From an uncultured Bacilli bacterium (GTDB lineage Bacteria; Bacillota_I; Bacilli_A; RF39; UBA660), in assembly GCA_934167825.1 (NCBI GenBank), contig CAKPLY010000001.1, positions 5,508 through 69,507 on the forward strand: 64,000 bases of DNA, written 5' to 3'. Shown piece after piece: positions 1 to 64,000 of the stretch (positions are counted from its first letter, which is position 1; every line of letters begins with the position of its first letter). Both the position numbers and the translations under genes were made by a program. A model generated the notes under the pieces. The model saw nothing but the letters and a program-made list of their open reading frames with translations, did not search any database and was not told where the DNA came from.

Positions 1-1
1 T

Positions 2-1186
2 AAAGATATTATAAGTAGATTTGATGATTTTAATAAGGTTAATTCTAAGAAGTTAGAGAAGAGATATCAAATACATAGAAAGTTTCATGATAGTATTTAT
101 GAAGAGTTAGAGTTATTAAAGTATGATACTAATGGAAGAAGAATAATAGATGAGAATTTTATTACTATAGATGGATTAAATAGTTTATGTTTGGATGATG
201 CTATATGTATTAAGAAGAATAAAGATGGTAGTTTTTATAATTATGTTGCTATTAGTGATGTTGCGTCTTTTATTCCATATCAAAGTGAATTATATTATGA
301 GGGATTACATAGGGAAGAATCTTTATATTTAATGGATGATGTTATTAGTTTATATCCTAGTATTATTAGTAATAATTATTGTTCTTTACTTCCTAATAAG
401 AATAGAAATGTTATTATATATAAGATGTTTGTAGATCCATATTATAATGTAGATATGGATAGTTTAGAGATAATTAAGGGTGTTATTAAATCTAATTTAA
501 AGTTAGATTATGAAACTGCTAATCATGGTATGGGATTAGATAGTGAAGTAATAGAAATGTTAAATGATTTAGCACTTTTAAGTTTAAAGTTAAGAAGTGA
601 AAATAGTATAAAAGAAAAATATAGAAAGATAGAGAACTTAGTTAGAAATGATGCTAGATATCATCAAAGTTTTTATGTAGATACTTCTATTAGTGCAAAT
701 ATTATTCAAGAAGAGATGTTACTTGTTAATCATTTAGCACCACTATATTTTGAAAAAAGAGGATTAGTATATTTATATCGTAATCATCAGGTTAAGACAG
801 ATAAGTTTATAAATAATGAAATACATAGGTTATTTAATTTATCTCATGTTAGGGAAGATGTTATGAATTATGATAAGATATTTAGTTTACTTAAGGAATG
901 TTATTTAACTGCAGATTATTCTAGTGTTAACTATGGACATGTGGGATTAGGGTATGAATGTTATTCTCATTCTAGTGCTGCTGCTAGAAGAATAGCAGAT
1001 TATTATAATCAATATTTAACTTATGAACAAGTATTTAATAATAATATAAGTTTAAGTAATATTGATAGATTATTTGATGATGCTACTACGGTTGCAAGTA
1101 TTATAAATGATAGAAAGAAAGATAATGATAAATTTATTAGTGAATATAATAGTTTATATAGTAAGAAGTTAATTAGAAAGAAGTGA
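2..1186 (+). CDS. RNase II/R-family 3'-5' exoribonuclease, C-terminal part (5'-truncated by the window edge)
   Basis: The frame is open from position 2. RNB-domain motifs are present (IDGLNSLCLDDAICI; VAISDVASFIPY...L.EEGLHRE.SLYLMDDVISLYP). It lies upstream of miaB. Confidence 0.6.
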   Translation, partial: KDIISRFDDFNKVNSKKLEKRYQIHRKFHDSIYEELELLKYDTNGRRIIDENFITIDGLNSLCLDDAICIKKNKDGSFYNYVAISDVASFIPYQSELYYEGLHREESLYLMDDVISLYPSIISNNYCSLLPNKNRNVIIYKMFVDPYYNVDMDSLEIIKGVIKSNLKLDYETANHGMGLDSEVIEMLNDLALLSLKLRSENSIKEKYRKIENLVRNDARYHQSFYVDTSISANIIQEEMLLVNHLAPLYFEKRGLVYLYRNHQVKTDKFINNEIHRLFNLSHVREDVMNYDKIFSLLKECYLTADYSSVNYGHVGLGYECYSHSSAAARRIADYYNQYLTYEQVFNNNISLSNIDRLFDDATTVASIINDRKKDNDKFISEYNSLYSKKLIRKK

Positions 1187-2613
1187 TGTATATGAATTTA
1201 CCAGATTTAAAGGAAGCAAGAAAAAGAACAGGAAGTAAGACTATAATTAAGTATGATAGTTATAATATAGATTCAAAGTATGAAGATATGGGTAAGGGTA
1301 AGACTTATCATATTTTAACTTATGGTTGTCAAATGAATGTACATGATAGTGAGAATATTTCTGCGATTATGGAAGAATTAGGATATAAAAGAAATGATGA
1401 TATGGAAACAAGTGATGTTATTATATTAAATACTTGTGCGATTAGAGAAAATGCACATAATAAAGTAACTGGTATGCTTGGTAGGATTAAGCATTTAAAG
1501 GAAGAGAAAAGTGATATAGTTACTGTATTATGTGGATGTATGGCACAAGAAGAGGGAATATGTAATTTACTTAAGGATAAATATAAATGGGTTAATGTAG
1601 TTATGGGTACACATAATATTAATAAGTTACCAGAGTATTTATATAATTCTATTAATAATAATGAGTTAGAGATGGAAGTTTTTTCTTGTGAGGGAGAAGT
1701 AATAGAGAATTTACCTGTAAAAAGAGATTCTAAGTATAAAGCATGGGTTAATATTATGTATGGGTGTGATAAGTTTTGTACTTATTGTATAGTTCCTTAT
1801 ACTAGAGGTAAACAAAGAAGCAGGATGCCTGAGGATATAATTAAGGAAGTTTTAGAATTAGTTAATAATGGATATAAAGAAGTTACTTTACTTGGGCAAA
1901 ATGTTAATGCTTATGGTAAGGATTTAGGTATTAATTATGATATGAGTGATTTACTTTTAGATGTTAGTAAGACTAATATTGATAGAATTAGATTTGTTAC
2001 TAGTCATCCTTGGGATTTTACTGATAGAATGATTGAAGTTATTGCAAAGTGTGATAATATTATGCCATATATTCATTTGCCTATTCAGTCTGGAAGTAAT
2101 GAAATACTTAAGAAGATGGGTAGAAGATATACAGTAGAAGAATATAAAACTTTATTTAATAAGATAAAAGAATATATGCCTAATGCTAGTATATCTACGG
2201 ATATTATTGTAGGATTTCCTGGAGAGACAGAAAAAGATTTTAATGATACTTTAGATATTGTTAATGAACTTAAGTTTGATTTAGCGTATACTTTTATTTA
2301 TTCAAAAAGAGAAGGTACACCTGCTTCTAAAATGGAAGATAATGTAAGTGAAGAAGAAAAGAAGAATAGATTACATAAACTTAATGAACTAGTTAATAAG
2401 TATGCGAAAGAAAATAATATGAAATATTTAGGAAAAACTGTTAAGGTACTTCTTGAAGATAAGAGTGAGAAAGATGGATATTTAATGGGATATACTGATA
2501 CTATGAAGTTAGTTAATGTAAAAGCAGATAATTCTTATATAGGTAGTATTGTGGATGTTAAAATAGTAGATGTTAAGACATGGAGTTTAGATGGTGAACT
2601 AGAAAATGTTTAG
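1183..2613 (+). CDS. miaB: tRNA-i6A37 methylthiotransferase MiaB (radical SAM)
   Basis: N-terminal MTTase motifs, a radical-SAM CDKFCTYC cluster and a TRAM-like C-terminus; 476 aa. Confidence 0.85.
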   Translation: MMYMNLPDLKEARKRTGSKTIIKYDSYNIDSKYEDMGKGKTYHILTYGCQMNVHDSENISAIMEELGYKRNDDMETSDVIILNTCAIRENAHNKVTGMLGRIKHLKEEKSDIVTVLCGCMAQEEGICNLLKDKYKWVNVVMGTHNINKLPEYLYNSINNNELEMEVFSCEGEVIENLPVKRDSKYKAWVNIMYGCDKFCTYCIVPYTRGKQRSRMPEDIIKEVLELVNNGYKEVTLLGQNVNAYGKDLGINYDMSDLLLDVSKTNIDRIRFVTSHPWDFTDRMIEVIAKCDNIMPYIHLPIQSGSNEILKKMGRRYTVEEYKTLFNKIKEYMPNASISTDIIVGFPGETEKDFNDTLDIVNELKFDLAYTFIYSKREGTPASKMEDNVSEEEKKNRLHKLNELVNKYAKENNMKYLGKTVKVLLEDKSEKDGYLMGYTDTMKLVNVKADNSYIGSIVDVKIVDVKTWSLDGELENV

Positions 2614-2881
2614 TGTAAGTTCAATTGAAGATAGTTATTTATATAATGAATATAAAAATATATGTAGTATTATAAGTAATGATAAGGAAGTTAATGATTT
2701 ATTAAATGAAATAAAGAAGTTACAAAATAAGAGTGTATTTCTAGAATATAATAATGATTTAGAATTTCTTGAGGTAGAAAAAGAAATAGTTAGAAAAGTA
2801 GATGAACTTAATAATAATACTAATTATAAGAAGTATTTAGAAGAAATGAAAAGATATAATGAGTCATTATTAACTAAGTAA
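2606..2881 (+). CDS. YmcA/YlbF (RicA-like) family small regulator
   Basis: Small helical protein immediately downstream of miaB, as ymcA follows ymcB in Bacillus. Sequence similarity is weak. Confidence 0.4.
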   Translation: MFSVSSIEDSYLYNEYKNICSIISNDKEVNDLLNEIKKLQNKSVFLEYNNDLEFLEVEKEIVRKVDELNNNTNYKKYLEEMKRYNESLLTK

Positions 2882-2892
2882 AAGAGGGATAT

Positions 2893-3588
2893 ATGAGAGT
2901 AGGTATATTTGATTCTGGTATTGGGGGACTTACTGTACTTAATAAATTATCTAGTAAGTATAAGAATAATGATTATATATTTTTTGGGGATAGAATAAAT
3001 ATTCCTTATGGAGAAAAAAGTAAGAAAGAATTATTTGATTTATCTAGTAAGATAATAGACTTTTTAATAAGTAATGAAGTAGATATGATAGTAATAGCAT
3101 GTGGTACAGTAAGTTCTAATTGTTACAAAGAGTTACTAGATAAATATAAGAATATAAATATAGTAGATATTATAAGTCCTACGGTTAATTATATAAATAA
3201 TAAGAAAATAGATAATATACTTGTTATTGCAACTTCTAAAACAGTAGATTCACATATATTTAAGAATTTACTTAAAGATAAAAATGTATATGAGAAGGCT
3301 TGTCCTTTCTTAGTAGATATGATAGAAAATAATAAAGATATTAAATTAGAAGAATGTATAAATGATAAGAAATATGACTATGTACTTTTAGGATGTACAC
3401 ACTATCCACTTATTAAAGATATGATTAAGAATAAGACTATTGATTTAGGAGATATTATTTTTCTTGAAAGTAACAGTGGTACTGGTAGTATAAAGTTATA
3501 TTTTAGTAAGATAGATGATAATTTATTATACAATGTAAGTAAGATACTTGAAGATAAGAAGTATAGTATTAGTTTAAAAGTTTTGTAA
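2893..3588 (+). CDS. murI: glutamate racemase
   Basis: MRVGIFDSGIGGLTV N-terminus; the two Cys-containing active-site regions (ACGT..S; GCTHYP) are present. Confidence 0.85.
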   Translation: MRVGIFDSGIGGLTVLNKLSSKYKNNDYIFFGDRINIPYGEKSKKELFDLSSKIIDFLISNEVDMIVIACGTVSSNCYKELLDKYKNINIVDIISPTVNYINNKKIDNILVIATSKTVDSHIFKNLLKDKNVYEKACPFLVDMIENNKDIKLEECINDKKYDYVLLGCTHYPLIKDMIKNKTIDLGDIIFLESNSGTGSIKLYFSKIDDNLLYNVSKILEDKKYSISLKVL

Positions 3589-3591
3589 GAT

Positions 3592-3630
3592 ATAAAAATA
3601 GTTTCCTAGTTTTTGCTAGGAAATTTTTAA
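3592..3630 (+). terminator. intrinsic terminator after murI
   Basis: The stem tttcctag/ctaggaaa is followed by TTTTT. Confidence 0.6.
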
Positions 3631-3740
3631 TGTACTTGAAAATAACCTTAATTTAGTTAATTATCTTGCTTATTTATAAAAACATGTTATAATATAAACA
3701 CAAGCAAAAGAAATTAGGTAAGTTAAAGGAGAATTATATT

Positions 3741-4586
3741 ATGAATAAGAAATTAATTTCAATTGTTTTATCAACAATTATGACACTAAGTGGAGGGCAA
3801 GTTAAGAAAGATAATAAGAGTGAGTCTAAGTTATATAATGAAGATGAGTTTGTTAGTGAATTTAGTGTAAGTGATGAGGAAGTAAAGGGAAGTAATAAAG
3901 AAAGAGGTCTTATGGACTTAATAGTTAAGGCAGTAAATGTAGTATTAGAAGATAATAGTTTAACTGTTGGAGATTATATGATTTTAAAAAATATTATAGA
4001 AAGTGAGTATGCTAAAACTACTGATGTTAATAAATATGCTTATGTTAGTAGTGAAAGTACTACATTATCTAATGTATGTGAAGATTATATTGGGGATGTT
4101 AAGTTAGATAAATTCCAAAAGGTATATGTTTTATATGAAACTAATGGTTATAGTTATGCTTTATGTGAAAATGGAAGATATGGTTTTATTAAGAAAAGTG
4201 ATTTAACTACATTAGAAGATGAATACATAGAGGTAGATATTAGTGATCAAAAACTTTATTACTATGTAAATAATGAGTTAGTAGTAGAAACTCCAATTAT
4301 TACTGGATATGATAATAAACATGATACAAGACTTGGTAGTTTTCAAATATATGAAAAGACTAAAGGTCGTTATTTAGCAGGAGAAGACTATAGAGTTTGG
4401 GTTGATTATTGGATGCGTTTTGATAAAGGTATAGGACTACATGATGCTTCATGGAGACATGGTGTATTTGGCGGAGAAATATATAAGAAAAATGGAAGTC
4501 ATGGATGTGTAAATATGCCGAGTGATAAAGCAGCATATGTATATGAAAATGCTAAGATGAAAACTAGAGTGTTAGTACATAAATAA
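3741..4586 (+). CDS. L,D-transpeptidase (YkuD family) with N-terminal signal peptide
   Basis: Signal peptide present; the catalytic motif HGCVNM lies near the C-terminus within a YkuD domain. Confidence 0.7.
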   Translation: MNKKLISIVLSTIMTLSGGQVKKDNKSESKLYNEDEFVSEFSVSDEEVKGSNKERGLMDLIVKAVNVVLEDNSLTVGDYMILKNIIESEYAKTTDVNKYAYVSSESTTLSNVCEDYIGDVKLDKFQKVYVLYETNGYSYALCENGRYGFIKKSDLTTLEDEYIEVDISDQKLYYYVNNELVVETPIITGYDNKHDTRLGSFQIYEKTKGRYLAGEDYRVWVDYWMRFDKGIGLHDASWRHGVFGGEIYKKNGSHGCVNMPSDKAAYVYENAKMKTRVLVHK

Positions 4587-4692
4587 GAGGTAAGTAAAAT
4601 AAATAATTAACTTACTTTTTTAATATTTATGTTTAAAAATATGCTTAATTATGATATAATATTTTTTGATTTAGAGGAAGTGAACTAAAAAG

Positions 4693-5721
4693 ATGAAGAC
4701 TGATGATTTTGATTATTATTTGCCAGAGGAACTTATTGCACAAACACCGTTAGAGAAAAGGGATAGTTCTAGACTTATGGTATTAAATAGAGAAACTAAA
4801 GAAATTAAGCATGAGGTGTTTTCTAATATTACTTCTTATTTAAAGAGTGGGGATGTACTTGTACTTAACGATACTAAGGTAATACCTGCGAGACTTATTG
4901 GAGTAAAAGAAGAAACTAATGCTACTATAGAGATATTACTTTTAAAAGATATAGTGGATGATATTTGGGAATGTTTAGTTAAACCTGCAAAGAGGGTACA
5001 TGAAGGAACTATTATTTCTTTTGGGGATGGACTACTTAAAGCAAGGTGTATTAAAGTATTAGATGAGGGAATAAGACATTTTGAACTTATTTATGACGGG
5101 ATACTTTATGAAATACTTGATAAACTTGGTACTATGCCGCTTCCTCCATATATTAAAGAAACTTTAAGTGACCAAGATAGATACCAAACAGTGTATGCAA
5201 AAAACATAGGAAGTGCTGCTGCTCCAACGGCAGGCTTACATTTTACTAAAGAGTTATTAGAACGTATTAAAAGTATGGGAGTTACTATTTGTTATGTAAC
5301 ATTACATGTTGGACTTGGTACTTTTAGACCAGTTAATGTAAGCGATGTTAAGACACATAAGATGCATAGTGAGTTTTATATGATGACTAAAGAAGTAGCA
5401 GATATATTAAATGATGCTAAGAGTAAGGGAAGAAGAATAATTAGTGTTGGTACTACTACTACTAGAGTATTAGAGACTATTATGAGTAAATATGGTAAGT
5501 TTACGGAGTGTCAAGGGAATACTGATATATTTATATATCCAGGATATGTTTTTAAAGGAATAGATGCATTAATTACTAATTTTCATTTACCAAAGTCTAC
5601 GTTAATTATGTTAGTGTCTGCTTTAGCAGGTAAAGATTTAATACTAGATGCTTATAAGGTAGCAGTAGAAAATAAATATCGTTTCTTTTCTTTTGGAGAT
5701 GCAATGTTTATAACAAAATAA
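4693..5721 (+). CDS. queA: S-adenosylmethionine:tRNA ribosyltransferase-isomerase
   Basis: FDYxLPxELIAQ N-terminus, typical length and internal motifs. Confidence 0.85.
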
Positions 5722-5739
5722 TATATAGGAGGTACATTT

Positions 5740-7482
5740 ATGAATAATAATATATCCAATGAAATATTAAATAGAAGTGATATAGTAGAAGTAATAAGTA
5801 AGTATGTACCTTTATCTAAAAGAGGAAAGAATTATTTTGGACTATGTCCATTTCATGATGATCATAATGAGAGTATGAGTGTTAGTCCAGAAAAGCAAAT
5901 ATTTAAGTGTTTTGCCTGTGGGGAAAGTGGTAATGTATTTTCTTTTATTGCTAAATATAATAATATATCTTTTGGAGAAGCAATAAAACTTCTTGGGGAA
6001 GATTTAGGTATTTCAGTTTCTGGTACTTTAAAAAAAGAAGTTACTAAATATAAAGAGGATTATGATATATATGAGTTATCTACTAAGATATATCAAAATA
6101 ATTTAAATACTTCAAGTGGTAAGGGAGCAATGGAATACTTAGAAAAAAGGGGAATAACTAATGATGCAATAAAGAAGTTTAGGATAGGGGTATCACTTAG
6201 TAAGAGTATTTTAGTACCTTATTTGAAAGAAAAAAAGTATAGTGTTAGTAAATTAATTGATCTTGGAATAGCAAATGAGTATGAGAGAGATAAATTCCAG
6301 AATAGAATTATGTTTCCTTTGTTTGATTTAAAGGGTAATGTTGTTGCGTTTTCTGGTAGAATTTATAATACTGATAGTGAATCAAAATATATTAATACTA
6401 TGGAGACAGAGATATTTAAAAAGGGTGAGTTATTATATAATTATCATAATGCTAGAGATAATTTGAAGAAGACAGATTATGTTATAGTTATGGAAGGATT
6501 TATGGATGTTATAAGAGCAAGTATTGTAGGAATAGATAATTGTGTTGCTACAATGGGTACTGCTTTAACTAAAGAACATGTTAATCTTTTAAAGAAAATT
6601 ACTGATAATATAATACTTTGTTTTGATGGAGATAAGGCAGGAGAAAAGGCTACTATTTCTGCACTTAAGTTAATGGAAGAATTAAATATTACTCCAAAGA
6701 TAATTAGATTAAAAGAAAATTTAGACCCTGATGAGTACATAATAAAGTATGGTAAGGAAGCATTTGAATTAGAAATAGATAATGCAATTACACCACTAGA
6801 CTTTAAATTGAGGTTATATAAGAACGATAAGAAGTTAAATAATGAAGAGGATTTATCTAAATATTTAAATGAAGCACTTATGGAACTTACTAAGGAAAAA
6901 GATGAAATTTTAGTAGATTTGACAATTAAAAAATTAAGTTCTTTATATAATTCTAATTATGATATTTTAAAAAATACGTATAATAAGTTTCTTGCTAGTA
7001 AAAATAAAAAAGAAAAAGATTTACAAAATAACATATCCGTGATAAAATATACAAGCAAGGAAAGAAAACTAACACAATATAGAAAAGCAGAATATTATTT
7101 AATGTATTATATGTTACTTAGTGATATGGTAATAGATAAAGTTAATAATGAGGTTATTTATTTTATGGATGAGGACATAAAATATTTATCTAATGAAATA
7201 ATAAATTATAGGGATAAGTATGGTATAATTAATATATCTAGTTTTATAAGTTATGTTAATGATAAGGAAGAATTGAGAAACTTATTAAATGATATTATAT
7301 CTTTTGTGGATAAAGATGAGTTTGTAGAGGAAGAGATTGATGACTATATTAAAGTAATCAATAATAATTTAAAAAAGGATAGGATAAAATCTTTAGAGCA
7401 AGAGTTAAAGAATGAATATGATCCATTTAAAAAGGCAGATATATTAAGTAAAATCATGGAGATAAAAGGAGTGAAACTATGA
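5740..7482 (+). CDS. dnaG: DNA primase
   Basis: Zinc-ribbon [13 protein letters not shown]...CFACG, a Toprim domain (EGFMDVI, DGDKAG), and the dnaG-sigA operon context. Confidence 0.9.
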
Positions 7483-8576
7483 TAAACGAAATTAAACCAT
7501 TTGAAGAAAGAAAAAATGAGATAGTAAAGAAAGCAAAAGAAGTTGGATTTATTACTTATGAAATGCTTGCTAATGAACTTAAAGGATTAGATTTAGAAAG
7601 TGAACAACTAGATGAATTATATGATGCTTTTGTAAAAGAAGGAATAGAGATAGTAAGTGAAGATGATAATGCAGGAGAAGATGACGATGGTGGTGGAGAG
7701 TCTATCGAAGATATTTTAAAGGATTCTACTATTGCAAAGGAACTTACTGTAAGTGATCCTGTTAGAATGTATTTAAAAGAAATTGGTAAAATAAGTTTAT
7801 TATCACTTGAGGAAGAAACAAAACTTAGTGAAAGAATTGTAAATGGAGATGAGGAAGCTAAAAATATTTTAGCAGAATCTAATTTACGTTTAGTTGTATC
7901 TATTGCTAAAAGATATGTAGGTCGTGGAATGCTATTTTTAGACCTTATTCAAGAGGGAAATATTGGACTTATGAAAGCAGTTGAAAAGTTTGATGCTAAT
8001 AAGGGATATAAGTTTTCTACTTATGCTACATGGTGGATACGTCAAGCAATAACTCGTGCAATTGCGGATCAAGCAAGAACTATTAGAGTACCAGTACATA
8101 TGGTTGAAACTATTAATAAATTATCACGTTGTCAAAGACAACTTACTTTAGAGTTAAACCGTGAACCAACTGATGAAGAATTAGCAAAGAAAATGGGAAC
8201 TACTCCTGATAAAATCCGTGAAGTACTTAAAATTGCACAAGATCCAGTTAGTTTAGAAACTCCAATTGGAGAAGAAGATGATTCACATTTAGGAGATTTT
8301 GTTAAGGATGAAAGAAGTATGTCTCCAGAAGAGTATACAATTCATGAGATGTTAAAAGACGAGATAAGTGATGTATTACTTACTTTAACAGAAAGAGAAG
8401 AACAAGTATTAAGACTTAGATTTGGACTTGATGATGGAAGCTGTAAGACTTTAGAAGAAGTTGGACAGATGTTTGGAGTAACTAGAGAAAGAATTAGACA
8501 AATTGAAGCAAAAGCACTTAGAAAGTTACGTCATCCATCAAGAAGTAGAAAATTAAAGGATTTTATGAATGATTAA
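7479..8576 (+). CDS. sigA: RNA polymerase sigma-70 factor SigA/RpoD
   Basis: Regions 1.2-4 are present: [61 protein letters not shown]. Confidence 0.95.
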
Positions 8577-9237
8577 GTTATCTAATAGATTAAAAAAAAT
8601 AAGTGATTATGTAAGTGATAACGTATCTTTAGTAGATATTGGGTGTGATCATGCACTTTTAGATATATATTTATGTCAAAATAGAAAAAATATTAAGATT
8701 ATTGCTAGTGATATAAATGAGAATGCACTTAAGGGCGCAAGAAGTAATATAAAAAAAGAACATTTAGAAGACAAAATAGAAGTAAGATGTTCTAATGGAC
8801 TTGATAAGATAGAGAAGGATGAAATAGATACTATTGTAGTGTCTGGTATGGGTAGTCATACAATAATTGGAATATTTCATGCTAATTTAAGTAAGTTAAA
8901 GAATGTTAAAAGTATAATAATACAAAGTAATAATCATGAGTATTTTTTAAGAAAGAAAATGTGTGAGTTAGGGTATTATATAGAGGATGAATCTTTAGTA
9001 AAAGAGGGTAATATTATTTATACTATAATTTTATTTAAGAAGGGATATAGATATTATAGTTATAAGAGCAAGTTACTTGGTCCTATATTACTTAAAACAA
9101 ATAGTGATTTATTTAAAGAAAAATGTAGTAAAGAACTAGAGAAATTAAGATATATATATAGTGTAATACCTAAGAAAAACATAATTTATAAGTTAAAAAC
9201 TAAATATAAGATAAGAATGTTAGAAAGTATCAAATAG
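8569..9237 (+). CDS. trmK: tRNA (adenine22-N1)-methyltransferase TrmK
   Basis: [13 protein letters not shown] motif; sits downstream of sigA as yqfN/trmK does in Bacillus. Confidence 0.75.
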
Positions 9238-9257
9238 AGCTCTTTGATACTTTTTTT
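9226..9257 (+). terminator. intrinsic terminator of trmK (first copy of duplicated segment begins here)
   Basis: The 9-bp stem agtatcaaa/tttgatact is followed by T7. Confidence 0.7.
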
Positions 9258-9295
9258 AAGTTTTTTATGAACTTATGATATCTCACACTGAAAAT

Positions 9296-9320
9296 TTTTG
9301 CCACTAGTGGCACTTTTTTT
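9296..9320 (+). terminator. second intrinsic terminator; perfect palindrome gccactagtggc + T7
   Basis: Seen directly. An identical element recurs at 10754-10778. Confidence 0.6.
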
Positions 9321-9418
9321 CAATGGGACACTTGCTTTTTATGAGTAACTGTTGTATAATTATGTTAGAATTTTGATGTAAAGTTATAATATAAGAGATT
9401 TTAATAAATAAAGGAGAA

Positions 9419-10666
9419 ATGTTTATGAATATAATTAAAAGACAAAATTATTTAGATGAATTAATATCTGCACGTGAAAATAGATTGATAAAAGTGATTA
9501 CTGGAATAAGAAGATGTGGAAAGTCTTTTTTATTAGATCCTATATTTAAAAATTATTTGATTGAAGATGGTGTAAGTGATGATCATATTATTAAGTTAGA
9601 TTTAGATTTAATTGAAAATAGTAAATATAGAGAACCAATGGAATTGTTTAATTATGTAATGAATAAAGTAAAAGATAAAAACACTTATTATGTTTTACTT
9701 GATGAAATACAGTTGGTAAAAAATTTTGAGGAAGTATTAAATAGTTTTTTAAAAAAAGATAATTTAGATGTATATGTTACTGGTTCAAACTCGAAATTTT
9801 TATCTAGTGATATAATAACTGAATTTAGAGGTAGGAGTACTGAAATAAAAATTTATCCATTATCATTTAGTGAATTTATTGAACTTAAGCAAATTCCTAA
9901 AGAAGAAGCATGGAAAGAATATTCTTTGTATGGTGGACTTCCTCCGGTTGTACTTCAACAAAATGAAAAACAAAAAAGAGATTATTTGCTTAGTTTATTT
10001 GAAACTACATATTTAAAAGATATTGTTGAAAGAAACGAAGTTAAGAGAAAAGATGTTTTGGATGTTGTTGTAAATATTTTAGCATCTTCGGTAGGTTCTT
10101 TGACTAATCCATTAAATATTTATAATACATATACAAGTATTGGTGATAAAAGTATTTCTCTTAATACAATTACTTCTTATATTGAGTATTTAGAAAATGC
10201 TTTTCTTGTTAAAAAAGTAGAACGATATGATGTTAAAGGAAGAAAATATATTTCTACACCATTTAAATATTATTTTACTGATATAGGACTTAGAAATGTA
10301 AGATTAAATTTTAGGCAACAAGAGGAAAACCATATTATGGAAAATGTTATTTATAATGAATTATTAGTGAGGGGTTATAGTGTTGATGTTGGCGTTGTAG
10401 AATCAAAGAATAGTAATGGAAGAACTTATTATGAAATAGATTTTATATGCAATATGGCAAGTAATAGATATTATATACAATCTGCTTTAAATATAGATTC
10501 TAAGGAAAAAAATTACCAAGAGTCTAGACCATTAAATTGTGCTAATGATAATTTTAAAAAAATTATTGTGGTAAAAGATGATATAAATGCTTGGCATAAT
10601 GAAGATGGAATTTTAATTGTTGGAATAAAAGAATTTTTACTAAATAAAGATAGTTTAAATTTATAA
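9419..10666 (+). CDS. AAA-type ATPase of the DUF4143 family (ATP-binding protein); likely true start at 9425
   Basis: Walker A GIRRCGKS and DUF4143-like C-terminal region. The SD aaaggagaa is better spaced for the ATG at 9425. Confidence 0.65.
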   Translation: MFMNIIKRQNYLDELISARENRLIKVITGIRRCGKSFLLDPIFKNYLIEDGVSDDHIIKLDLDLIENSKYREPMELFNYVMNKVKDKNTYYVLLDEIQLVKNFEEVLNSFLKKDNLDVYVTGSNSKFLSSDIITEFRGRSTEIKIYPLSFSEFIELKQIPKEEAWKEYSLYGGLPPVVLQQNEKQKRDYLLSLFETTYLKDIVERNEVKRKDVLDVVVNILASSVGSLTNPLNIYNTYTSIGDKSISLNTITSYIEYLENAFLVKKVERYDVKGRKYISTPFKYYFTDIGLRNVRLNFRQQEENHIMENVIYNELLVRGYSVDVGVVESKNSNGRTYYEIDFICNMASNRYYIQSALNIDSKEKNYQESRPLNCANDNFKKIIVVKDDINAWHNEDGILIVGIKEFLLNKDSLNL

Positions 10667-10682
10667 ATTTTAATGGAAAGTT

Positions 10683-10715
10683 GTATCAGTTAGAAATTTA
10701 ATTGATACTTTTTTT
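10683..10715 (+). terminator. intrinsic terminator after the ATPase gene
   Basis: The stem gtatcagtt/aattgatac is followed by T7. Confidence 0.6.
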
Positions 10716-10753
10716 AGTTTTTTATGAACTTATGATGTTTTTTTCTTTAAAAT

Positions 10754-10778
10754 TTTTGCCACTAGTGGCACTTTTTTT
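10754..10778 (+). terminator. palindrome gccactagtggc + T7 (second copy)
   Basis: Identical to the element at 9296-9320. Confidence 0.6.
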
Positions 10779-10840
10779 CAGTGTAATATTTCTTTGTTGT
10801 AAATAATATTTATAATTAAATTAATATTTGTTGATTTTGT

Positions 10841-10876
10841 TTGACAATTACACTGAAAAATTATATAATTTCAGTG
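10841..10876 (+). promoter_or_regulatory. sigma-A promoter of uvrC (TTGACA-17-TATAAT) overlapped by an 8-bp inverted repeat CACTGAAA..TTTCAGTG
   Basis: Consensus hexamers with exact 17-bp spacing. The inverted repeat brackets the -10 hexamer. Confidence 0.6.
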
Positions 10877-10901
10877 TAATTTAAAAAGAAAAGGTGATAT
10901 T

Positions 10902-12674
10902 ATGATACAAAAAAGTATTTTAGATAAACTTAGTAAAGTACCTCATACACCAGGATGTTATCTTATGAAAAATAAAGATGGTGTAATAATATATGTTGGT
11001 AAGAGTAAGAATTTAAAGAATAGGTTAAGCTCTTACTTTCAAAGAACACATACTGGTAAGACTAAGAAGTTAGTGGAAGATATTTGTACTTTTGATTATA
11101 TAGTTACTAGTAGTGAGTTAGAGAGTTTACTTTTAGAAATAAATTTAATTAAGAAGTATGATCCTAAGTATAATATAATGCTAACAGATGATAAGAGTTA
11201 TCCATATATTGAACTTACTAATGATAAGATACCAAGACTATTAGTAGTTAGAAATCCTAAGATTAGTAAAAAGAATAACTTTATATTTGGACCATATCCT
11301 AATGTTACTTCTGCTAGAAAGACAGTGGAGTTATTAAATAGATTATATCCAATTAGAAAGTGTAAGAATATGGGTAAGGAAGTATGTTTGTATTATCATA
11401 TAAATGAATGTTTAGGATATTGTGTAAATAAAAATTTAGATAATGAAGTTAGTAAAATGAAAGAAGAGATTATATCTTTTTTAAATGGTAATGATAAGGT
11501 GGTTATAGATAATTTAAAGGAAAAGATGGAATATTATTCTAATAAATTAGATTTTGAGAAAGCTTTAGAATATAAGAATTTACTTAGTGATATATCTACT
11601 ACTCTTGAAAAGCAAAAAGTAGAGTTAGATGATAAGGTAAATAGGGATGTAATAGGGTATTTTTATAAAGATAATTATTTATCTATATCAATGCTTTTTA
11701 TTCGTGGAGGAAAATTACTTGATAAGAAGAGTGTGATATTTTCTTGTATTGAAGAGTATACTGAGGAATTATCTAATTATATATTTAAGTTTTATTATAA
11801 GCATGAGATTAGACCTAAAGAGGTATTGGTACGTGATATAGATAATAATTTATTTAATGAAGCATTTAATATTAAGTTTATAACTCCGGAGAAGGGTGCT
11901 AAGAAAAAGATGCTTGATCTTGCTTGCGATAATGCAAAGGTATTATATAATGAAAAGATTAGTTTAATGTTAGAACAAGAGGAGAGTTTAGATAATTCTA
12001 TGAAGGAACTTGCTAGTCTATTAGGATTAGATAAGGTAAGTAGAATAGAACTATTTGATAATTCAAATTTATTTGGTAGTTATAATGTATCTGGTATGGT
12101 TGTATTTATAAATGGTAGACCTTTGAAGAATGAATATAGAAAGTATAAGATAACTAATGATGTAAATGATGATTATGGTACAATGAGAGAGGTTATTTAT
12201 CGAAGATATTTTAAAGTGCTTATGGAAGGACTAGATAGACCTGATTTAATTTTAGTAGATGGAGGATTAGGACAGATAAATGTTTGTCTGGAAGTACTTA
12301 ATTCACTTAATTTAGATATACCTGTTGCAGGACTTAAAAAAGATGATAAACATAGTACTGATATGCTTTTAACTAGTAGTAAGGAAATACCACTTGATAA
12401 GAGAAGTCCTTTATTTTTACTTCTTACTAGAATGCAAGATGAAGTTCATAATTATACTATTAGTTATCATAAGAATATAAGAAGTAAAGGAACACTTGCA
12501 AGTATACTTGATAATATACCTAAGATTGGTGCGAAAAGAAAAGAAAAATTACTTAAGAAGTATAAAACTATTAGTGCGATGAAGAGTGCAAGTAATGAAG
12601 AATTAAGTGAGATATTACCTAAAAATATGATTGGTGATTTTAAAGAATACTTAAATAAGAATTATAATGATTAG
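10902..12674 (+). CDS. uvrC: excinuclease ABC subunit C
   Basis: GIY-YIG N-terminal domain (YLMKNKDGVIIYVGKSKNLKNRLSSYF), a UvrC central domain, and an RNase H-like/HhH C-terminus. Confidence 0.9.
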   Translation: MIQKSILDKLSKVPHTPGCYLMKNKDGVIIYVGKSKNLKNRLSSYFQRTHTGKTKKLVEDICTFDYIVTSSELESLLLEINLIKKYDPKYNIMLTDDKSYPYIELTNDKIPRLLVVRNPKISKKNNFIFGPYPNVTSARKTVELLNRLYPIRKCKNMGKEVCLYYHINECLGYCVNKNLDNEVSKMKEEIISFLNGNDKVVIDNLKEKMEYYSNKLDFEKALEYKNLLSDISTTLEKQKVELDDKVNRDVIGYFYKDNYLSISMLFIRGGKLLDKKSVIFSCIEEYTEELSNYIFKFYYKHEIRPKEVLVRDIDNNLFNEAFNIKFITPEKGAKKKMLDLACDNAKVLYNEKISLMLEQEESLDNSMKELASLLGLDKVSRIELFDNSNLFGSYNVSGMVVFINGRPLKNEYRKYKITNDVNDDYGTMREVIYRRYFKVLMEGLDRPDLILVDGGLGQINVCLEVLNSLNLDIPVAGLKKDDKHSTDMLLTSSKEIPLDKRSPLFLLLTRMQDEVHNYTISYHKNIRSKGTLASILDNIPKIGAKRKEKLLKKYKTISAMKSASNEELSEILPKNMIGDFKEYLNKNYND

Positions 12675-12773
12675 CTAAAATATTAGTTTTTTAAAAGTAA
12701 TTATAAAATTAAGATAAATATGTAGATTATAATTATTAAATGTGATAGAATATTTATAGAAGAGAGTGGTTAT

Positions 12774-13031
12774 ATGGATGGATATAAGAGTACAAAAGAA
12801 TTATTTGATAGTTTGATTCCAGCATTTAATGTTAAACTTAGGTTGATAGGAAAAGAATATTACTATATAACAAGAACTGATATATGGAATTATCTTAAGA
12901 TTAATAAGTGGGTATATGCGAATAATTTGCAGGTTAGTGATATGGTTGATGATATAATGATGGTAGATATAGATAAAGTAGATAAGTTTTTGAAAGAGCA
13001 TTTAAAAAAGAATGATAGAGATATGTTATAG
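12774..13031 (+). CDS. hypothetical small protein (85 aa)
   Basis: ORF with plausible codon usage; no recognisable motif. Confidence 0.35.
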   Translation: MDGYKSTKELFDSLIPAFNVKLRLIGKEYYYITRTDIWNYLKINKWVYANNLQVSDMVDDIMMVDIDKVDKFLKEHLKKNDRDML

Positions 13032-13126
13032 TTCATTGAAGATTTTTGACGTTTTGGTAAAAAATATTCAATGGAATTATTTGATAAGAATTTTTTAAGT
13101 TATATATAAGGAGTGAATGTTTAAAA

Positions 13127-13372
13127 ATGAATGAATTAAAAATAAATCGTATATATAAACACTTTAAAGGTAATTTATATTTAGTTGTAGATGTTGCAAT
13201 AAATAGTGAAACTGATGAAGAGATGGTAGTATATAGAGCATTATATGGAGATAATAAACTTTATGTTAGAAATAAGGATATGTTTTTAAGTGAAGTAGAC
13301 CATAAGAAATATCCAAATATAACAACTAAATATCGTTTTACATTGTGTGAGATAGAGAAGGAAGGATTGTAG
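13127..13372 (+). CDS. DUF1653-family small protein
   Basis: YKHFKGNLYLVV...VVYRALYGD pattern typical of DUF1653. Confidence 0.45.
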   Translation: MNELKINRIYKHFKGNLYLVVDVAINSETDEEMVVYRALYGDNKLYVRNKDMFLSEVDHKKYPNITTKYRFTLCEIEKEGL

Positions 13373-13374
13373 GA

Positions 13375-15660
13375 ATGAATATTAAAATGATTATGATAAT
13401 ACTAAGTATTATATTTATACTTATGTTAATATTGTTAGTATTAGGTAAAAAGAAAAAGATTAAAGCACTTTATGGTACAATTATGTGTCTTATTGTAATG
13501 ACTATGGGGGTATTATATGCTCCTAAACTTATGGATAAGATAAATTATGGATTAGATTTACAAGGGGGCTTTGAGGTATTGTATGAGGTTAGCCCTATAA
13601 CTGGTGAGTTAGACAAGGATATGGTATATAATACTTATAAGGCTTTACTTAAAAGAATAGATATATTAGGGGTTAGTGAACCTGAAATATTAATTGAAGG
13701 GGATAATAAGATAAGAGTTAGACTTGCTGGGGTAACTAATAAGGAAGAAGCAAAAAATATTTTATCTTCCACTGCGGTACTTACTTTTAGGGATACATCA
13801 AATAATGTTTTACTTACTTCAAGTGTATTATCTGGTAATGCTAAAGTATCAATGAATAATACTGGTAAGTATGTAATTAGTCTTCCTATTAAAGATACAT
13901 CAGCATTCTATAATGCTACTAAAAAAGTTAAAGATATGATGGATAATAGGATGGTTATATGGTTAGATTTTGAAGAGGGAAAAGATAACTTTAGAACTGA
14001 AGAAAAAAATTGTGGTAAAGATAATTCACATTGTTTAAGTGCGCCATATGTTAATGAAGCTTTTGCTAGTGATGTAGTAATTGAGGGTAACTTTACTAAA
14101 GAGTCTGCGACTAAGTTAGTAGAACTTATAAATTCTGGAGCACTTCCTACAAAACTTACAGAGTTATCTAGTAGAACAGTTCCAGCATCATTTGGTAGTA
14201 CTGCGCTTAATAAAACACTTTTTGCAGGTGTTTTAGGAATTATATTTGTACTTGTTATAATGATTATAAGATATAGATTTTCTGGACTTATTGCCTCTTT
14301 ATCACTTACTATTTATACAATAGGAAGCATGTATATATTTTATTTAATCGATGGAGTACTTACACTTCCTGGTATTGCTGCAATGCTTTTAGGTATTGGT
14401 ATGGCAGTGGATGCTACAATTATATGTTATGAAAGAATTAAAGAACAATTACGTATGGGAAGTACGTTATCTAAAGCGTATGATATTGGTAATAAGACAT
14501 CACTTTCTAGTATAATAGATTCTAATATTACTACGATAATAGTAGCAGTAATACTATTTATATTTGGTCAAAGTTCTGTTAAGGGATTTGCTACTATGTT
14601 AATTATTAATATACTTGCAACTATACTTATAATGGTATTTTTAAATAGATATATATTAAAATTATTTGTAAAAACTACATATTTTTCTAATAAACCTAAT
14701 TTATTTATTGGACTATCTAAGAGTAAAATTAAAGAAAGTAAGGAACTTGATATTCCATTTAAGAAGATTAATTTTATTAAGGCAGGTAGGGTTTATTCTA
14801 TTATTGTACTTGTAGTTTTAGTTCTTGCTGGTGTTACTACATATTTTACTAAGTTTAATTTAGGAGTAGATTTTACTGGTGGAACAAGTATAGAAATAGA
14901 TGGTAATGTAGATTTAACTAAAGATCTAGAAGAACTTAATTATACTTTAAAGGATAAGACTAATAATACATATACAATCGATGAAGTATTAGATAATGAT
15001 AGTATTACTAGTTTAAATAATAGTATTAAAGATAAATATAAGGTAGATGCAAATATTTATGTTGTTAGTGATGTAGTAAAGAAAGAATTAGTTAAGAATG
15101 CTGTTTATTCACTTATCTTGTCTTCGATAGCAATAGTTATATATGTAAGTATAAGATTTAAATTTAATTATGCTATTAGTGGTATTGTGGCACTTATTCA
15201 TGATATAGTACTTACAATATTATTCTTTGGAGTATTTAAAATAGAGATTGATTCGGTATTTATAGCTGCTATTCTTACTATTATTGGATATTCTATAAAT
15301 GATACTATTGTTACATTTGATATGATAAGAGAGATGTTAAAGAATAAGAAAGAGATTAAGAATATTAATGAATTAGATGAAGTAATTAATAATAGTATTA
15401 AGAGGGTATTTTCTAGAACTATATTAACTACTGTTACTACTATTGTTCCTGTAATATGTTTAATGATATTTGGAGCAAAAGAAATATTAAACTTTAATAT
15501 AGCTTTATTGGTAGGATTTATTCTTGGTGTATTATCTAGTATATTTATATCTAATTATTTATTTAGAAATTTAGAGTATAAGTCTATTACTAGACCTAAG
15601 AATGATGATGACGATGATGATGAATTAAAAGAGTATAAAGTAAGAGGAATTAATTGTTAG
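13375..15660 (+). CDS. secDF: protein translocase subunit SecDF (fused)
   Basis: SecD periplasmic domain plus two 6-TM SecD/SecF modules (LDLQGGFEVLYEV; GVDFTGGTSIEIDG). Confidence 0.85.
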   Translation: MNIKMIMIILSIIFILMLILLVLGKKKKIKALYGTIMCLIVMTMGVLYAPKLMDKINYGLDLQGGFEVLYEVSPITGELDKDMVYNTYKALLKRIDILGVSEPEILIEGDNKIRVRLAGVTNKEEAKNILSSTAVLTFRDTSNNVLLTSSVLSGNAKVSMNNTGKYVISLPIKDTSAFYNATKKVKDMMDNRMVIWLDFEEGKDNFRTEEKNCGKDNSHCLSAPYVNEAFASDVVIEGNFTKESATKLVELINSGALPTKLTELSSRTVPASFGSTALNKTLFAGVLGIIFVLVIMIIRYRFSGLIASLSLTIYTIGSMYIFYLIDGVLTLPGIAAMLLGIGMAVDATIICYERIKEQLRMGSTLSKAYDIGNKTSLSSIIDSNITTIIVAVILFIFGQSSVKGFATMLIINILATILIMVFLNRYILKLFVKTTYFSNKPNLFIGLSKSKIKESKELDIPFKKINFIKAGRVYSIIVLVVLVLAGVTTYFTKFNLGVDFTGGTSIEIDGNVDLTKDLEELNYTLKDKTNNTYTIDEVLDNDSITSLNNSIKDKYKVDANIYVVSDVVKKELVKNAVYSLILSSIAIVIYVSIRFKFNYAISGIVALIHDIVLTILFFGVFKIEIDSVFIAAILTIIGYSINDTIVTFDMIREMLKNKKEIKNINELDEVINNSIKRVFSRTILTTVTTIVPVICLMIFGAKEILNFNIALLVGFILGVLSSIFISNYLFRNLEYKSITRPKNDDDDDDELKEYKVRGINC

Positions 15661-15724
15661 TTCTTCTTTTTTTATGATTATTGTAGTATACTATATATAA
15701 ATAAAAATTGTTGGAGGAGTTTAT

Positions 15725-16210
15725 ATGAAAATAATTGAATATCAAGATAAGTATTTAGATATGGTTAAAGATTTATTGGTGGAGTTAGAAGAACATATAC
15801 TTTCTATTGATAAAGATAAGTTGGATCAATTACATTCATTATATAGAGATAAGATGGCTATATTAGATTTAGAAGAAGTAAATAAAAATAGTGGTAAGTG
15901 TTATTTAGCAGTAGAAGATAATATGGTACTTGGAGTAATTATGGGTATTATAATACCTTATGAAGAATATGACTATTTAGATTATAAATGTCCTAAAAGT
16001 GGAGAAGTAACTGAGTTAGTAGTTGCAAAAACTGCAAGAGGTAAAGGCGTAGGTAATAAGTTAATGAATAAAATGGAAGAATATTTTAAAAGTGTTAACT
16101 GTGAATATGTATTTATTGATGTTTTTGCATATAATGATGGTGCAATTAAATTCTATAGTAATTTAGGATATCATCCTAGAATGTATAGAGATGTCAAAAA
16201 GTTAAAGTAA
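15725..16210 (+). CDS. GNAT-family N-acetyltransferase
   Basis: Acetyl-CoA motif A region ARGKGVGNKLMNKME. Confidence 0.55.
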   Translation: MKIIEYQDKYLDMVKDLLVELEEHILSIDKDKLDQLHSLYRDKMAILDLEEVNKNSGKCYLAVEDNMVLGVIMGIIIPYEEYDYLDYKCPKSGEVTELVVAKTARGKGVGNKLMNKMEEYFKSVNCEYVFIDVFAYNDGAIKFYSNLGYHPRMYRDVKKLK

Positions 16211-16212
16211 GA

Positions 16213-16245
16213 AAAATTCTAGTATTTTTTGCTAGATTTTTTTTG
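16213..16245 (+). terminator. intrinsic terminator after GNAT gene
   Basis: The stem tctag..ctaga is followed by T8. Confidence 0.6.
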
Positions 16246-16334
16246 CTAACATTTTTACCAAACAAATGTTTGAAAATTGTTGACGTAGATATGTTACTAT
16301 GATAGAATTGACTTATGCTTGAAACAAATGCTGT

Positions 16335-16589
16335 ATGCGTGGAAAAAAAGAAGGTAGCCAACTGACTACAATTTGTAGTCAGTTGAAAATGCTTGCACCA
16401 GATGGAAAAATTAGACTAAGTGATGCAATGAATACTAAAAATATATTTAGACTTATTGAGTCTGTGCCTAGTCCTAAGGCTGAGCCTATGAAACTTTGGT
16501 TAGCAAATCTTGGTAAAGAAAGAATTGATGAAGTAAAGGAGGTATATAATGAAAGAAAGGAAATTAGAAACAATTTTAAATTTATTTGA
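16335..16589 (+). pseudogene. truncated tandem duplicate of the distal half of the Bro-N domain of the downstream gene
   Basis: LKMLAPDGKIRLSDA..FRLIESVPSPKAEPMKLWLANLGKERIDEV parallels residues about 70-125 of the 16549-17400 product; it lacks the N-terminal half. Confidence 0.5.
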
Positions 16590-17400
16590 AGGAAAAGAAA
16601 TAAGAAGTACATGGAATAGTGAAGAGGAAGAATACTATTTTAGTGTAGTTGATGTTATTGGAGCATTAACGGAAAGTTCTAGAGCAAGAAAGTATTGGAA
16701 TGATTTAAAATTTAGATTAACTAATGAAGGAAGTGAGTTGTCCGATAAAATCGGACAACTGAAAATGCAATCTGAAGATGGCAAGTATTACAATACAGAT
16801 GTATTAGATACTAAAGGAATTCTAAGACTTGTACAAAGCGTACCTAGTAAAAAAGCGGAACCATTTAAACTTTGGTTAGCAAATCTTGGTAAAGAAAGAA
16901 TTGATGAAGTATTTGATCCTGAGGTTGCTATTAATCGTGCAGTAGATTACTATAAAAAAAGAGGATATACTAATGAATGGATTAAAGCAAGATTAGATGG
17001 TATTGTTGATAGAAAGAAATTAACAGATGTATGGAAAGATAATGGTATTACATCTAATTATGAATATGGAATATTAACAAATGAAATATATAAAGAATGG
17101 TCAGGTATGAGTGCTAATGAATATAAGGCTTATAAAGGGTTAAGGAAAGAATCTTTAAGAGATAATATGACTGATGTAGAAGTTGCTTTAACAAATCTTG
17201 GAGAAATAGCAACTAGAGAACTTGCTAAAAAGCATAAACCATACGGGTTAAAACAAAATAAAAAAATTGCAAAGATGGGTGGTAATACTGCTAAGGTTGC
17301 AAGAATGGATTTAGAAAATAAGTTAAATGAATCAGTAATAACAAGTGATAATAAATTAGATTATAAATATTTAGATAATGCTAAAATAGAAAATAAATAA
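16549..17400 (+). CDS. Bro-N domain protein (DinD / phage antirepressor-like)
   Basis: N-terminal Bro-N motifs (FSVVDVIGAL.., ILRLVQSVPSKKAEPFKLWLA); 283 aa, close to the length of DinD. Confidence 0.6.
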   Translation: MKERKLETILNLFEGKEIRSTWNSEEEEYYFSVVDVIGALTESSRARKYWNDLKFRLTNEGSELSDKIGQLKMQSEDGKYYNTDVLDTKGILRLVQSVPSKKAEPFKLWLANLGKERIDEVFDPEVAINRAVDYYKKRGYTNEWIKARLDGIVDRKKLTDVWKDNGITSNYEYGILTNEIYKEWSGMSANEYKAYKGLRKESLRDNMTDVEVALTNLGEIATRELAKKHKPYGLKQNKKIAKMGGNTAKVARMDLENKLNESVITSDNKLDYKYLDNAKIENK

Positions 17401-17425
17401 TTTATGAATAATTTTTTCGTAGTAC

Positions 17426-17454
17426 TTGAAAATCATAAAAAATTATGATATTAT
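17426..17454 (+). promoter_or_regulatory. sigma-A promoter TTGAAA-17-TATTAT driving the leader ORF and surface-protein paralog 1
   Basis: Hexamers and 17-bp spacer seen directly. The region is near-identical to 61822-61850. Confidence 0.6.
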
Positions 17455-17528
17455 TTAGATGTATGTTAAAGATATGTGAATTAAAAAGATCCCAAATAAT
17501 TCGCAAATTTTAGAAAGGAGCCATCACT

Positions 17529-17594
17529 ATGAATAGAATAAATTTTGTAATTTATAACATTTATGCTATCGGGGGGGGGGCAATTAACATCTAA
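17529..17594 (+). CDS. 21-codon leader ORF (MNRINFVIYNIYAIGGGAINI) containing a G10 homopolymer (17571-17580)
   Basis: SD AGGAG 8 nt upstream. Conserved at 61909-61974 with an identical G10 tract and C-terminal half. Confidence 0.55.
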   Translation: MNRINFVIYNIYAIGGGAINI

Positions 17595-17618
17595 TAACAA
17601 TATAATAATTGAAAGTAA

Positions 17619-17669
17619 AACTATAGATAAAATATCTAGAAATAGATAATTTTTGTCTATAGTTTTTTC
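17619..17669 (+). terminator. intrinsic terminator between leader ORF and paralog 1 (long stem with inner UAUCUA-GAAA-UAGAUA hairpin, then T6)
   Basis: Outer arm ctatagataaaa pairs with ttttgtctatag (one G-U wobble). GAAA tetraloop. Followed by a U-run. Confidence 0.65.
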
Positions 17670-17693
17670 ATGTGTAAAAAGGAGTTTTAAAAA

Positions 17694-19796
17694 ATGAAAA
17701 GAGTAGTAAATTTTGTAGACAAGAAAGAATTAATAATAATAACAATACTTACATTTTTAATTGCACTAACAGGACTATTCGCAACGTATGCAATAGATAC
17801 TAGTTTAAGTTATAATGATACCACAGAGTATGATATGTCACTTAGTTTTGATTTATCAGCATCTACAAATAAACAAGTAACAATACCTGCAGGTAAAACA
17901 AAATTTTTTGATATAGATGTTAAAAATAGTAACAGTGGTACAATACAATATGGTATTGCATACTCTATGGTTACACCTTCAACATTACCTAATGGAGTAA
18001 CCATTGCTAAGTCTTGGAAAAGTGCAAATCCTCCAACTGGATTAATTAATGCAAACGCTACTTTGCCAGTAACAATAGCAGTAGAAAACACATCATCTAC
18101 AGATATTACAATATCTTTATCTATAATAAATGGATATGAAAAAGGTGGAGATTTAATTTTACCTAGCGGTAAAACTTTGATAACTGGTGAATTTGATGCA
18201 ACACCACCTGTAGAACCAAATGCGCCAGCATTAACAGATGCATTAATACCAATATTATATGAAAGAGATAGTATAATAATGAAAGCAGATTCAAAGGGAG
18301 ATGGAGTTACTGCTACCTGTGATAACTTAGGGGACTTAAATTTTGATGGAAGAATTGATGATAAAGATGTAAGTGCATTTTTGCCTGTTTTTCGAGACGG
18401 TTTTACTTTTCCTAATGTTGTAAAAGTATGTGCAGATGTTGATGGTGATGGTTTTGTTACAGAGGATGATATGAGGTTAATTAAAAATTATTATTATGGA
18501 GATGTGACTACTTTTCCAAAGGGTGAGCCATTGAGTACAGTAACTGGAACTGTATATATTACACCATGGTATGATTATGATAATAAACAATGGGCAAATG
18601 CAGTACTTGTAAGTGAGGCAAATAGACAGAAATATATATCCGCTGAACCTGGAACTGAAATTGCCGAAGAAGATATCCTAGCATTCTATGTATGGATACC
18701 AAGATACAAATATAAAGTATGGAATATAAATAAAGTAATAGGAACACAAAGTTATAACGCAGAAACTGCTGGTATAGATATAGTTTTTGAGGAAGGTACA
18801 AATTCTACTGGTACAATTAGTTGTACATATAGTTATGCAGCACCATCAAGTACCGCGGGAAGTCCAAACGAAACATGTACAGGAAGTAATGGGGACTATT
18901 ACACTCATCCAGCATTTACCTTTGGTAATCAAGAACTAACAGGATTTTGGATGGGAAAATTTGAACTATCAAGTAGTAATCCTACGACAGGTACTTCATA
19001 TGGTGGAGGAGAAACTACAACACTAACACCAAGAATATTACCAAATGTAACATCATGGAGATATAATACAGTATCTAACTATTGGAAAGTAATATATGAT
19101 ATGCAAACAAGTAATAATATATATGGACTTCCAACATCAAGAACAAATACTGATTCACATATGCTTACTAATATGGAGTGGGGAGCAGTAGCATATCTAA
19201 CTAATTCTAAATATGGAAGATGTACAAATGGAAGTTGTACAGAGGTATCAATGAATGGTTACGGAGAATATAGTAGATCTACAACTATGACAGGATGTGG
19301 TCCAATATCAAGTGGAAGTACAAGTTATGGAACAACATGTAATGCATATAATACAGAATTAGGGCAATTAGCTTCTACAACAGGTAATATTACGGGAGTA
19401 TATGATATGTCAGGAGGAGCATATGACTGTGTAATGGGTAATATGTCAAGGTGGAATGGAACATCATATACATATTATGAAAGAAGTGCGGGAACTAACT
19501 TTACATATAGTACAAATACTGCAAAATACCTAATACCATATGCATATGGAACAACAAGTAATAATCAAACAGCATATAATAGAGGAAGACTAGGAGATGC
19601 AACTGGTGAAATAGTAACATCTTCAGGTAATGGTTGGTATAATGACTTCGCAGGTTTTCCTAACACTGCCGGTTCTTGGTTTCGTCGCGGCGACGATTTC
19701 GCCGGTAGTAATGATGGTCTCTTCTGTTTCCTCAGCGGTGATGGCGCTAGTGACAGCAATTCTTCGGGGCGCGCCGTTTTATCCATAGCAACTTAG
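17694..19796 (+). CDS. large secreted/surface protein paralog 1: N-terminal signal anchor, internal dockerin type I repeat pair, C-terminal about 400-aa domain shared with paralog 2
   Basis: Hydrophobic N-terminus. Dockerin repeats DLNFDGRIDDKDVSAFL / DVDGDGFVTEDDMRLIKNYYYG. About 70% identity to the 62072-63955 product over the shared parts. Confidence 0.7.
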   Translation: MKRVVNFVDKKELIIITILTFLIALTGLFATYAIDTSLSYNDTTEYDMSLSFDLSASTNKQVTIPAGKTKFFDIDVKNSNSGTIQYGIAYSMVTPSTLPNGVTIAKSWKSANPPTGLINANATLPVTIAVENTSSTDITISLSIINGYEKGGDLILPSGKTLITGEFDATPPVEPNAPALTDALIPILYERDSIIMKADSKGDGVTATCDNLGDLNFDGRIDDKDVSAFLPVFRDGFTFPNVVKVCADVDGDGFVTEDDMRLIKNYYYGDVTTFPKGEPLSTVTGTVYITPWYDYDNKQWANAVLVSEANRQKYISAEPGTEIAEEDILAFYVWIPRYKYKVWNINKVIGTQSYNAETAGIDIVFEEGTNSTGTISCTYSYAAPSSTAGSPNETCTGSNGDYYTHPAFTFGNQELTGFWMGKFELSSSNPTTGTSYGGGETTTLTPRILPNVTSWRYNTVSNYWKVIYDMQTSNNIYGLPTSRTNTDSHMLTNMEWGAVAYLTNSKYGRCTNGSCTEVSMNGYGEYSRSTTMTGCGPISSGSTSYGTTCNAYNTELGQLASTTGNITGVYDMSGGAYDCVMGNMSRWNGTSYTYYERSAGTNFTYSTNTAKYLIPYAYGTTSNNQTAYNRGRLGDATGEIVTSSGNGWYNDFAGFPNTAGSWFRRGDDFAGSNDGLFCFLSGDGASDSNSSGRAVLSIAT

Positions 19797-19895
19797 TCAC
19801 TTAAGTATATAAAATTAATACTAGTAGATTAATTATACAATACTTATAGTTGATAATATCTACTAGTTTTGTTATACTTATATAGAGGTTATGTT

Positions 19896-20693
19896 ATGGA
19901 ATTTAAGAAAGTATACGTAGAAGTTACTAATAGTTGTAATTTAAGTTGTGATTTTTGTATTAAGAATGATAGAAAGATTAAGTTTATAAATAAAGATGAA
20001 TTTGAAATAGTGTTAGATAAGTTAAAAGATGTTACTAAGTATTTATATTTTCATGTACTTGGGGAACCTTTGATGCATCCTGATATTAATTATTTAATAG
20101 ATAGAGCTAGTAATGTAGGATATAAAGTTAATATTACTACTAATGGGTATTTGATAGATAGAATTAAAGATAATAAGAATATTAGACAGTTAAATATTTC
20201 TTTACATAGTTATAATACTAAATATAATATAGATATAGATGAGTATTTAAGTAATATAGTAAGAGTAGTAGATAATTTAGTTAAGGAAGGTACTATTATT
20301 AATTATAGATTATGGGTAGATTATAAATATAATGATTATATATGTAAGTATTTAAGTAAGTATTATGATGTAGAAATAGATGGTAGTAGTAAAAAGATAA
20401 GTAATAATATTTATATAGATAAAGATAGTTCTTTTATATGGCCTGATTTAAATAATAATTATTATAATTCTAACGGAAGATGTTACGGACTTATTACTCA
20501 TTTTGGTATATTAGTAGATGGTACTATAATACCTTGTTGTTTAGATAGTAAGGGTATAATTAATCTTGGTAATATATATAAAGATAATATTAAAGATGTT
20601 ATGGAAAGTGATAGGGTTAAGGATATGATTAGGGGTTTTAAAAATAATAAAAAGTGTGAAGAATTGTGTAAACATTGTAAATTTTTAGATTAA
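19896..20693 (+). CDS. radical SAM enzyme with C-terminal SPASM/twitch domain (putative peptide-modifying maturase)
   Basis: CNLSCDFC (CxxxCxxC) at the N-terminus. SPASM-like GTIIPCCLDSKGIINLGNIY...ESDRV plus C-terminal CEELCKHC. SD agagg precedes the ATG at 19896 (ORF track start 19869). Confidence 0.65.
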   Translation: MEFKKVYVEVTNSCNLSCDFCIKNDRKIKFINKDEFEIVLDKLKDVTKYLYFHVLGEPLMHPDINYLIDRASNVGYKVNITTNGYLIDRIKDNKNIRQLNISLHSYNTKYNIDIDEYLSNIVRVVDNLVKEGTIINYRLWVDYKYNDYICKYLSKYYDVEIDGSSKKISNNIYIDKDSSFIWPDLNNNYYNSNGRCYGLITHFGILVDGTIIPCCLDSKGIINLGNIYKDNIKDVMESDRVKDMIRGFKNNKKCEELCKHCKFLD

Positions 20694-20750
20694 TTTATTT
20701 TAAATATTATTATTTTATGATATTATATTTATAAGGGATAGAGTGATAAT

Positions 20751-21911
20751 ATGAGAAAAACGTTATCTAAGTGTGATAAAATATTATTAGTTATTATTAT
20801 AGTATTTTTAATATTTGGTTCTATTATGGTACTTAGTGCTTCTTCGATGGAATCATATATGAGATATAGTAAGAGTCCATATTATTATTTCTTTAAGCAT
20901 ATTATATTTGTTGTGGTGGGACTTTTTATATATTTTGTGTTACATTTTATTCCTACGAAAGTTTATAAGAAGTTATATATATTTTTTATGATTATTCCTT
21001 ATGTTATGATGATAGGACTTATTATATATGGTAAGAGTGCTAGAGAGGCAGTTAGTTGGTTTAAGATAGGTCCTTTTAGTATACAACCTAGTGAGTTTGC
21101 TAAAGTATTTACTATAATATATTTAGCAGGACATTATGATAAATATAAAGACAATTTAACTAGTCAATGGACGATATTTAGACCACTTTTAGTAGTTGTA
21201 GTACTTGCTTCACTTATTGCGTTACAACCTGATTTAGGTACATCTTTGATACTTGTTATTATGACTATTATGGTGTTTTATGCAGTTCCTATATCAAAAG
21301 AAAAAAGAAAGTATTTTAATAGAATATTTATTGGAGGTATATTACTTGTTGTACTTTTGCTTATTAGTACTAAGGGTACAATACTTAGAGATTATCAAAT
21401 AAAGAGACTATATAGTTTTATATATAATCCGTGTGAAAGATACCAAGATGAAGAGGGGTACCAACTATGTAATAGTTATATTGCTTTTTATAATGGCGGT
21501 GTTACAGGTAAGGGAGTAGGAGAGTCTACACAAAAATATTTATATTTACCAGATTCATATACTGACTTTATATTTCCTATTATAATTGAAGAATGGGGAA
21601 TGATTGTAGGGGTAGTAATAATACTAGGATATGGTATAGTCTTGTTTAGGATATTTAAGATTGCTAAAAGAGCAAGAAACTTGGGTAATGGACTTATTGC
21701 GTATGGTGTATTTTCGTATATATTTGTACATATTGCAGTTAATTTAATTGGAGTTATGGGACTTGGTCCACTTACTGGAGTACCTTTACCATTTTTAAGT
21801 TATGGAGGAAGTTATACTTGGAGTGTGTTTATTGCACTTGGGATACTACAAAGGGTATGTATAGAAAATAATAAGAGTATAATTAAGAATAATATGATTA
21901 AAGGATCTTGA
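20751..21911 (+). CDS. SEDS-family peptidoglycan glycosyltransferase (FtsW/RodA/SpoVE)
   Basis: 10-TM topology; conserved PDLGT and LPFLSYGGS motifs. Confidence 0.8.
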   Translation: MRKTLSKCDKILLVIIIVFLIFGSIMVLSASSMESYMRYSKSPYYYFFKHIIFVVVGLFIYFVLHFIPTKVYKKLYIFFMIIPYVMMIGLIIYGKSAREAVSWFKIGPFSIQPSEFAKVFTIIYLAGHYDKYKDNLTSQWTIFRPLLVVVVLASLIALQPDLGTSLILVIMTIMVFYAVPISKEKRKYFNRIFIGGILLVVLLLISTKGTILRDYQIKRLYSFIYNPCERYQDEEGYQLCNSYIAFYNGGVTGKGVGESTQKYLYLPDSYTDFIFPIIIEEWGMIVGVVIILGYGIVLFRIFKIAKRARNLGNGLIAYGVFSYIFVHIAVNLIGVMGLGPLTGVPLPFLSYGGSYTWSVFIALGILQRVCIENNKSIIKNNMIKGS

Positions 21912-21996
21912 TGATTCTTTTTTCTTTTTCTATTTACAAATTTGTTAATACTTGGTATTATAGATATTAATTAGAAAATATATATGGGGGTAAGAT

Positions 21997-22677
21997 ATGA
22001 GATTTAATGATATTTTAAAAGAAGAGAAACCTAGAGAGAGATTAGTTAAATATGGAGTAGAAAATTTGTCTAATGAGGAACTTTTAGCAATTATTTTAAA
22101 GACTGGTAGTAAGAAATATAATGTTAAGGAAGTAGCAAGTAATATATTATCTAGTTATGGAGATGTTAAGAACTTAAAAGATGTTAGAATTAATAATTTA
22201 ACTAAGATAGATGGAATAGGTAAGGTTAAGGCAATAGAGTTAATTGCTGCGATTGAACTTGGAAGAAGAGTATATTATGAAGAAGACTATAAAGATATGG
22301 TAACTCTTACTAATCCTAAAGTTATTATTAGGTATTTTAATAAGTTATTTAAGGGAGAAAATCAAGAGTGTTTTTATGTAGTATATTTAGATTCAAAGAA
22401 TAAGTATATAGATAAGAAACTTGTATTTAAGGGTATTTTAAATAAGAGTTTAATTCATCCTAGAGATATATTTAAGGAAGCATATTTACTTTCTGCATGT
22501 AATTTTATATGTATACATAATCATCCATCTGGAGATGCAACACCTAGTATGGAGGATATAAATGTTACTAAGATGCTAAGTGAGATAGGTAAGTTACATG
22601 GTATTAGACTTCTTGATCATATAATTATTGGTAATAATAATTATTATAGTTTTTATGAAGACAATAATTTAAATTAG
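21997..22677 (+). CDS. radC: RadC-like JAB/MPN domain protein (UPF0758)
   Basis: HhH N-terminal region and the JAMM motif HNHPSGDATPS. Confidence 0.8.
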   Translation: MRFNDILKEEKPRERLVKYGVENLSNEELLAIILKTGSKKYNVKEVASNILSSYGDVKNLKDVRINNLTKIDGIGKVKAIELIAAIELGRRVYYEEDYKDMVTLTNPKVIIRYFNKLFKGENQECFYVVYLDSKNKYIDKKLVFKGILNKSLIHPRDIFKEAYLLSACNFICIHNHPSGDATPSMEDINVTKMLSEIGKLHGIRLLDHIIIGNNNYYSFYEDNNLN

Positions 22678-22743
22678 TAGATAAATTAATTTACAAAGAG
22701 TAATAAATGTGATAAAATTATCTTAAGAATAGGAATGGTTGTT

Positions 22744-25161
22744 ATGAAGAAATTAAATAATAAGGGTTATATGTTAATAGAAGTAATACTAGCATCTGTT
22801 ATTGCTTTTGTTATGGCATATTTTTTAATAGATATAACTATAAAGTTAATTAATAAGAATAATGATTATTATGTTGAAGGAACACTTTTAGCAGATAGAA
22901 ATATTATTACTAAAGAGATAATGGATGATGTTAATTCTAGAAATTTAGTTATGATTACTCAAAATAATAGTAAGAATTATACTTTTACTTTTGATGATGG
23001 AGAAAGTGTAGTTAAAAAGGATTTAATTTTTAGTGATGATAATGTTATTACTTATGGAGATTATAGTAAGAAATTAAATGATTTATTAACTTTTGGAGAT
23101 GTAGAGATTACTTATGATGAAAGAAATAAGATACTTACTTTTAAAGTTCCTGCGTATACTAATTATTCTACATTTAATTATGGGTTTAATTTTGTTATTC
23201 CTTATAAAGAGAATTTTGATATAGAATTACCTGGTAATTGTAGTGCTATTAAGGTTATATATGATGGTGTTACTAAGATATATGAAAATACTGCTAGTTT
23301 AGATTATGATACTTCAAATACTTATAAGGTTATGTTATCATCAGGTAGTTATGTAATTGATGCATATGGAGCGCAAGGTGCAAATAGTAGTGATAATACT
23401 TATACTGGTGGTAAGGGTGGTTTTGTAAGTGGAAAGATTACTTTTAATGGAAATACTACTTTAGATGTAAAGTTAGGTGGACAAGGTGGTTTTAATGGGG
23501 GTGGAGCTTCAACTGGTAGTGGATCTTTTAATGGTGGAGGTTCTACTACTGTTTATTTAGGAAGTAACAAACTTATTAGTGCTGCTGGAGGTGGCGGTGC
23601 ATCAGTAAATGGTAATGGTGAAGATGGTGGAACTGGGGACGCTACTGGAGGAAATAATGGTTCTAATGGTGGCGGAGGTTCTGGGAAGAATGAAGATGTA
23701 TCAACTGGAGAAGACTGTGACTGTAATGGAGATGATAACTGTTCATATACTGCGATGGGTGGACCTAAAGGGACTCAAGATTGGTGTTACTGTTCAGTAG
23801 AAATAGGTGTAAATAATTCAGCTCCAAGTGGATATAGTTGTGGTAGTGCAGATAAATATGGAATGAAAACTTGTGAAAAAGACTTTGCTGCTAGTTGTGA
23901 TAGAAATTATACTACTGTTAGTAGTGGCGGTAAGGGAGGAACAAGTGTTGTTAGTAGTAACTTTAGTGCTTCTAGTAAAAGAAGCGGGGTTAATATTGGT
24001 AATGGAAAATTTACTATAACTTGTACTAATTGCAGTGATTCACCAAAGACAGATAGTAATTCTTGTCCTAGTATAGTAGTTACGGATAGTATTTTAAATG
24101 AAAATAAAGTATTAAATAATATTACTTATGATTATGTAAATTCTGGTAGGCAAGAACTTACTTTAGAGTCTGGAAACTATATTTTAGAAGTATGGGGAGC
24201 ACAAGGTGGTAATTCTGTTAGAGGAAAAGGCGGATATGGTGGATACTCAAAGGGGACTTTAAATTTAGTTAGTACTACAAATGTGTTTGTATATGTTGGA
24301 GGTCAACCTTCTAAATATACAGGTGGATTTAATGGTGGGGGAAATGCTAATGGAGATAATAAAGATTATGTTAATGCTGCTGGAGGTGGAGCTAGTGATA
24401 TAAGACTAGGTACAGATTCTTTGTTTGCAAGAGTTATTGTTGCAGGAGGAGGCGGAGGAGCAGGTTACTATTATAATGGTGGTGCTGGAGGGGGTACTAC
24501 TGGAGAAAATGGTAAAAATCAAGGCGATTCTGCTTATAGTAGCACTCCTCCAGGAGAAGGTGGAACAGCAACTTCTGGTGGAAATAGTTACTATGGATAT
24601 GATAGTTTATTTGGAGATAAATATTTAGATAAGACAGGAAGTTATGGTGATATTGCAGGCTTTGGTGTAGGAGCAGGCTATAACTCGAAGAAAAGCACTG
24701 CTTACCGTGTAGGAGGCGGTGGTGGTTGGTACGGAGGTGGATACTCTAGTAATACCGGTGGTGGCGGTGGAAGTGGATATGTATATACCTCTTCAACAGA
24801 AGATGCTTACCCTAGCGGTTGTCTACTTAATTCAAACTATTATTTAACTGATACTTCAATGTCTAATGGAGAAAACCGTGGAGATGGTAGGGTTACTATA
24901 ACTACATTAGATAGATATGATTATAAAATACCTAGGATACTTGGACTTAGTGATTTAACTATTAATAAGGGAGACTTAGTAAATTTAAATACTGATATTA
25001 GTTATAAGTGTGAAAGTGATAGTCCAAATGGATGTACATATATTGGAGTTAAGTTTATTGATACTTCGATAATAGAAAAAGGAACATACTATTTATGTTA
25101 TGTAATTAAGAGTTCTAAGGGTATAGAATATAGTTATATTAGAAAACTTATAGTAAAATAA
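22744..25161 (+). CDS. giant prepilin-type (type IV pilin-like) glycine-rich protein with two tandem Gly-rich beta-domains
   Basis: Leader MKKLNNKG then YMLIEV (Gly -1, Glu +5, hydrophobic helix). Internal duplication (SGSYVIDAYGAQGANS.. and SGNYILEVWGAQGGNS..). SD aggaa precedes the ATG at 22744. Confidence 0.6.
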   Translation: MKKLNNKGYMLIEVILASVIAFVMAYFLIDITIKLINKNNDYYVEGTLLADRNIITKEIMDDVNSRNLVMITQNNSKNYTFTFDDGESVVKKDLIFSDDNVITYGDYSKKLNDLLTFGDVEITYDERNKILTFKVPAYTNYSTFNYGFNFVIPYKENFDIELPGNCSAIKVIYDGVTKIYENTASLDYDTSNTYKVMLSSGSYVIDAYGAQGANSSDNTYTGGKGGFVSGKITFNGNTTLDVKLGGQGGFNGGGASTGSGSFNGGGSTTVYLGSNKLISAAGGGGASVNGNGEDGGTGDATGGNNGSNGGGGSGKNEDVSTGEDCDCNGDDNCSYTAMGGPKGTQDWCYCSVEIGVNNSAPSGYSCGSADKYGMKTCEKDFAASCDRNYTTVSSGGKGGTSVVSSNFSASSKRSGVNIGNGKFTITCTNCSDSPKTDSNSCPSIVVTDSILNENKVLNNITYDYVNSGRQELTLESGNYILEVWGAQGGNSVRGKGGYGGYSKGTLNLVSTTNVFVYVGGQPSKYTGGFNGGGNANGDNKDYVNAAGGGASDIRLGTDSLFARVIVAGGGGGAGYYYNGGAGGGTTGENGKNQGDSAYSSTPPGEGGTATSGGNSYYGYDSLFGDKYLDKTGSYGDIAGFGVGAGYNSKKSTAYRVGGGGGWYGGGYSSNTGGGGGSGYVYTSSTEDAYPSGCLLNSNYYLTDTSMSNGENRGDGRVTITTLDRYDYKIPRILGLSDLTINKGDLVNLNTDISYKCESDSPNGCTYIGVKFIDTSIIEKGTYYLCYVIKSSKGIEYSYIRKLIVK

Positions 25162-25225
25162 TTAAAAATAATTGCTTAAAATAAAAATATATGATAGAAT
25201 GTAATTAAGGTATGGAGGATGAAAG

Positions 25226-25447
25226 ATGAGACTAAAATTAAATAACAAAGGTCAAACTTTAGTTGAATATGTACTAATTATATCTTTAATAACTGCAGTT
25301 GCAATAGGTCTTGTTAAAATATTTGGAGGATACTTACAAGATGCTATTACTAAGACGGGATGCCAAATAAGTGGTAAGGAATACGTTGAAGGTGCAAAAG
25401 TAGGGGAAGGTTATTGTAAGGGTGATGAAGGGAAATTATCTAGTTAG
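25226..25447 (+). CDS. Flp/Fap-type small pilin
   Basis: Leader MRLKLNNKG then QTLVEYVLI: G-x4-EY Flp motif plus hydrophobic helix. Strong SD ggagg. Confidence 0.55.
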   Translation: MRLKLNNKGQTLVEYVLIISLITAVAIGLVKIFGGYLQDAITKTGCQISGKEYVEGAKVGEGYCKGDEGKLSS

Positions 25448-25490
25448 ATAGTTTCTTTTTTATATATAAAAACTAGAAATATTAATATTT

Positions 25491-26321
25491 CTAGTTTTTG
25501 TTAATTCTATAGAAATTTATTTTTGGGGGGTTAAACAGTCTAAAGTTTACTCTACTTACTCCAATACCACTTGATATATACATTTTTGTACCATTTATAT
25601 TATAGTATTCTTCATAGTATTTAGTGGCATTTTTAGGTAAGAATGATTTTTTTAGGATAGGTATATTTACTTGACCATTATGGGAATGTCCTGATAGTAA
25701 TAGATTAGCATTTATACTTCTTAAATCACTTGCATAATCTGGTTCATGAAATAAAAGTATTTTATAGATATCTTCATTTACTATCATTTTTGATATATCG
25801 TCATCTGTAAAGTTTCCAGTACTTATTCCTCCAAGATATAATTTATTATTATTTTTACTATATATTATATCTACTTCGTTATTTAATAGTTTAAAGTTAG
25901 ATTCATTATAAATTCTATTTAATGTATCAATATCTATAGCATAATCGTGATTACCAATAACAGCGTATTTACCATATTTATAGTTTATGCTATTTAAGAA
26001 ATTTTTTAGTATAGTTATATCATCATCAGTAATATTACTATCTTTATCTATTAAGTCTCCAGTAAAAACTACGATGTCAGGATTAAGTAAATTTATTTCT
26101 TTAGATAATTTATTTAAATATTTTTCTGTTATTACTCTTTTATAATGGGTATCACTTATATGTACTATTTTTAGTCCATCAAAGTCATCGTTAATTTTAT
26201 TATCTATTATGGGTATTTCTTTAGTTACTAATCTATTTGTTTCAATGTATCTAGCATATAAGAGAGTTGATGTTACAATTATTATTACTAGTAAGATAAA
26301 TTTAATTATAAACTTCTTCAT
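25491..26321 (-). CDS. calcineurin-like metallophosphoesterase (YkuE-like), N-terminal signal/TM
   Basis: Metal-binding motifs GDLID, GNHD, GHSH. Confidence 0.75.
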   Translation of the reverse strand: MKKFIIKFILLVIIIVTSTLLYARYIETNRLVTKEIPIIDNKINDDFDGLKIVHISDTHYKRVITEKYLNKLSKEINLLNPDIVVFTGDLIDKDSNITDDDITILKNFLNSINYKYGKYAVIGNHDYAIDIDTLNRIYNESNFKLLNNEVDIIYSKNNNKLYLGGISTGNFTDDDISKMIVNEDIYKILLFHEPDYASDLRSINANLLLSGHSHNGQVNIPILKKSFLPKNATKYYEEYYNINGTKMYISSGIGVSRVNFRLFNPPKINFYRINKN

Positions 26322-27001
26322 ATATTCATACCTATTAGTAATAGTATTAGAGTAATTGTATTATGTATTTGATGCATTACTATTGTTTGATATATATTAT
26401 TTGTTTTATAGTAAGTATAGGCAAATGCTATACCTAGACTACTATAGGGAATAAGATATAGAAATTTAATTAGTCCTGGAGTACTCATTATATGAAGATA
26501 ACCAAATATTAATCCACTTGCTAGGATATATAACCATTTATTATTTATTACTTCCCTTATGCTTTTTCTAAATAATAATTCTTCGGCGAATGGAGCATAA
26601 ATTGAGATACTTAGAAACATAAGAAATGGACTAGTTTGTATATATGTTCTTACTGTGTCTTCATTAGTAGATATACCATTTTTAAATAATACATTAATTA
26701 GTATGTTACTTACAATCATGACTGCTAGACCTACTAGGTAATATTTTAGGGATGTTTCTATGTTTTTAGAGAAATTCTTAAAGAATGGTTTAAAGTCTTT
26801 TTTTAATGTTTTGTAGTAACATAATCCTATAATAAATAGAAATGTAAAGTCACAAAGTAGAGAATATACTACAGTATCCATATTAGTAAAGGTATTTACA
26901 TCTATTTTAAAGAGTAATATAGGTATTGCACTAATTGTAAAAAATAGTGTAAAAAGAAGTATTGTTTTAATTAAACTTTTTGTTTTTTCTTGTAATTTCA
27001 T
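26318..27001 (-). CDS. CPBP (CAAX/Abi) family intramembrane metalloprotease
   Basis: FAEELLFRK motif and downstream FGYLH; multi-TM. Confidence 0.7.
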   Translation of the reverse strand: MKLQEKTKSLIKTILLFTLFFTISAIPILLFKIDVNTFTNMDTVVYSLLCDFTFLFIIGLCYYKTLKKDFKPFFKNFSKNIETSLKYYLVGLAVMIVSNILINVLFKNGISTNEDTVRTYIQTSPFLMFLSISIYAPFAEELLFRKSIREVINNKWLYILASGLIFGYLHIMSTPGLIKFLYLIPYSSLGIAFAYTYYKTNNIYQTIVMHQIHNTITLILLLIGMNI

Positions 27002-27161
27002 TTTTTTATCACCAATATTAGTATATCATAAAAATTAGTTTTAATATATATCTTTTTAAATAGTGTTTACATAAAATTAGGAAGTTAGTAAAAAAATAAG
27101 TGTTTACTATTTAAAAATTTGTCATATTTTGTTATAATTGTATTAAGGTGGTAAAAAGGAT

Positions 27162-29207
27162 ATGAATAATAGATTTAAATATATATTGTTTTTAGTAATT
27201 AGTTTATTTATATATAGTAATAATGTTTATGCGAAAGAGGGTTATATATCTTGTCAAGATGCTTCGATTGGACTTAATTTAAGAGATAATGTAAATGGTA
27301 ATGTAGTTAATTGGGTAGCGTGTGGTAATACTCTTGATGTTATTGATACTAATAGTGGTAGTACAAGTGGGGTATGTGATAAGTGGTATAAGATTAATTA
27401 TAAGAGTGAAGAATACTTTGCTTGTGGAGACTATATAACTTTAAGGGAAGAATTAACTGAAGAAGAAATTACTGATTATAGAAAGTATTTAAAAGATAAA
27501 GGATTTCCTGATAGTTATATTGAAGGATTAGTTAGTTTACATGAGAAACACCCTAAATGGAAGTTTGAAGTATTTAATGCTGATATAGAGTTTGGAAGCA
27601 TGGTAGAAATAGAAAATAATAAAAATGGTAAGAGTTTACTTTGGGATAGCAATGGTAGTTTTGATGGCTATAAATCATTAGAGAGTTGGAGTTATGATTA
27701 TTTAACAAATATATTTAATAGGAATTATTCTGGTGGAGGTGCAAACTGGTATGCTGCTAGTTTTAATACAATAGCGTATTATATGGATCCTAGAAATTTC
27801 TTTAATGAAAAACAAATATTTATGTTTGAGACTTTGGGTTATAATTCTAAAATTCATTTAAAAAGTGGTGTAGAAGCAATGCTTAAAGGAACTTTTATGG
27901 ATGGCAAATTAGCAGATACAGAAAATAATATTAGTTATGCTGATGCTTTTATGGATTCAGCGAAGAAGAATAATGTAAGTCCTTATGTACTTGTTTCTAG
28001 AGTAATACAAGAAGTTGGGGCACAAGGCAGTACTATTGTTAGTGGAACAGTAAGTGGATATGAAGGGTATTATAATTTTTATAATATTGGTGCTACTGGA
28101 GATCAAAGTCAAATTATTATTAATGGACTTAAACATGCTAAGGAAATGGGATGGGATAGTCCTTATAAAGCAATAGTAGGTGGTGCGTCTTTCTTAAGTG
28201 ATGATTATATTGATGAGGGACAAGATACTTTATATTTACAAAAATGGGATTTATTTGGGCCTTTATTTGGTAGACATCAATATCAACAGAATATACAAGC
28301 ACCAAGTACTGAAAGTATAAAAGCCTATAGTGGTTATAATAATACAGGGTTACTTGATAGTGAGATAGTATTTTCTATACCGGTATTTAAAAATAATTCA
28401 ATACCAACTTCTACTAAGTTAGATAATCCTGGGAATCCTAATAATTATTTAAAGAGTTTAAAAGTTAATGATATATATTTATTTGAAAGTGCTACACATG
28501 ATGTTAGTTTTGATTTAGAGTTTGATGAAGAAGTTACTTCGGTAAATATTAGTGCTACTAAGGTAAGTTCTAAATCTAGCATAAGTGGAATCGGTAGTGT
28601 TGCTTTAACTGGAGAAAAACAAAGTATTGTAGTTACTGTTGTTGCAGAAAATGGATCTGCTAGAGATTATGTTATTAATATAAAAAGAAATTTAACTCCA
28701 GTAAATCCAGATCCAACACCAGATCCTACGCCTGATCCTGAACCTGAGCCAGCACCAGAGCCTGTTTTAGAAAAAGAAATAAGTGAGATACTTAATTTAT
28801 TAGAAATAAAACATAATGATAATTATATATATGGATTTGATGTTAATACAAATATTGATAGTATAGTTAAAAAAATAAGTGAAGCATATAATTATGTAAG
28901 TGCTAGTGGAGTAGATAAAGATAACAATGTTAAAAGTAATAAGATTATATTTTCCGGAGACAAGATAGTTATTAAAACTTCTAAGGAAGAAAAGACATAT
29001 ACTATAGTTATTAGAGGGGATGTTAATGGTGATGGTAAGATTAGTGCAGTAGATTATGTATTTATAAAGAATCATATTATGAATACAAATAAATTAAGTA
29101 GTGATGGACTTATTTTTGCAGATGTAAATAAAGATGGCAAGGTAAGTGCGGTAGATTATGTACTTATAAAGAATCATATTATGAATACAAATAAAATTAC
29201 ACAATAA
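27162..29207 (+). CDS. secreted cell-wall hydrolase: SH3b domain, glucosaminidase-like domain, cadherin-like beta-sandwich, Pro/Thr/Asp/Glu linker, C-terminal dockerin type I pair
   Basis: Signal peptide. SH3b (GLNLRDNVNGNVV..WYKINY). YADAFMDSAKKNNVSPYVLVSRVIQEVG (glucosaminidase-like). PDPTPDPTPDPEPEPAPEP linker. GDVNGDGKISAVDYVFIKNHIMN / ADVNKDGKVSAVDYVLIKNHIMN. Confidence 0.7.
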   Translation: MNNRFKYILFLVISLFIYSNNVYAKEGYISCQDASIGLNLRDNVNGNVVNWVACGNTLDVIDTNSGSTSGVCDKWYKINYKSEEYFACGDYITLREELTEEEITDYRKYLKDKGFPDSYIEGLVSLHEKHPKWKFEVFNADIEFGSMVEIENNKNGKSLLWDSNGSFDGYKSLESWSYDYLTNIFNRNYSGGGANWYAASFNTIAYYMDPRNFFNEKQIFMFETLGYNSKIHLKSGVEAMLKGTFMDGKLADTENNISYADAFMDSAKKNNVSPYVLVSRVIQEVGAQGSTIVSGTVSGYEGYYNFYNIGATGDQSQIIINGLKHAKEMGWDSPYKAIVGGASFLSDDYIDEGQDTLYLQKWDLFGPLFGRHQYQQNIQAPSTESIKAYSGYNNTGLLDSEIVFSIPVFKNNSIPTSTKLDNPGNPNNYLKSLKVNDIYLFESATHDVSFDLEFDEEVTSVNISATKVSSKSSISGIGSVALTGEKQSIVVTVVAENGSARDYVINIKRNLTPVNPDPTPDPTPDPEPEPAPEPVLEKEISEILNLLEIKHNDNYIYGFDVNTNIDSIVKKISEAYNYVSASGVDKDNNVKSNKIIFSGDKIVIKTSKEEKTYTIVIRGDVNGDGKISAVDYVFIKNHIMNTNKLSSDGLIFADVNKDGKVSAVDYVLIKNHIMNTNKITQ

Positions 29208-29221
29208 TTAAGGAGGAATTT

Positions 29222-30529
29222 ATGAAAAAGATATTTAATTATATAATGTTTTCAGTGTTTATGTTTGTTATGTTTACTACAAATATACAAGCATATAGTT
29301 ATGAAATTACCAGTAAATCAATATATGCTGGGGAGTATGTAACTTTAACTATTGATGCATCAAATGACATTGGTAAGTTTGATATTACTTCTTCTAATAC
29401 AAATATAATTACAATAGAAAGCGGTAGTAGGTGGTTAGAAAAAGAAAGAGCAACTTTTAAGGTCGTTGCAAAAAAGGCAGGAAGTGCAAATATTACTATT
29501 ACTCCAACTGATGTTTCTACTAGTGAAGGCAAAGAAGTTACTAATCCTAAGGTTATTTCTATTACTGTTACTAATAAACCTGCACCACAAAAACCAGTAC
29601 AAACTCCAAAGTCTAGTAATAATTATTTAACTAGTTTAACTGTTGATGATTATTCTTTAGATAGTGATTTTGATAAAGAAAAGTTAGAGTATAGTGTTAC
29701 AGTAAAACCATTTACTAAAAGTATTAAGATTAATGCTCAAAAAGAAAATGATAAGGCTAATGTAAGTGGAGTTGGAGAAGTTAATTTAAATGATGGTGAT
29801 AATAAGTTTTCTATAGTAGTAACTGCAGAAAATAATGTTAAGAGAACATACGTACTTAATGTAAATGTACCTGTTTTAAAGGATATTGAAGTAGAAGTAG
29901 ATAATAAAAAGTATACTATTGTAAGAGAAGAAGGCAAGCTAGATTTAATCGAAGGATATACAAAGAAAAATATTAGTATAGATAATGAAGAAGATGTATT
30001 ATCATTTTATAGTGATGTTACTAAGTTTCAGTTAGTTATTTTAAAAGATAATGATGGAAATATGGATTATTATATATATGATAATGGTAAGTATACTAAA
30101 TATAAAGAGTATGATTTTTCTTCTGTTAGGATATGTATACTTGATAATAATAATATAGATAAAGATAAGTATTTAAAGACAGATCTTACTATTGGGGAAG
30201 ATAAGATTAATGCATATAAGTTAAAACTAAAAAGTAAGAGTAATACTACTTATGCACTTGATGATAAGTATTTAGATTATTATATAATATATGGAATTAA
30301 TGTTAAGACTGGTAATAAGGGATATTATTTATATGATAGAAAAGAGAATAGTGCAATAAGATATGATGAGGGATTACTTATAAATGAAGTGAGTACTGTA
30401 AGTAATAATGATAATTATAAGACATACTTTTATATATCTTTGATGGTATTTGGAGTAGTTATATTAACTATTGGTATTGTACTTATTGTTAAGGGTAGAA
30501 AAAACAAGAATAAAATTAATTTTAAGTAA
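29222..30529 (+). CDS. surface protein with cadherin-like beta-sandwich domain and C-terminal transmembrane anchor
   Basis: Signal peptide. NYLTSLTVDDYSL..YSVTV..VSGVGEVNLNDGDNKFSIVVTAENNVKRTYVLNVN. C-terminal TM plus KGRKNKNK. Confidence 0.6.
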   Translation: MKKIFNYIMFSVFMFVMFTTNIQAYSYEITSKSIYAGEYVTLTIDASNDIGKFDITSSNTNIITIESGSRWLEKERATFKVVAKKAGSANITITPTDVSTSEGKEVTNPKVISITVTNKPAPQKPVQTPKSSNNYLTSLTVDDYSLDSDFDKEKLEYSVTVKPFTKSIKINAQKENDKANVSGVGEVNLNDGDNKFSIVVTAENNVKRTYVLNVNVPVLKDIEVEVDNKKYTIVREEGKLDLIEGYTKKNISIDNEEDVLSFYSDVTKFQLVILKDNDGNMDYYIYDNGKYTKYKEYDFSSVRICILDNNNIDKDKYLKTDLTIGEDKINAYKLKLKSKSNTTYALDDKYLDYYIIYGINVKTGNKGYYLYDRKENSAIRYDEGLLINEVSTVSNNDNYKTYFYISLMVFGVVILTIGIVLIVKGRKNKNKINFK

Positions 30530-30557
30530 TATAATATAGTATCATTACTAGTATATG

Positions 30558-30595
30558 AAAAGAAAAAGAGCAAGTGTTTGCTTTTTTTCTTTGAT
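30558..30595. terminator. bidirectional terminator (AGCAA-gtgt-TTGCT flanked by A- and T-runs)
   Basis: Seen directly between the convergent genes. Confidence 0.5.
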
Positions 30596-30610
30596 AGTAT
30601 ATATAAAAAG

Positions 30611-30641
30611 AAAAGTACTTATATTTAAGTACTTTTCTTAT
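30611..30641. terminator. hairpin aagaaaagtactt/aagtacttttctt with flanking runs (terminator for minus-strand transcripts)
   Basis: Perfect 13-bp inverted repeat. Confidence 0.5.
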
Positions 30642-30746
30642 ATAAAGAGATTGACACACACATACTAATAACAAGCATTGGTGAATAACTTTTTAATTTC
30701 AAATTTTAATAATTTGAAATAAATTAGGATGTGAAATATTTATCTC
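30642..30746 (-). ncRNA. candidate small RNA: minus-strand TTGACA-17-TATCAT promoter (30754-30782) to the terminator at 30611-30641, with no ORF between
   Basis: Consensus promoter hexamers on the minus strand, terminator hairpin plus U-run, no SD-preceded ORF. Inference only. Confidence 0.3.
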
Positions 30747-30854
30747 AGTTATAATGATATCATATTATTTTTACTTTGTCAAATGTTTTTGTCGAAAATT
30801 TTTATTTTTTGTCAAAAAAGTGTGCGAGATGTAGAAAAATAGTGTAATTTTAGT

Positions 30855-33800
30855 TTATTTTTCTTTTACTAATTTTTTCGGCTCTTCAATTTTGATATTA
30901 CTTTGTTCTAATGTTTCGATGTAACTTGTTACACTGCTATTTAGTACGTTTATTGTACCTTTAGCGTTATAAAAGTCATTTAATTTATCTAAAGTAATTT
31001 TTGCGTCATCAGCATTTTTATATAATAATGCTTTGAATAAATCCATAACATCTTTGGATAACTCAATGGTTCTTTTTTCATTTTCGATTCCTTGTCCTAT
31101 TAATAGTTCTGATCCTATTAATGGTAATAAGTCATCTCTTGCAGTTTCTAAAGCATTAATAGTAAGAAAGTGATTTACTATCATTTGATTTAATTTTACT
31201 AGTTCTTGATTTAATAGTTGGTTTGATGTAATAAATCTTTCTTTTTTGTTTTTTACTATTTGTAGTTGTGAAGAAACATCAAGATAATTTGAATATTCAA
31301 ATGGATTTGATGGATCAATAGTTTGTAATTTGTTTTCTAGTAATTTTATCATATCTATAGTTTTTAATAGAAATTCATAATTCTTTTTTGAATATTCACT
31401 TATATATTTTTTTAACTTATCGTAAGTAAGTAATTCTTTGGATAATAATTCTATGTTTTTTGATATTGCGTCTTTTAAAATATGGAAATTTTCTATTTTA
31501 ATATTTGATTCTTTTTCTCCGGATTCAACACTAAAGAGACTACTAAAAAATCCTTTTTTCTTTTCTTCAGGTTGATAACACTTGTTAACTAATTCATTAA
31601 TTGTTTCAACTGATTTTTCTGTACTATCACTATCAATTAATTTTTGTTGTTCTTGGTTTATGGTTTTAAAGTGACTTGTTAGAATGTTACCATAATTAAC
31701 TATATTAATTGTGCTTGTTAAATCTATTGAAGATACTTCGATGTTTTGCAAACTTTTAATACATTCACTTAATGTAGGTATATATTCTTTGCCTGTAATT
31801 ATTTCTTTTTGTAATATACTATAGTTTTCATCACTTAAATTACTGATGATTTTTAAGATTTTACTATTGTTTACTTCATTACTAAATAGTTTCTTTATAA
31901 TACTAGAAATAGAATAATCTTTTTCTTCAAGATATTTTTGGTAATTTAATCCTAATCTATAAGATGTTTCAGTACTTTTTATATTAGGGTTAGTAATATT
32001 TAAATACTCTAGTATTCTTTCTTTAGTTATATTATATTTTTTTAATGTCTTTGCTATAAATACTATATTATTATTTTTATCATCATCTATTTCTATAGTG
32101 TTATATGTATCAAAGAATGCTAAAATTAAAGATAGTTTTTCTTTGTCTAAATCTGTAATATTTGGTATTTTTTCTATTATAGTATTATATTTTATTGCAT
32201 TTGTTAAATATTCTTTGCTTAAACTAGAATTAGTATTTCTTAGCAAACTTTCACATCTTTGTTTAGTAGAATAATTTTCATATTGAGTATCTAGATCGTT
32301 AAAATCTTCATAGTTTTTTGATATATGATGTAAGAATCTTATTAGATATGTTCCATCATATAATTCTTTATTAAAAATATTTCTAAATATATGATATGGT
32401 GTTAAATCTTTTCTTTCTACTGAAATGTTATAACCTTTGAAAATGTAATCTAAGTAATTGTTGTATAATATTTCATTGAAATCTTTATCATTTGTTACAA
32501 CACTAGAAAAATACTGTTTATCATTTATAAGTCCTTTTTCTTTAAGAAAATCTTGTAATGATTTGTCATTTAATGTTGCATATAATATTGCAGCAACTTT
32601 TTTGTCTTCAGGACTTAAATTATTTAAAATTTTTTCTAATTCGGCATCTTGTTTTGCGATACATTTTAAATAATTAATTGTACTTGGTTTTAAATCAGTA
32701 TATAATTCTTTATATATAAAGTCTTGATGTTCTTGCTGTTTTCTTTCAGTGAATTCTTTTAATTCTTTAGTAATATCATCAATCTTTTTATCTTTTGATA
32801 AATCATTAAAGATGTTTTCTAGAACTAGACTATTACCGTTATTAAAAGTAATTTTATTTTCTTTTTGATTTATAGTTGTTGATTCATAAACACTTTTTAC
32901 TTTACTGAAACTAACTTTAGTACTTTCTAGTTCTTCTTTAGTGATATTGATACCTAGAAGATTAAATATTTTATCATAAGTTATGTCATGTTCTTCATAG
33001 AAGTTATATAAAGATTTGTTAGTAAATAGGTATGCTAAAGATATTATATCGTTATTATTCTTTAGATATTTTGTATTATCTTTCTTTTTACTTAGTATAA
33101 GAGTGTATGCTTTAGTTAAGTTAATTAAGACATTTTTGTCATTGTCAGTTATATTTTGCTCTTTTAGAAAATCATTTATTTTTATTTGTTCATCTCTTTC
33201 ATCAAGTAAGTCTAGGATATTATCTTTATATAAGTTATAACTTGATAGGATAGTTTCTACTATAGTACTATTTGTGGCATTTCTATTAAATAGAGTAGCA
33301 AATAATTCTCTAGTGGGATCTAATTTTATATTCTTTAAGCATTCTATATATGGTTGATAATATTTTTTTATTACAAGATAATTAGGTTTTAATGTAAGGT
33401 TAGATAAAACATCGTTGTATTTGGAAATTAATGATGTATCTATTTTTAATTTATTAATCATTTCTTTTATGTTGCTATCTTTACTTGTAAGAAAACTCAT
33501 AAATAATGATAATGCTGCAATGTCTTCTTTAGAGTTACAATTTGCAAAACAATTTTTTAAACTTGATAATTTTTCTTTATCATTATTTTCAGGATTAATA
33601 TATGCATTATATATTGAAGAAGCAGTTTCAATTAAATTTACGACATTTATTTGAATATTAGAAAATACTTCTTTTTTTAAATCGTTTTTAATTTTACTTT
33701 TTTCTTCCTCAATTATTTTCTCTATATTTAAATTATTATATTCTTCTTGTGTTATAAAATATTTATGAAAATAAAAGCTGCCATCCCTATATATTTCTGG

Positions 33801-34241
33801 ATCAAAAGTTGTGCTGTCTTTGTAAATGTTGTTAATTATGTCTAATGTAGTAAGTCCATAGTAATCTTCGACATTATTATATATTTGAAAATAATTTTTA
33901 TATGTATTAAAGGTTTCTTTTAGATTGTTTTTTTCAATATTTATTATTGTTTCCTTATATGATATTTCGACGTCATTGCGATCAACAAATTTTCCTTTTG
34001 CTAATTCTCTTGCGATATATTGATAATTATTTTTGCCATATAGTGCTTCAATAAACATTACGATTTCTTTTAAAAAAGTACTACCAATTATATATTTATA
34101 AATATATTGATCTAATTTAACGACGATATACAAATCTGAATTATAAGTTCGTAAGTGATATAGATATTTTAAAACTGTGTTTACATATGTTTTTGTTTCT
34201 TTTGGTATTATTTCCATAAATTCTTCATAACTTATATTCAT
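30855..34241 (-). CDS. large (1128 aa) Lys/Asn/Glu/Ile-rich predicted helical protein of unknown function
   Basis: Long ORF with native codon usage, strong SD agaggggg, promoter TTGACA-17-TATCAT. No recognisable catalytic motif. Confidence 0.6.
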   Translation of the reverse strand: MNISYEEFMEIIPKETKTYVNTVLKYLYHLRTYNSDLYIVVKLDQYIYKYIIGSTFLKEIVMFIEALYGKNNYQYIARELAKGKFVDRNDVEISYKETIINIEKNNLKETFNTYKNYFQIYNNVEDYYGLTTLDIINNIYKDSTTFDPEIYRDGSFYFHKYFITQEEYNNLNIEKIIEEEKSKIKNDLKKEVFSNIQINVVNLIETASSIYNAYINPENNDKEKLSSLKNCFANCNSKEDIAALSLFMSFLTSKDSNIKEMINKLKIDTSLISKYNDVLSNLTLKPNYLVIKKYYQPYIECLKNIKLDPTRELFATLFNRNATNSTIVETILSSYNLYKDNILDLLDERDEQIKINDFLKEQNITDNDKNVLINLTKAYTLILSKKKDNTKYLKNNNDIISLAYLFTNKSLYNFYEEHDITYDKIFNLLGINITKEELESTKVSFSKVKSVYESTTINQKENKITFNNGNSLVLENIFNDLSKDKKIDDITKELKEFTERKQQEHQDFIYKELYTDLKPSTINYLKCIAKQDAELEKILNNLSPEDKKVAAILYATLNDKSLQDFLKEKGLINDKQYFSSVVTNDKDFNEILYNNYLDYIFKGYNISVERKDLTPYHIFRNIFNKELYDGTYLIRFLHHISKNYEDFNDLDTQYENYSTKQRCESLLRNTNSSLSKEYLTNAIKYNTIIEKIPNITDLDKEKLSLILAFFDTYNTIEIDDDKNNNIVFIAKTLKKYNITKERILEYLNITNPNIKSTETSYRLGLNYQKYLEEKDYSISSIIKKLFSNEVNNSKILKIISNLSDENYSILQKEIITGKEYIPTLSECIKSLQNIEVSSIDLTSTINIVNYGNILTSHFKTINQEQQKLIDSDSTEKSVETINELVNKCYQPEEKKKGFFSSLFSVESGEKESNIKIENFHILKDAISKNIELLSKELLTYDKLKKYISEYSKKNYEFLLKTIDMIKLLENKLQTIDPSNPFEYSNYLDVSSQLQIVKNKKERFITSNQLLNQELVKLNQMIVNHFLTINALETARDDLLPLIGSELLIGQGIENEKRTIELSKDVMDLFKALLYKNADDAKITLDKLNDFYNAKGTINVLNSSVTSYIETLEQSNIKIEEPKKLVKEK

Positions 34242-34282
34242 ATTAAATTCCCCCTCTTTGATGGCATATATGATAGCATTTT

Positions 34283-34298
34283 TTTACTCTTTTGTCAA
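34283..34298. promoter_or_regulatory. perfect palindrome TTTGTCAAATTTGACA overlapping the -35 of the 30855-34241 gene promoter
   Basis: Seen directly. TGTCAAA-like motifs recur downstream at 30776-30830. Confidence 0.4.
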
Positions 34299-34364
34299 AT
34301 TTGACATAAAAAAATAGTACTTAAATCTAGTTAACTGGATTTAGGTACTATTAAGATATTTAGT

Positions 34365-34970
34365 TTATTTGCCAAAGAATAATTTTTTGATATATTTATC
34401 TTCATTAATAGTTATATTTATGTTAGTGATAATATTAAGTTTATCTAATAAATTATTATCTATATCTAGGTTATATTTTATTATATCATTATATTCTTTT
34501 TTTAATATAGGGGTATCTTTAAGAAGATAGTCTATTTCTTTTAGAGAGTTATAGTTAAAAGTAATATCTATGTTATATCCTTTGATTAGGGGTACTATTA
34601 TGGCATTATTAAGAGTAGTAGTAACAGACTTAGTGTATGCTCGTACTAAGCCTCCAATGCCTAGTTTTATACCTCCAAAGTATCTAGTAGTTATTACTAA
34701 TATATTATTTAAGTTCTTTTCTGTTAGAACGTTAAGCATAGGTTTTCCTGCAGTATTTGAGGGTTCATTATCATCACTACATTTAATATTATTTCCTAAG
34801 ATATAGGCATATGTGTTATGTGTAGCGTCATTATATTTATTTTTTATTAATTCTAACTTATCTTTTATATCTATTAAACTTTCTACATAATAGATATTAG
34901 TTATAAACTTAGAGTTTTTAATTATAATAGTACTTTCTATATCATCTTTAATAGTATACATTTTGTTCAC
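34365..34970 (-). CDS. YigZ/IMPACT family protein (UPF0029)
   Basis: NTAGKPMLNVL and TRYFGGIKLGIGGLVRAY signature. Confidence 0.75.
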   Translation of the reverse strand: MNKMYTIKDDIESTIIIKNSKFITNIYYVESLIDIKDKLELIKNKYNDATHNTYAYILGNNIKCSDDNEPSNTAGKPMLNVLTEKNLNNILVITTRYFGGIKLGIGGLVRAYTKSVTTTLNNAIIVPLIKGYNIDITFNYNSLKEIDYLLKDTPILKKEYNDIIKYNLDIDNNLLDKLNIITNINITINEDKYIKKLFFGK

Positions 34971-35080
34971 CTAGATATATTTTAACATAAAAAGTAAAAT
35001 TAGTTAACTAGATGTTTAATTTGTTTACATAAGAAGTGTTTTAATATATAATTATTTATGTAAGATAAGTAGGTGATGAT

Positions 35081-35944
35081 ATGGATATAGATAGTTATTT
35101 AGATTATTTAAGGTGTGTTAAGAAGTATTCTAGTAATACAGTAAATTCATATAATGAAGATATAACAGAATATATAAGTGTTATTAATAAAGATATAAAA
35201 AAAGTATGCGAAGAAGATATAAAGAAATATTTAGAATATTTATATAACAAGAATATTAGTAAGAGTAGTATATCTAGGAAGTTAAGTAGTGTAAGAGGGT
35301 TATATAATTATTTATATACTAATAATAAGATAGATACTAATATATTTAGTGATATACATAATCCTAAAAAAAATAAGACATTACCTAATTTTTTAACAGA
35401 TAAGGAAGTTAGTATGCTTCTTGATTTAAAGATAGATAGTATATATTTTTCTAGAAATAGTTTGATTATAGAGTTATTTTATTCTACAGGGATAAGAGTT
35501 AGTGAGTTAGTTAATATAACACTAGAAGATATTAATATGCATGATAAGACTATTAAGATATTAGGTAAGGGTAGTAAAGAAAGAATAGTGTATTTTGGGA
35601 AGTATTGTTTTGATAAGTTAAATAAATATATTAATGATGAAAGAAGACTATTTGATAAGTATAATAGTAAGTATTTAATACTAAATAAGAATGGTAATAA
35701 GATTACTACTAGACAGATAGAGAATATTATTAATTATTATACTTTTAGGTGTGGATTAAATAAGAAGATAAGTCCTCATGTACTTAGACATACTTTTGCT
35801 ACTAGTATGTTAAATAATGGGGCAGATATAGTTAGTGTTAAAGAGTATTTAGGACATGAAAGTATTAGTACTACTAGTATTTATACACATGTTACTAATG
35901 AAAAGATTAGGGATGTATATAATAATTGTCATCCAAGAAGTTAG
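35081..35944 (+). CDS. tyrosine site-specific recombinase (XerC/XerD-like)
   Basis: SAM-like N-domain. Catalytic R..HxxR..Y (HVLRHTFATSMLNNGADIVSVKEYLGHESISTTSIYTHV). Confidence 0.75.
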   Translation: MDIDSYLDYLRCVKKYSSNTVNSYNEDITEYISVINKDIKKVCEEDIKKYLEYLYNKNISKSSISRKLSSVRGLYNYLYTNNKIDTNIFSDIHNPKKNKTLPNFLTDKEVSMLLDLKIDSIYFSRNSLIIELFYSTGIRVSELVNITLEDINMHDKTIKILGKGSKERIVYFGKYCFDKLNKYINDERRLFDKYNSKYLILNKNGNKITTRQIENIINYYTFRCGLNKKISPHVLRHTFATSMLNNGADIVSVKEYLGHESISTTSIYTHVTNEKIRDVYNNCHPRS

Positions 35945-35959
35945 GAAGGTATATGAAGT

Positions 35960-36562
35960 ATGAAAGAAGCTAAGTTATATTTTAAGTATGGGGTTATGAG
36001 TTCTGGTAAGACTAGAGATTTACAGATGAATTATCACTCTAATATGGAAGATGGGAAGAGTGTTATAATTATGAAACCTAAGATTGATACAAAGGGAGAA
36101 GAATGTATTAAATCAAGAGATAATCAATCTAATAAGGTAGATTATTTGATAGGTAAAGAGGATAATATATATATTCTTATTACTAAGTATATATTAGAAA
36201 ATAATTTAGATGTTATTTTAGTAGATGAAGCGCAGTTTTTAAGTAGTAAACAAATAGATGAGTTAAGTGATATTGTAGATTATTTGAATATAGATGTTAT
36301 ATGTTATGGAATAAGAGTAGATTTTCTAAGTAATTGTTTTAACGGTGGAATTAGATTGTTTGAAATTGCGGATGTTAGGGAAGAACTTACTAAAAAGTGT
36401 GTTTGTGGTAATATTGCAACTTGTAATATAAGATTTGATAAAGATAATATACCTACGTTTACGGGAGATAAAATAGCAATAGATGGGGAAAGTTATACTT
36501 ATAAGACAATGTGTAGGAAATGTGCGAAAACATTAAGAAAGAGATATAATAATAAAAATTAA
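35960..36562 (+). CDS. tdk: thymidine kinase
   Basis: P-loop GVMSSGKT, DEAQF, C-terminal zinc ribbon CxxC..CxxC. Confidence 0.85.
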   Translation: MKEAKLYFKYGVMSSGKTRDLQMNYHSNMEDGKSVIIMKPKIDTKGEECIKSRDNQSNKVDYLIGKEDNIYILITKYILENNLDVILVDEAQFLSSKQIDELSDIVDYLNIDVICYGIRVDFLSNCFNGGIRLFEIADVREELTKKCVCGNIATCNIRFDKDNIPTFTGDKIAIDGESYTYKTMCRKCAKTLRKRYNNKN

Positions 36563-36645
36563 TAAAATAAGAGATTTATATTTCTTTTTAATATAATTTA
36601 TTGTATAATAATTATATGTAAATAAGAATAGGAAGGGAAGTATTT

Positions 36646-38958
36646 ATGAATAATTTAACAAGTTACTATGTAAAAAAAGAAAGTGATCCAAATACTTTAA
36701 AAGAAAATATTATAATGGGTAAAAATTATAGAATATCTGTTTTAACTGATAGGCTTGTTAGGTTAGAATATTCTAGTAGTGGTGTATTTGAAGATAGAGC
36801 AAGTACTAATGTTATATTTAGAAATTTTCCTAGATGTTTATTTGTGGTTAATGAAAGTGATACGTTACTTCAAATTAGTACTAAATACTTTGTACTTTCT
36901 TATGTTAAGAATAAGAGCTTTATAAGTAGTAAGTTAACCCCAGGGAATAATTTAAAGATACTGCTTAAGGATACAGAAAAGACTTGGTATTATGGTCATC
37001 CTGAAGCAAGGAATTTTGGGGGACTTAAATATTCGTTGGATGATTTTACAGGTAAGTTAGAGTTAGATAAGGGGTTATATTCTACGGATGGATTTTGTGT
37101 ACTTGATGACTCAAATACTTTGGTTATTAATAATAATACTATGGAAGAGAGAGCTAAGGGTAATTTAGATATATATGTATTTATGTATAAGAGAGATTTT
37201 GGACTATGCTTAAAAGATTACTTCGATTTAACAGGCTATCCTTCTTTTATACCTAGATATACTTTAGGTAACTGGTGGTATAAGAATGAAGTATATACTA
37301 ATAAAGATATAATGAAAATAGTTAAGGAATTTAAAAATAATGAGATACCACTTTCTGTTATTATGTTAGGAAATTATTGGAACAGGGAAAATAGTTATGT
37401 TGTTAATGATAAATTACTTGATATTAATAGTCTTGTTAGTAGTTTGCATAAAAGTAATATAAGATTAGGACTTACTATTGATCCTACGATAAAAAGCGTG
37501 GATAATAAATTTAGTTTGATTCCTTTATCTAATGAAAAAATAGATATATATATTAATAAGATAATACATGAACTTGATAAGATGGGGATAGATTTATATT
37601 CAATAGATTATAATAATAAGAATGATTTAAATACTTTACATTTACTTAATCACTATAGTTATGTAGATATGATAGTTAATCAAAATAAAAGAGGGGTTAT
37701 TCTTTCTAGAAATAGTAAGATTGCTCCCCAGAGATATCCAATTATATTTACTGGTAAGACAATAGTAGATTATAATACGTTAAATAGTTTACCAGAATAT
37801 ACACTGAGTGCTGCGAATAATGGAGTTAGTTTTGTTGCTCATGCTATTGGAGGGTATTATAAGGGAATAGAACAAGAAGAGTTATATATGAGATATATTC
37901 AGTATGCTACATTTAGTCCTTTTCTTATTTTATCTAGTGATAAGGGTAAGTATTATAAGAGAGAACCTTGGAAATGGAATGCTTTAAGATTATCTGTAAT
38001 TAAATATTATATGCAGTTAAGATATAAGTTAATACCATATATATATACAGAAAGTTATAATTATTATAGTAAGTGTATACCTTTAACGCAACCTTTATAT
38101 TATAAATATAGTGCTATATATGATGAACCGTTATATAAGAATGAATATTATTTTGGTAGTGAGATGCTTATTTGTCCTATTACTAAGAAGAAGAATTTGT
38201 TAATTAATAGGGTAGTACAAAGAATATTTGTTCCTAGTGGGTTATGGTTTGATTTTAAGACTGGTAAGAAATATCCTGGGGATAAGTATTATATGTGTTT
38301 TTATAAGGATGATGAATACCCTGTGTTATGTAAAAGTGGTAGTATAATACCATTATCATTAGATTATACAGTAGATAATCCTAGTAATTTAGAGGTAGTT
38401 ATATTTCCTCTTAGTAGTAATACTTATACAATGTATGAAGATGATGGAGTAAGTAATAATTATAAGAATAGAGAATGTTTACTTACTAAGTTTAGTTATA
38501 TATATCAAAAAGATAATTATACTTTAAATATACTTAGTAGTGGTAAATATAGTTTGATGGAAAAAAGAAATTATAAGATTAGATTTAAAAATACTATTAA
38601 TATTACGGAGGTTAATGTTAAAGTTAATAATAAGTTTTATGATGCTAAAATTAGTTATGATAGAGATGATTTTATAATAGATATAAATGATGTTAATACT
38701 AGTTATGAACTTAGTATAAATTTAGTAGGTAAAGATATAGAATTAGATGTAGTACAACTTATTAATGAAGATATTAGGGGTATATTAAATGATTTAGAGA
38801 TAGAGACTAGTTTAAAAGAAAGAATAGATAGTATATTATTTAGTGATTTATCTATTAGAAAGAAAAGAATAGAAATAAAGAAGTTAAAGAAGTATAAATT
38901 AGAACCTAAATTTATAAATATGTTTATTAAATTACTTGAATATATAAGTAATGTATAG
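36646..38958 (+). CDS. glycoside hydrolase family 31-like protein (divergent catalytic motifs)
   Basis: GH31-type region RGVILSRNSKIAPQRYPIIFTGK (compare the G..L.R....G.QRY..HWTGDN signature). No canonical WIDMNE; the nearest is GIDLYSIDYNN. Confidence 0.5.
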   Translation: MNNLTSYYVKKESDPNTLKENIIMGKNYRISVLTDRLVRLEYSSSGVFEDRASTNVIFRNFPRCLFVVNESDTLLQISTKYFVLSYVKNKSFISSKLTPGNNLKILLKDTEKTWYYGHPEARNFGGLKYSLDDFTGKLELDKGLYSTDGFCVLDDSNTLVINNNTMEERAKGNLDIYVFMYKRDFGLCLKDYFDLTGYPSFIPRYTLGNWWYKNEVYTNKDIMKIVKEFKNNEIPLSVIMLGNYWNRENSYVVNDKLLDINSLVSSLHKSNIRLGLTIDPTIKSVDNKFSLIPLSNEKIDIYINKIIHELDKMGIDLYSIDYNNKNDLNTLHLLNHYSYVDMIVNQNKRGVILSRNSKIAPQRYPIIFTGKTIVDYNTLNSLPEYTLSAANNGVSFVAHAIGGYYKGIEQEELYMRYIQYATFSPFLILSSDKGKYYKREPWKWNALRLSVIKYYMQLRYKLIPYIYTESYNYYSKCIPLTQPLYYKYSAIYDEPLYKNEYYFGSEMLICPITKKKNLLINRVVQRIFVPSGLWFDFKTGKKYPGDKYYMCFYKDDEYPVLCKSGSIIPLSLDYTVDNPSNLEVVIFPLSSNTYTMYEDDGVSNNYKNRECLLTKFSYIYQKDNYTLNILSSGKYSLMEKRNYKIRFKNTINITEVNVKVNNKFYDAKISYDRDDFIIDINDVNTSYELSINLVGKDIELDVVQLINEDIRGILNDLEIETSLKERIDSILFSDLSIRKKRIEIKKLKKYKLEPKFINMFIKLLEYISNV

Positions 38959-39027
38959 TATAATAATCATTAAATTTATTAATAATTATATATCTTTTAT
39001 TAAAAAGTGTGAAAGGAAGAATATGTT

Positions 39028-39393
39028 ATGTTAGATAATTTATATATTAGAATATTATTAGAATACTTAATTGTATTTAGCGTAGTATTTATTATTAATT
39101 ATATATTTATAATAAGAGGAAGTAAGAAATTAAATAAGAAGAAGATTCCTTTAGAACTTATGTATTTAAATAAGTTATATAATTTAGATATAGATAAAAT
39201 TAATTATAAGAAATTTATGTATATATCTAGTTTAGTAAATACTTTTATAGTAAGTACAGTATATATAATTATTAATTATTTATTAGATAATATAATATTG
39301 CAGGTAATAATAGGGATAGTATTACTTATATTACTTATTATTATTTGTTATGGTATAATGGGTAGATGTTATATGAAGAAAGAAGGTAAATAA
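39028..39393 (+). CDS. small integral membrane protein (121 aa)
   Basis: Three hydrophobic segments, SD-preceded. No assigned family. Confidence 0.4.
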   Translation: MLDNLYIRILLEYLIVFSVVFIINYIFIIRGSKKLNKKKIPLELMYLNKLYNLDIDKINYKKFMYISSLVNTFIVSTVYIIINYLLDNIILQVIIGIVLLILLIIICYGIMGRCYMKKEGK

Positions 39394-39395
39394 TT

Positions 39396-41807
39396 ATGGA
39401 CTACAAAAAGATAGAAGAGAAATGGCAAAAATATTGGTTAGATAATGAGAGTTTTAAGGCGATAACAGGAAGTGATAAGAAACCCTATTATGTATTAGTA
39501 GAATTTCCTTATCCATCAGGAAGTGGACTTCATGTTGGACATGTTAGAAGTTATACTGCACAAGATGCACTTGCTAGGATGAAGAGAATGCAGGGATATA
39601 ATGTTTTATATCCAATGGGATGGGATGCTTTTGGTGCTCCTGCAGAACAATATGCAATTAAAAATCATATTCATCCAAAAGAAGCGGTAAAAGAAAATAT
39701 TAGGACATTTAAAAGACAAATGATGACTTTAGGATTTTCTTTTGACTGGAGTCGTGAATTTTCTACTACAGATCCAGAGTATTATAAATGGACTCAATGG
39801 CAATTTTTACAATTTTATAAACATGGTATGGCATATAAAGCAAAGACTTTAGTTAATTGGTGTGATAATTGTAAGACTGTACTATCAAATGAAGATTCTG
39901 CAGGGGGAGTATGTGAAAGATGTGGAAATAAGGTAGTACAAAAAGAAAAGAGCCAATGGATGCTTAAGATGAGTAGTTATGCTGAAGATTTACTTAAGGG
40001 ACTAGATGATACTAATTTTAAAGATAAAGTTAAGTTAGGGCAAATAAACTGGATAGGTAAATCATCTGGTGTAGAAGTGAGTGTTGATATAGTTGGTGGA
40101 GGTAAATTTAGTATATTTACTACTTGTATTGAAACTATATATGGTATAACATTCTTTGTTATTGCTCCAGATGGGGAACTTGTACAAGAATTGATGCCTA
40201 GAATAGAAAATAAAGAAGAAGTACTTAAGTATATAGAAGAATCCAAAAAGAAATCTAATATGGATAGAACTGAACTTAATAAAGGTAAGAGTGGATGTAT
40301 TTTAAAGGGTATTAAAGCAATTAATCCTGTTAATGGTAGGGAAGTTTCAGTATTTTTGGGAGACTTTGTTCTTGGTAGTTATGGAACAGGTGCGGTAATG
40401 GCAGTACCTAGTCATGATGAAAGAGACTTTATGTATGCAAAAGAACATAATATTCCTATGATACAAGTAATTGATGGACAAGATACTAGTGAGCATGCTT
40501 TTGAGAAACAAGATTATTTAGGTAAGGGATGTAAATTAATTAATAGTGAAGAATTTACTGGTATGGATGTAATGGACGCAAAACGTGAGATTACTAAGAA
40601 ATTAGTATCTATGGGTATAGCAAAAGAAGTTACTAATTATAAGATGAGAGATTGGATTTTTTCAAGACAAAGATTTTGGGGAGAACCAATACCTATGGTA
40701 TATTGTGAAAAATGTGGTTATGTACCTATACCTGAAGAAGAATTACCACTTCTACTACCAGATGTTGCAGAGTATGAACCTACAGATAATGGAGAAAGTC
40801 CACTTGCTAAAATTACTTCTTGGGTAAATACTAAATGTCCTTGTTGTGGTAGTGCTGCAAAAAGAGAAACAGATACAATGCCTAACTGGGCAGGATCAAG
40901 TTGGTATTTTTTAAGATTTATGGATCCACATAATGATAAGTGTTTTGCAAGTATGGATGCGATGAAATATTGGGATAAAGTTGATTGGTACAATGGTGGT
41001 ATGGAACATACTGCAAGACACTTGCTTTACGCTAGATTTTGGGTACAATTTTTGTACAATATAGGGCTTGTTCCTAAAAAAGAAATGATTTGGACTAGAG
41101 TAAGTCATGGTATGGTACTTGGTGCAAATAATGAAAAGATGAGTAAGAGTAAAGGCAATGTAATAAATCCTGATGATGTAGTAAGTGAATTTAGTGCAGA
41201 TATTTTAAGAGTTTATGAAATGTTTATGGGAGACTATGAACAAGATGTACCTTGGAGTACTGAATCACTTAAGGGTTGTAAGAGATTTATAGAAAAAGTT
41301 ATAAGACTTAAAGATAAAGTAGTAGATAATGATAATTACTCAAAAGATTTAGAAGTGATTATTAATAAAACTATTAAAAAGGTAGAAAATGATATTATTA
41401 ATCAAGGATATAATACTGCTGTATCTGCACTTATGATTCTTGCAAATAGTTATGATAGTAAGAATGAAATAACTAAAAAAGATTATAATTTACTTTTAAC
41501 ACTTCTTAATCCTATTGCACCACATATTACTGAAGAATTAAATGAAATGATTGAATATAAACCTATATGTGAAAGTGTATGGCCAGTATATGATGAAGAA
41601 AAAACTATAGATAATTCTATAGAAATAGGAGTACAAGTAAATGGTAAACTTAGAAGTTCTATTGTTATAAATAAAGATGATTCTAAGGAAGAAATAGAAA
41701 AGAAAGCATTAAATGATGCTAATATAATTAAGAATATTATAGATAAAGAAATAGTTAAAGTAATTGTAGTACCAGGAAGAATAGTTAATATAGTTATAAA
41801 GGGATAG
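39396..41807 (+). CDS. leuS: leucyl-tRNA synthetase
   Basis: HVGHVRSYT (HIGH), KMSKSKGN, CP1 editing domain, zinc knuckles; 803 aa. Confidence 0.95.
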   Translation: MDYKKIEEKWQKYWLDNESFKAITGSDKKPYYVLVEFPYPSGSGLHVGHVRSYTAQDALARMKRMQGYNVLYPMGWDAFGAPAEQYAIKNHIHPKEAVKENIRTFKRQMMTLGFSFDWSREFSTTDPEYYKWTQWQFLQFYKHGMAYKAKTLVNWCDNCKTVLSNEDSAGGVCERCGNKVVQKEKSQWMLKMSSYAEDLLKGLDDTNFKDKVKLGQINWIGKSSGVEVSVDIVGGGKFSIFTTCIETIYGITFFVIAPDGELVQELMPRIENKEEVLKYIEESKKKSNMDRTELNKGKSGCILKGIKAINPVNGREVSVFLGDFVLGSYGTGAVMAVPSHDERDFMYAKEHNIPMIQVIDGQDTSEHAFEKQDYLGKGCKLINSEEFTGMDVMDAKREITKKLVSMGIAKEVTNYKMRDWIFSRQRFWGEPIPMVYCEKCGYVPIPEEELPLLLPDVAEYEPTDNGESPLAKITSWVNTKCPCCGSAAKRETDTMPNWAGSSWYFLRFMDPHNDKCFASMDAMKYWDKVDWYNGGMEHTARHLLYARFWVQFLYNIGLVPKKEMIWTRVSHGMVLGANNEKMSKSKGNVINPDDVVSEFSADILRVYEMFMGDYEQDVPWSTESLKGCKRFIEKVIRLKDKVVDNDNYSKDLEVIINKTIKKVENDIINQGYNTAVSALMILANSYDSKNEITKKDYNLLLTLLNPIAPHITEELNEMIEYKPICESVWPVYDEEKTIDNSIEIGVQVNGKLRSSIVINKDDSKEEIEKKALNDANIIKNIIDKEIVKVIVVPGRIVNIVIKG

Positions 41808-41850
41808 TGTTTAGCTATTTCTTTTTAATTATTAGACAAATAAATAAGGA

Positions 41851-42702
41851 ATGTACTTTATTTTAGTATATATTTATGGTAGAATTAATAACAAGAAAAG
41901 GATGTGTGTAAATTTGAAGAAATTTAGAAAGAAATTAAAGGGACTTGATTTTAAGAATAATAAGTATCCTACAATATTATATTTTACTTTAAGAATATTA
42001 GTAATTTTTCTTATGATATATAATATTACTCAAGGAAGATACGAGAATGCTTTTACTTGTTTGTTAGTACTTTTTTTACTACTTCTTCCTTTTATAATGG
42101 AAGAAAAGATAAAGTTAGAATTTTCTTCTTCTTTAGAGATAGTAATACTTTTATTTATCTTTTGTGCTGAAATTTTAGGAGAAGTAAATGCTTGGTATCA
42201 AAGAATACCTAATTTTGATACTTTAATGCATACTATTACGGGATTTATAATGGGTGCAGTAGGATTTTCATTAGTTAATATGGTTAATAATAGTGAAAGA
42301 GCAGGTATTAAGTTAAATCATAAATATTTACTTGTAGCATCTTTTTGTTTTTCTATGACTATTGGTGTTTTGTGGGAGTTTTTTGAGTTTGGAGTAGATC
42401 AAATATTTCATGCTGATATGCAAAAAGATACTTATGTAAGTGAAGTAAATTCTGTTATGTTTGATGAAACAAGAAAAAACAAGGTAGTTAATGTTAAAAT
42501 AGATAGTGTTATAGTTAATGGAGAAGTTTGGCCAGGTTATTTGGATATTGGTCTTATTGATACTATGAAGGATTTGATTGTTAACGCTATTGGGGCAATT
42601 ACTTTTTCTGTAATTGGATATATTACTATTTCTAAGAATAATGGTGAAGCAGAAAAACTAATTGTAATAAAAAAGAAAGATGACATTAGAGTTATTGGAT
42701 AA
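41851..42702 (+). CDS. integral membrane protein, YjdF/DUF2238-like (start uncertain, possibly 41902)
   Basis: Multi-TM; WEFFEFGVDQIFHADMQ region. Confidence 0.4.
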   Translation: MYFILVYIYGRINNKKRMCVNLKKFRKKLKGLDFKNNKYPTILYFTLRILVIFLMIYNITQGRYENAFTCLLVLFLLLLPFIMEEKIKLEFSSSLEIVILLFIFCAEILGEVNAWYQRIPNFDTLMHTITGFIMGAVGFSLVNMVNNSERAGIKLNHKYLLVASFCFSMTIGVLWEFFEFGVDQIFHADMQKDTYVSEVNSVMFDETRKNKVVNVKIDSVIVNGEVWPGYLDIGLIDTMKDLIVNAIGAITFSVIGYITISKNNGEAEKLIVIKKKDDIRVIG

Positions 42703-42754
42703 AAAGAAAAAGAGATTCATAAAATTGAATTTCTTTTACATTATATAAAGATAT

Positions 42755-42844
42755 AAAGAAAAAGAACTTTATTATAAAAGTACTTCATCTTTTTGCTATC
42801 ATTTTATTACTTTCTACCTTGCTAGTATTAGCGATAAAAAAATG
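42755..42844 (+). pseudogene. start-less remnant of the 30-aa hydrophobic peptide gene (KKKNFIIKVLHLFAIILLLSTLLVLAIKK*)
   Basis: About 70% identical in-frame to the 43128-43220 product, but the ATG and SD are lost (atataa-agaaaaag versus gaggaggtagatataATGaag). Confidence 0.5.
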
Positions 42845-42954
42845 ATACCTTAATTCAAACATTTTGAATTAAAAGCCGCAAATTCAATTTTGAGGTAGAC
42901 ATTCAATATGCCAAAATCAAATGTCCTCACTTTTGTAAGTATCGTTTTACTTAC
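42834..42954 (-). ncRNA. candidate antisense/small RNA 1 (minus strand): promoter TTGACA-17-TATTAT at 42961-42989, hairpins, terminator hairpin ttaattcaaa/tttgaattaa + U-run
   Basis: Consensus hexamers on the minus strand. Structured modules conserved with sRNA 2 through compensatory changes. Inference; not verified by expression data. Confidence 0.4.
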
Positions 42955-43032
42955 ATATTAATAATAACATAAAATGTATGTTTTGTCAAAGAGAAATGCA
43001 AAAAAAATATAGCAAAAAATTGCTACTGTTCG

Positions 43033-43061
43033 CTTGTTTTTACTAGTGTTTTAGAGTATAA
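43033..43061 (+). promoter_or_regulatory. putative promoter of the peptide mRNA (TTGTTT-17-TATAAT)
   Basis: Good -10 TATAAT at 43046-43051; weak -35. Confidence 0.35.
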
Positions 43062-43127
43062 TGTATATAGGAACATTTGATGTGAGTGTCGCCTCCATTC
43101 TTTCAAAAAAGAGAGGAGGTAGATATA

Positions 43128-43220
43128 ATGAAGACAAAGACTTTTATTATAAAAGTTTTAAAGCTTTTATGCACTCTTCTTCTATTATCAACCTTATTGG
43201 TCTTGGTAATAAAAAAATAG
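43128..43220 (+). CDS. 30-aa hydrophobic peptide MKTKTFIIKVLKLLCTLLLLSTLLVLVIKK: candidate type I toxin
   Basis: Strong SD GAGGAGG 8 nt upstream. Anti-SD CCTCC hairpin at 43092-43096. Single TM helix with KK tail. Convergent sRNA overlapping the 3' end. Too short for the ORF track. Confidence 0.5.
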   Translation: MKTKTFIIKVLKLLCTLLLLSTLLVLVIKK

Positions 43221-43330
43221 ACACTCAATCGTTAATGAATGAGTGTCGTTAACAAATCATTTTGAGGCGACATTCACTTACGTAATTAAATGTTCCTCTT
43301 TTTTTATTATATGCAAGAGTTCTTGCTTAC
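43212..43330 (-). ncRNA. candidate antitoxin small RNA 2 (minus strand): promoter TTGACA-17-TATTAT at 43337-43365, terminator GACACTCA hairpin + U7 abutting the peptide stop
   Basis: Perfect consensus hexamers with a 17-bp spacer on the minus strand. Hairpin gacactca..tgagtgtc then tattttttt on the minus strand. Inference. Confidence 0.45.
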
Positions 43331-43396
43331 ATACTAATAATAACATAAAATGTATGTTTTGTCAAAAGATTTTTTCAAAAATTTATATGAATTCAA

Positions 43397-43425
43397 TTGA
43401 CAAAAAACTAAAAATTTTGTATATT
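43397..43425 (+). promoter_or_regulatory. sigma-A promoter TTGACA-17-TATATT for the downstream leader/membrane gene
   Basis: Hexamers seen directly. Confidence 0.55.
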
Positions 43426-43447
43426 ATAAGTGCATAAGAAGTTATGT

Positions 43448-43554
43448 AAAAAAGCGGTGAACCCAGCCGATAAATCGGGACTTAAAAAGCGGTGAACCCA
43501 GCCATTAAATTGGGACTTGAAAAAGCGGTGAACCCGGCCATGAAACTGGGACTT
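43448..43554 (+). repeat. three tandem 36-nt direct repeats (AAAAAGCGGTGAACCCRGCC-N7-YYGGGACTT) in the 5' leader
   Basis: The period is exactly 36 nt. Each unit has a small hairpin with variable loops and compensatory stems. Confidence 0.7.
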
Positions 43555-43560
43555 AAAAAA

Positions 43561-43590
43561 GACGGCTAGAGTCTAATGCTCTAGTCTTTT
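43561..43590 (+). terminator. leader terminator/attenuator hairpin (gacggctagag..ctctagtc + TTTT) just upstream of the SD
   Basis: 8-bp stem with a T-run, 20 nt before the ATG at 43613. Confidence 0.5.
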
Positions 43591-43612
43591 ATATAGAAGG
43601 GATGATAATATT

Positions 43613-44455
43613 ATGAAAGATATAATTATAGATACATTAATTGATACTTTAAAACTAGTACCATTTCTATTTATAGCATTTTTAATACTAGAATTATTTG
43701 AGCATAAATTTAGTAAAAAAACTATTAAAGTAGTAGAAAAGTCTGGTAAATATGGTCCAATACTTGGAGGATTACTTGGTGCAATACCACAATGTGGTTT
43801 TTCTGTTATTGCTACTAATTTATATGTAAGTAGAATTATTACACTTGGAACTTTGATTAGTATATATTTATCTACTAGTGATGAAATGATACCAGTATTA
43901 ATTAGTCAAGATGCTAGTATTAGTTTAATACTTAAGATACTTTTAATTAAAGTACTTATTGGTATTTTTTGTGGAGTGATAATAGATTTAGTATTAAGAA
44001 AAAAAGAAAATTTAAAGAAAGATTATAGTTTATGTGAAGAAGAACATTGCCACTGTGAAAATAATATATTTTTATCTTCACTTAAACATACGATTAATAT
44101 AATTATCTTTATATTAGTTATTAATTTTATGCTTAATTTATGCTTCTATTATTTAGGAGAAGATTATATATCTAAGATACTTCTTAAGGATAGTATATTT
44201 GGTTCATTTGCATCTTGTTTAATTGGTCTTATTCCTAATTGTGGTGCAAGTGTAATGCTTAGTCAATTATATTTAGGTAATGCTATTAGTTTTGGTAGTT
44301 TAATTGGAGGACTATTAACTGGTAGTGGTGTAAGTTTATTAGTATTATTTAAAACTAATAAAGATATAAAAGAAAATTTAAAAATAATATTTATTTTATA
44401 TTCAATTGGAGTACTAAGTGGTATTCTTATAGAATTAATTGGAAAGGTCTTTTAA
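43613..44455 (+). CDS. integral membrane protein with two homologous halves, each carrying IPxCG(F/A)SV; putative permease
   Basis: Internal repeat IPQCGFSVIATNLY / IPNCGASVMLSQLY; 8-10 TM. Family not assigned. Confidence 0.55.
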   Translation: MKDIIIDTLIDTLKLVPFLFIAFLILELFEHKFSKKTIKVVEKSGKYGPILGGLLGAIPQCGFSVIATNLYVSRIITLGTLISIYLSTSDEMIPVLISQDASISLILKILLIKVLIGIFCGVIIDLVLRKKENLKKDYSLCEEEHCHCENNIFLSSLKHTINIIIFILVINFMLNLCFYYLGEDYISKILLKDSIFGSFASCLIGLIPNCGASVMLSQLYLGNAISFGSLIGGLLTGSGVSLLVLFKTNKDIKENLKIIFILYSIGVLSGILIELIGKVF

Positions 44456-44542
44456 ACAAAGTTCTAACTTGATGTTTACTAATGCCTTTACAAATCCTTA
44501 ATTTAATAATATAATAGACTTGTAAGGGAGTAAGTAGGATGT

Positions 44543-45430
44543 ATGAGTAAGAAAGTTATAGTGATAACAGGACCTACTGGTGTAGGTAAGACTAAGATGT
44601 CTGTTAGTATTGCAAAGTTATTAGATGGAGAAATAATAAATTGTGATAGTATGCAGATATATAAAGGATTAAATATAGGTACTGCGAAGATTAAAGAAGA
44701 AGAAAAAGAAGGTATACCTCATTATTTATTTGATATAAAAAATGTTAATGAAGATTATTCTATATATGATTATCAAATAGATGCTAGAAAAGTAATAGAT
44801 GATATACTTAGTAGAGGTAAGACTCCAATATTAGTGGGGGGTACAGGACTTTATATTAAAAGTGCTATATATGATTATAAATTAAATGAAGAGAAAAGTA
44901 ATAATGATTATGAAGATTATACTAAAGAAGAATTATATGATATGTTAGTGAAGATAGATCCTAAAATTAAGATAGATAAGGATAACAAAAGAAGATTAGT
45001 TAGGGCATTAAATTATTATATAGAAAATGGTAAAATGATAAGTAGTAATAAAACTAATGAGTTAGTATATGATACTATATTTGTTGGACTTACTACTGAA
45101 AGAAGTAAGTTATATTCTATTATTAATTCTAGAGTGGATAAGATGATAGATGAAGGGCTTATCAAGGAAGTTAAATCTTTCTTTGATAATAAGATACATA
45201 CTAAGCCTTTGGTAAATGGAATTGGATATAAGGAATTATATGGATACTTTGATGATAAATTAACGTTAGGTGAAAGTGTTGATTTAATTAAATCTAATAG
45301 TAGGCATTATGCAAAAAGACAATATACTTTTCTTCGTAATCAACTTGATGTAAAGTGGTTTAATGTAGACTTTGAAAATTTTTCAAATACTATAAGGGAT
45401 GTATATGATTATATAGAGAGTAAAACGTAA
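44543..45430 (+). CDS. miaA: tRNA dimethylallyltransferase
   Basis: P-loop GPTGVGKT and the characteristic DSMQIYKGLNIGTAK. Confidence 0.9.
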   Translation: MSKKVIVITGPTGVGKTKMSVSIAKLLDGEIINCDSMQIYKGLNIGTAKIKEEEKEGIPHYLFDIKNVNEDYSIYDYQIDARKVIDDILSRGKTPILVGGTGLYIKSAIYDYKLNEEKSNNDYEDYTKEELYDMLVKIDPKIKIDKDNKRRLVRALNYYIENGKMISSNKTNELVYDTIFVGLTTERSKLYSIINSRVDKMIDEGLIKEVKSFFDNKIHTKPLVNGIGYKELYGYFDDKLTLGESVDLIKSNSRHYAKRQYTFLRNQLDVKWFNVDFENFSNTIRDVYDYIESKT

Positions 45431-45729
45431 AATACAAACAAAAGTTTGTATTTTTTAATTAATTTCATTGACATAAACAAGTGTTTGTGTTATTCTTATA
45501 TTGTAGGAAGGGTGATAAGTATGAAATTAATTAAAAATAATAAAGGAGCAATAATATTTTATCTAATTATAATCGTTACGGGATTATTATTAAAGGTTAG
45601 TAATGATAATTATATAATGGATAAAGAAAGTAATAATACTTTTACCTATAATGATTCTTTAAATTAATACATTAGATATAGTGTATTTTTTTATTTTATG
45701 TTATAATTAGATAGAAAGAAGTTGATAAG

Positions 45730-46008
45730 ATGGAACTTAAGAATTGTCCTAATTGTAAAGAAAGAATTAGTGTTAAGGATATACAATGTCCTTATTGTAA
45801 ATATATAGATGATAAAAGATATAAAAAAGAGAATGATAAGTTAAAAAAGAAGAAAATGATGGAGATAAGAGATAAGAAATTACTTAAGAAGAAGTTAAAT
45901 ACTAGTAAGAAAAAGAAACAAAGAGAAGCGTTTTTAATGTATAGTATATCTACTGTTTGTATAATAGTATGTATAATTATATATATAGTACTTAGGGTAA
46001 TTAAATGA
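45730..46008 (+). CDS. small zinc-ribbon protein with C-terminal TM helix
   Basis: CPNCKERI...CPYCKY, a Lys-rich linker, then a hydrophobic tail. Confidence 0.45.
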   Translation: MELKNCPNCKERISVKDIQCPYCKYIDDKRYKKENDKLKKKKMMEIRDKKLLKKKLNTSKKKKQREAFLMYSISTVCIIVCIIIYIVLRVIK

Positions 46009-46091
46009 CAATAAAGATTAAACTAGAAATATATATACATTTTTTTAGTTTTTTGGTATAATATTTACTAGAAAAGGAAGATTTGATTTAG

Positions 46092-47171
46092 ATGAGAGTA
46101 ATTATTTCTGCGGGTGGTACTGGTGGTCATATATATCCAGCACTTGCTATAATTAATAAGATTAAGAAAGAAGATAAGACAGCAGAGTTTTTATATATTG
46201 GTACAGATAATAGGATGGAGAAAGATTTAATACCATCATTTAATATACCATATGAACAGTTACATGTTACAGGGCTAGATAGAAAAAATATTTTAAATAA
46301 TTTTAAGACTATTAATAATTTGTTTGTAGCAATAAAAAAGTGTAAAAAAATAATTAAGAATTTTAAACCTGATATAGTAATAGGTTGTGGTGGTTATGTT
46401 ACAGTTCCTGTTATTATTAGTGCTAGTAAATTAAAAGTTAAGACTATTATTCATGAACAAAATAGTGTTGTAGGACTTGCTAATAAAATTCTTAGCAAAT
46501 ATGTTGATAAAGTTATGGTTAGTTTTCCAGAGAGTGTTAATTTATTTAAGAAAGATAAAGCAGTGCTTACAGGTAATCCTTGTAGTTCTAATGCTGTTAG
46601 TTTAAAGAAACAAGATATAGAGGAATATAAATTGTCTAATGATAAAGATACTGTACTTATTGTTATGGGAAGTTTGGGTAGTAAAACAATAAATGATATG
46701 ATATACGATAATTTAAATATATTTAAAGATAAGAATTATCAAGTATTATTTGTAACAGGTAATTCATATTATGAAAAGTTAGATAAAGTAAAAGAATATG
46801 ATAATGTTAAGGTAGTACCATTTATTTATGAACTTCCTAGAGTTATGAAGAGTGCTAGTTTAATGGTATCTAGAAGTGGTGCAAGTACTATAGCAGAAAT
46901 TGAAGCAGTAAATATTCCTACAATATTTATACCTAGTCCTTATGTTACTAATAATCATCAGTATAAGAATGCTGTGTCTTTAGTAAATAAAGATGCTGGA
47001 GTATTAATTGAAGAAAAAGATTTAACTATAGATAAACTAATTAGTAATATAGATAATTTATTGTTAGATAAGAAAAGGTATAGTGTAATAAAGAAGAATT
47101 TAAAAGATATAGGGATTAAAGATAGTGATGATAGAGTATATAAAGTAATAAAGGAAGTAACTAAGGAATGA
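46092..47171 (+). CDS. murG: undecaprenyldiphospho-muramoylpentapeptide beta-N-acetylglucosaminyltransferase
   Basis: ISAGGTGGHIYPALAI N-terminus and the GT28 C-terminal domain. Confidence 0.9.
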   Translation: MRVIISAGGTGGHIYPALAIINKIKKEDKTAEFLYIGTDNRMEKDLIPSFNIPYEQLHVTGLDRKNILNNFKTINNLFVAIKKCKKIIKNFKPDIVIGCGGYVTVPVIISASKLKVKTIIHEQNSVVGLANKILSKYVDKVMVSFPESVNLFKKDKAVLTGNPCSSNAVSLKKQDIEEYKLSNDKDTVLIVMGSLGSKTINDMIYDNLNIFKDKNYQVLFVTGNSYYEKLDKVKEYDNVKVVPFIYELPRVMKSASLMVSRSGASTIAEIEAVNIPTIFIPSPYVTNNHQYKNAVSLVNKDAGVLIEEKDLTIDKLISNIDNLLLDKKRYSVIKKNLKDIGIKDSDDRVYKVIKEVTKE

Positions 47172-48046
47172 ATTTGTTTGATAATTATGAGATATATAAA
47201 GATATAAATATAAAGAAATATAATACTTATAGGTTAGATGTTATAGTTAAATATTTAATATTTGTAAGAAATATTAATGAGCTTGTAAGTTTAATTAAGA
47301 TAATAAAATCTAATAATATTAAGTATGTTGTTTTAGGTAATGGAAGTAATGTAATATTTAAAGATAGTTATTATGATGGTGTAGTAATTAAGTTGGATAA
47401 GTTAAATAATATAGAAATTAATGATAATATAGTTAAAGTAGAATCTGGAGTAAGTTTAATTAAGTTATCTAGTTTATGTATAGATAATAACTTAAAAGGA
47501 TTAGAATTTGCATATGGAATACCAGGACTTGTTGGAGCATCTACAGCGATGAATGCTGGGGCGTATAATAAAGATATGGCTAGTGTTATAAAAGAAGTTA
47601 AGGTATTAGATAGAGATTTAAATATAGTTACTATGAGTAATAAAGAGTTAAACTTTAAATATAGAGATTCTTTTTTAAAACATAATAAAGATTATATATG
47701 TTTAGAAGTTACTATGGAGTTAGAAAGAGGAGAAAAAGATACTAGTTTAAGTTTAGTGGAAGAAAGAAGAATAAGAAGAATGGAAAGTCAACCACTAGAA
47801 TATCCTAGTGCAGGAAGTGTATTTAGAAATCCTACTAATATGCATGCTGGAGCGTTGATCGAAGAATGTGGACTTAAAGGATATAGTATTAATGGAGCAA
47901 CTGTAAGCAAAAAACATGCTAACTTTATTATAAATACTGGGGGATGTACAGGAAAAGATATAATAGAATTAATTAATTTAATAAAATGTAAGGTATATGA
48001 AAAATATAATGTTAATTTAATATTAGAACAAGAAATTATAGAATAA
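47168..48046 (+). CDS. murB: UDP-N-acetylenolpyruvoylglucosamine reductase
   Basis: FAD-binding domain (VVLGNGSNV) and C-terminal MurB domain (SAGSVFRNP). Confidence 0.85.
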   Translation: MNLFDNYEIYKDINIKKYNTYRLDVIVKYLIFVRNINELVSLIKIIKSNNIKYVVLGNGSNVIFKDSYYDGVVIKLDKLNNIEINDNIVKVESGVSLIKLSSLCIDNNLKGLEFAYGIPGLVGASTAMNAGAYNKDMASVIKEVKVLDRDLNIVTMSNKELNFKYRDSFLKHNKDYICLEVTMELERGEKDTSLSLVEERRIRRMESQPLEYPSAGSVFRNPTNMHAGALIEECGLKGYSINGATVSKKHANFIINTGGCTGKDIIELINLIKCKVYEKYNVNLILEQEIIE

Positions 48047-48062
48047 AGAGGAGTTTTAAGAA

Positions 48063-48749
48063 ATGACTGAGGCAAAAAAGATAAGAGTAAAGGTAAAAAG
48101 AAGAAAACTAAAACTTAAGAATATATTTTTAGCACTTTTAATAGTTATATTATTTAGTGGTTTAGTATATTTATTTATTAATATAAAGATAAAGAATATA
48201 TATGTAATAGATAATAAAATAGTTAGTGATAAAGAAATAATTTATGCCTCAAAATTAAATGATTATCCACCACTACTTAAGATTAGTAAAAAGAAAATTA
48301 AGAATTCAGTTATTTCTAATATTCCATATATAAAAGATATTACTATAAGGAAGTATCCATTTAAGGTATATATTTATGTTATAGAGCATAAAGTAATAGC
48401 ATTATATAATGATAAGGTTTTATTAGATAATGGTAGTTTAGTAGACAATACTTATGATTTAAGAGATTATCCAATACTTATTAGTGATATATCTATAGTT
48501 AAGGATAATTTTATATATTATTTTAATAAGGTAGATAATGATATAATTACTAAGATATCACAGATAGAATATGTACCAAATGATGTAGATAAAGAGAGAT
48601 TTTTACTATATATGAATGATGGTAATAGTGTATATATTACACTTACTAAGATAGATAAGTTAAATAAGTATATGAAGATTATTAGTACTTTAGATGGTAA
48701 GAATGGAATAATATATTTAGACTCAGGAGATTATATAGAATTAAAATAA
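48063..48749 (+). CDS. divIB: cell division protein DivIB/FtsQ
   Basis: Basic N-terminus, single TM, POTRA-like region; position after murB. Confidence 0.65.
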   Translation: MTEAKKIRVKVKRRKLKLKNIFLALLIVILFSGLVYLFINIKIKNIYVIDNKIVSDKEIIYASKLNDYPPLLKISKKKIKNSVISNIPYIKDITIRKYPFKVYIYVIEHKVIALYNDKVLLDNGSLVDNTYDLRDYPILISDISIVKDNFIYYFNKVDNDIITKISQIEYVPNDVDKERFLLYMNDGNSVYITLTKIDKLNKYMKIISTLDGKNGIIYLDSGDYIELK

Positions 48750-48827
48750 AGAAATTATTATAAAGTACTTTCTTTTTTTTTATAGTTTTGATATAATTAG
48801 ATATGTAGAGTAACGAAAGGAGTATAT

Positions 48828-49406
48828 ATGAAAAGGGTATTAGGAGATAATAAACGTTCATTAATTACTATTTTTGGTGTTGTTTTACTGATAGTTATTG
48901 TTGCTGGAGTTACTTATGCTTTATTTGAAGCAAATGCTAATAAGGAAGATGCAGTTTCTGGAGATACTTGTTTTTCTATTAAGTACACTAAGGGGCAAAA
49001 TATAAGTGGAGAATTAGAAATGGGTGCAAGTTATACTACTGGTAAGAGTACAGATATAGTTATTGGTTTAGATAATTCAAGTAGTAATGCTAATAGATGT
49101 AGTAATATTATTGGTAAGGGAACGATATATTTAACTACTACTAGTTCTAATTTAGACTATACTAAAACTAATATTCCTTTAAGATATAGTGTTGTTGTAG
49201 GGTCTACAGTTAAAGCAACTGGTGCAATTAATGGAACAGAAAATCAAGTATTATATGAAAACTTTGATGTTACTGCGACTAGTGTTACATATAAGGTGTA
49301 CATTTGGTATGATCAAAGTAAAGATGATATTAATGATTTTAGCGATATAACATTTGCTGGATATATACATGCAAGTGTAGTAGGTAAATCTACAATAACA
49401 AGTTAA
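48828..49406 (+). CDS. membrane-anchored Ser/Thr-rich beta-rich protein (192 aa), unknown function
   Basis: N-terminal TM anchor. No motif recognised. Confidence 0.4.
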   Translation: MKRVLGDNKRSLITIFGVVLLIVIVAGVTYALFEANANKEDAVSGDTCFSIKYTKGQNISGELEMGASYTTGKSTDIVIGLDNSSSNANRCSNIIGKGTIYLTTTSSNLDYTKTNIPLRYSVVVGSTVKATGAINGTENQVLYENFDVTATSVTYKVYIWYDQSKDDINDFSDITFAGYIHASVVGKSTITS

Positions 49407-49433
49407 TAGATAATAAGAAAGTGGGTAATATAT

Positions 49434-50393
49434 ATGACAAATATTAATGTTGAAGTTGGAGAGTTAATGAGACTTAGTTCTAGAAGTGAAGAATTAAATA
49501 GTGATATATCAAGTACTTTTAATGGAATAAATAATGTGCTTGATAACATATCTGGAATAGTTAGATCTGATACTCTAACAGGTGCTAATGATATACAAAA
49601 AGATGGGGTTAATACCTTAATGGTAAGAATAGATGAAAACTTAAGAAATATTAAGATATTCTTAGATAATCAAATTAAGAATTATACTGTGTCAGTAGAA
49701 GATGCACTTAATTCTTTGAATACACTTATTGCAGCGATAAATGGTGCTTATGGAGCAAATAGTGGAAAGAGTTATACTAGTTTTACTGCTAATAAATCTA
49801 CAAGTGATAATGTTAGTGTAGAGTCTAGTGTTCAAGGTAAGAAGGTAGAAACTAATTCTTCAACTACATCTACAGAAAAGAATTATACAGTTAGTAGTAC
49901 ACCTTATAATGCTAATACTAGTATAAATGCTGTTAATCCGGATGCTAAAACTTCTAGTGATAATATGAATAAAAATCTTGATGCTCTTGGTACATGGGAT
50001 AATGTATCTGGTACATATGATTTCTTCAAAGAAAAGGGGTTAACTGATGAACAAATTGCAGGTATTATGGGTAATGCATACGCTGAAAGTAAATTTAAGC
50101 TCGATGCAAAAAATCCTAATTCTTCTGCAACAGGTATATTTCAATGGTTGAATGGTAGACAACCTAGTGATTGGAGTTTAAATGGACAACTTGAACATGC
50201 TTGGAATGAAATAGCAAATACTAGATATAATGGTAAAGTAATAAGCAAGTTACAAGAATGTACTACTCCTAGTGATGCTGCTTATTCTTTTGCAAAGTGG
50301 TTCGAAGGATATACTGAAAATGTTTCAACGAGACAAAGTTATGCTGAAGCGTTTTATGACTATATAAAAGATAGAAATGGTGTTAAAGGTTAA
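49434..50393 (+). CDS. two-domain protein: N-terminal about 105-aa helical (WXG100/LXG-like) domain + C-terminal phage-tail-lysozyme-like peptidoglycan hydrolase domain
   Basis: C-terminal AGIMGNAYAESKF...ATGIFQWLNGRQ...QLEHAWNEI...AYSFAKWFEGY matches the phage tail tip lysozyme pattern (GN..AESG..GI.QW.G.R). The N-domain is paralogous to the 50415-50750 product. Confidence 0.55.
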   Translation: MTNINVEVGELMRLSSRSEELNSDISSTFNGINNVLDNISGIVRSDTLTGANDIQKDGVNTLMVRIDENLRNIKIFLDNQIKNYTVSVEDALNSLNTLIAAINGAYGANSGKSYTSFTANKSTSDNVSVESSVQGKKVETNSSTTSTEKNYTVSSTPYNANTSINAVNPDAKTSSDNMNKNLDALGTWDNVSGTYDFFKEKGLTDEQIAGIMGNAYAESKFKLDAKNPNSSATGIFQWLNGRQPSDWSLNGQLEHAWNEIANTRYNGKVISKLQECTTPSDAAYSFAKWFEGYTENVSTRQSYAEAFYDYIKDRNGVKG

Positions 50394-50414
50394 TAAAAAT
50401 AAGGTAGGTGGAAT

Positions 50415-50750
50415 ATGGCAAATATTAATGTTGAAATTGGAGAGCTAATAAGACTTAGTTCTAGGAGTGAAGATATTAATAGTGATATTAAGAGTACTTT
50501 TAATGGGATAAATAATGTACTTGATAATATAACTAGTATAGTTAGATCTGATACTTTAACGGGTGCTAATCAAATGCAAAAAGAAAATGTTAATTCTTTA
50601 ATGACAAGTATTGATAGTAATTTAAATAATATTAAGATGTTTTTAGATAATCAAATTAAGAATTATACAGTTTCAGTAGATGATGCATTAGATTCATTAA
50701 ATAGATTAATTATGTCAATTAATTCAGCGTATGGTGGTATTAATAATTAA
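50415..50750 (+). CDS. standalone paralog of the N-terminal helical domain of the 49434-50393 product (111 aa)
   Basis: About 75% identity over 105 aa (MANINVEIGELIRLSSRSEDINSDIKSTFNGINNVLDN...). Confidence 0.6.
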   Translation: MANINVEIGELIRLSSRSEDINSDIKSTFNGINNVLDNITSIVRSDTLTGANQMQKENVNSLMTSIDSNLNNIKMFLDNQIKNYTVSVDDALDSLNRLIMSINSAYGGINN

Positions 50751-50767
50751 AAATAGTTATATAGTAC

Positions 50768-50796
50768 TTGCAATATAGAAAAACGTGTGATATTAT
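50768..50796 (+). promoter_or_regulatory. sigma-A promoter TTGCAA-17-TATTAT
   Basis: Seen directly. Confidence 0.55.
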
Positions 50797-50835
50797 ATTT
50801 ACAAAACTTATAAAAGATTAAGTAAGTTAATATTT

Positions 50836-51000
50836 ATTTTATAGAGAGTTTGTGGGTGGTGAAAGCAAATAATAAAGTTAACTGAATGCTACTTTTAGAT
50901 ATGTGTAGTAATAACTACCGGATGATTCCGTTATAAAAAATAAGTAAAAATAAGGTGGTACCACGATTAATAATCGTCCTTTGTGTGTGCCATCTTTTTA
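50836..51000 (+). ncRNA. T-box riboswitch leader, alanine specifier (GCU), controlling the P-loop gene + alaS
   Basis: Stem I AGAGAG..GGTGA (K-turn). Specifier GCUA at about 50886. Conserved T-box AAGGTGGTACCACG at 50952-50965. Downstream hairpin plus U-run. Confidence 0.65.
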
Positions 51001-51028
51001 TATTAAATAAAGAAGGAGAGATAAAATT

Positions 51029-51580
51029 ATGAACAAATTAATAGCAATAGTAGGAATGTGTGGAAGTGGAAAAAGCGTAGCGTGTGACAAGTTAGTTAGT
51101 ATGGGGTATAACAAAATATACTTTGGAGGAGTTACAATGGATTGTCTTAAGGAAAAGGGACTTGAAATTAACCCTGAAAATGAGAAAATGATGCGAGAGA
51201 AGTTACGTGAAGATTTAGGTATGGGAGCATTTGCGATAATTCTTTTACCTAAGATTGAAGAAGCGGTAAAAAAGGGAGATACTGTACTAGATGGTGTATA
51301 TTCTTATGATGAAGTAAAAATATTAAAAGATAAATTTGCTAATCTTAAGATAGTTGCAGTAGTATGTGATAAAAAGACAAGATATGGAAGATTAAAGGTA
51401 AGAAGTATTAGACCACTTACAGAAGAAGAAGCAGAGAAAAGAGATGTTAGTGAGGTAGAAAATATTAAGAAGGCTCCTCCAATTGCTTTAGCAGATTATT
51501 ATATAGATAATAATGGTACAGTGGAAGAATATAATAAGAGAATACTTGAAATACTTGATGATATAGGAAGTGATAAATAA
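51029..51580 (+). CDS. P-loop NTPase / putative nucleotide kinase-like protein
   Basis: Walker A GMCGSGKS; 183 aa. Co-transcribed with alaS behind the T-box. Confidence 0.45.
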   Translation: MNKLIAIVGMCGSGKSVACDKLVSMGYNKIYFGGVTMDCLKEKGLEINPENEKMMREKLREDLGMGAFAIILLPKIEEAVKKGDTVLDGVYSYDEVKILKDKFANLKIVAVVCDKKTRYGRLKVRSIRPLTEEEAEKRDVSEVENIKKAPPIALADYYIDNNGTVEEYNKRILEILDDIGSDK

Positions 51581-54270
51581 TGAAGAAATTAACTGGGGAA
51601 GAGATAATTAATACATTTTTAAATTATTTTAAGGAACATGGGCATAAGGTTATAGAATCTGCACCACTAATACCTAAGGATGATCCTAGTGTTTTATGGA
51701 TTAATGCTGGTGTTACACCTTTAAAAAAATATTTTGATGGTAGTGTTGTTCCAGAAAATAGAAGGATGGTTGGAGTACAAAAATGTATAAGAACGGGAGA
51801 TATTGAAAGTGTTGGTAAGACTGCAAGACATCATACTTTCTTTCAAATGTTAGGTAACTTTAGTGTAGGAGATTATTTTAAGGATGAAGCAATTAGTATG
51901 TCATATGAGTTATTAACTAGTCCTAAATATTTTGGGTTTGATAAAGATAAACTATATGTTACAGTGTATCCAACTGATGAAGAAGCTTATAATAAATGGT
52001 TAAGTCTTGGAGTAGATAAATCGCATATAATAAAACTAGAAAATAATTTTTGGGAGATAGGTGAAGGACCTAGTGGACCAGATAGTGAGATATTTTATGA
52101 TCGTGGAGAAAAATACGATAAGGATAATCTAGGTATTAAATTACTTCAAGAGGAAATAGAAAATGATAGGTATATAGAGATATGGAATAATGTATTTAGT
52201 CAATATAATGCTGTTATGGGTGTACCAAGAAGTGAATATAAGGAACTTCCTAGTAAGAATATAGATACTGGTATGGGAGTAGAGAGAATGGCATGTATTA
52301 TGCAAGAAGTAGAAACTAACTATGAAACAGATTTATTTATTCCTATAATTAAGAAAATAGAAGAGATATCTATGAGAGAATATCATGGAGATATGGAGTT
52401 TAAAGTTATAGCAGATCATATTAGAACACTAGTATTTGCCTTAAGTGATGGTGCAACATTCTCTAACTATGGAAGAGGTTATGTACTTAGAAGACTTCTT
52501 AGAAGAAGCGTTAGAATGGGTAAGAAGTTAGGAATAAGTAAGAATTTCTTAAGTGATTTGGTAGATACTGTTGTTAGTATTTATGTTACTACATATAGAA
52601 ATTTAAGTAATAATATAAAAGAAATAAAAGATGTTATTACTAAGGAAGAAGAATTATTTAAACGTACTTTACTTTCTGGAGAGAAAAGGTTAGAAGAACT
52701 TCTTAATAGTGATGATAAGGTTATTAGTGGACTTGATGCATATAAGTTATATGATACTTATGGATTTCCTGTTGAGTTAACTATAGAGATTGCTTTAGAA
52801 AAAGGTAAGACTGTAGATAAAGATGGATTTGATAAGTATATGGAAGAAGGAAAAATTTTAGCAAGAAATAATAGAAAAGAAGATAGTAGTATGCATATAC
52901 AAAATGAGTTATTACTTAACTACAAGAAAGATAGCGATTTTGTTGGGTATAACTACTTAGAGTGTGCTAGTACTATTATTGATATTATTAAAGATAATAC
53001 TTTTGTTAATGAACTTAATGATTTTGGGTATATAGTACTTGATAAGACACCTTTTTATGCTACTAGCGGGGGACAAATATATGATACTGGTACTATAACT
53101 GAAAGAGGAGTATTAGCAGAAGTTACTGAGGTAGTTAAGGCTCCTAATAAACAACATTTAATGTATGTTCATGTTAAAAATGGTAGTTTAAAAGTAGGAG
53201 ACGTTGTTACTTCTTCAGTAGATAAATCAAGAAGATTTAATATTATGAAGAATCATAGTAGTGTTCATTTACTTCAAAAGACATTACAAGAATTACTTTC
53301 TTCAAACGTACATCAGGCAGGTTCTAGTGTTACAGAAGATAGTTTTAGATTTGACTTTATATATCAAGGTAAACTTAGTGATGAATTAATACTTGATGTT
53401 GAAAAAAGAGTTAATGAAAGAGTTAATGAAGGGGTAGATACTAAGATAGAGACAATGAGTTTAGAAGAAGCAACTAAAAAGAATGCTATGGCTTTATTTG
53501 AAGATAAATATGGTAGTGTTGTTAGAGTTGTTACTTTAGGAGATTCTGTTGAACTTTGTGCAGGAACTCATGTTAAGAATACTAAAGATATTAAAAGGAT
53601 TGCTATATTATCTGTAGAAAATAAGGGAAGTAATACTTATAGAATTACTGGTGCTACTGATAAGTTTATAGGTAAGATGTTATCTATAGAGATTAAACCA
53701 TATAGAGATGAGATTACTAAATTATTAGAAAAAGCTAAAAGGATTATGGTTGACGCTAAAGAACTTGGAATAGAATTAGAGTTTGATTTTAGTGTTGATT
53801 TTGATGAATTAGATAGTTATAAAGATGTTATTGATATTAAAAATAATCTTAATACTTTAAAAGATAAAGTTAAAGAATTAGAAAAGTTATATAATGAAAA
53901 GAAAGTATTAACTAGTATTAAGGATTTGAGTGCATTTACTGATAGTAAAATAATGATTAATGATGTTAATACTATTGTAGCAATTACTGATAATTATGAA
54001 GGTAATATACTAAAACAAATAACTGATGAGTTAGCAAATAAATATGATAAGTACTTTATATTACTTGCAAACACTAAAGGTAATAATGTAAACTTTATAT
54101 GTAAGAGTAATTATGATAAGGTAAATGTTGGTTCTGTTATTAGAGAACTTAGTCAAAAATGTCTTGGCAATGGTGGAGGAAATAAAAACTTTGCACAAGG
54201 TGGAGGAACAGATATTACAAATCTTGGTGCTAACTTACAAGATATTAAAGAGTATTTAAGAAATTTATAA
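51580..54270 (+). CDS. alaS: alanyl-tRNA synthetase
   Basis: HHTFFQMLGNFS class II signature, editing domain, and a C-terminal DHHA1-like region with GGGNKNFAQGGG. Confidence 0.95.
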   Translation: MKKLTGEEIINTFLNYFKEHGHKVIESAPLIPKDDPSVLWINAGVTPLKKYFDGSVVPENRRMVGVQKCIRTGDIESVGKTARHHTFFQMLGNFSVGDYFKDEAISMSYELLTSPKYFGFDKDKLYVTVYPTDEEAYNKWLSLGVDKSHIIKLENNFWEIGEGPSGPDSEIFYDRGEKYDKDNLGIKLLQEEIENDRYIEIWNNVFSQYNAVMGVPRSEYKELPSKNIDTGMGVERMACIMQEVETNYETDLFIPIIKKIEEISMREYHGDMEFKVIADHIRTLVFALSDGATFSNYGRGYVLRRLLRRSVRMGKKLGISKNFLSDLVDTVVSIYVTTYRNLSNNIKEIKDVITKEEELFKRTLLSGEKRLEELLNSDDKVISGLDAYKLYDTYGFPVELTIEIALEKGKTVDKDGFDKYMEEGKILARNNRKEDSSMHIQNELLLNYKKDSDFVGYNYLECASTIIDIIKDNTFVNELNDFGYIVLDKTPFYATSGGQIYDTGTITERGVLAEVTEVVKAPNKQHLMYVHVKNGSLKVGDVVTSSVDKSRRFNIMKNHSSVHLLQKTLQELLSSNVHQAGSSVTEDSFRFDFIYQGKLSDELILDVEKRVNERVNEGVDTKIETMSLEEATKKNAMALFEDKYGSVVRVVTLGDSVELCAGTHVKNTKDIKRIAILSVENKGSNTYRITGATDKFIGKMLSIEIKPYRDEITKLLEKAKRIMVDAKELGIELEFDFSVDFDELDSYKDVIDIKNNLNTLKDKVKELEKLYNEKKVLTSIKDLSAFTDSKIMINDVNTIVAITDNYEGNILKQITDELANKYDKYFILLANTKGNNVNFICKSNYDKVNVGSVIRELSQKCLGNGGGNKNFAQGGGTDITNLGANLQDIKEYLRNL

Positions 54271-54391
54271 TTAATGATAAAGTAGATATTTATGTCTACT
54301 TTTACTTTGGTATAGTGGTGTTTTCTTACTTATATTTGTTGATTTTATGCATAATCTATTGTATAATATAGTTAAAGAAGGTAGGTTTTAT

Positions 54392-56368
54392 ATGTCTAAA
54401 TTAAATGAAAACAAAATTAAAGATATTATTAGTGTGTTATCTTTAGATATGATAGATAATGCAGGTAGTGGTCATCCAGGTATAGCGCTTAGTATTTCAC
54501 CAATTTTATATACTTTATTTACTCATATATTAAATGTTGATAATGAAAAAACTGATTTTCCAAATAGAGATAGATTTGTTTTATCTTCGGGGCATGGTTC
54601 TTCAGCATTATATTCTGCACTTTCTATTTGTTATAATACTTATGATATAAACGATCTTAAGACTTATAGAAGAATAAATAGTGTATGTAAGGGACATCCT
54701 GAACTAGATATAGAACATAGAATTGAAACTACTACGGGAATGTTAGGACAAGGTATTGCTAATGCTGTTGGTATGGCGATTGCAGAAAAGTATTTAAGTG
54801 CTAAATTTAATAGTAAGAAGAATATATTATTTGATTATAAAGTATATTGTTTATGTGGTGAAGGAGACTTAATGGAAGGAATAAGTTATGAAGCAACTTC
54901 ACTTGCAGGTAGTTTGAATTTAGATAACTTAGTAATTATATATGATGCAAATAATATTACAATGGACGGAGATATTACTAATACTTTTAACGAGAGTGTT
55001 ATTGAGCGTTTTGAAGCAATGGAGTTTGAAGTACTTGAAGTAAAAGATGGTAATAATATAAAAGAGTTAAAGAATGTCTTAGAAAAAGCAAGTAAGAGTA
55101 AGAAGCCTGTTTTAGTAGGAGTAAATACTGTATTAGGTAGATATTCAAAATATGAAAATACAAGTAAAGTACATTCAGGACCACTTGATAAAGATGATTT
55201 AACTAATATTAAAGAGAAGTTAAAGTTACCATTAGAATCTTTTACATATGATAAAGATGAAGTAGAAGTTTTAAGAAATTATATAAAAGAAAGAAATGCT
55301 GCAAGATATAGTAAATGGTATTTAGAGTATGAAAAATATAAAGATACTCATACTGATGAAGAAGTAGAAGTATTAGATAATGTAATTCGTGGAGAAGATA
55401 TAATACTACAATTAGATAAGGTAGTAGATACTTCAAAGTTATTTGTGGATAAGACTATGAGAGATATTAATTATCAAATTATGAATGTAATAAATGCTTT
55501 TGTTCCTTTATTTATGGGTGGATCTGCAGATATGGTTAGTTCTACTAAAACATATTTAAAACATCAAGGCGATTTTACTAAAGATAATTATATTGGTAAG
55601 AATATTGCTTTTGGAGTAAGAGAACATGCTATGGGTGGAATACTTAATGGTATGGCTTTATCTAATTTAAGAGTGTTTGGGTCAACTCATTTAGCATTTT
55701 CTAATTATATGATACCTACTATTAGATGTTCTGCAATGATGAATTTACCAGTTACTTATATATTTACTCATGATAATTTTACTATAGGAAGTGATGGTGT
55801 TACTCATCAACCTATTGAACAGTTAACAATGTTACGTAGTATTCCTAATTTAACAGTATATAGACCTGCGGATTATAAGGAACTTATAGGAAGCTGGAAC
55901 TTGATATTAACAAGTGGTAAACCTAGTGTTTTAGTGCTTCCTAAAGAACACACTGATACTTTAGAACATACTAGTATTAAGGGTGTTAAGTATGGTGGGT
56001 ATATTGTTAGTGAAGTTAAGAGTAAGTTAGATTTAATACTTTTATCTTCTGGGGAAGAATTATCACTTGCGATGAAATTAAAAGATGAACTTCTTAAAAG
56101 TTTTATTGAAGCAAGAGTAGTAAGTGTTCCTAATTTAAATATATTTATAAAACAAGAAAAAGGTTATATTGAACAAGTTTTACCTAAAGGATATAAAAAG
56201 ATGGTATTAGAGTTTTCTAATGATCCTAATTATTTTAGATTTGTAAATAAGGATGAAGATTTTATTGGTGTTAATAAATATTTAAAGAGTGGTACTAAAG
56301 AAGAATTAATGAAAGAATATGAGTTTGATATACCAAGTTTAGTTATAAAGATAAAGAATAGTTTATAA
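54392..56368 (+). CDS. tkt: transketolase
   Basis: TPP-binding GSGHPG, GEGDLMEG, and Pyr and C-terminal domains. SD gaaggtagg precedes the ATG at 54392 (ORF track start 54347 is less likely). Confidence 0.9.
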   Translation: MSKLNENKIKDIISVLSLDMIDNAGSGHPGIALSISPILYTLFTHILNVDNEKTDFPNRDRFVLSSGHGSSALYSALSICYNTYDINDLKTYRRINSVCKGHPELDIEHRIETTTGMLGQGIANAVGMAIAEKYLSAKFNSKKNILFDYKVYCLCGEGDLMEGISYEATSLAGSLNLDNLVIIYDANNITMDGDITNTFNESVIERFEAMEFEVLEVKDGNNIKELKNVLEKASKSKKPVLVGVNTVLGRYSKYENTSKVHSGPLDKDDLTNIKEKLKLPLESFTYDKDEVEVLRNYIKERNAARYSKWYLEYEKYKDTHTDEEVEVLDNVIRGEDIILQLDKVVDTSKLFVDKTMRDINYQIMNVINAFVPLFMGGSADMVSSTKTYLKHQGDFTKDNYIGKNIAFGVREHAMGGILNGMALSNLRVFGSTHLAFSNYMIPTIRCSAMMNLPVTYIFTHDNFTIGSDGVTHQPIEQLTMLRSIPNLTVYRPADYKELIGSWNLILTSGKPSVLVLPKEHTDTLEHTSIKGVKYGGYIVSEVKSKLDLILLSSGEELSLAMKLKDELLKSFIEARVVSVPNLNIFIKQEKGYIEQVLPKGYKKMVLEFSNDPNYFRFVNKDEDFIGVNKYLKSGTKEELMKEYEFDIPSLVIKIKNSL

Positions 56369-56418
56369 TTCGACATAATACTATATATAAATACTCTATA
56401 ATTAATAGTGGTGATATT

Positions 56419-56865
56419 ATGAGAGTATATTATGTATTTAAAATAAACAATTACTTTTCTTATATTTATAAAAATAAGCCATATAAACTATATAAGATGC
56501 TTGAAGAAATATTCCATGTAAAGGAATATGATATGGTACTTACTTATAAGATGTATGAACAGGTTGCAAAGACATTTAATAAGGAAGAAATAAATAAGTA
56601 TTTAAAGAATATATATAGCGATAGTAAATATTATTTATATAACAAGAGTATTCATATTTATAGTGATTATTATGAATACTCTAAGTTAGTTATAAATAAC
56701 TCTAATCTTAAGATTAAGACTAATATTAATAATTCTATATTCTTTAAGGATATAAATAATTATTGTGATAATATATTTATATGTGATTTTAATAATAAGG
56801 ATTATTTTTGGTTAGATAAGGTAATAAAAAAAGATGAATGTAAGAAAGAGGAAGTAGTAAGATAG
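56419..56865 (+). CDS. SirA-like (YneE/DUF2522) protein; start possibly 56497
   Basis: Weak similarity to Bacillus SirA (YYxF.I.., DYFWLD). The tkt-yneE-yneF synteny supports it. Confidence 0.35.
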   Translation: MRVYYVFKINNYFSYIYKNKPYKLYKMLEEIFHVKEYDMVLTYKMYEQVAKTFNKEEINKYLKNIYSDSKYYLYNKSIHIYSDYYEYSKLVINNSNLKIKTNINNSIFFKDINNYCDNIFICDFNNKDYFWLDKVIKKDECKKEEVVR

Positions 56866-57018
56866 ATGTGTTAATTTATAAAAAAGAATAGACAATAAGA
56901 AGAAAATTTAGTAAAATAAATATTAGTAGTTAAAAAAATAATTAAAAATTAGTATATAAGAAATTCTTACATACTTTACGTATAATGGAATATAAAAAGT
57001 GTTATGGAGGTAATTTAA

Positions 57019-57759
57019 GTGGAAGTAGCAAGAGTAAAACAAGCGTTAATAGAACAAAGAAAAATAAATTTATCAGGTAATTTATATCATAAGACACAAC
57101 TTGATTTTGCTTATAATACTAATCATATCGAGGGTTCTACTATAACACCTGATGAAACTGCTAGTATATATGATACAGGAACTATTTTAACTAGTGAGAA
57201 TAAAATTATTGTTTTAAAAGATGCCACAGAAACAAAAAATCATTTTACTTTATTTAAATATATGCTAGATACAATAGATGAAAAACTAAATGAAGATATG
57301 ATAAAGAAATTTCATTTTATTTTAAAAGATGGAACTTTAACGGATGAAGAAAAAGTATGGTTTAATGTTGGAGAATATAAAAAGATAAAGAATTTTGTAG
57401 GTAATATTACAACTTCTTTACCAAGTGAAGTATCAAAAGATATGATGGAATTATTAAAGTGGTATGATAGTATAGATAAAAAGACTATTTTAGATATAAT
57501 AGAGTTTCATGTAAGATTTGAAATGATACATCCTTTTCAAGATGGAAATGGTAGAGTTGGTAGAATGATAATGTTTAGAGAATGTTTATATAATGATATA
57601 ATGCCTTTCTTCATTGAAGAGAGAAACAAAGAGTTTTATATACGTGGTATAAAGGAATATCAAAATAATAATGATAAAAATTATTTAATAGATACATGTT
57701 TAAATAGTCAAGATAATTATGAAAAGATGGTTAATTATTTTCTTTTAGAAGATAAATAA
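57019..57759 (+). CDS. fic: Fic-family protein (AMPylase/Doc-like)
   Basis: Fic motif HPFQDGNGRVGR. Confidence 0.85.
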   Translation: MEVARVKQALIEQRKINLSGNLYHKTQLDFAYNTNHIEGSTITPDETASIYDTGTILTSENKIIVLKDATETKNHFTLFKYMLDTIDEKLNEDMIKKFHFILKDGTLTDEEKVWFNVGEYKKIKNFVGNITTSLPSEVSKDMMELLKWYDSIDKKTILDIIEFHVRFEMIHPFQDGNGRVGRMIMFRECLYNDIMPFFIEERNKEFYIRGIKEYQNNNDKNYLIDTCLNSQDNYEKMVNYFLLEDK

Positions 57760-57787
57760 ACTATATTATGCAAGGAGGTAAACTTTT

Positions 57788-58804
57788 ATGCAAACATTAC
57801 AAATAAAAAACTCAACAGCAGAATTTTTGATATTTTCAAAACAAAATAAAGAAAAGACAATAGAAGTACTTGTTGATGATGAATCAGTTTGGCTTAGTCA
57901 AAAATTAATGGCTGAACTTTTTGGGACAACAAGAAATAATATAACAATGCATCTTAATAATATTTTTCGTGAAGAATTAAATGAAAATTCAGTATGTAAG
58001 GATTCCTTACATACTGCTAGTGATGGCAAGAGTTATAAAACAAAATATTATAATTTAGATGCTATTATTGCAGTTGGATTTAAAGTCAATAGTAAAAGGG
58101 CAATAGATTTTAGATTATGGGCTATTAATGTTTTAAAACAATATTCAGTTAAGGGTTATGTATTAGATAAAGAGAGATTAAAAAATGGTTCTTTTCTTGA
58201 TGAAAATTATTTTAACGAATTATTACAAGAAATTAGAGAAATAAGAATTAGTGAAAGAAATTTTTATCAAAAGATTACTGATATATATGCAACAAGTTTA
58301 GACTATAATTCACAATCACCATTAACACAAGAATTTTTTAAAACAGTTCAAAATAAAATGCACTATGCTACTCATGGAAATACTGCAGCAGAGGTTATAA
58401 TGAATCGTGCAGATTATAAAAAAACTCATATGGGATTAACAAGTTGGAAAAATGCTCCTGATGGCAAAATAATTGCTGCCGATGTTGTAGTTGCAAAAAA
58501 CTATTTAACTAAAGAAGAACTTAAATCATTAGAAAGAATCGTCACAATGTATTTGGATTATGCCGAAGATCAAGCTGAAAGACATATTCCAATGACTATG
58601 GAAGATTGGAAAAATAGACTTGATGTATTCTTACAATTTAATGAAAGGGATGTATTAAATAATCCAGGTAAAATATCTCATAAGGTAGCAGAGAGTTTTG
58701 CATTATCTCAATTTGAGAAATATAGAATTATTCAAGATAAACTATTTGAATCTGATTTTGATAAATTTATGATTGAAATGAAAAAAGATGATATTAATAA
58801 TTAA
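57788..58804 (+). CDS. RhuM-family virulence-associated protein
   Basis: N-terminal SEFLIF..E..IEV..D.ESVWLSQKLMAELF pattern typical of RhuM; commonly paired with Fic. Confidence 0.65.
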   Translation: MQTLQIKNSTAEFLIFSKQNKEKTIEVLVDDESVWLSQKLMAELFGTTRNNITMHLNNIFREELNENSVCKDSLHTASDGKSYKTKYYNLDAIIAVGFKVNSKRAIDFRLWAINVLKQYSVKGYVLDKERLKNGSFLDENYFNELLQEIREIRISERNFYQKITDIYATSLDYNSQSPLTQEFFKTVQNKMHYATHGNTAAEVIMNRADYKKTHMGLTSWKNAPDGKIIAADVVVAKNYLTKEELKSLERIVTMYLDYAEDQAERHIPMTMEDWKNRLDVFLQFNERDVLNNPGKISHKVAESFALSQFEKYRIIQDKLFESDFDKFMIEMKKDDINN

Positions 58805-58889
58805 AAATAAATTTGAGTTTATAGATATCTCACTATAAAAAATCTAAATACAAAATATAAATAAAATATATTATATAAGGAGGTAAAAT

Positions 58890-59099
58890 ATGATTTGGGA
58901 TATATTATATTTAGTTGGGGGATTAATTGTAGGATTTGTTATTGGATTTATAGTAGCAAGAAACTACATGAAGAAATACTTAAAGAAGAATCCTCCAATT
59001 AATGAACAGATGATTAAGACTATGATGAGTTCTATGGGTAGAACTCCTACACAAAAACAAGTTAATCAAATGATGAAACAAATGAATAAATATATGTAA
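58890..59099 (+). CDS. yneF: YneF/UPF0154 small membrane protein
   Basis: GGLIVGFVIGFIVARNYMKKYLKKNPPINE..MMSSMGR signature. Confidence 0.75.
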   Translation: MIWDILYLVGGLIVGFVIGFIVARNYMKKYLKKNPPINEQMIKTMMSSMGRTPTQKQVNQMMKQMNKYM

Positions 59100-59102
59100 T
59101 AC

Positions 59103-59135
59103 TTACCATAAGGGTAAGTATTTTACATATACATT
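59103..59135 (+). terminator. terminator hairpin acttacc..ggtaagt + T-run
   Basis: Seen directly. Confidence 0.55.
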
Positions 59136-59167
59136 AAGAAATATTAGATATTTTTTAGAAAGTTTTT

Positions 59168-59288
59168 AAAAGTACTTGCAATATTTCTTAATTTAGTGTA
59201 TTATTAATATGTTCCTATTTCTTGGTACTTCGTACCTCTTACGAGTACTAGGAAGTAAGGTGTAAAATTATTTAAGGAGGAATATAAA
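59168..59288 (+). promoter_or_regulatory. rpsO promoter (TTGCAA-17-TATTAT) and structured 5' leader (hairpins ggtac-ttc-gtacc etc.), consistent with S15 autoregulation
   Basis: Promoter hexamers plus nested inverted repeats before the SD. Confidence 0.45.
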
Positions 59289-59558
59289 ATGGCATTATCA
59301 AAAGAATTAAAAGCTAAGATAGTTAAAGAAAATGCAAGAGATGAAAAAGATACAGGAAGTCCTGAAGTTCAAATTGCACTTTTAACTGCAGAAATTAATG
59401 CTTTAACAGAACATCTTAAGAATAATAAACAAGATAAACATTCTAAACGTGGACTTTTAATTAAAGTTGGAAAAAGAAGAAGTTTATTAAATTATTTACT
59501 TGAAAATGATGTTAAGAGATATAGAGCAATTGTTTCTAAACTTGGATTAAGAAAATAA
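59289..59558 (+). CDS. rpsO: 30S ribosomal protein S15
   Basis: 89 aa; [15 protein letters not shown]...[10 protein letters not shown]. Confidence 0.95.
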
Positions 59559-59625
59559 TTATAATATTTAAAAAAGTAGGCACTTATTTTTAAGTGTCTT
59601 TAAATTTATAAAAAAGGAGTAAAGA

Positions 59626-61794
59626 ATGAATAAAGAAATATTTAAATTAAATTTTAGGGGAAAAGAAATAACTGTAGAAAATGGACAACTTGCTAAACAA
59701 GCTGATGGTGCAGTACTTGTAAGATATGGAGATACTCAAGTTCTTGCGGCATCTGTAATGAGTAAGAATGCTTCTACTGCAGATTTCTTCCCACTTACAA
59801 TAAACTACTTAGAAAAACTATATTCAGTAGGTAAAATACCTGGAGGATTTATTAAAAGAGAAGGAAGACCTACAGAACAAGCAACTTTAGCATCTCGTTT
59901 AATAGATAGACCTATTAGACCATTATTTGCTGAAGGATTTAGAAATGAAGTACAAGTAGTTGCTATGCCTTTATCAGTAGATCAAGATTCTACTGTAGAA
60001 ATGACTGCACTTTTCGCATCAAGTTTAGCACTAATGATTAGTGATATTCCTTTTGATGGACCAGTAGCAGGAGTAGTAGTAGGAAGAATTGATGGTAACT
60101 TTGTAATTAATCCTAGTGCTAGCGAGTTAGAAAATAGTGATATAATCTTATCAGTTGCAGGAACTAAAGATGCAATTAATATGGTTGAATCTGGAAGTAA
60201 AGAAGTAAGCGAAGAAGATATGGTTGATGCTTTAATGTTTGGTCACGAAGCAATCAAAGAACTATGTTTATTTGAAGAAGAAATAACTAAAAAGATAGGT
60301 AAAGAAAAAATAGCAGTAGAACTTAAGACATTAGATAAAGAGTTAGTTAGTGAAGTTGAAGAGTTTGCTAGAGAAAAGATGTTAAATGCTATTCAAATTA
60401 AAGATAAGTTAGAAAAATATGCTGCAATAGATAAGGTAAAAGAAGATACTGTATTAGAATTTTCTAATAGATATGAAGGTAATGAAGAAGTTGAGGCAAT
60501 ACTTAAAGATGTTAAAACTATTACAGATAATATTGAAGCAAACGAAGTTAGAAGACTCATTACTGAAGAACATATAAGACCTGATGGTAGACAAATGGAT
60601 GAAATAAGGGATTTATCTGCAGAAGTTGATTTACTAGCAAGAACTCATGGTTCAGCATTATTTACTCGTGGACAAACTCAAGTTCTTTCTATTACTACTT
60701 TAGGTGCTTTAGGAGAGCATCAAATTCTTGATGGACTAGGTATAGAAGATGAAAAGAGATTTATGCATCACTATAACTTCCCAGCATTCTCAGTTGGAGA
60801 AACTGGAAGATATGGTAGTCCTGGAAGAAGAGAAATAGGACATGGTGCACTTGGAGAACGTGCTTTATCACAAGTAATACCAAGTGAAGAAGAATTCCCA
60901 TATACTATTAGAGTAGTAAGTGAGGTATTAGAAAGTAATGGTTCATCTTCACAAGCATCTATTTGTGCTGGTTGTATGAGTTTAATGGCTGCAGGTGTAC
61001 CTATTAAAAGACCAGTTGCAGGTATTGCTATGGGACTAATTACAAAGGATGATAAATATACTATTTTAACTGATATTCAAGGACTTGAAGATCACATGGG
61101 AGATATGGACTTTAAAGTAGCAGGAACAAGAAATGGTATTTGTGCATTGCAAATGGATATAAAAATTAAAGGTGTAACTAAAGAGATATTAAGTGAAGCA
61201 TTAGCGCAAGCTAAGAAGGCAAGATATCAAATACTTGATGTTATGGAAAAAGCAATTCCTGAACCTAGAAAAGAATTATCTAAGTATGCTCCAAAGATTG
61301 AAACATTAAGAATTAATCCAGATAAGATTAAAGATGTTATTGGTCGTGGAGGAGAAATGATTACTAAGATTATCTTAGAATGTAGTAATGTAACAAGTGT
61401 TAATGATAAAAATGCTGTTAAGGTAGATCTTGAAGATGATGGTAGAGTACTTATCTATCATAATGATAAAGAAATTATAGAAAAAACTAAAAAGATGATT
61501 GAAGATGTTGCAAGAGAAGTAGAGTTTGGTAAAGTATATAATGTTAAAGTTGTTGATATTACTGACTTTGGTGCTTTTGTAGAACTTTGGCCAGGTTGTG
61601 AAGGATTAATACATATATCACAACTTGATACTAAGAGAGTAGAAAAAGTAAGTGATGTAGTAAAAGTTGGAGACGAATTACTTGCTGTTGCTACTGGATA
61701 TGATAAAAAAGGTAAGTTAAATCTTTCTAGAAAAGAATTACTTAAAGAATCTAATACTCCAAAAGAAGAAAAAAAGACTGAAAGTGAAAATTAA
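59626..61794 (+). CDS. pnp: polynucleotide phosphorylase
   Basis: Two RNase PH domains, KH and S1 domains, and an acidic C-terminal tail. Confidence 0.95.
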
Positions 61795-61821
61795 TTTTTT
61801 ACTTTTTTTCTTTTAAATCTA

Positions 61822-61850
61822 TTGATAAAACACTAAAGTTATGATATTAT
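61822..61850 (+). promoter_or_regulatory. sigma-A promoter TTGATA-17-TATTAT (copy 2 of the leader control region)
   Basis: The spacer and -10 context match those at 17426-17454. Confidence 0.6.
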
Positions 61851-61908
61851 TTAGATGTATGTTAAAGATATGTGAATTATCACAGATTCTAGAAAGGAGC
61901 CCCTCATC

Positions 61909-61974
61909 ATGAATAAATTAAATTTTATGAATTATAACATTTATGCTATCGGGGGGGGGGCAATTAACATATAA
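61909..61974 (+). CDS. 21-codon leader ORF copy 2 (MNKLNFMNYNIYAIGGGAINI) with G10 tract at 61951-61960
   Basis: Same SD, G10 tract and C-terminal 12 codons as at 17529-17594. Confidence 0.55.
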   Translation: MNKLNFMNYNIYAIGGGAINI

Positions 61975-62000
61975 AAATAATATATTAACAAAGAATATAA

Positions 62001-62049
62001 CTATAGATAAAATATCTAGAAATAGATAGTTTTTGTCTATAGTTTTTTT
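62001..62049 (+). terminator. intrinsic terminator copy 2 (same nested hairpin, T7)
   Basis: Near-identical to 17619-17669. Confidence 0.65.
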
Positions 62050-62071
62050 GTGTAAAAAGGAGTTTTAAATA

Positions 62072-63955
62072 ATGAAAAAAGTAATAAATTTTGTAGACAA
62101 GAAAGAATTAATAATAATAACAATACTTACATTTTTAATTGCACTTACAGGACTATTTGCAACGTATGCAATAGATACTAGTTTAAGTTATAATGACACC
62201 ACAGAGTATGATATGTCACTTAATTTTGATTTATCTGCATCTACGAATAAACAAGTAACAATCCAAGCAGGCAAAACAAAATTCTTTGATATAGATGTTA
62301 AAAATAGTAATAATGGTACAATAAAGTATGGTATTGCATACTCTATGGTTACTCCATCAATTTTACCTGATGGAGTAACTATTGCGAAGTCCTGGAAAAG
62401 CGCAAATCCTACAACTGGATTAATTAACGCAAATGTTACATTACCAGTAACTATCGCCGTAGAAAACACGTCATCAACAGATATCACAATATCATTATCT
62501 ATAATAAATGGATATGAAAAAGGTGGAGATTTGATTGTACCTACTAGTAAAACTTTGATAACTGGTGTATATAGAGTAGGGCCACCTCCAGAACCAAATA
62601 CTCCTGTATTAACAGATGCTTTAATACCTGTTACTTACAATGATTCTACTTCAACTTGGGTGAAGGCAGATTCGACAAACAATAATAATTCGTGGTATAA
62701 CTATAAAAACAAAATATGGGCAAATGCAGTATTAGTATCATCTACAAATCGTAGTACATACCAGTCTGCAAGTGCAGGAACAACTATAGCAGACGTAGAT
62801 ATCTTAGCATTTTATGTATGGATACCAAGATATAAATATAAAGTATGGAATAAAGATAAAATAATGGGTACACAAAGTTATAATGCACAAACTGAAGGTA
62901 TAGATATAGTTTTTGAAGAAGATATTGATTCTACTGGTACAATAAGTTGTACATATAGTTATGAAGCACCATCAAATACTGCAGGAAGTCCAAATGAAAC
63001 TTGTGCAGGAAGTAATGGAAATTACTATACTCATCCAGCGTTTACTTTTGGTGATCAAGAGCTAACAGGATTTTGGATGGGAAAGTTTGAATTGTCTAGT
63101 AGTGATCCTGCGACTGGTTCATCATATGGTGGATCATATAGTACTACACTAACTCCAAGAATATTACCAAATGTAACATCATGGAGATATAATAATTTAT
63201 CAAGTTATTGGAAAGTAATATATGATATGCAAGTAAGTAATAATATATATGGACTACCAACCTCAAGAACAAATACCGATTCACATATGCTTACTAATAT
63301 GGAGTGGGGAGCAGTAGCATATCTAACTAATTCAAAATATGGAAGATGTACAAATGGAAGTTGTACAGAAGTATCAATTAATGGTGCATGGGATAATAGT
63401 GATGGTGGTTCTAACTATTATACGTATTATACAACAAAAACTGGTTGTGGTCCAATATCAAGTGGAAGTACAAGTTCTGGAACAACATGTAATGCATATA
63501 ATACAACATTAGGACAAATGGCATCCACTACAGGTAATGTATATGGAATATATGATATGTCCGGAGGTTCAGATGAATTAGTGATGGGTAATATATCAAG
63601 TGAAAGTGGAATATCGTATACATATAATGCAGGTTACACAGGTTCTTACTTTACATATAGTACAGATACAGCAAAATATCTAATACCATATGCATACGGA
63701 ACAACAAGAAATGACCAAACAGCATATAATAGAGGAAGACTAGGAGATGCAACAAGTGAAGTAGTATCTAGAGCAAGTTATGGATGGTATAGTGATAGTG
63801 CTAATTTCCCTTTTAGTAGTGAGTCGTGGTTTAAACGTGGAGGCACTTTTTATTATGATTCTGGTATAACTGGAATTTTTACTTTTACTGCAGAAGGTGG
63901 TGCTGAGGGATTTGAACATTATTCAACCCGTGCTGCTCTCTCTATAGCAAACTAA
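62072..63955 (+). CDS. large secreted/surface protein paralog 2 (no dockerin insert)
   Basis: The first 160 aa are nearly identical to paralog 1, and the C-terminal domain is shared (YVWIPRYKYKVWN, THPAFTFG.QELTGFWMGKFELSSS, MLTNMEWGAVAYLTNSKYG); ends RAALSIAN. Confidence 0.7.
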   Translation: MKKVINFVDKKELIIITILTFLIALTGLFATYAIDTSLSYNDTTEYDMSLNFDLSASTNKQVTIQAGKTKFFDIDVKNSNNGTIKYGIAYSMVTPSILPDGVTIAKSWKSANPTTGLINANVTLPVTIAVENTSSTDITISLSIINGYEKGGDLIVPTSKTLITGVYRVGPPPEPNTPVLTDALIPVTYNDSTSTWVKADSTNNNNSWYNYKNKIWANAVLVSSTNRSTYQSASAGTTIADVDILAFYVWIPRYKYKVWNKDKIMGTQSYNAQTEGIDIVFEEDIDSTGTISCTYSYEAPSNTAGSPNETCAGSNGNYYTHPAFTFGDQELTGFWMGKFELSSSDPATGSSYGGSYSTTLTPRILPNVTSWRYNNLSSYWKVIYDMQVSNNIYGLPTSRTNTDSHMLTNMEWGAVAYLTNSKYGRCTNGSCTEVSINGAWDNSDGGSNYYTYYTTKTGCGPISSGSTSSGTTCNAYNTTLGQMASTTGNVYGIYDMSGGSDELVMGNISSESGISYTYNAGYTGSYFTYSTDTAKYLIPYAYGTTRNDQTAYNRGRLGDATSEVVSRASYGWYSDSANFPFSSESWFKRGGTFYYDSGITGIFTFTAEGGAEGFEHYSTRAALSIAN

Positions 63956-64000
63956 CACATTAGGACTTATACTTTTATGTATAGTCTCTTTCTTTTATTA

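Follow-up and report, generated by a model that had tools for sequence, protein, structure and literature searches.

Does the length of a poly-G tract in a short leader open reading frame (ORF) determine whether the surface-protein gene downstream is expressed? The question is raised by a control region (61822-62074, copy 2) in a 64,000-nucleotide stretch of DNA from an uncultured Bacilli bacterium, referred to here as the window, and by a near-copy of that region at 17426-17693 (copy 1).

Anatomy of the two control regions

The original prediction described a promoter, a leader ORF, a G10 tract, a hairpin and a T7 run in copy 2, and all of these are present where it placed them. The features of both copies, all on the forward (+) strand, are as follows.

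61822-61850, +: promoter of copy 2, TTGATA (61822-61827), 17 nt, TATTAT (61845-61850); 10 of 12 positions match
61896-61899, +: Shine-Dalgarno sequence (SD) of the copy 2 leader, GGAG, 9 nt 5' of the leader ATG
61909-61974, +: leader ORF of copy 2 in the G10 (short) state, 21 codons and TAA, MNKLNFMNYNIYAIGGGAINI*
61951-61960, +: G10 homopolymer in the copy 2 leader ORF, slippage-prone and setting the leader frame
61961-62029, +: extension of the copy 2 leader in the G9 (or G12) state only; 22 sense codons and then TAG at 62027-62029
61999-62049, +: predicted premature intrinsic terminator of copy 2, a 20-pair AT-rich hairpin (61999-62044) and T7 (62043-62049)
62059-62062, +: SD of the putatively regulated gene in copy 2, GGAG
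62072-63955, +: paralog 2, the putatively regulated gene, encoding a 627-aa protein that has an N-terminal transmembrane (TM) helix, a beta-sandwich and a conserved C-terminal domain that contains Cys
17426-17454, +: promoter of copy 1, TTGAAA, 17 nt, TATTAT, with TG; homologous to the copy 2 promoter
17529-17594, +: leader ORF of copy 1, MNRINFVIYNIYAIGGGAINI*, with G10 at 17571-17580; the G9 frame stops at TAA 17647-17649, in the hairpin 3' arm
17617-17668, +: predicted terminator of copy 1, a hairpin (17617-17666; -20.3 kcal/mol, z = -6.7) and T6 (17663-17668)
17694-19796, +: paralog 1, the putatively regulated gene, encoding a 700-aa protein that has a dockerin insert and shares 55% overall identity with paralog 2

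The copy 2 promoter has an extended -10 element (TG at 61842-61843), and its G10 tract lies 101 nt 3' of the -10 box and 112 nt 5' of the main ATG. The window has a GC content of 26.6%, and its only runs of at least eight G residues are the two leader tracts (61951-61960 and 17571-17580), where 0.05 would be expected by chance.

The length of the tract sets where the leader ends. With G9, the copy 2 leader has 39 codons and its stop, TAG 62027-62029, falls in the inner 3' arm of the hairpin, which bears out the earlier statement that the -1 frame is open and ends there. With G11, the stop is TAA 61965-61967. In the window copies, the gap between the stop and the first paired base is 24-25 nt for G10 and 31-32 nt for G11. 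The spacing between leader stop and hairpin had been given as 30 nt in both copies; this figure includes the stop codon, and the real gap is 24-25 nt. Between the leader ATG and the T-run, the two control regions align without a single indel. A spacer of about 30 nt, 3' of AAC AT, is the most diverged part of the alignment.

The copy 2 hairpin has a predicted energy of -18.5 kcal/mol (z = -5.2), and none of 200 shuffled sequences folds as well. Gene-end terminators elsewhere in the window are similar to the module hairpins, though weaker. A simple terminator scan, which demands three G-C pairs, had no match in either control region, and terminators were assessed instead by folding and a relaxed scan. 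In Rfam 15, no family matched any part of the window at the gathering score, and a search of 61780-62110 at relaxed E-values gave two matches at chance level (E ~0.8) and no others. A phage DNA similarity search with the module had no match.

Related loci from gut metagenomes and metagenome-assembled genomes (MAGs) provided 27 distinct leader-hairpin modules that still have a G8-G10 tract. Across 21 aligned modules, the hairpin and T-run are the sole consensus structure. A trp-like antiterminator was considered and rejected, as the consensus fold holds the terminator hairpin alone. One-sided changes in the stem keep a standard pair in 13 cells of this alignment, mostly A-U to G-U, and a pair is lost to a mismatch or a one-sided gap in four. 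There are no compensatory double substitutions among the 21 modules; the hairpin is nearly invariant, and thus there is no covariation. This conservation of sequence could reflect another constraint or gene conversion. The case for the structure comes from the folding energy, the one-sided changes that keep wobble pairs, and the presence of non-homologous hairpins in more distant relatives.

The product of paralog 2 is a membrane-anchored protein. Searches with the regulated protein found no relative in the PDB and no family in NCBIfam, and a look-up of the exact paralog 1 protein found no record. An AlphaFold model has a mean pLDDT of 42.6 and is confident only in the TM helix and the N-terminal beta-sandwich. 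Matches to FGE-sulfatase are weak and limited to 4 of 20 family members.

A proposed leader-length switch

From the sequence and its comparative analysis, we think it probable that a phase-variable attenuator based on the leader ORF controls the surface-protein gene. Transcription would begin at the extended -10 promoter, and a ribosome would load at the leader SD and translate the short ORF in which the G tract lies. During replication, slipped-strand mispairing would alter the length of the tract and thus the frame of the leader. With G10 or G11, the ribosome would stop 24-32 nt before the hairpin, the hairpin and U-run would form, and most transcripts would end 5' of the surface-protein gene (OFF, or low). 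With G9 or G12, the 39-codon ORF would end in the 3' arm of the hairpin, a translating or terminating ribosome would cover the hairpin, and RNA polymerase would read through into the gene (ON). Each paralog has its own tract, and in this model the two genes would therefore switch independently of each other.

The conserved SD, the conserved start codon and the in-frame indels of the leader suggest that it is translated. Ribosome-mediated antitermination needs coupling of transcription and translation, and coupling is weak in Bacillus subtilis, which counts against the model. The gap between the G10 stop and the hairpin is beyond the reach of a terminating ribosome, although it is slightly shorter than in switches of the pil1 type, in which the stop of the short state is at least ~28 nt upstream of the terminator (PMC3894217).

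The same leader-length switch could have a post-transcriptional output. The hairpin would then block translation initiation or coupling, or alter mRNA stability, and a ribosome in the long frame would melt it. The proximity of the long-frame stop to the main ATG in the window copies (only ~43 nt) is consistent with such an output, as is the arrangement in one distant relative (L057), where the hairpin has no T-run and its foot pairs with GAAAG in the SD of the main gene. Thus, the output of these leaders is not always termination. For the window copies, we consider a post-transcriptional output unlikely: a nearly invariant run of T6-T8 directly follows the hairpin in every module of the window type and of the other main sub-type (L005-type), the main SD is unpaired in the predicted folds of the window copies, and the hairpins resemble the genome's own terminators.

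Frame geometry and tract length in related modules

The original prediction took the preservation of frame and length in two diverged copies as a sign of selection on the read-through geometry. Could the geometry instead be a coincidence, with a neutral G-tract hot spot hitch-hiking in a recent duplicate, a spurious ORF, and a -1 frame that is open by shared ancestry? Chance cannot plausibly account for the G tracts or the hairpin, but it could well produce an open -1 frame in a single copy. By shuffling, the -1 frame is open in a single copy with P = 0.15-0.25, and the whole geometry of a single copy arises with P = 0.28-0.48. Because the geometry is so common in shuffles (28-48%), the two-copy argument is weak alone, and its statistics are not significant. 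Tests of single lineages give P = 0.2-0.5 each, and even a lenient product across five lineages reaches only ~0.02. In addition, the modules share descent by duplication, and perhaps also gene conversion, as the hairpin is ~92% identical across copies.

It is the related loci, and not the two window copies, that settle the question of geometry at the level of sequence, and they support selection. Exactly one frame stops inside the hairpin in 27 of the 27 distinct intact modules, and in none of the 27 does that long frame stop before the hairpin. The other two frames stop by +13 past the tract in the 24 modules of the window type and L005-type, and by +22 in the three distant relatives (L037, L055 and L057). 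Across copies, the long frame shows 66 distinct codon types, none of them a stop, whereas stops account for 21 of the 125 distinct types read in the other two frames (Fisher P = 1e-4). This avoidance is confined to the long frame and holds although no part has diverged more than the spacer. Between the two main sub-types there is one indel of +10 nt and one of -1 nt, whose sum of 9 nt keeps the frame, and four of five leader indel events 5' of the tract are multiples of 3. The leader SD is kept as GGAG or GGTG in all modules, and the start codon varies only from ATG to GTG (in L114). The three distant relatives, with 30-41% protein identity, have unrelated hairpin sequences and the same layout. 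Together with the absence of other long G runs from an AT-rich window, these findings make coincidence quite improbable.

A different possibility is that the G tract acts on the RNA or on RNA polymerase and is not translated, by pairing (as in pyrG-like antitermination) or by pausing or transcriptional slippage that varies with tract length. Candidate partners for pairing are the U-rich 3' arm and a C/U-rich run 3' of the leader SD. RNAfold does pair the G run of copy 2 with GCCCCUC beside the leader SD, and a C/U-rich run is found 3' of the SD in modules of the window type and L005-type. However, this pairing is missing from the consensus fold, and copy 1 has only a weak C run, whereas the three distant relatives have none. 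In pyrG, the G tract is at the transcription start, which is not the position of the window tract. An action of this kind would also leave the stop avoidance and the frame-preserving indels unexplained, and we regard it as very unlikely. It is scarcely credible that the leader encodes a functional small peptide with 21-aa and 39-aa isoforms, and that the tract toggles this peptide and not the downstream gene, because leader peptides vary freely between copies with nothing in common across lineages and a downstream surface-protein gene always accompanies the module, despite the good SD and the conservation, within the window type, of YNIYAI as the last leader residues before the tract.

If the tract is a switch, its length should vary, and the length is not fixed. 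Among related modules we found G10, G9 and G8CC. In three pairs from different samples (L087/L095, L088/L093 and L086/L096), the same module or syntenic locus has G9 in one member and G10 in the other, and a G9/G10 difference also separates L112 from window copy 1, although homopolymer lengths in metagenome assemblies can contain errors. The G9 state of L112 yielded a 39-aa gene call. In the proposed model, switching would also occur, reversibly, within populations. Modules that share one contig can differ in state (L097a versus L097b, and L083 versus L092), which fits combinatorial ON/OFF expression of paralogs. One locus (L085) had been considered as a clean "locked-ON" natural experiment and was downgraded; its downstream ORF is a NUDIX/pyruvyl-transferase chimera.

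Other members of the family have the G tract at the 5' end of the main ORF (L008, L016, L072 and L081) or in the promoter spacer (L063, L073 and L077). Because G tracts occur at several placements, phase variation appears to be a trait of the whole family. Family-wide, there are three placements of the tract (promoter spacer, leader ORF and main ORF) and two predicted outputs (a terminator and an SD-sequestering hairpin). We also lean toward the view that a portable cassette of ~230 bp, composed of promoter, poly-G leader ORF and terminator, has spread before dozens of membrane-anchored surface-protein genes across a lineage of low-GC uncultured gut Bacilli. The MAGs of this lineage are named Bacilli, Tenericutes, "Mycoplasma sp. 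CAG:611" and "Clostridium sp. CAG:762".

If the proposed switch is correct, these bacteria would have combinatorial surface variation of the mycoplasma kind, ribosome-dependent antitermination would work in this lineage, and leader-peptide attenuation would have its first homopolymer version in this module. We would then predict extensive surface heterogeneity in abundant uncultured Bacilli of the human gut, with a bearing on immune evasion, phage resistance and strain-level metagenomics. For annotators, the length of a G tract in a 5' leader, beyond those in ORFs and promoters, could decide expression. The prediction can be tested on existing metatranscriptomes, because one short read covers both the tract and the terminator.

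Comparison with known switches

Homopolymer tracts in an ORF or in a promoter spacer cause classical phase variation in Neisseria, Campylobacter, Haemophilus and the vlp genes of Mycoplasma. The window module shares with these systems a poly-G tract, slipped-strand mispairing (proposed here), surface proteins and independent switching of paralogs (also proposed here). Such systems are treated in the discussion of PMC3894217. In contrast to them, the window tract is outside both the regulated ORF and the -35/-10 spacer, in a separate 21-codon ORF.

There is also a likeness to the attenuation of amino-acid operons. In the trp and his leaders of E. coli, the position of the ribosome on the leader ORF decides whether the terminator forms, as we propose here. 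Attenuation of this type is cited in PMC3894217. Unlike those leaders, the window module has no alternative antiterminator hairpin and no sensing of charged tRNA, and its input would be a heritable change in DNA length.

Leaders can also be made phase-variable by other means. The 5' leaders of cwpV and flgB in Clostridioides difficile vary by site-specific DNA inversion. As proposed for the window, events in the 5' leader that follow initiation set the ON/OFF state of a surface or motility locus in a Firmicute, and in cwpV a terminator is responsible. Of the two, flgB is mentioned in PMC8890394. Unlike the window module, cwpV and flgB use DNA inversion, with neither a repeat tract nor a leader ORF.

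The closest parallel is the leader-peptide attenuator of pil1 and pil3 in Streptococcus gallolyticus, which has been proven experimentally (Danne 2014, PMC3894217). There, expression is low with the short leader, which ends 39 or 33 bp upstream of the terminator. The long leader ends within or beyond the terminator, and the ribosome obstructs this structure, giving high expression; the effect hinges on both the start codon and the terminator (PMC3894217). The window module has the same order of promoter, repeat-bearing leader ORF, spacer, stem-loop terminator (predicted here) and structural genes. The short leader likewise stops tens of nucleotides before the terminator (39 or 33 bp in pil1/pil3 and 24-25 nt here), and an out-of-frame change in the repeat puts the leader stop within the hairpin. 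Both would involve surface structures in a Firmicute and stochastic switching, although the switching in the window is predicted.

The differences are also considerable. The pil1/pil3 repeat consists of 13-22 copies of GCAGA, whereas that of the window is a G10 homopolymer. Only one of the three frames is long here, there is no sequence similarity, and the leader peptides are unrelated. The cassette here stands before many paralogous genes in many species of uncultured gut Bacilli, and one relative (L057) swaps the terminator for an SD-sequestering hairpin. Thus, the window module is a mechanistic analogue of the pil1 switch, and not a homologue.

We searched the literature for a poly-G leader version of such a switch and for phase variation in RF39-like Bacilli, and found nothing on either. 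In the literature that we searched, phase variation by a leader peptide and a premature terminator is documented in one species only, that of pil1 and pil3. The poly-G version suggests that leader-peptide attenuation is a general and easily evolved route to stochastic genes. The proposed mechanism is not new in kind; what appears to be new here is its homopolymer variant, multiplied across a surface-protein family of uncultured gut Bacilli.

Anatomy of the two control regions

Each of the two surface-protein genes in the window, paralog 1 (17694-19796, 700 aa) and paralog 2 (62072-63955, 627 aa), is preceded by a control region (copy 1, 17426-17693; copy 2, 61822-62074). These consist of a promoter, a leader open reading frame (ORF) with a G tract, and a terminator-like hairpin. 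The layout of copy 2 is exactly that of the original prediction.

Elements of copy 2 (coordinates in the window)
61822-61827: promoter -35 box, TTGATA, 17 nt before the -10 box
61845-61850: promoter -10 box, TATTAT, with a TG extended -10 motif
61896-61899: leader SD, GGAG
61909-61974: leader ORF of 21 codons, MNKLNFMNYNIYAIGGGAINI and stop, containing the G tract
61951-61960: G10 tract
61999-62044: AT-rich hairpin
62043-62049: T7 run
62059-62062: main-gene SD, GGAG
62072: ATG of the 627-aa ORF (paralog 2)

The tracts at 61951-61960 and 17571-17580 are the only runs of at least 8 G in the whole window, which has a GC content of 26.6% (chance expectation, 0.05 matches). Tract length sets where the leader ends. 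In copy 2, the G10 leader stops at TAA 61972-61974, 24-25 nt before the hairpin rather than the 30 nt originally given, and a G11 leader would stop at TAA 61965-61967. A G9 leader has 39 codons and ends within the hairpin's inner 3' arm, as predicted (TAG 62027-62029 in copy 2, TAA 17647-17649 in copy 1). We refer to the G9 (or G12) frame as long and to the G10 and G11 frames as short.

Both hairpins are more stable than expected (-18.5 kcal/mol, z = -5.2 for copy 2; -20.3 kcal/mol, z = -6.7 for copy 1). They are of the same kind as the window's gene-end terminators, which in a relaxed scan proved to be AT-rich hairpins with folding energies between -8 and -12 kcal/mol and a T6-T7 run behind them, but they are stronger. 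The two copies align without a single indel from the leader ATG through the T-run, and they diverge most in the segment that separates the short stop from the hairpin. Further upstream, 41 nt from the -10 box into the early 5' UTR are 100% identical (17443-17483 and 61839-61879), and a 17-nt indel lies just 3' of this block.

Leader frames and tract lengths in related modules

When the segment between tract and hairpin was shuffled, the long frame stayed open in 15-25% of trials and the entire geometry was recovered in 28-48%. The frame geometry of one or two copies is thus not more than expected by chance, and related sequences were needed. A protein search found more than 7,700 relatives of the regulated protein, all metagenomic. 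A genome scan traced them to MAGs of uncultured gut bacteria, with titles such as Bacilli, Tenericutes, 'Mycoplasma sp. CAG:611' and 'Clostridium sp. CAG:762'. Scanning metagenomes for the hairpin motif and looking up contigs yielded 27 distinct leader-hairpin modules in which the G tract is intact.

Exactly one frame terminates within the hairpin in all 27 intact modules, and in none does the long frame end before it. In the 24 modules of the two main sub-types (window-type and L005-type), the long-frame stop lies at +66 or +67, or at +75, counted from the tract, and the remaining two frames stop by +13. Across window-type and L005-type copies, the long frame uses 66 distinct codon types, none of them a stop, whereas 21 of the 125 types in the other two frames are stops (Fisher P = 1e-4). 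Between the two sub-types, an indel of 10 nt is offset by one of 1 nt in the other direction, leaving a difference of 9 nt, and four of the five indel events in the leader 5' of the tract are multiples of three. The only change at the leader start codon is to GTG (L114). Three distant loci (L037, L055 and L057; 30-41% protein identity) have unrelated hairpin sequences and retain the layout, with the remaining frames stopping by +22; L037 and L055 also have T7 runs.

Some modules have decayed. In L085 (821-1047, minus strand), the G tract is replaced by TTTAAGAGGGATAATTAC and the leader is locked in the long frame, with 43 codons to a TAA in the hairpin. The ORF downstream is a NUDIX/pyruvyl-transferase chimera, so this module is a rearranged remnant. 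L089 (8906-9133) and L101 (4397-4624) have kept the hairpin and lost the tract; the L089 leader stops 2-5 nt 5' of the hairpin, and in L101 the start codon of the leader is gone as well.

Tract length is not fixed. The most frequent length is G10, while L087, L088, L091, L096, L098 and L112 have G9 and L092 has G8CC. At the following modules or loci, tract length is the only or the main difference between samples: L087 (G9) and L095 (G10) align over 247 nt with 0 mismatches and 1 gap, L088 (G9) and L093 (G10) are 98.8% identical across 566 nt, and L086 (G10) and L096 (G9) have flanks that are 99.4% identical over 9.5 kb. At the locus syntenic with copy 1 (GNAT, Bro-N, module, paralog, radical SAM, FtsW), the window, L113 and L114 have a G10 tract, whereas L112 has G9, and there the 39-aa long leader is annotated as a gene. 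Of the 27 modules, seven have a long-state tract and 20 a short-state one, and single contigs can carry both (L097a long with L097b short; L083 short with L092 long).

The regulated protein family and its neighbors

Identity between the window paralogs is 85% in the first 200 aa and 72% in the last 419 aa; a dockerin insert is found in paralog 1. A structure model is confident only at a TM helix (residues 10-40) and a beta-sandwich (44-150). Genes behind the module mostly share a conserved C-terminal domain with invariant cysteines, joined to varied N-terminal architectures (600-1,230 aa); a few encode other TM-anchored proteins. Matches of the C-terminal domain to FGE-sulfatase are weak (4 of 20 members).

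Some family members have G8-G11 tracts elsewhere: in the promoter spacer (TTGACA...G9...TATAAT; L063, L073 and L077), or within the first ~15 codons of the main ORF (L008, L016, L072 and L081), where the assemblies show all four out of frame. In addition, an identical 618-aa protein (P0037; L102, L103 and L104) lies in one context downstream of an AI-2E transporter gene, behind a plain promoter with neither leader nor hairpin, and on another contig behind an L005-type G10 switch. Because of these arrangements, phase variation, as judged from sequence, appears to be a property of the whole protein family, with the leader-ORF type as one of three solutions.

Directly 3' of paralog 1 is a radical SAM/SPASM gene (19869-20693, 274 aa). 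Given the invariant cysteines and faint FGE-sulfatase similarity of the regulated proteins, it is conceivable that its product is their maturase. Copy 1 is adjoined upstream by a Bro-N domain protein (16549-17400), of a kind typical of phages and mobile elements. Both genes are syntenic in L112-L114. The last ~150 nt of paralog 1 (19650-19790, encoding a terminus ending in SWFRRGDDFAGSNDGLFCFLSGDGASDSNSSGRAVLSIAT and a stop) are 52-54% GC, a composition not found at the 3' end of paralog 2.

Proposed mechanism and its relation to known systems

Control of premature termination by the leader frame that the tract sets is the best-supported reading, and we consider it probable. With G10 or G11, the ribosome translating the leader would finish 24 nt or more upstream of the hairpin, allowing the terminator to form. 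Transcription would then end at the T-run, leaving the gene off or low. With G9 or G12, the ribosome would be placed on the hairpin and prevent termination; because the long frame stops in the 3' arm, the ribosome's footprint should cover the rest of that arm. The anatomy, the conserved frame and the variable tract length are observed, whereas leader translation, termination at the T-run and the direction of the switch are inferred.

The output could instead be purely post-transcriptional. L057 has a 30-pair hairpin without a T-run (3247-3360; -44 kcal/mol for the 120-nt fold) whose base pairs with the main-gene SD, and its G8 frame stops in the loop, which suggests a variant of the switch that works at the level of translation. 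This is possible but less likely for the window copies, which have conserved T-runs and unpaired main SDs. The G run might also act in the RNA independently of translation. A C/U-rich run right behind the leader SD (61900-61906, GGAGCCCCTC; 17520-17526, GGTGCCCTCTT) is complementary to the tract and occurs in all aligned window-type and L005-type modules. RNAfold pairs the two in copy 2 only, however, and the pairing is absent from the consensus fold, which therefore lends this role no support. A functional leader peptide is disfavored, since the peptide sequence varies freely. Coincidental geometry is disfavored because stop avoidance is specific to the long frame and indels keep the frame; these features and the uniform geometry of the 27 modules support the original prediction of a switch with selected read-through geometry.

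Frame-controlled termination has a precedent in Streptococcus gallolyticus, where the pil1 and pil3 pilus operons are preceded by a leader ORF with GCAGA repeats (Danne et al. 2014, PMC3894217). A short peptide ending 39 or 33 bp upstream of the stem-loop terminator gives low expression, and out-of-frame repeat changes give longer peptides, stops within or after the hairpin, and high expression. The effect depends on translation and the terminator and also functions in Lactococcus (PMC3894217). The window element shares every structural feature of that mechanism. However, it is not homologous, it uses a homopolymer, and only one of its three frames is predicted to be ON. Unlike pil1/pil3, the poly-G element is a multiplied cassette serving a multigene family in many species, with a relative whose output appears to be translational (SD-sequestering). 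A literature search found no paper on a poly-G leader version or on phase variation in this lineage, and Rfam held no matching RNA family. We conclude that this is a new, poly-G and multi-copy form, in uncultured gut Bacilli, of an already known kind of mechanism.
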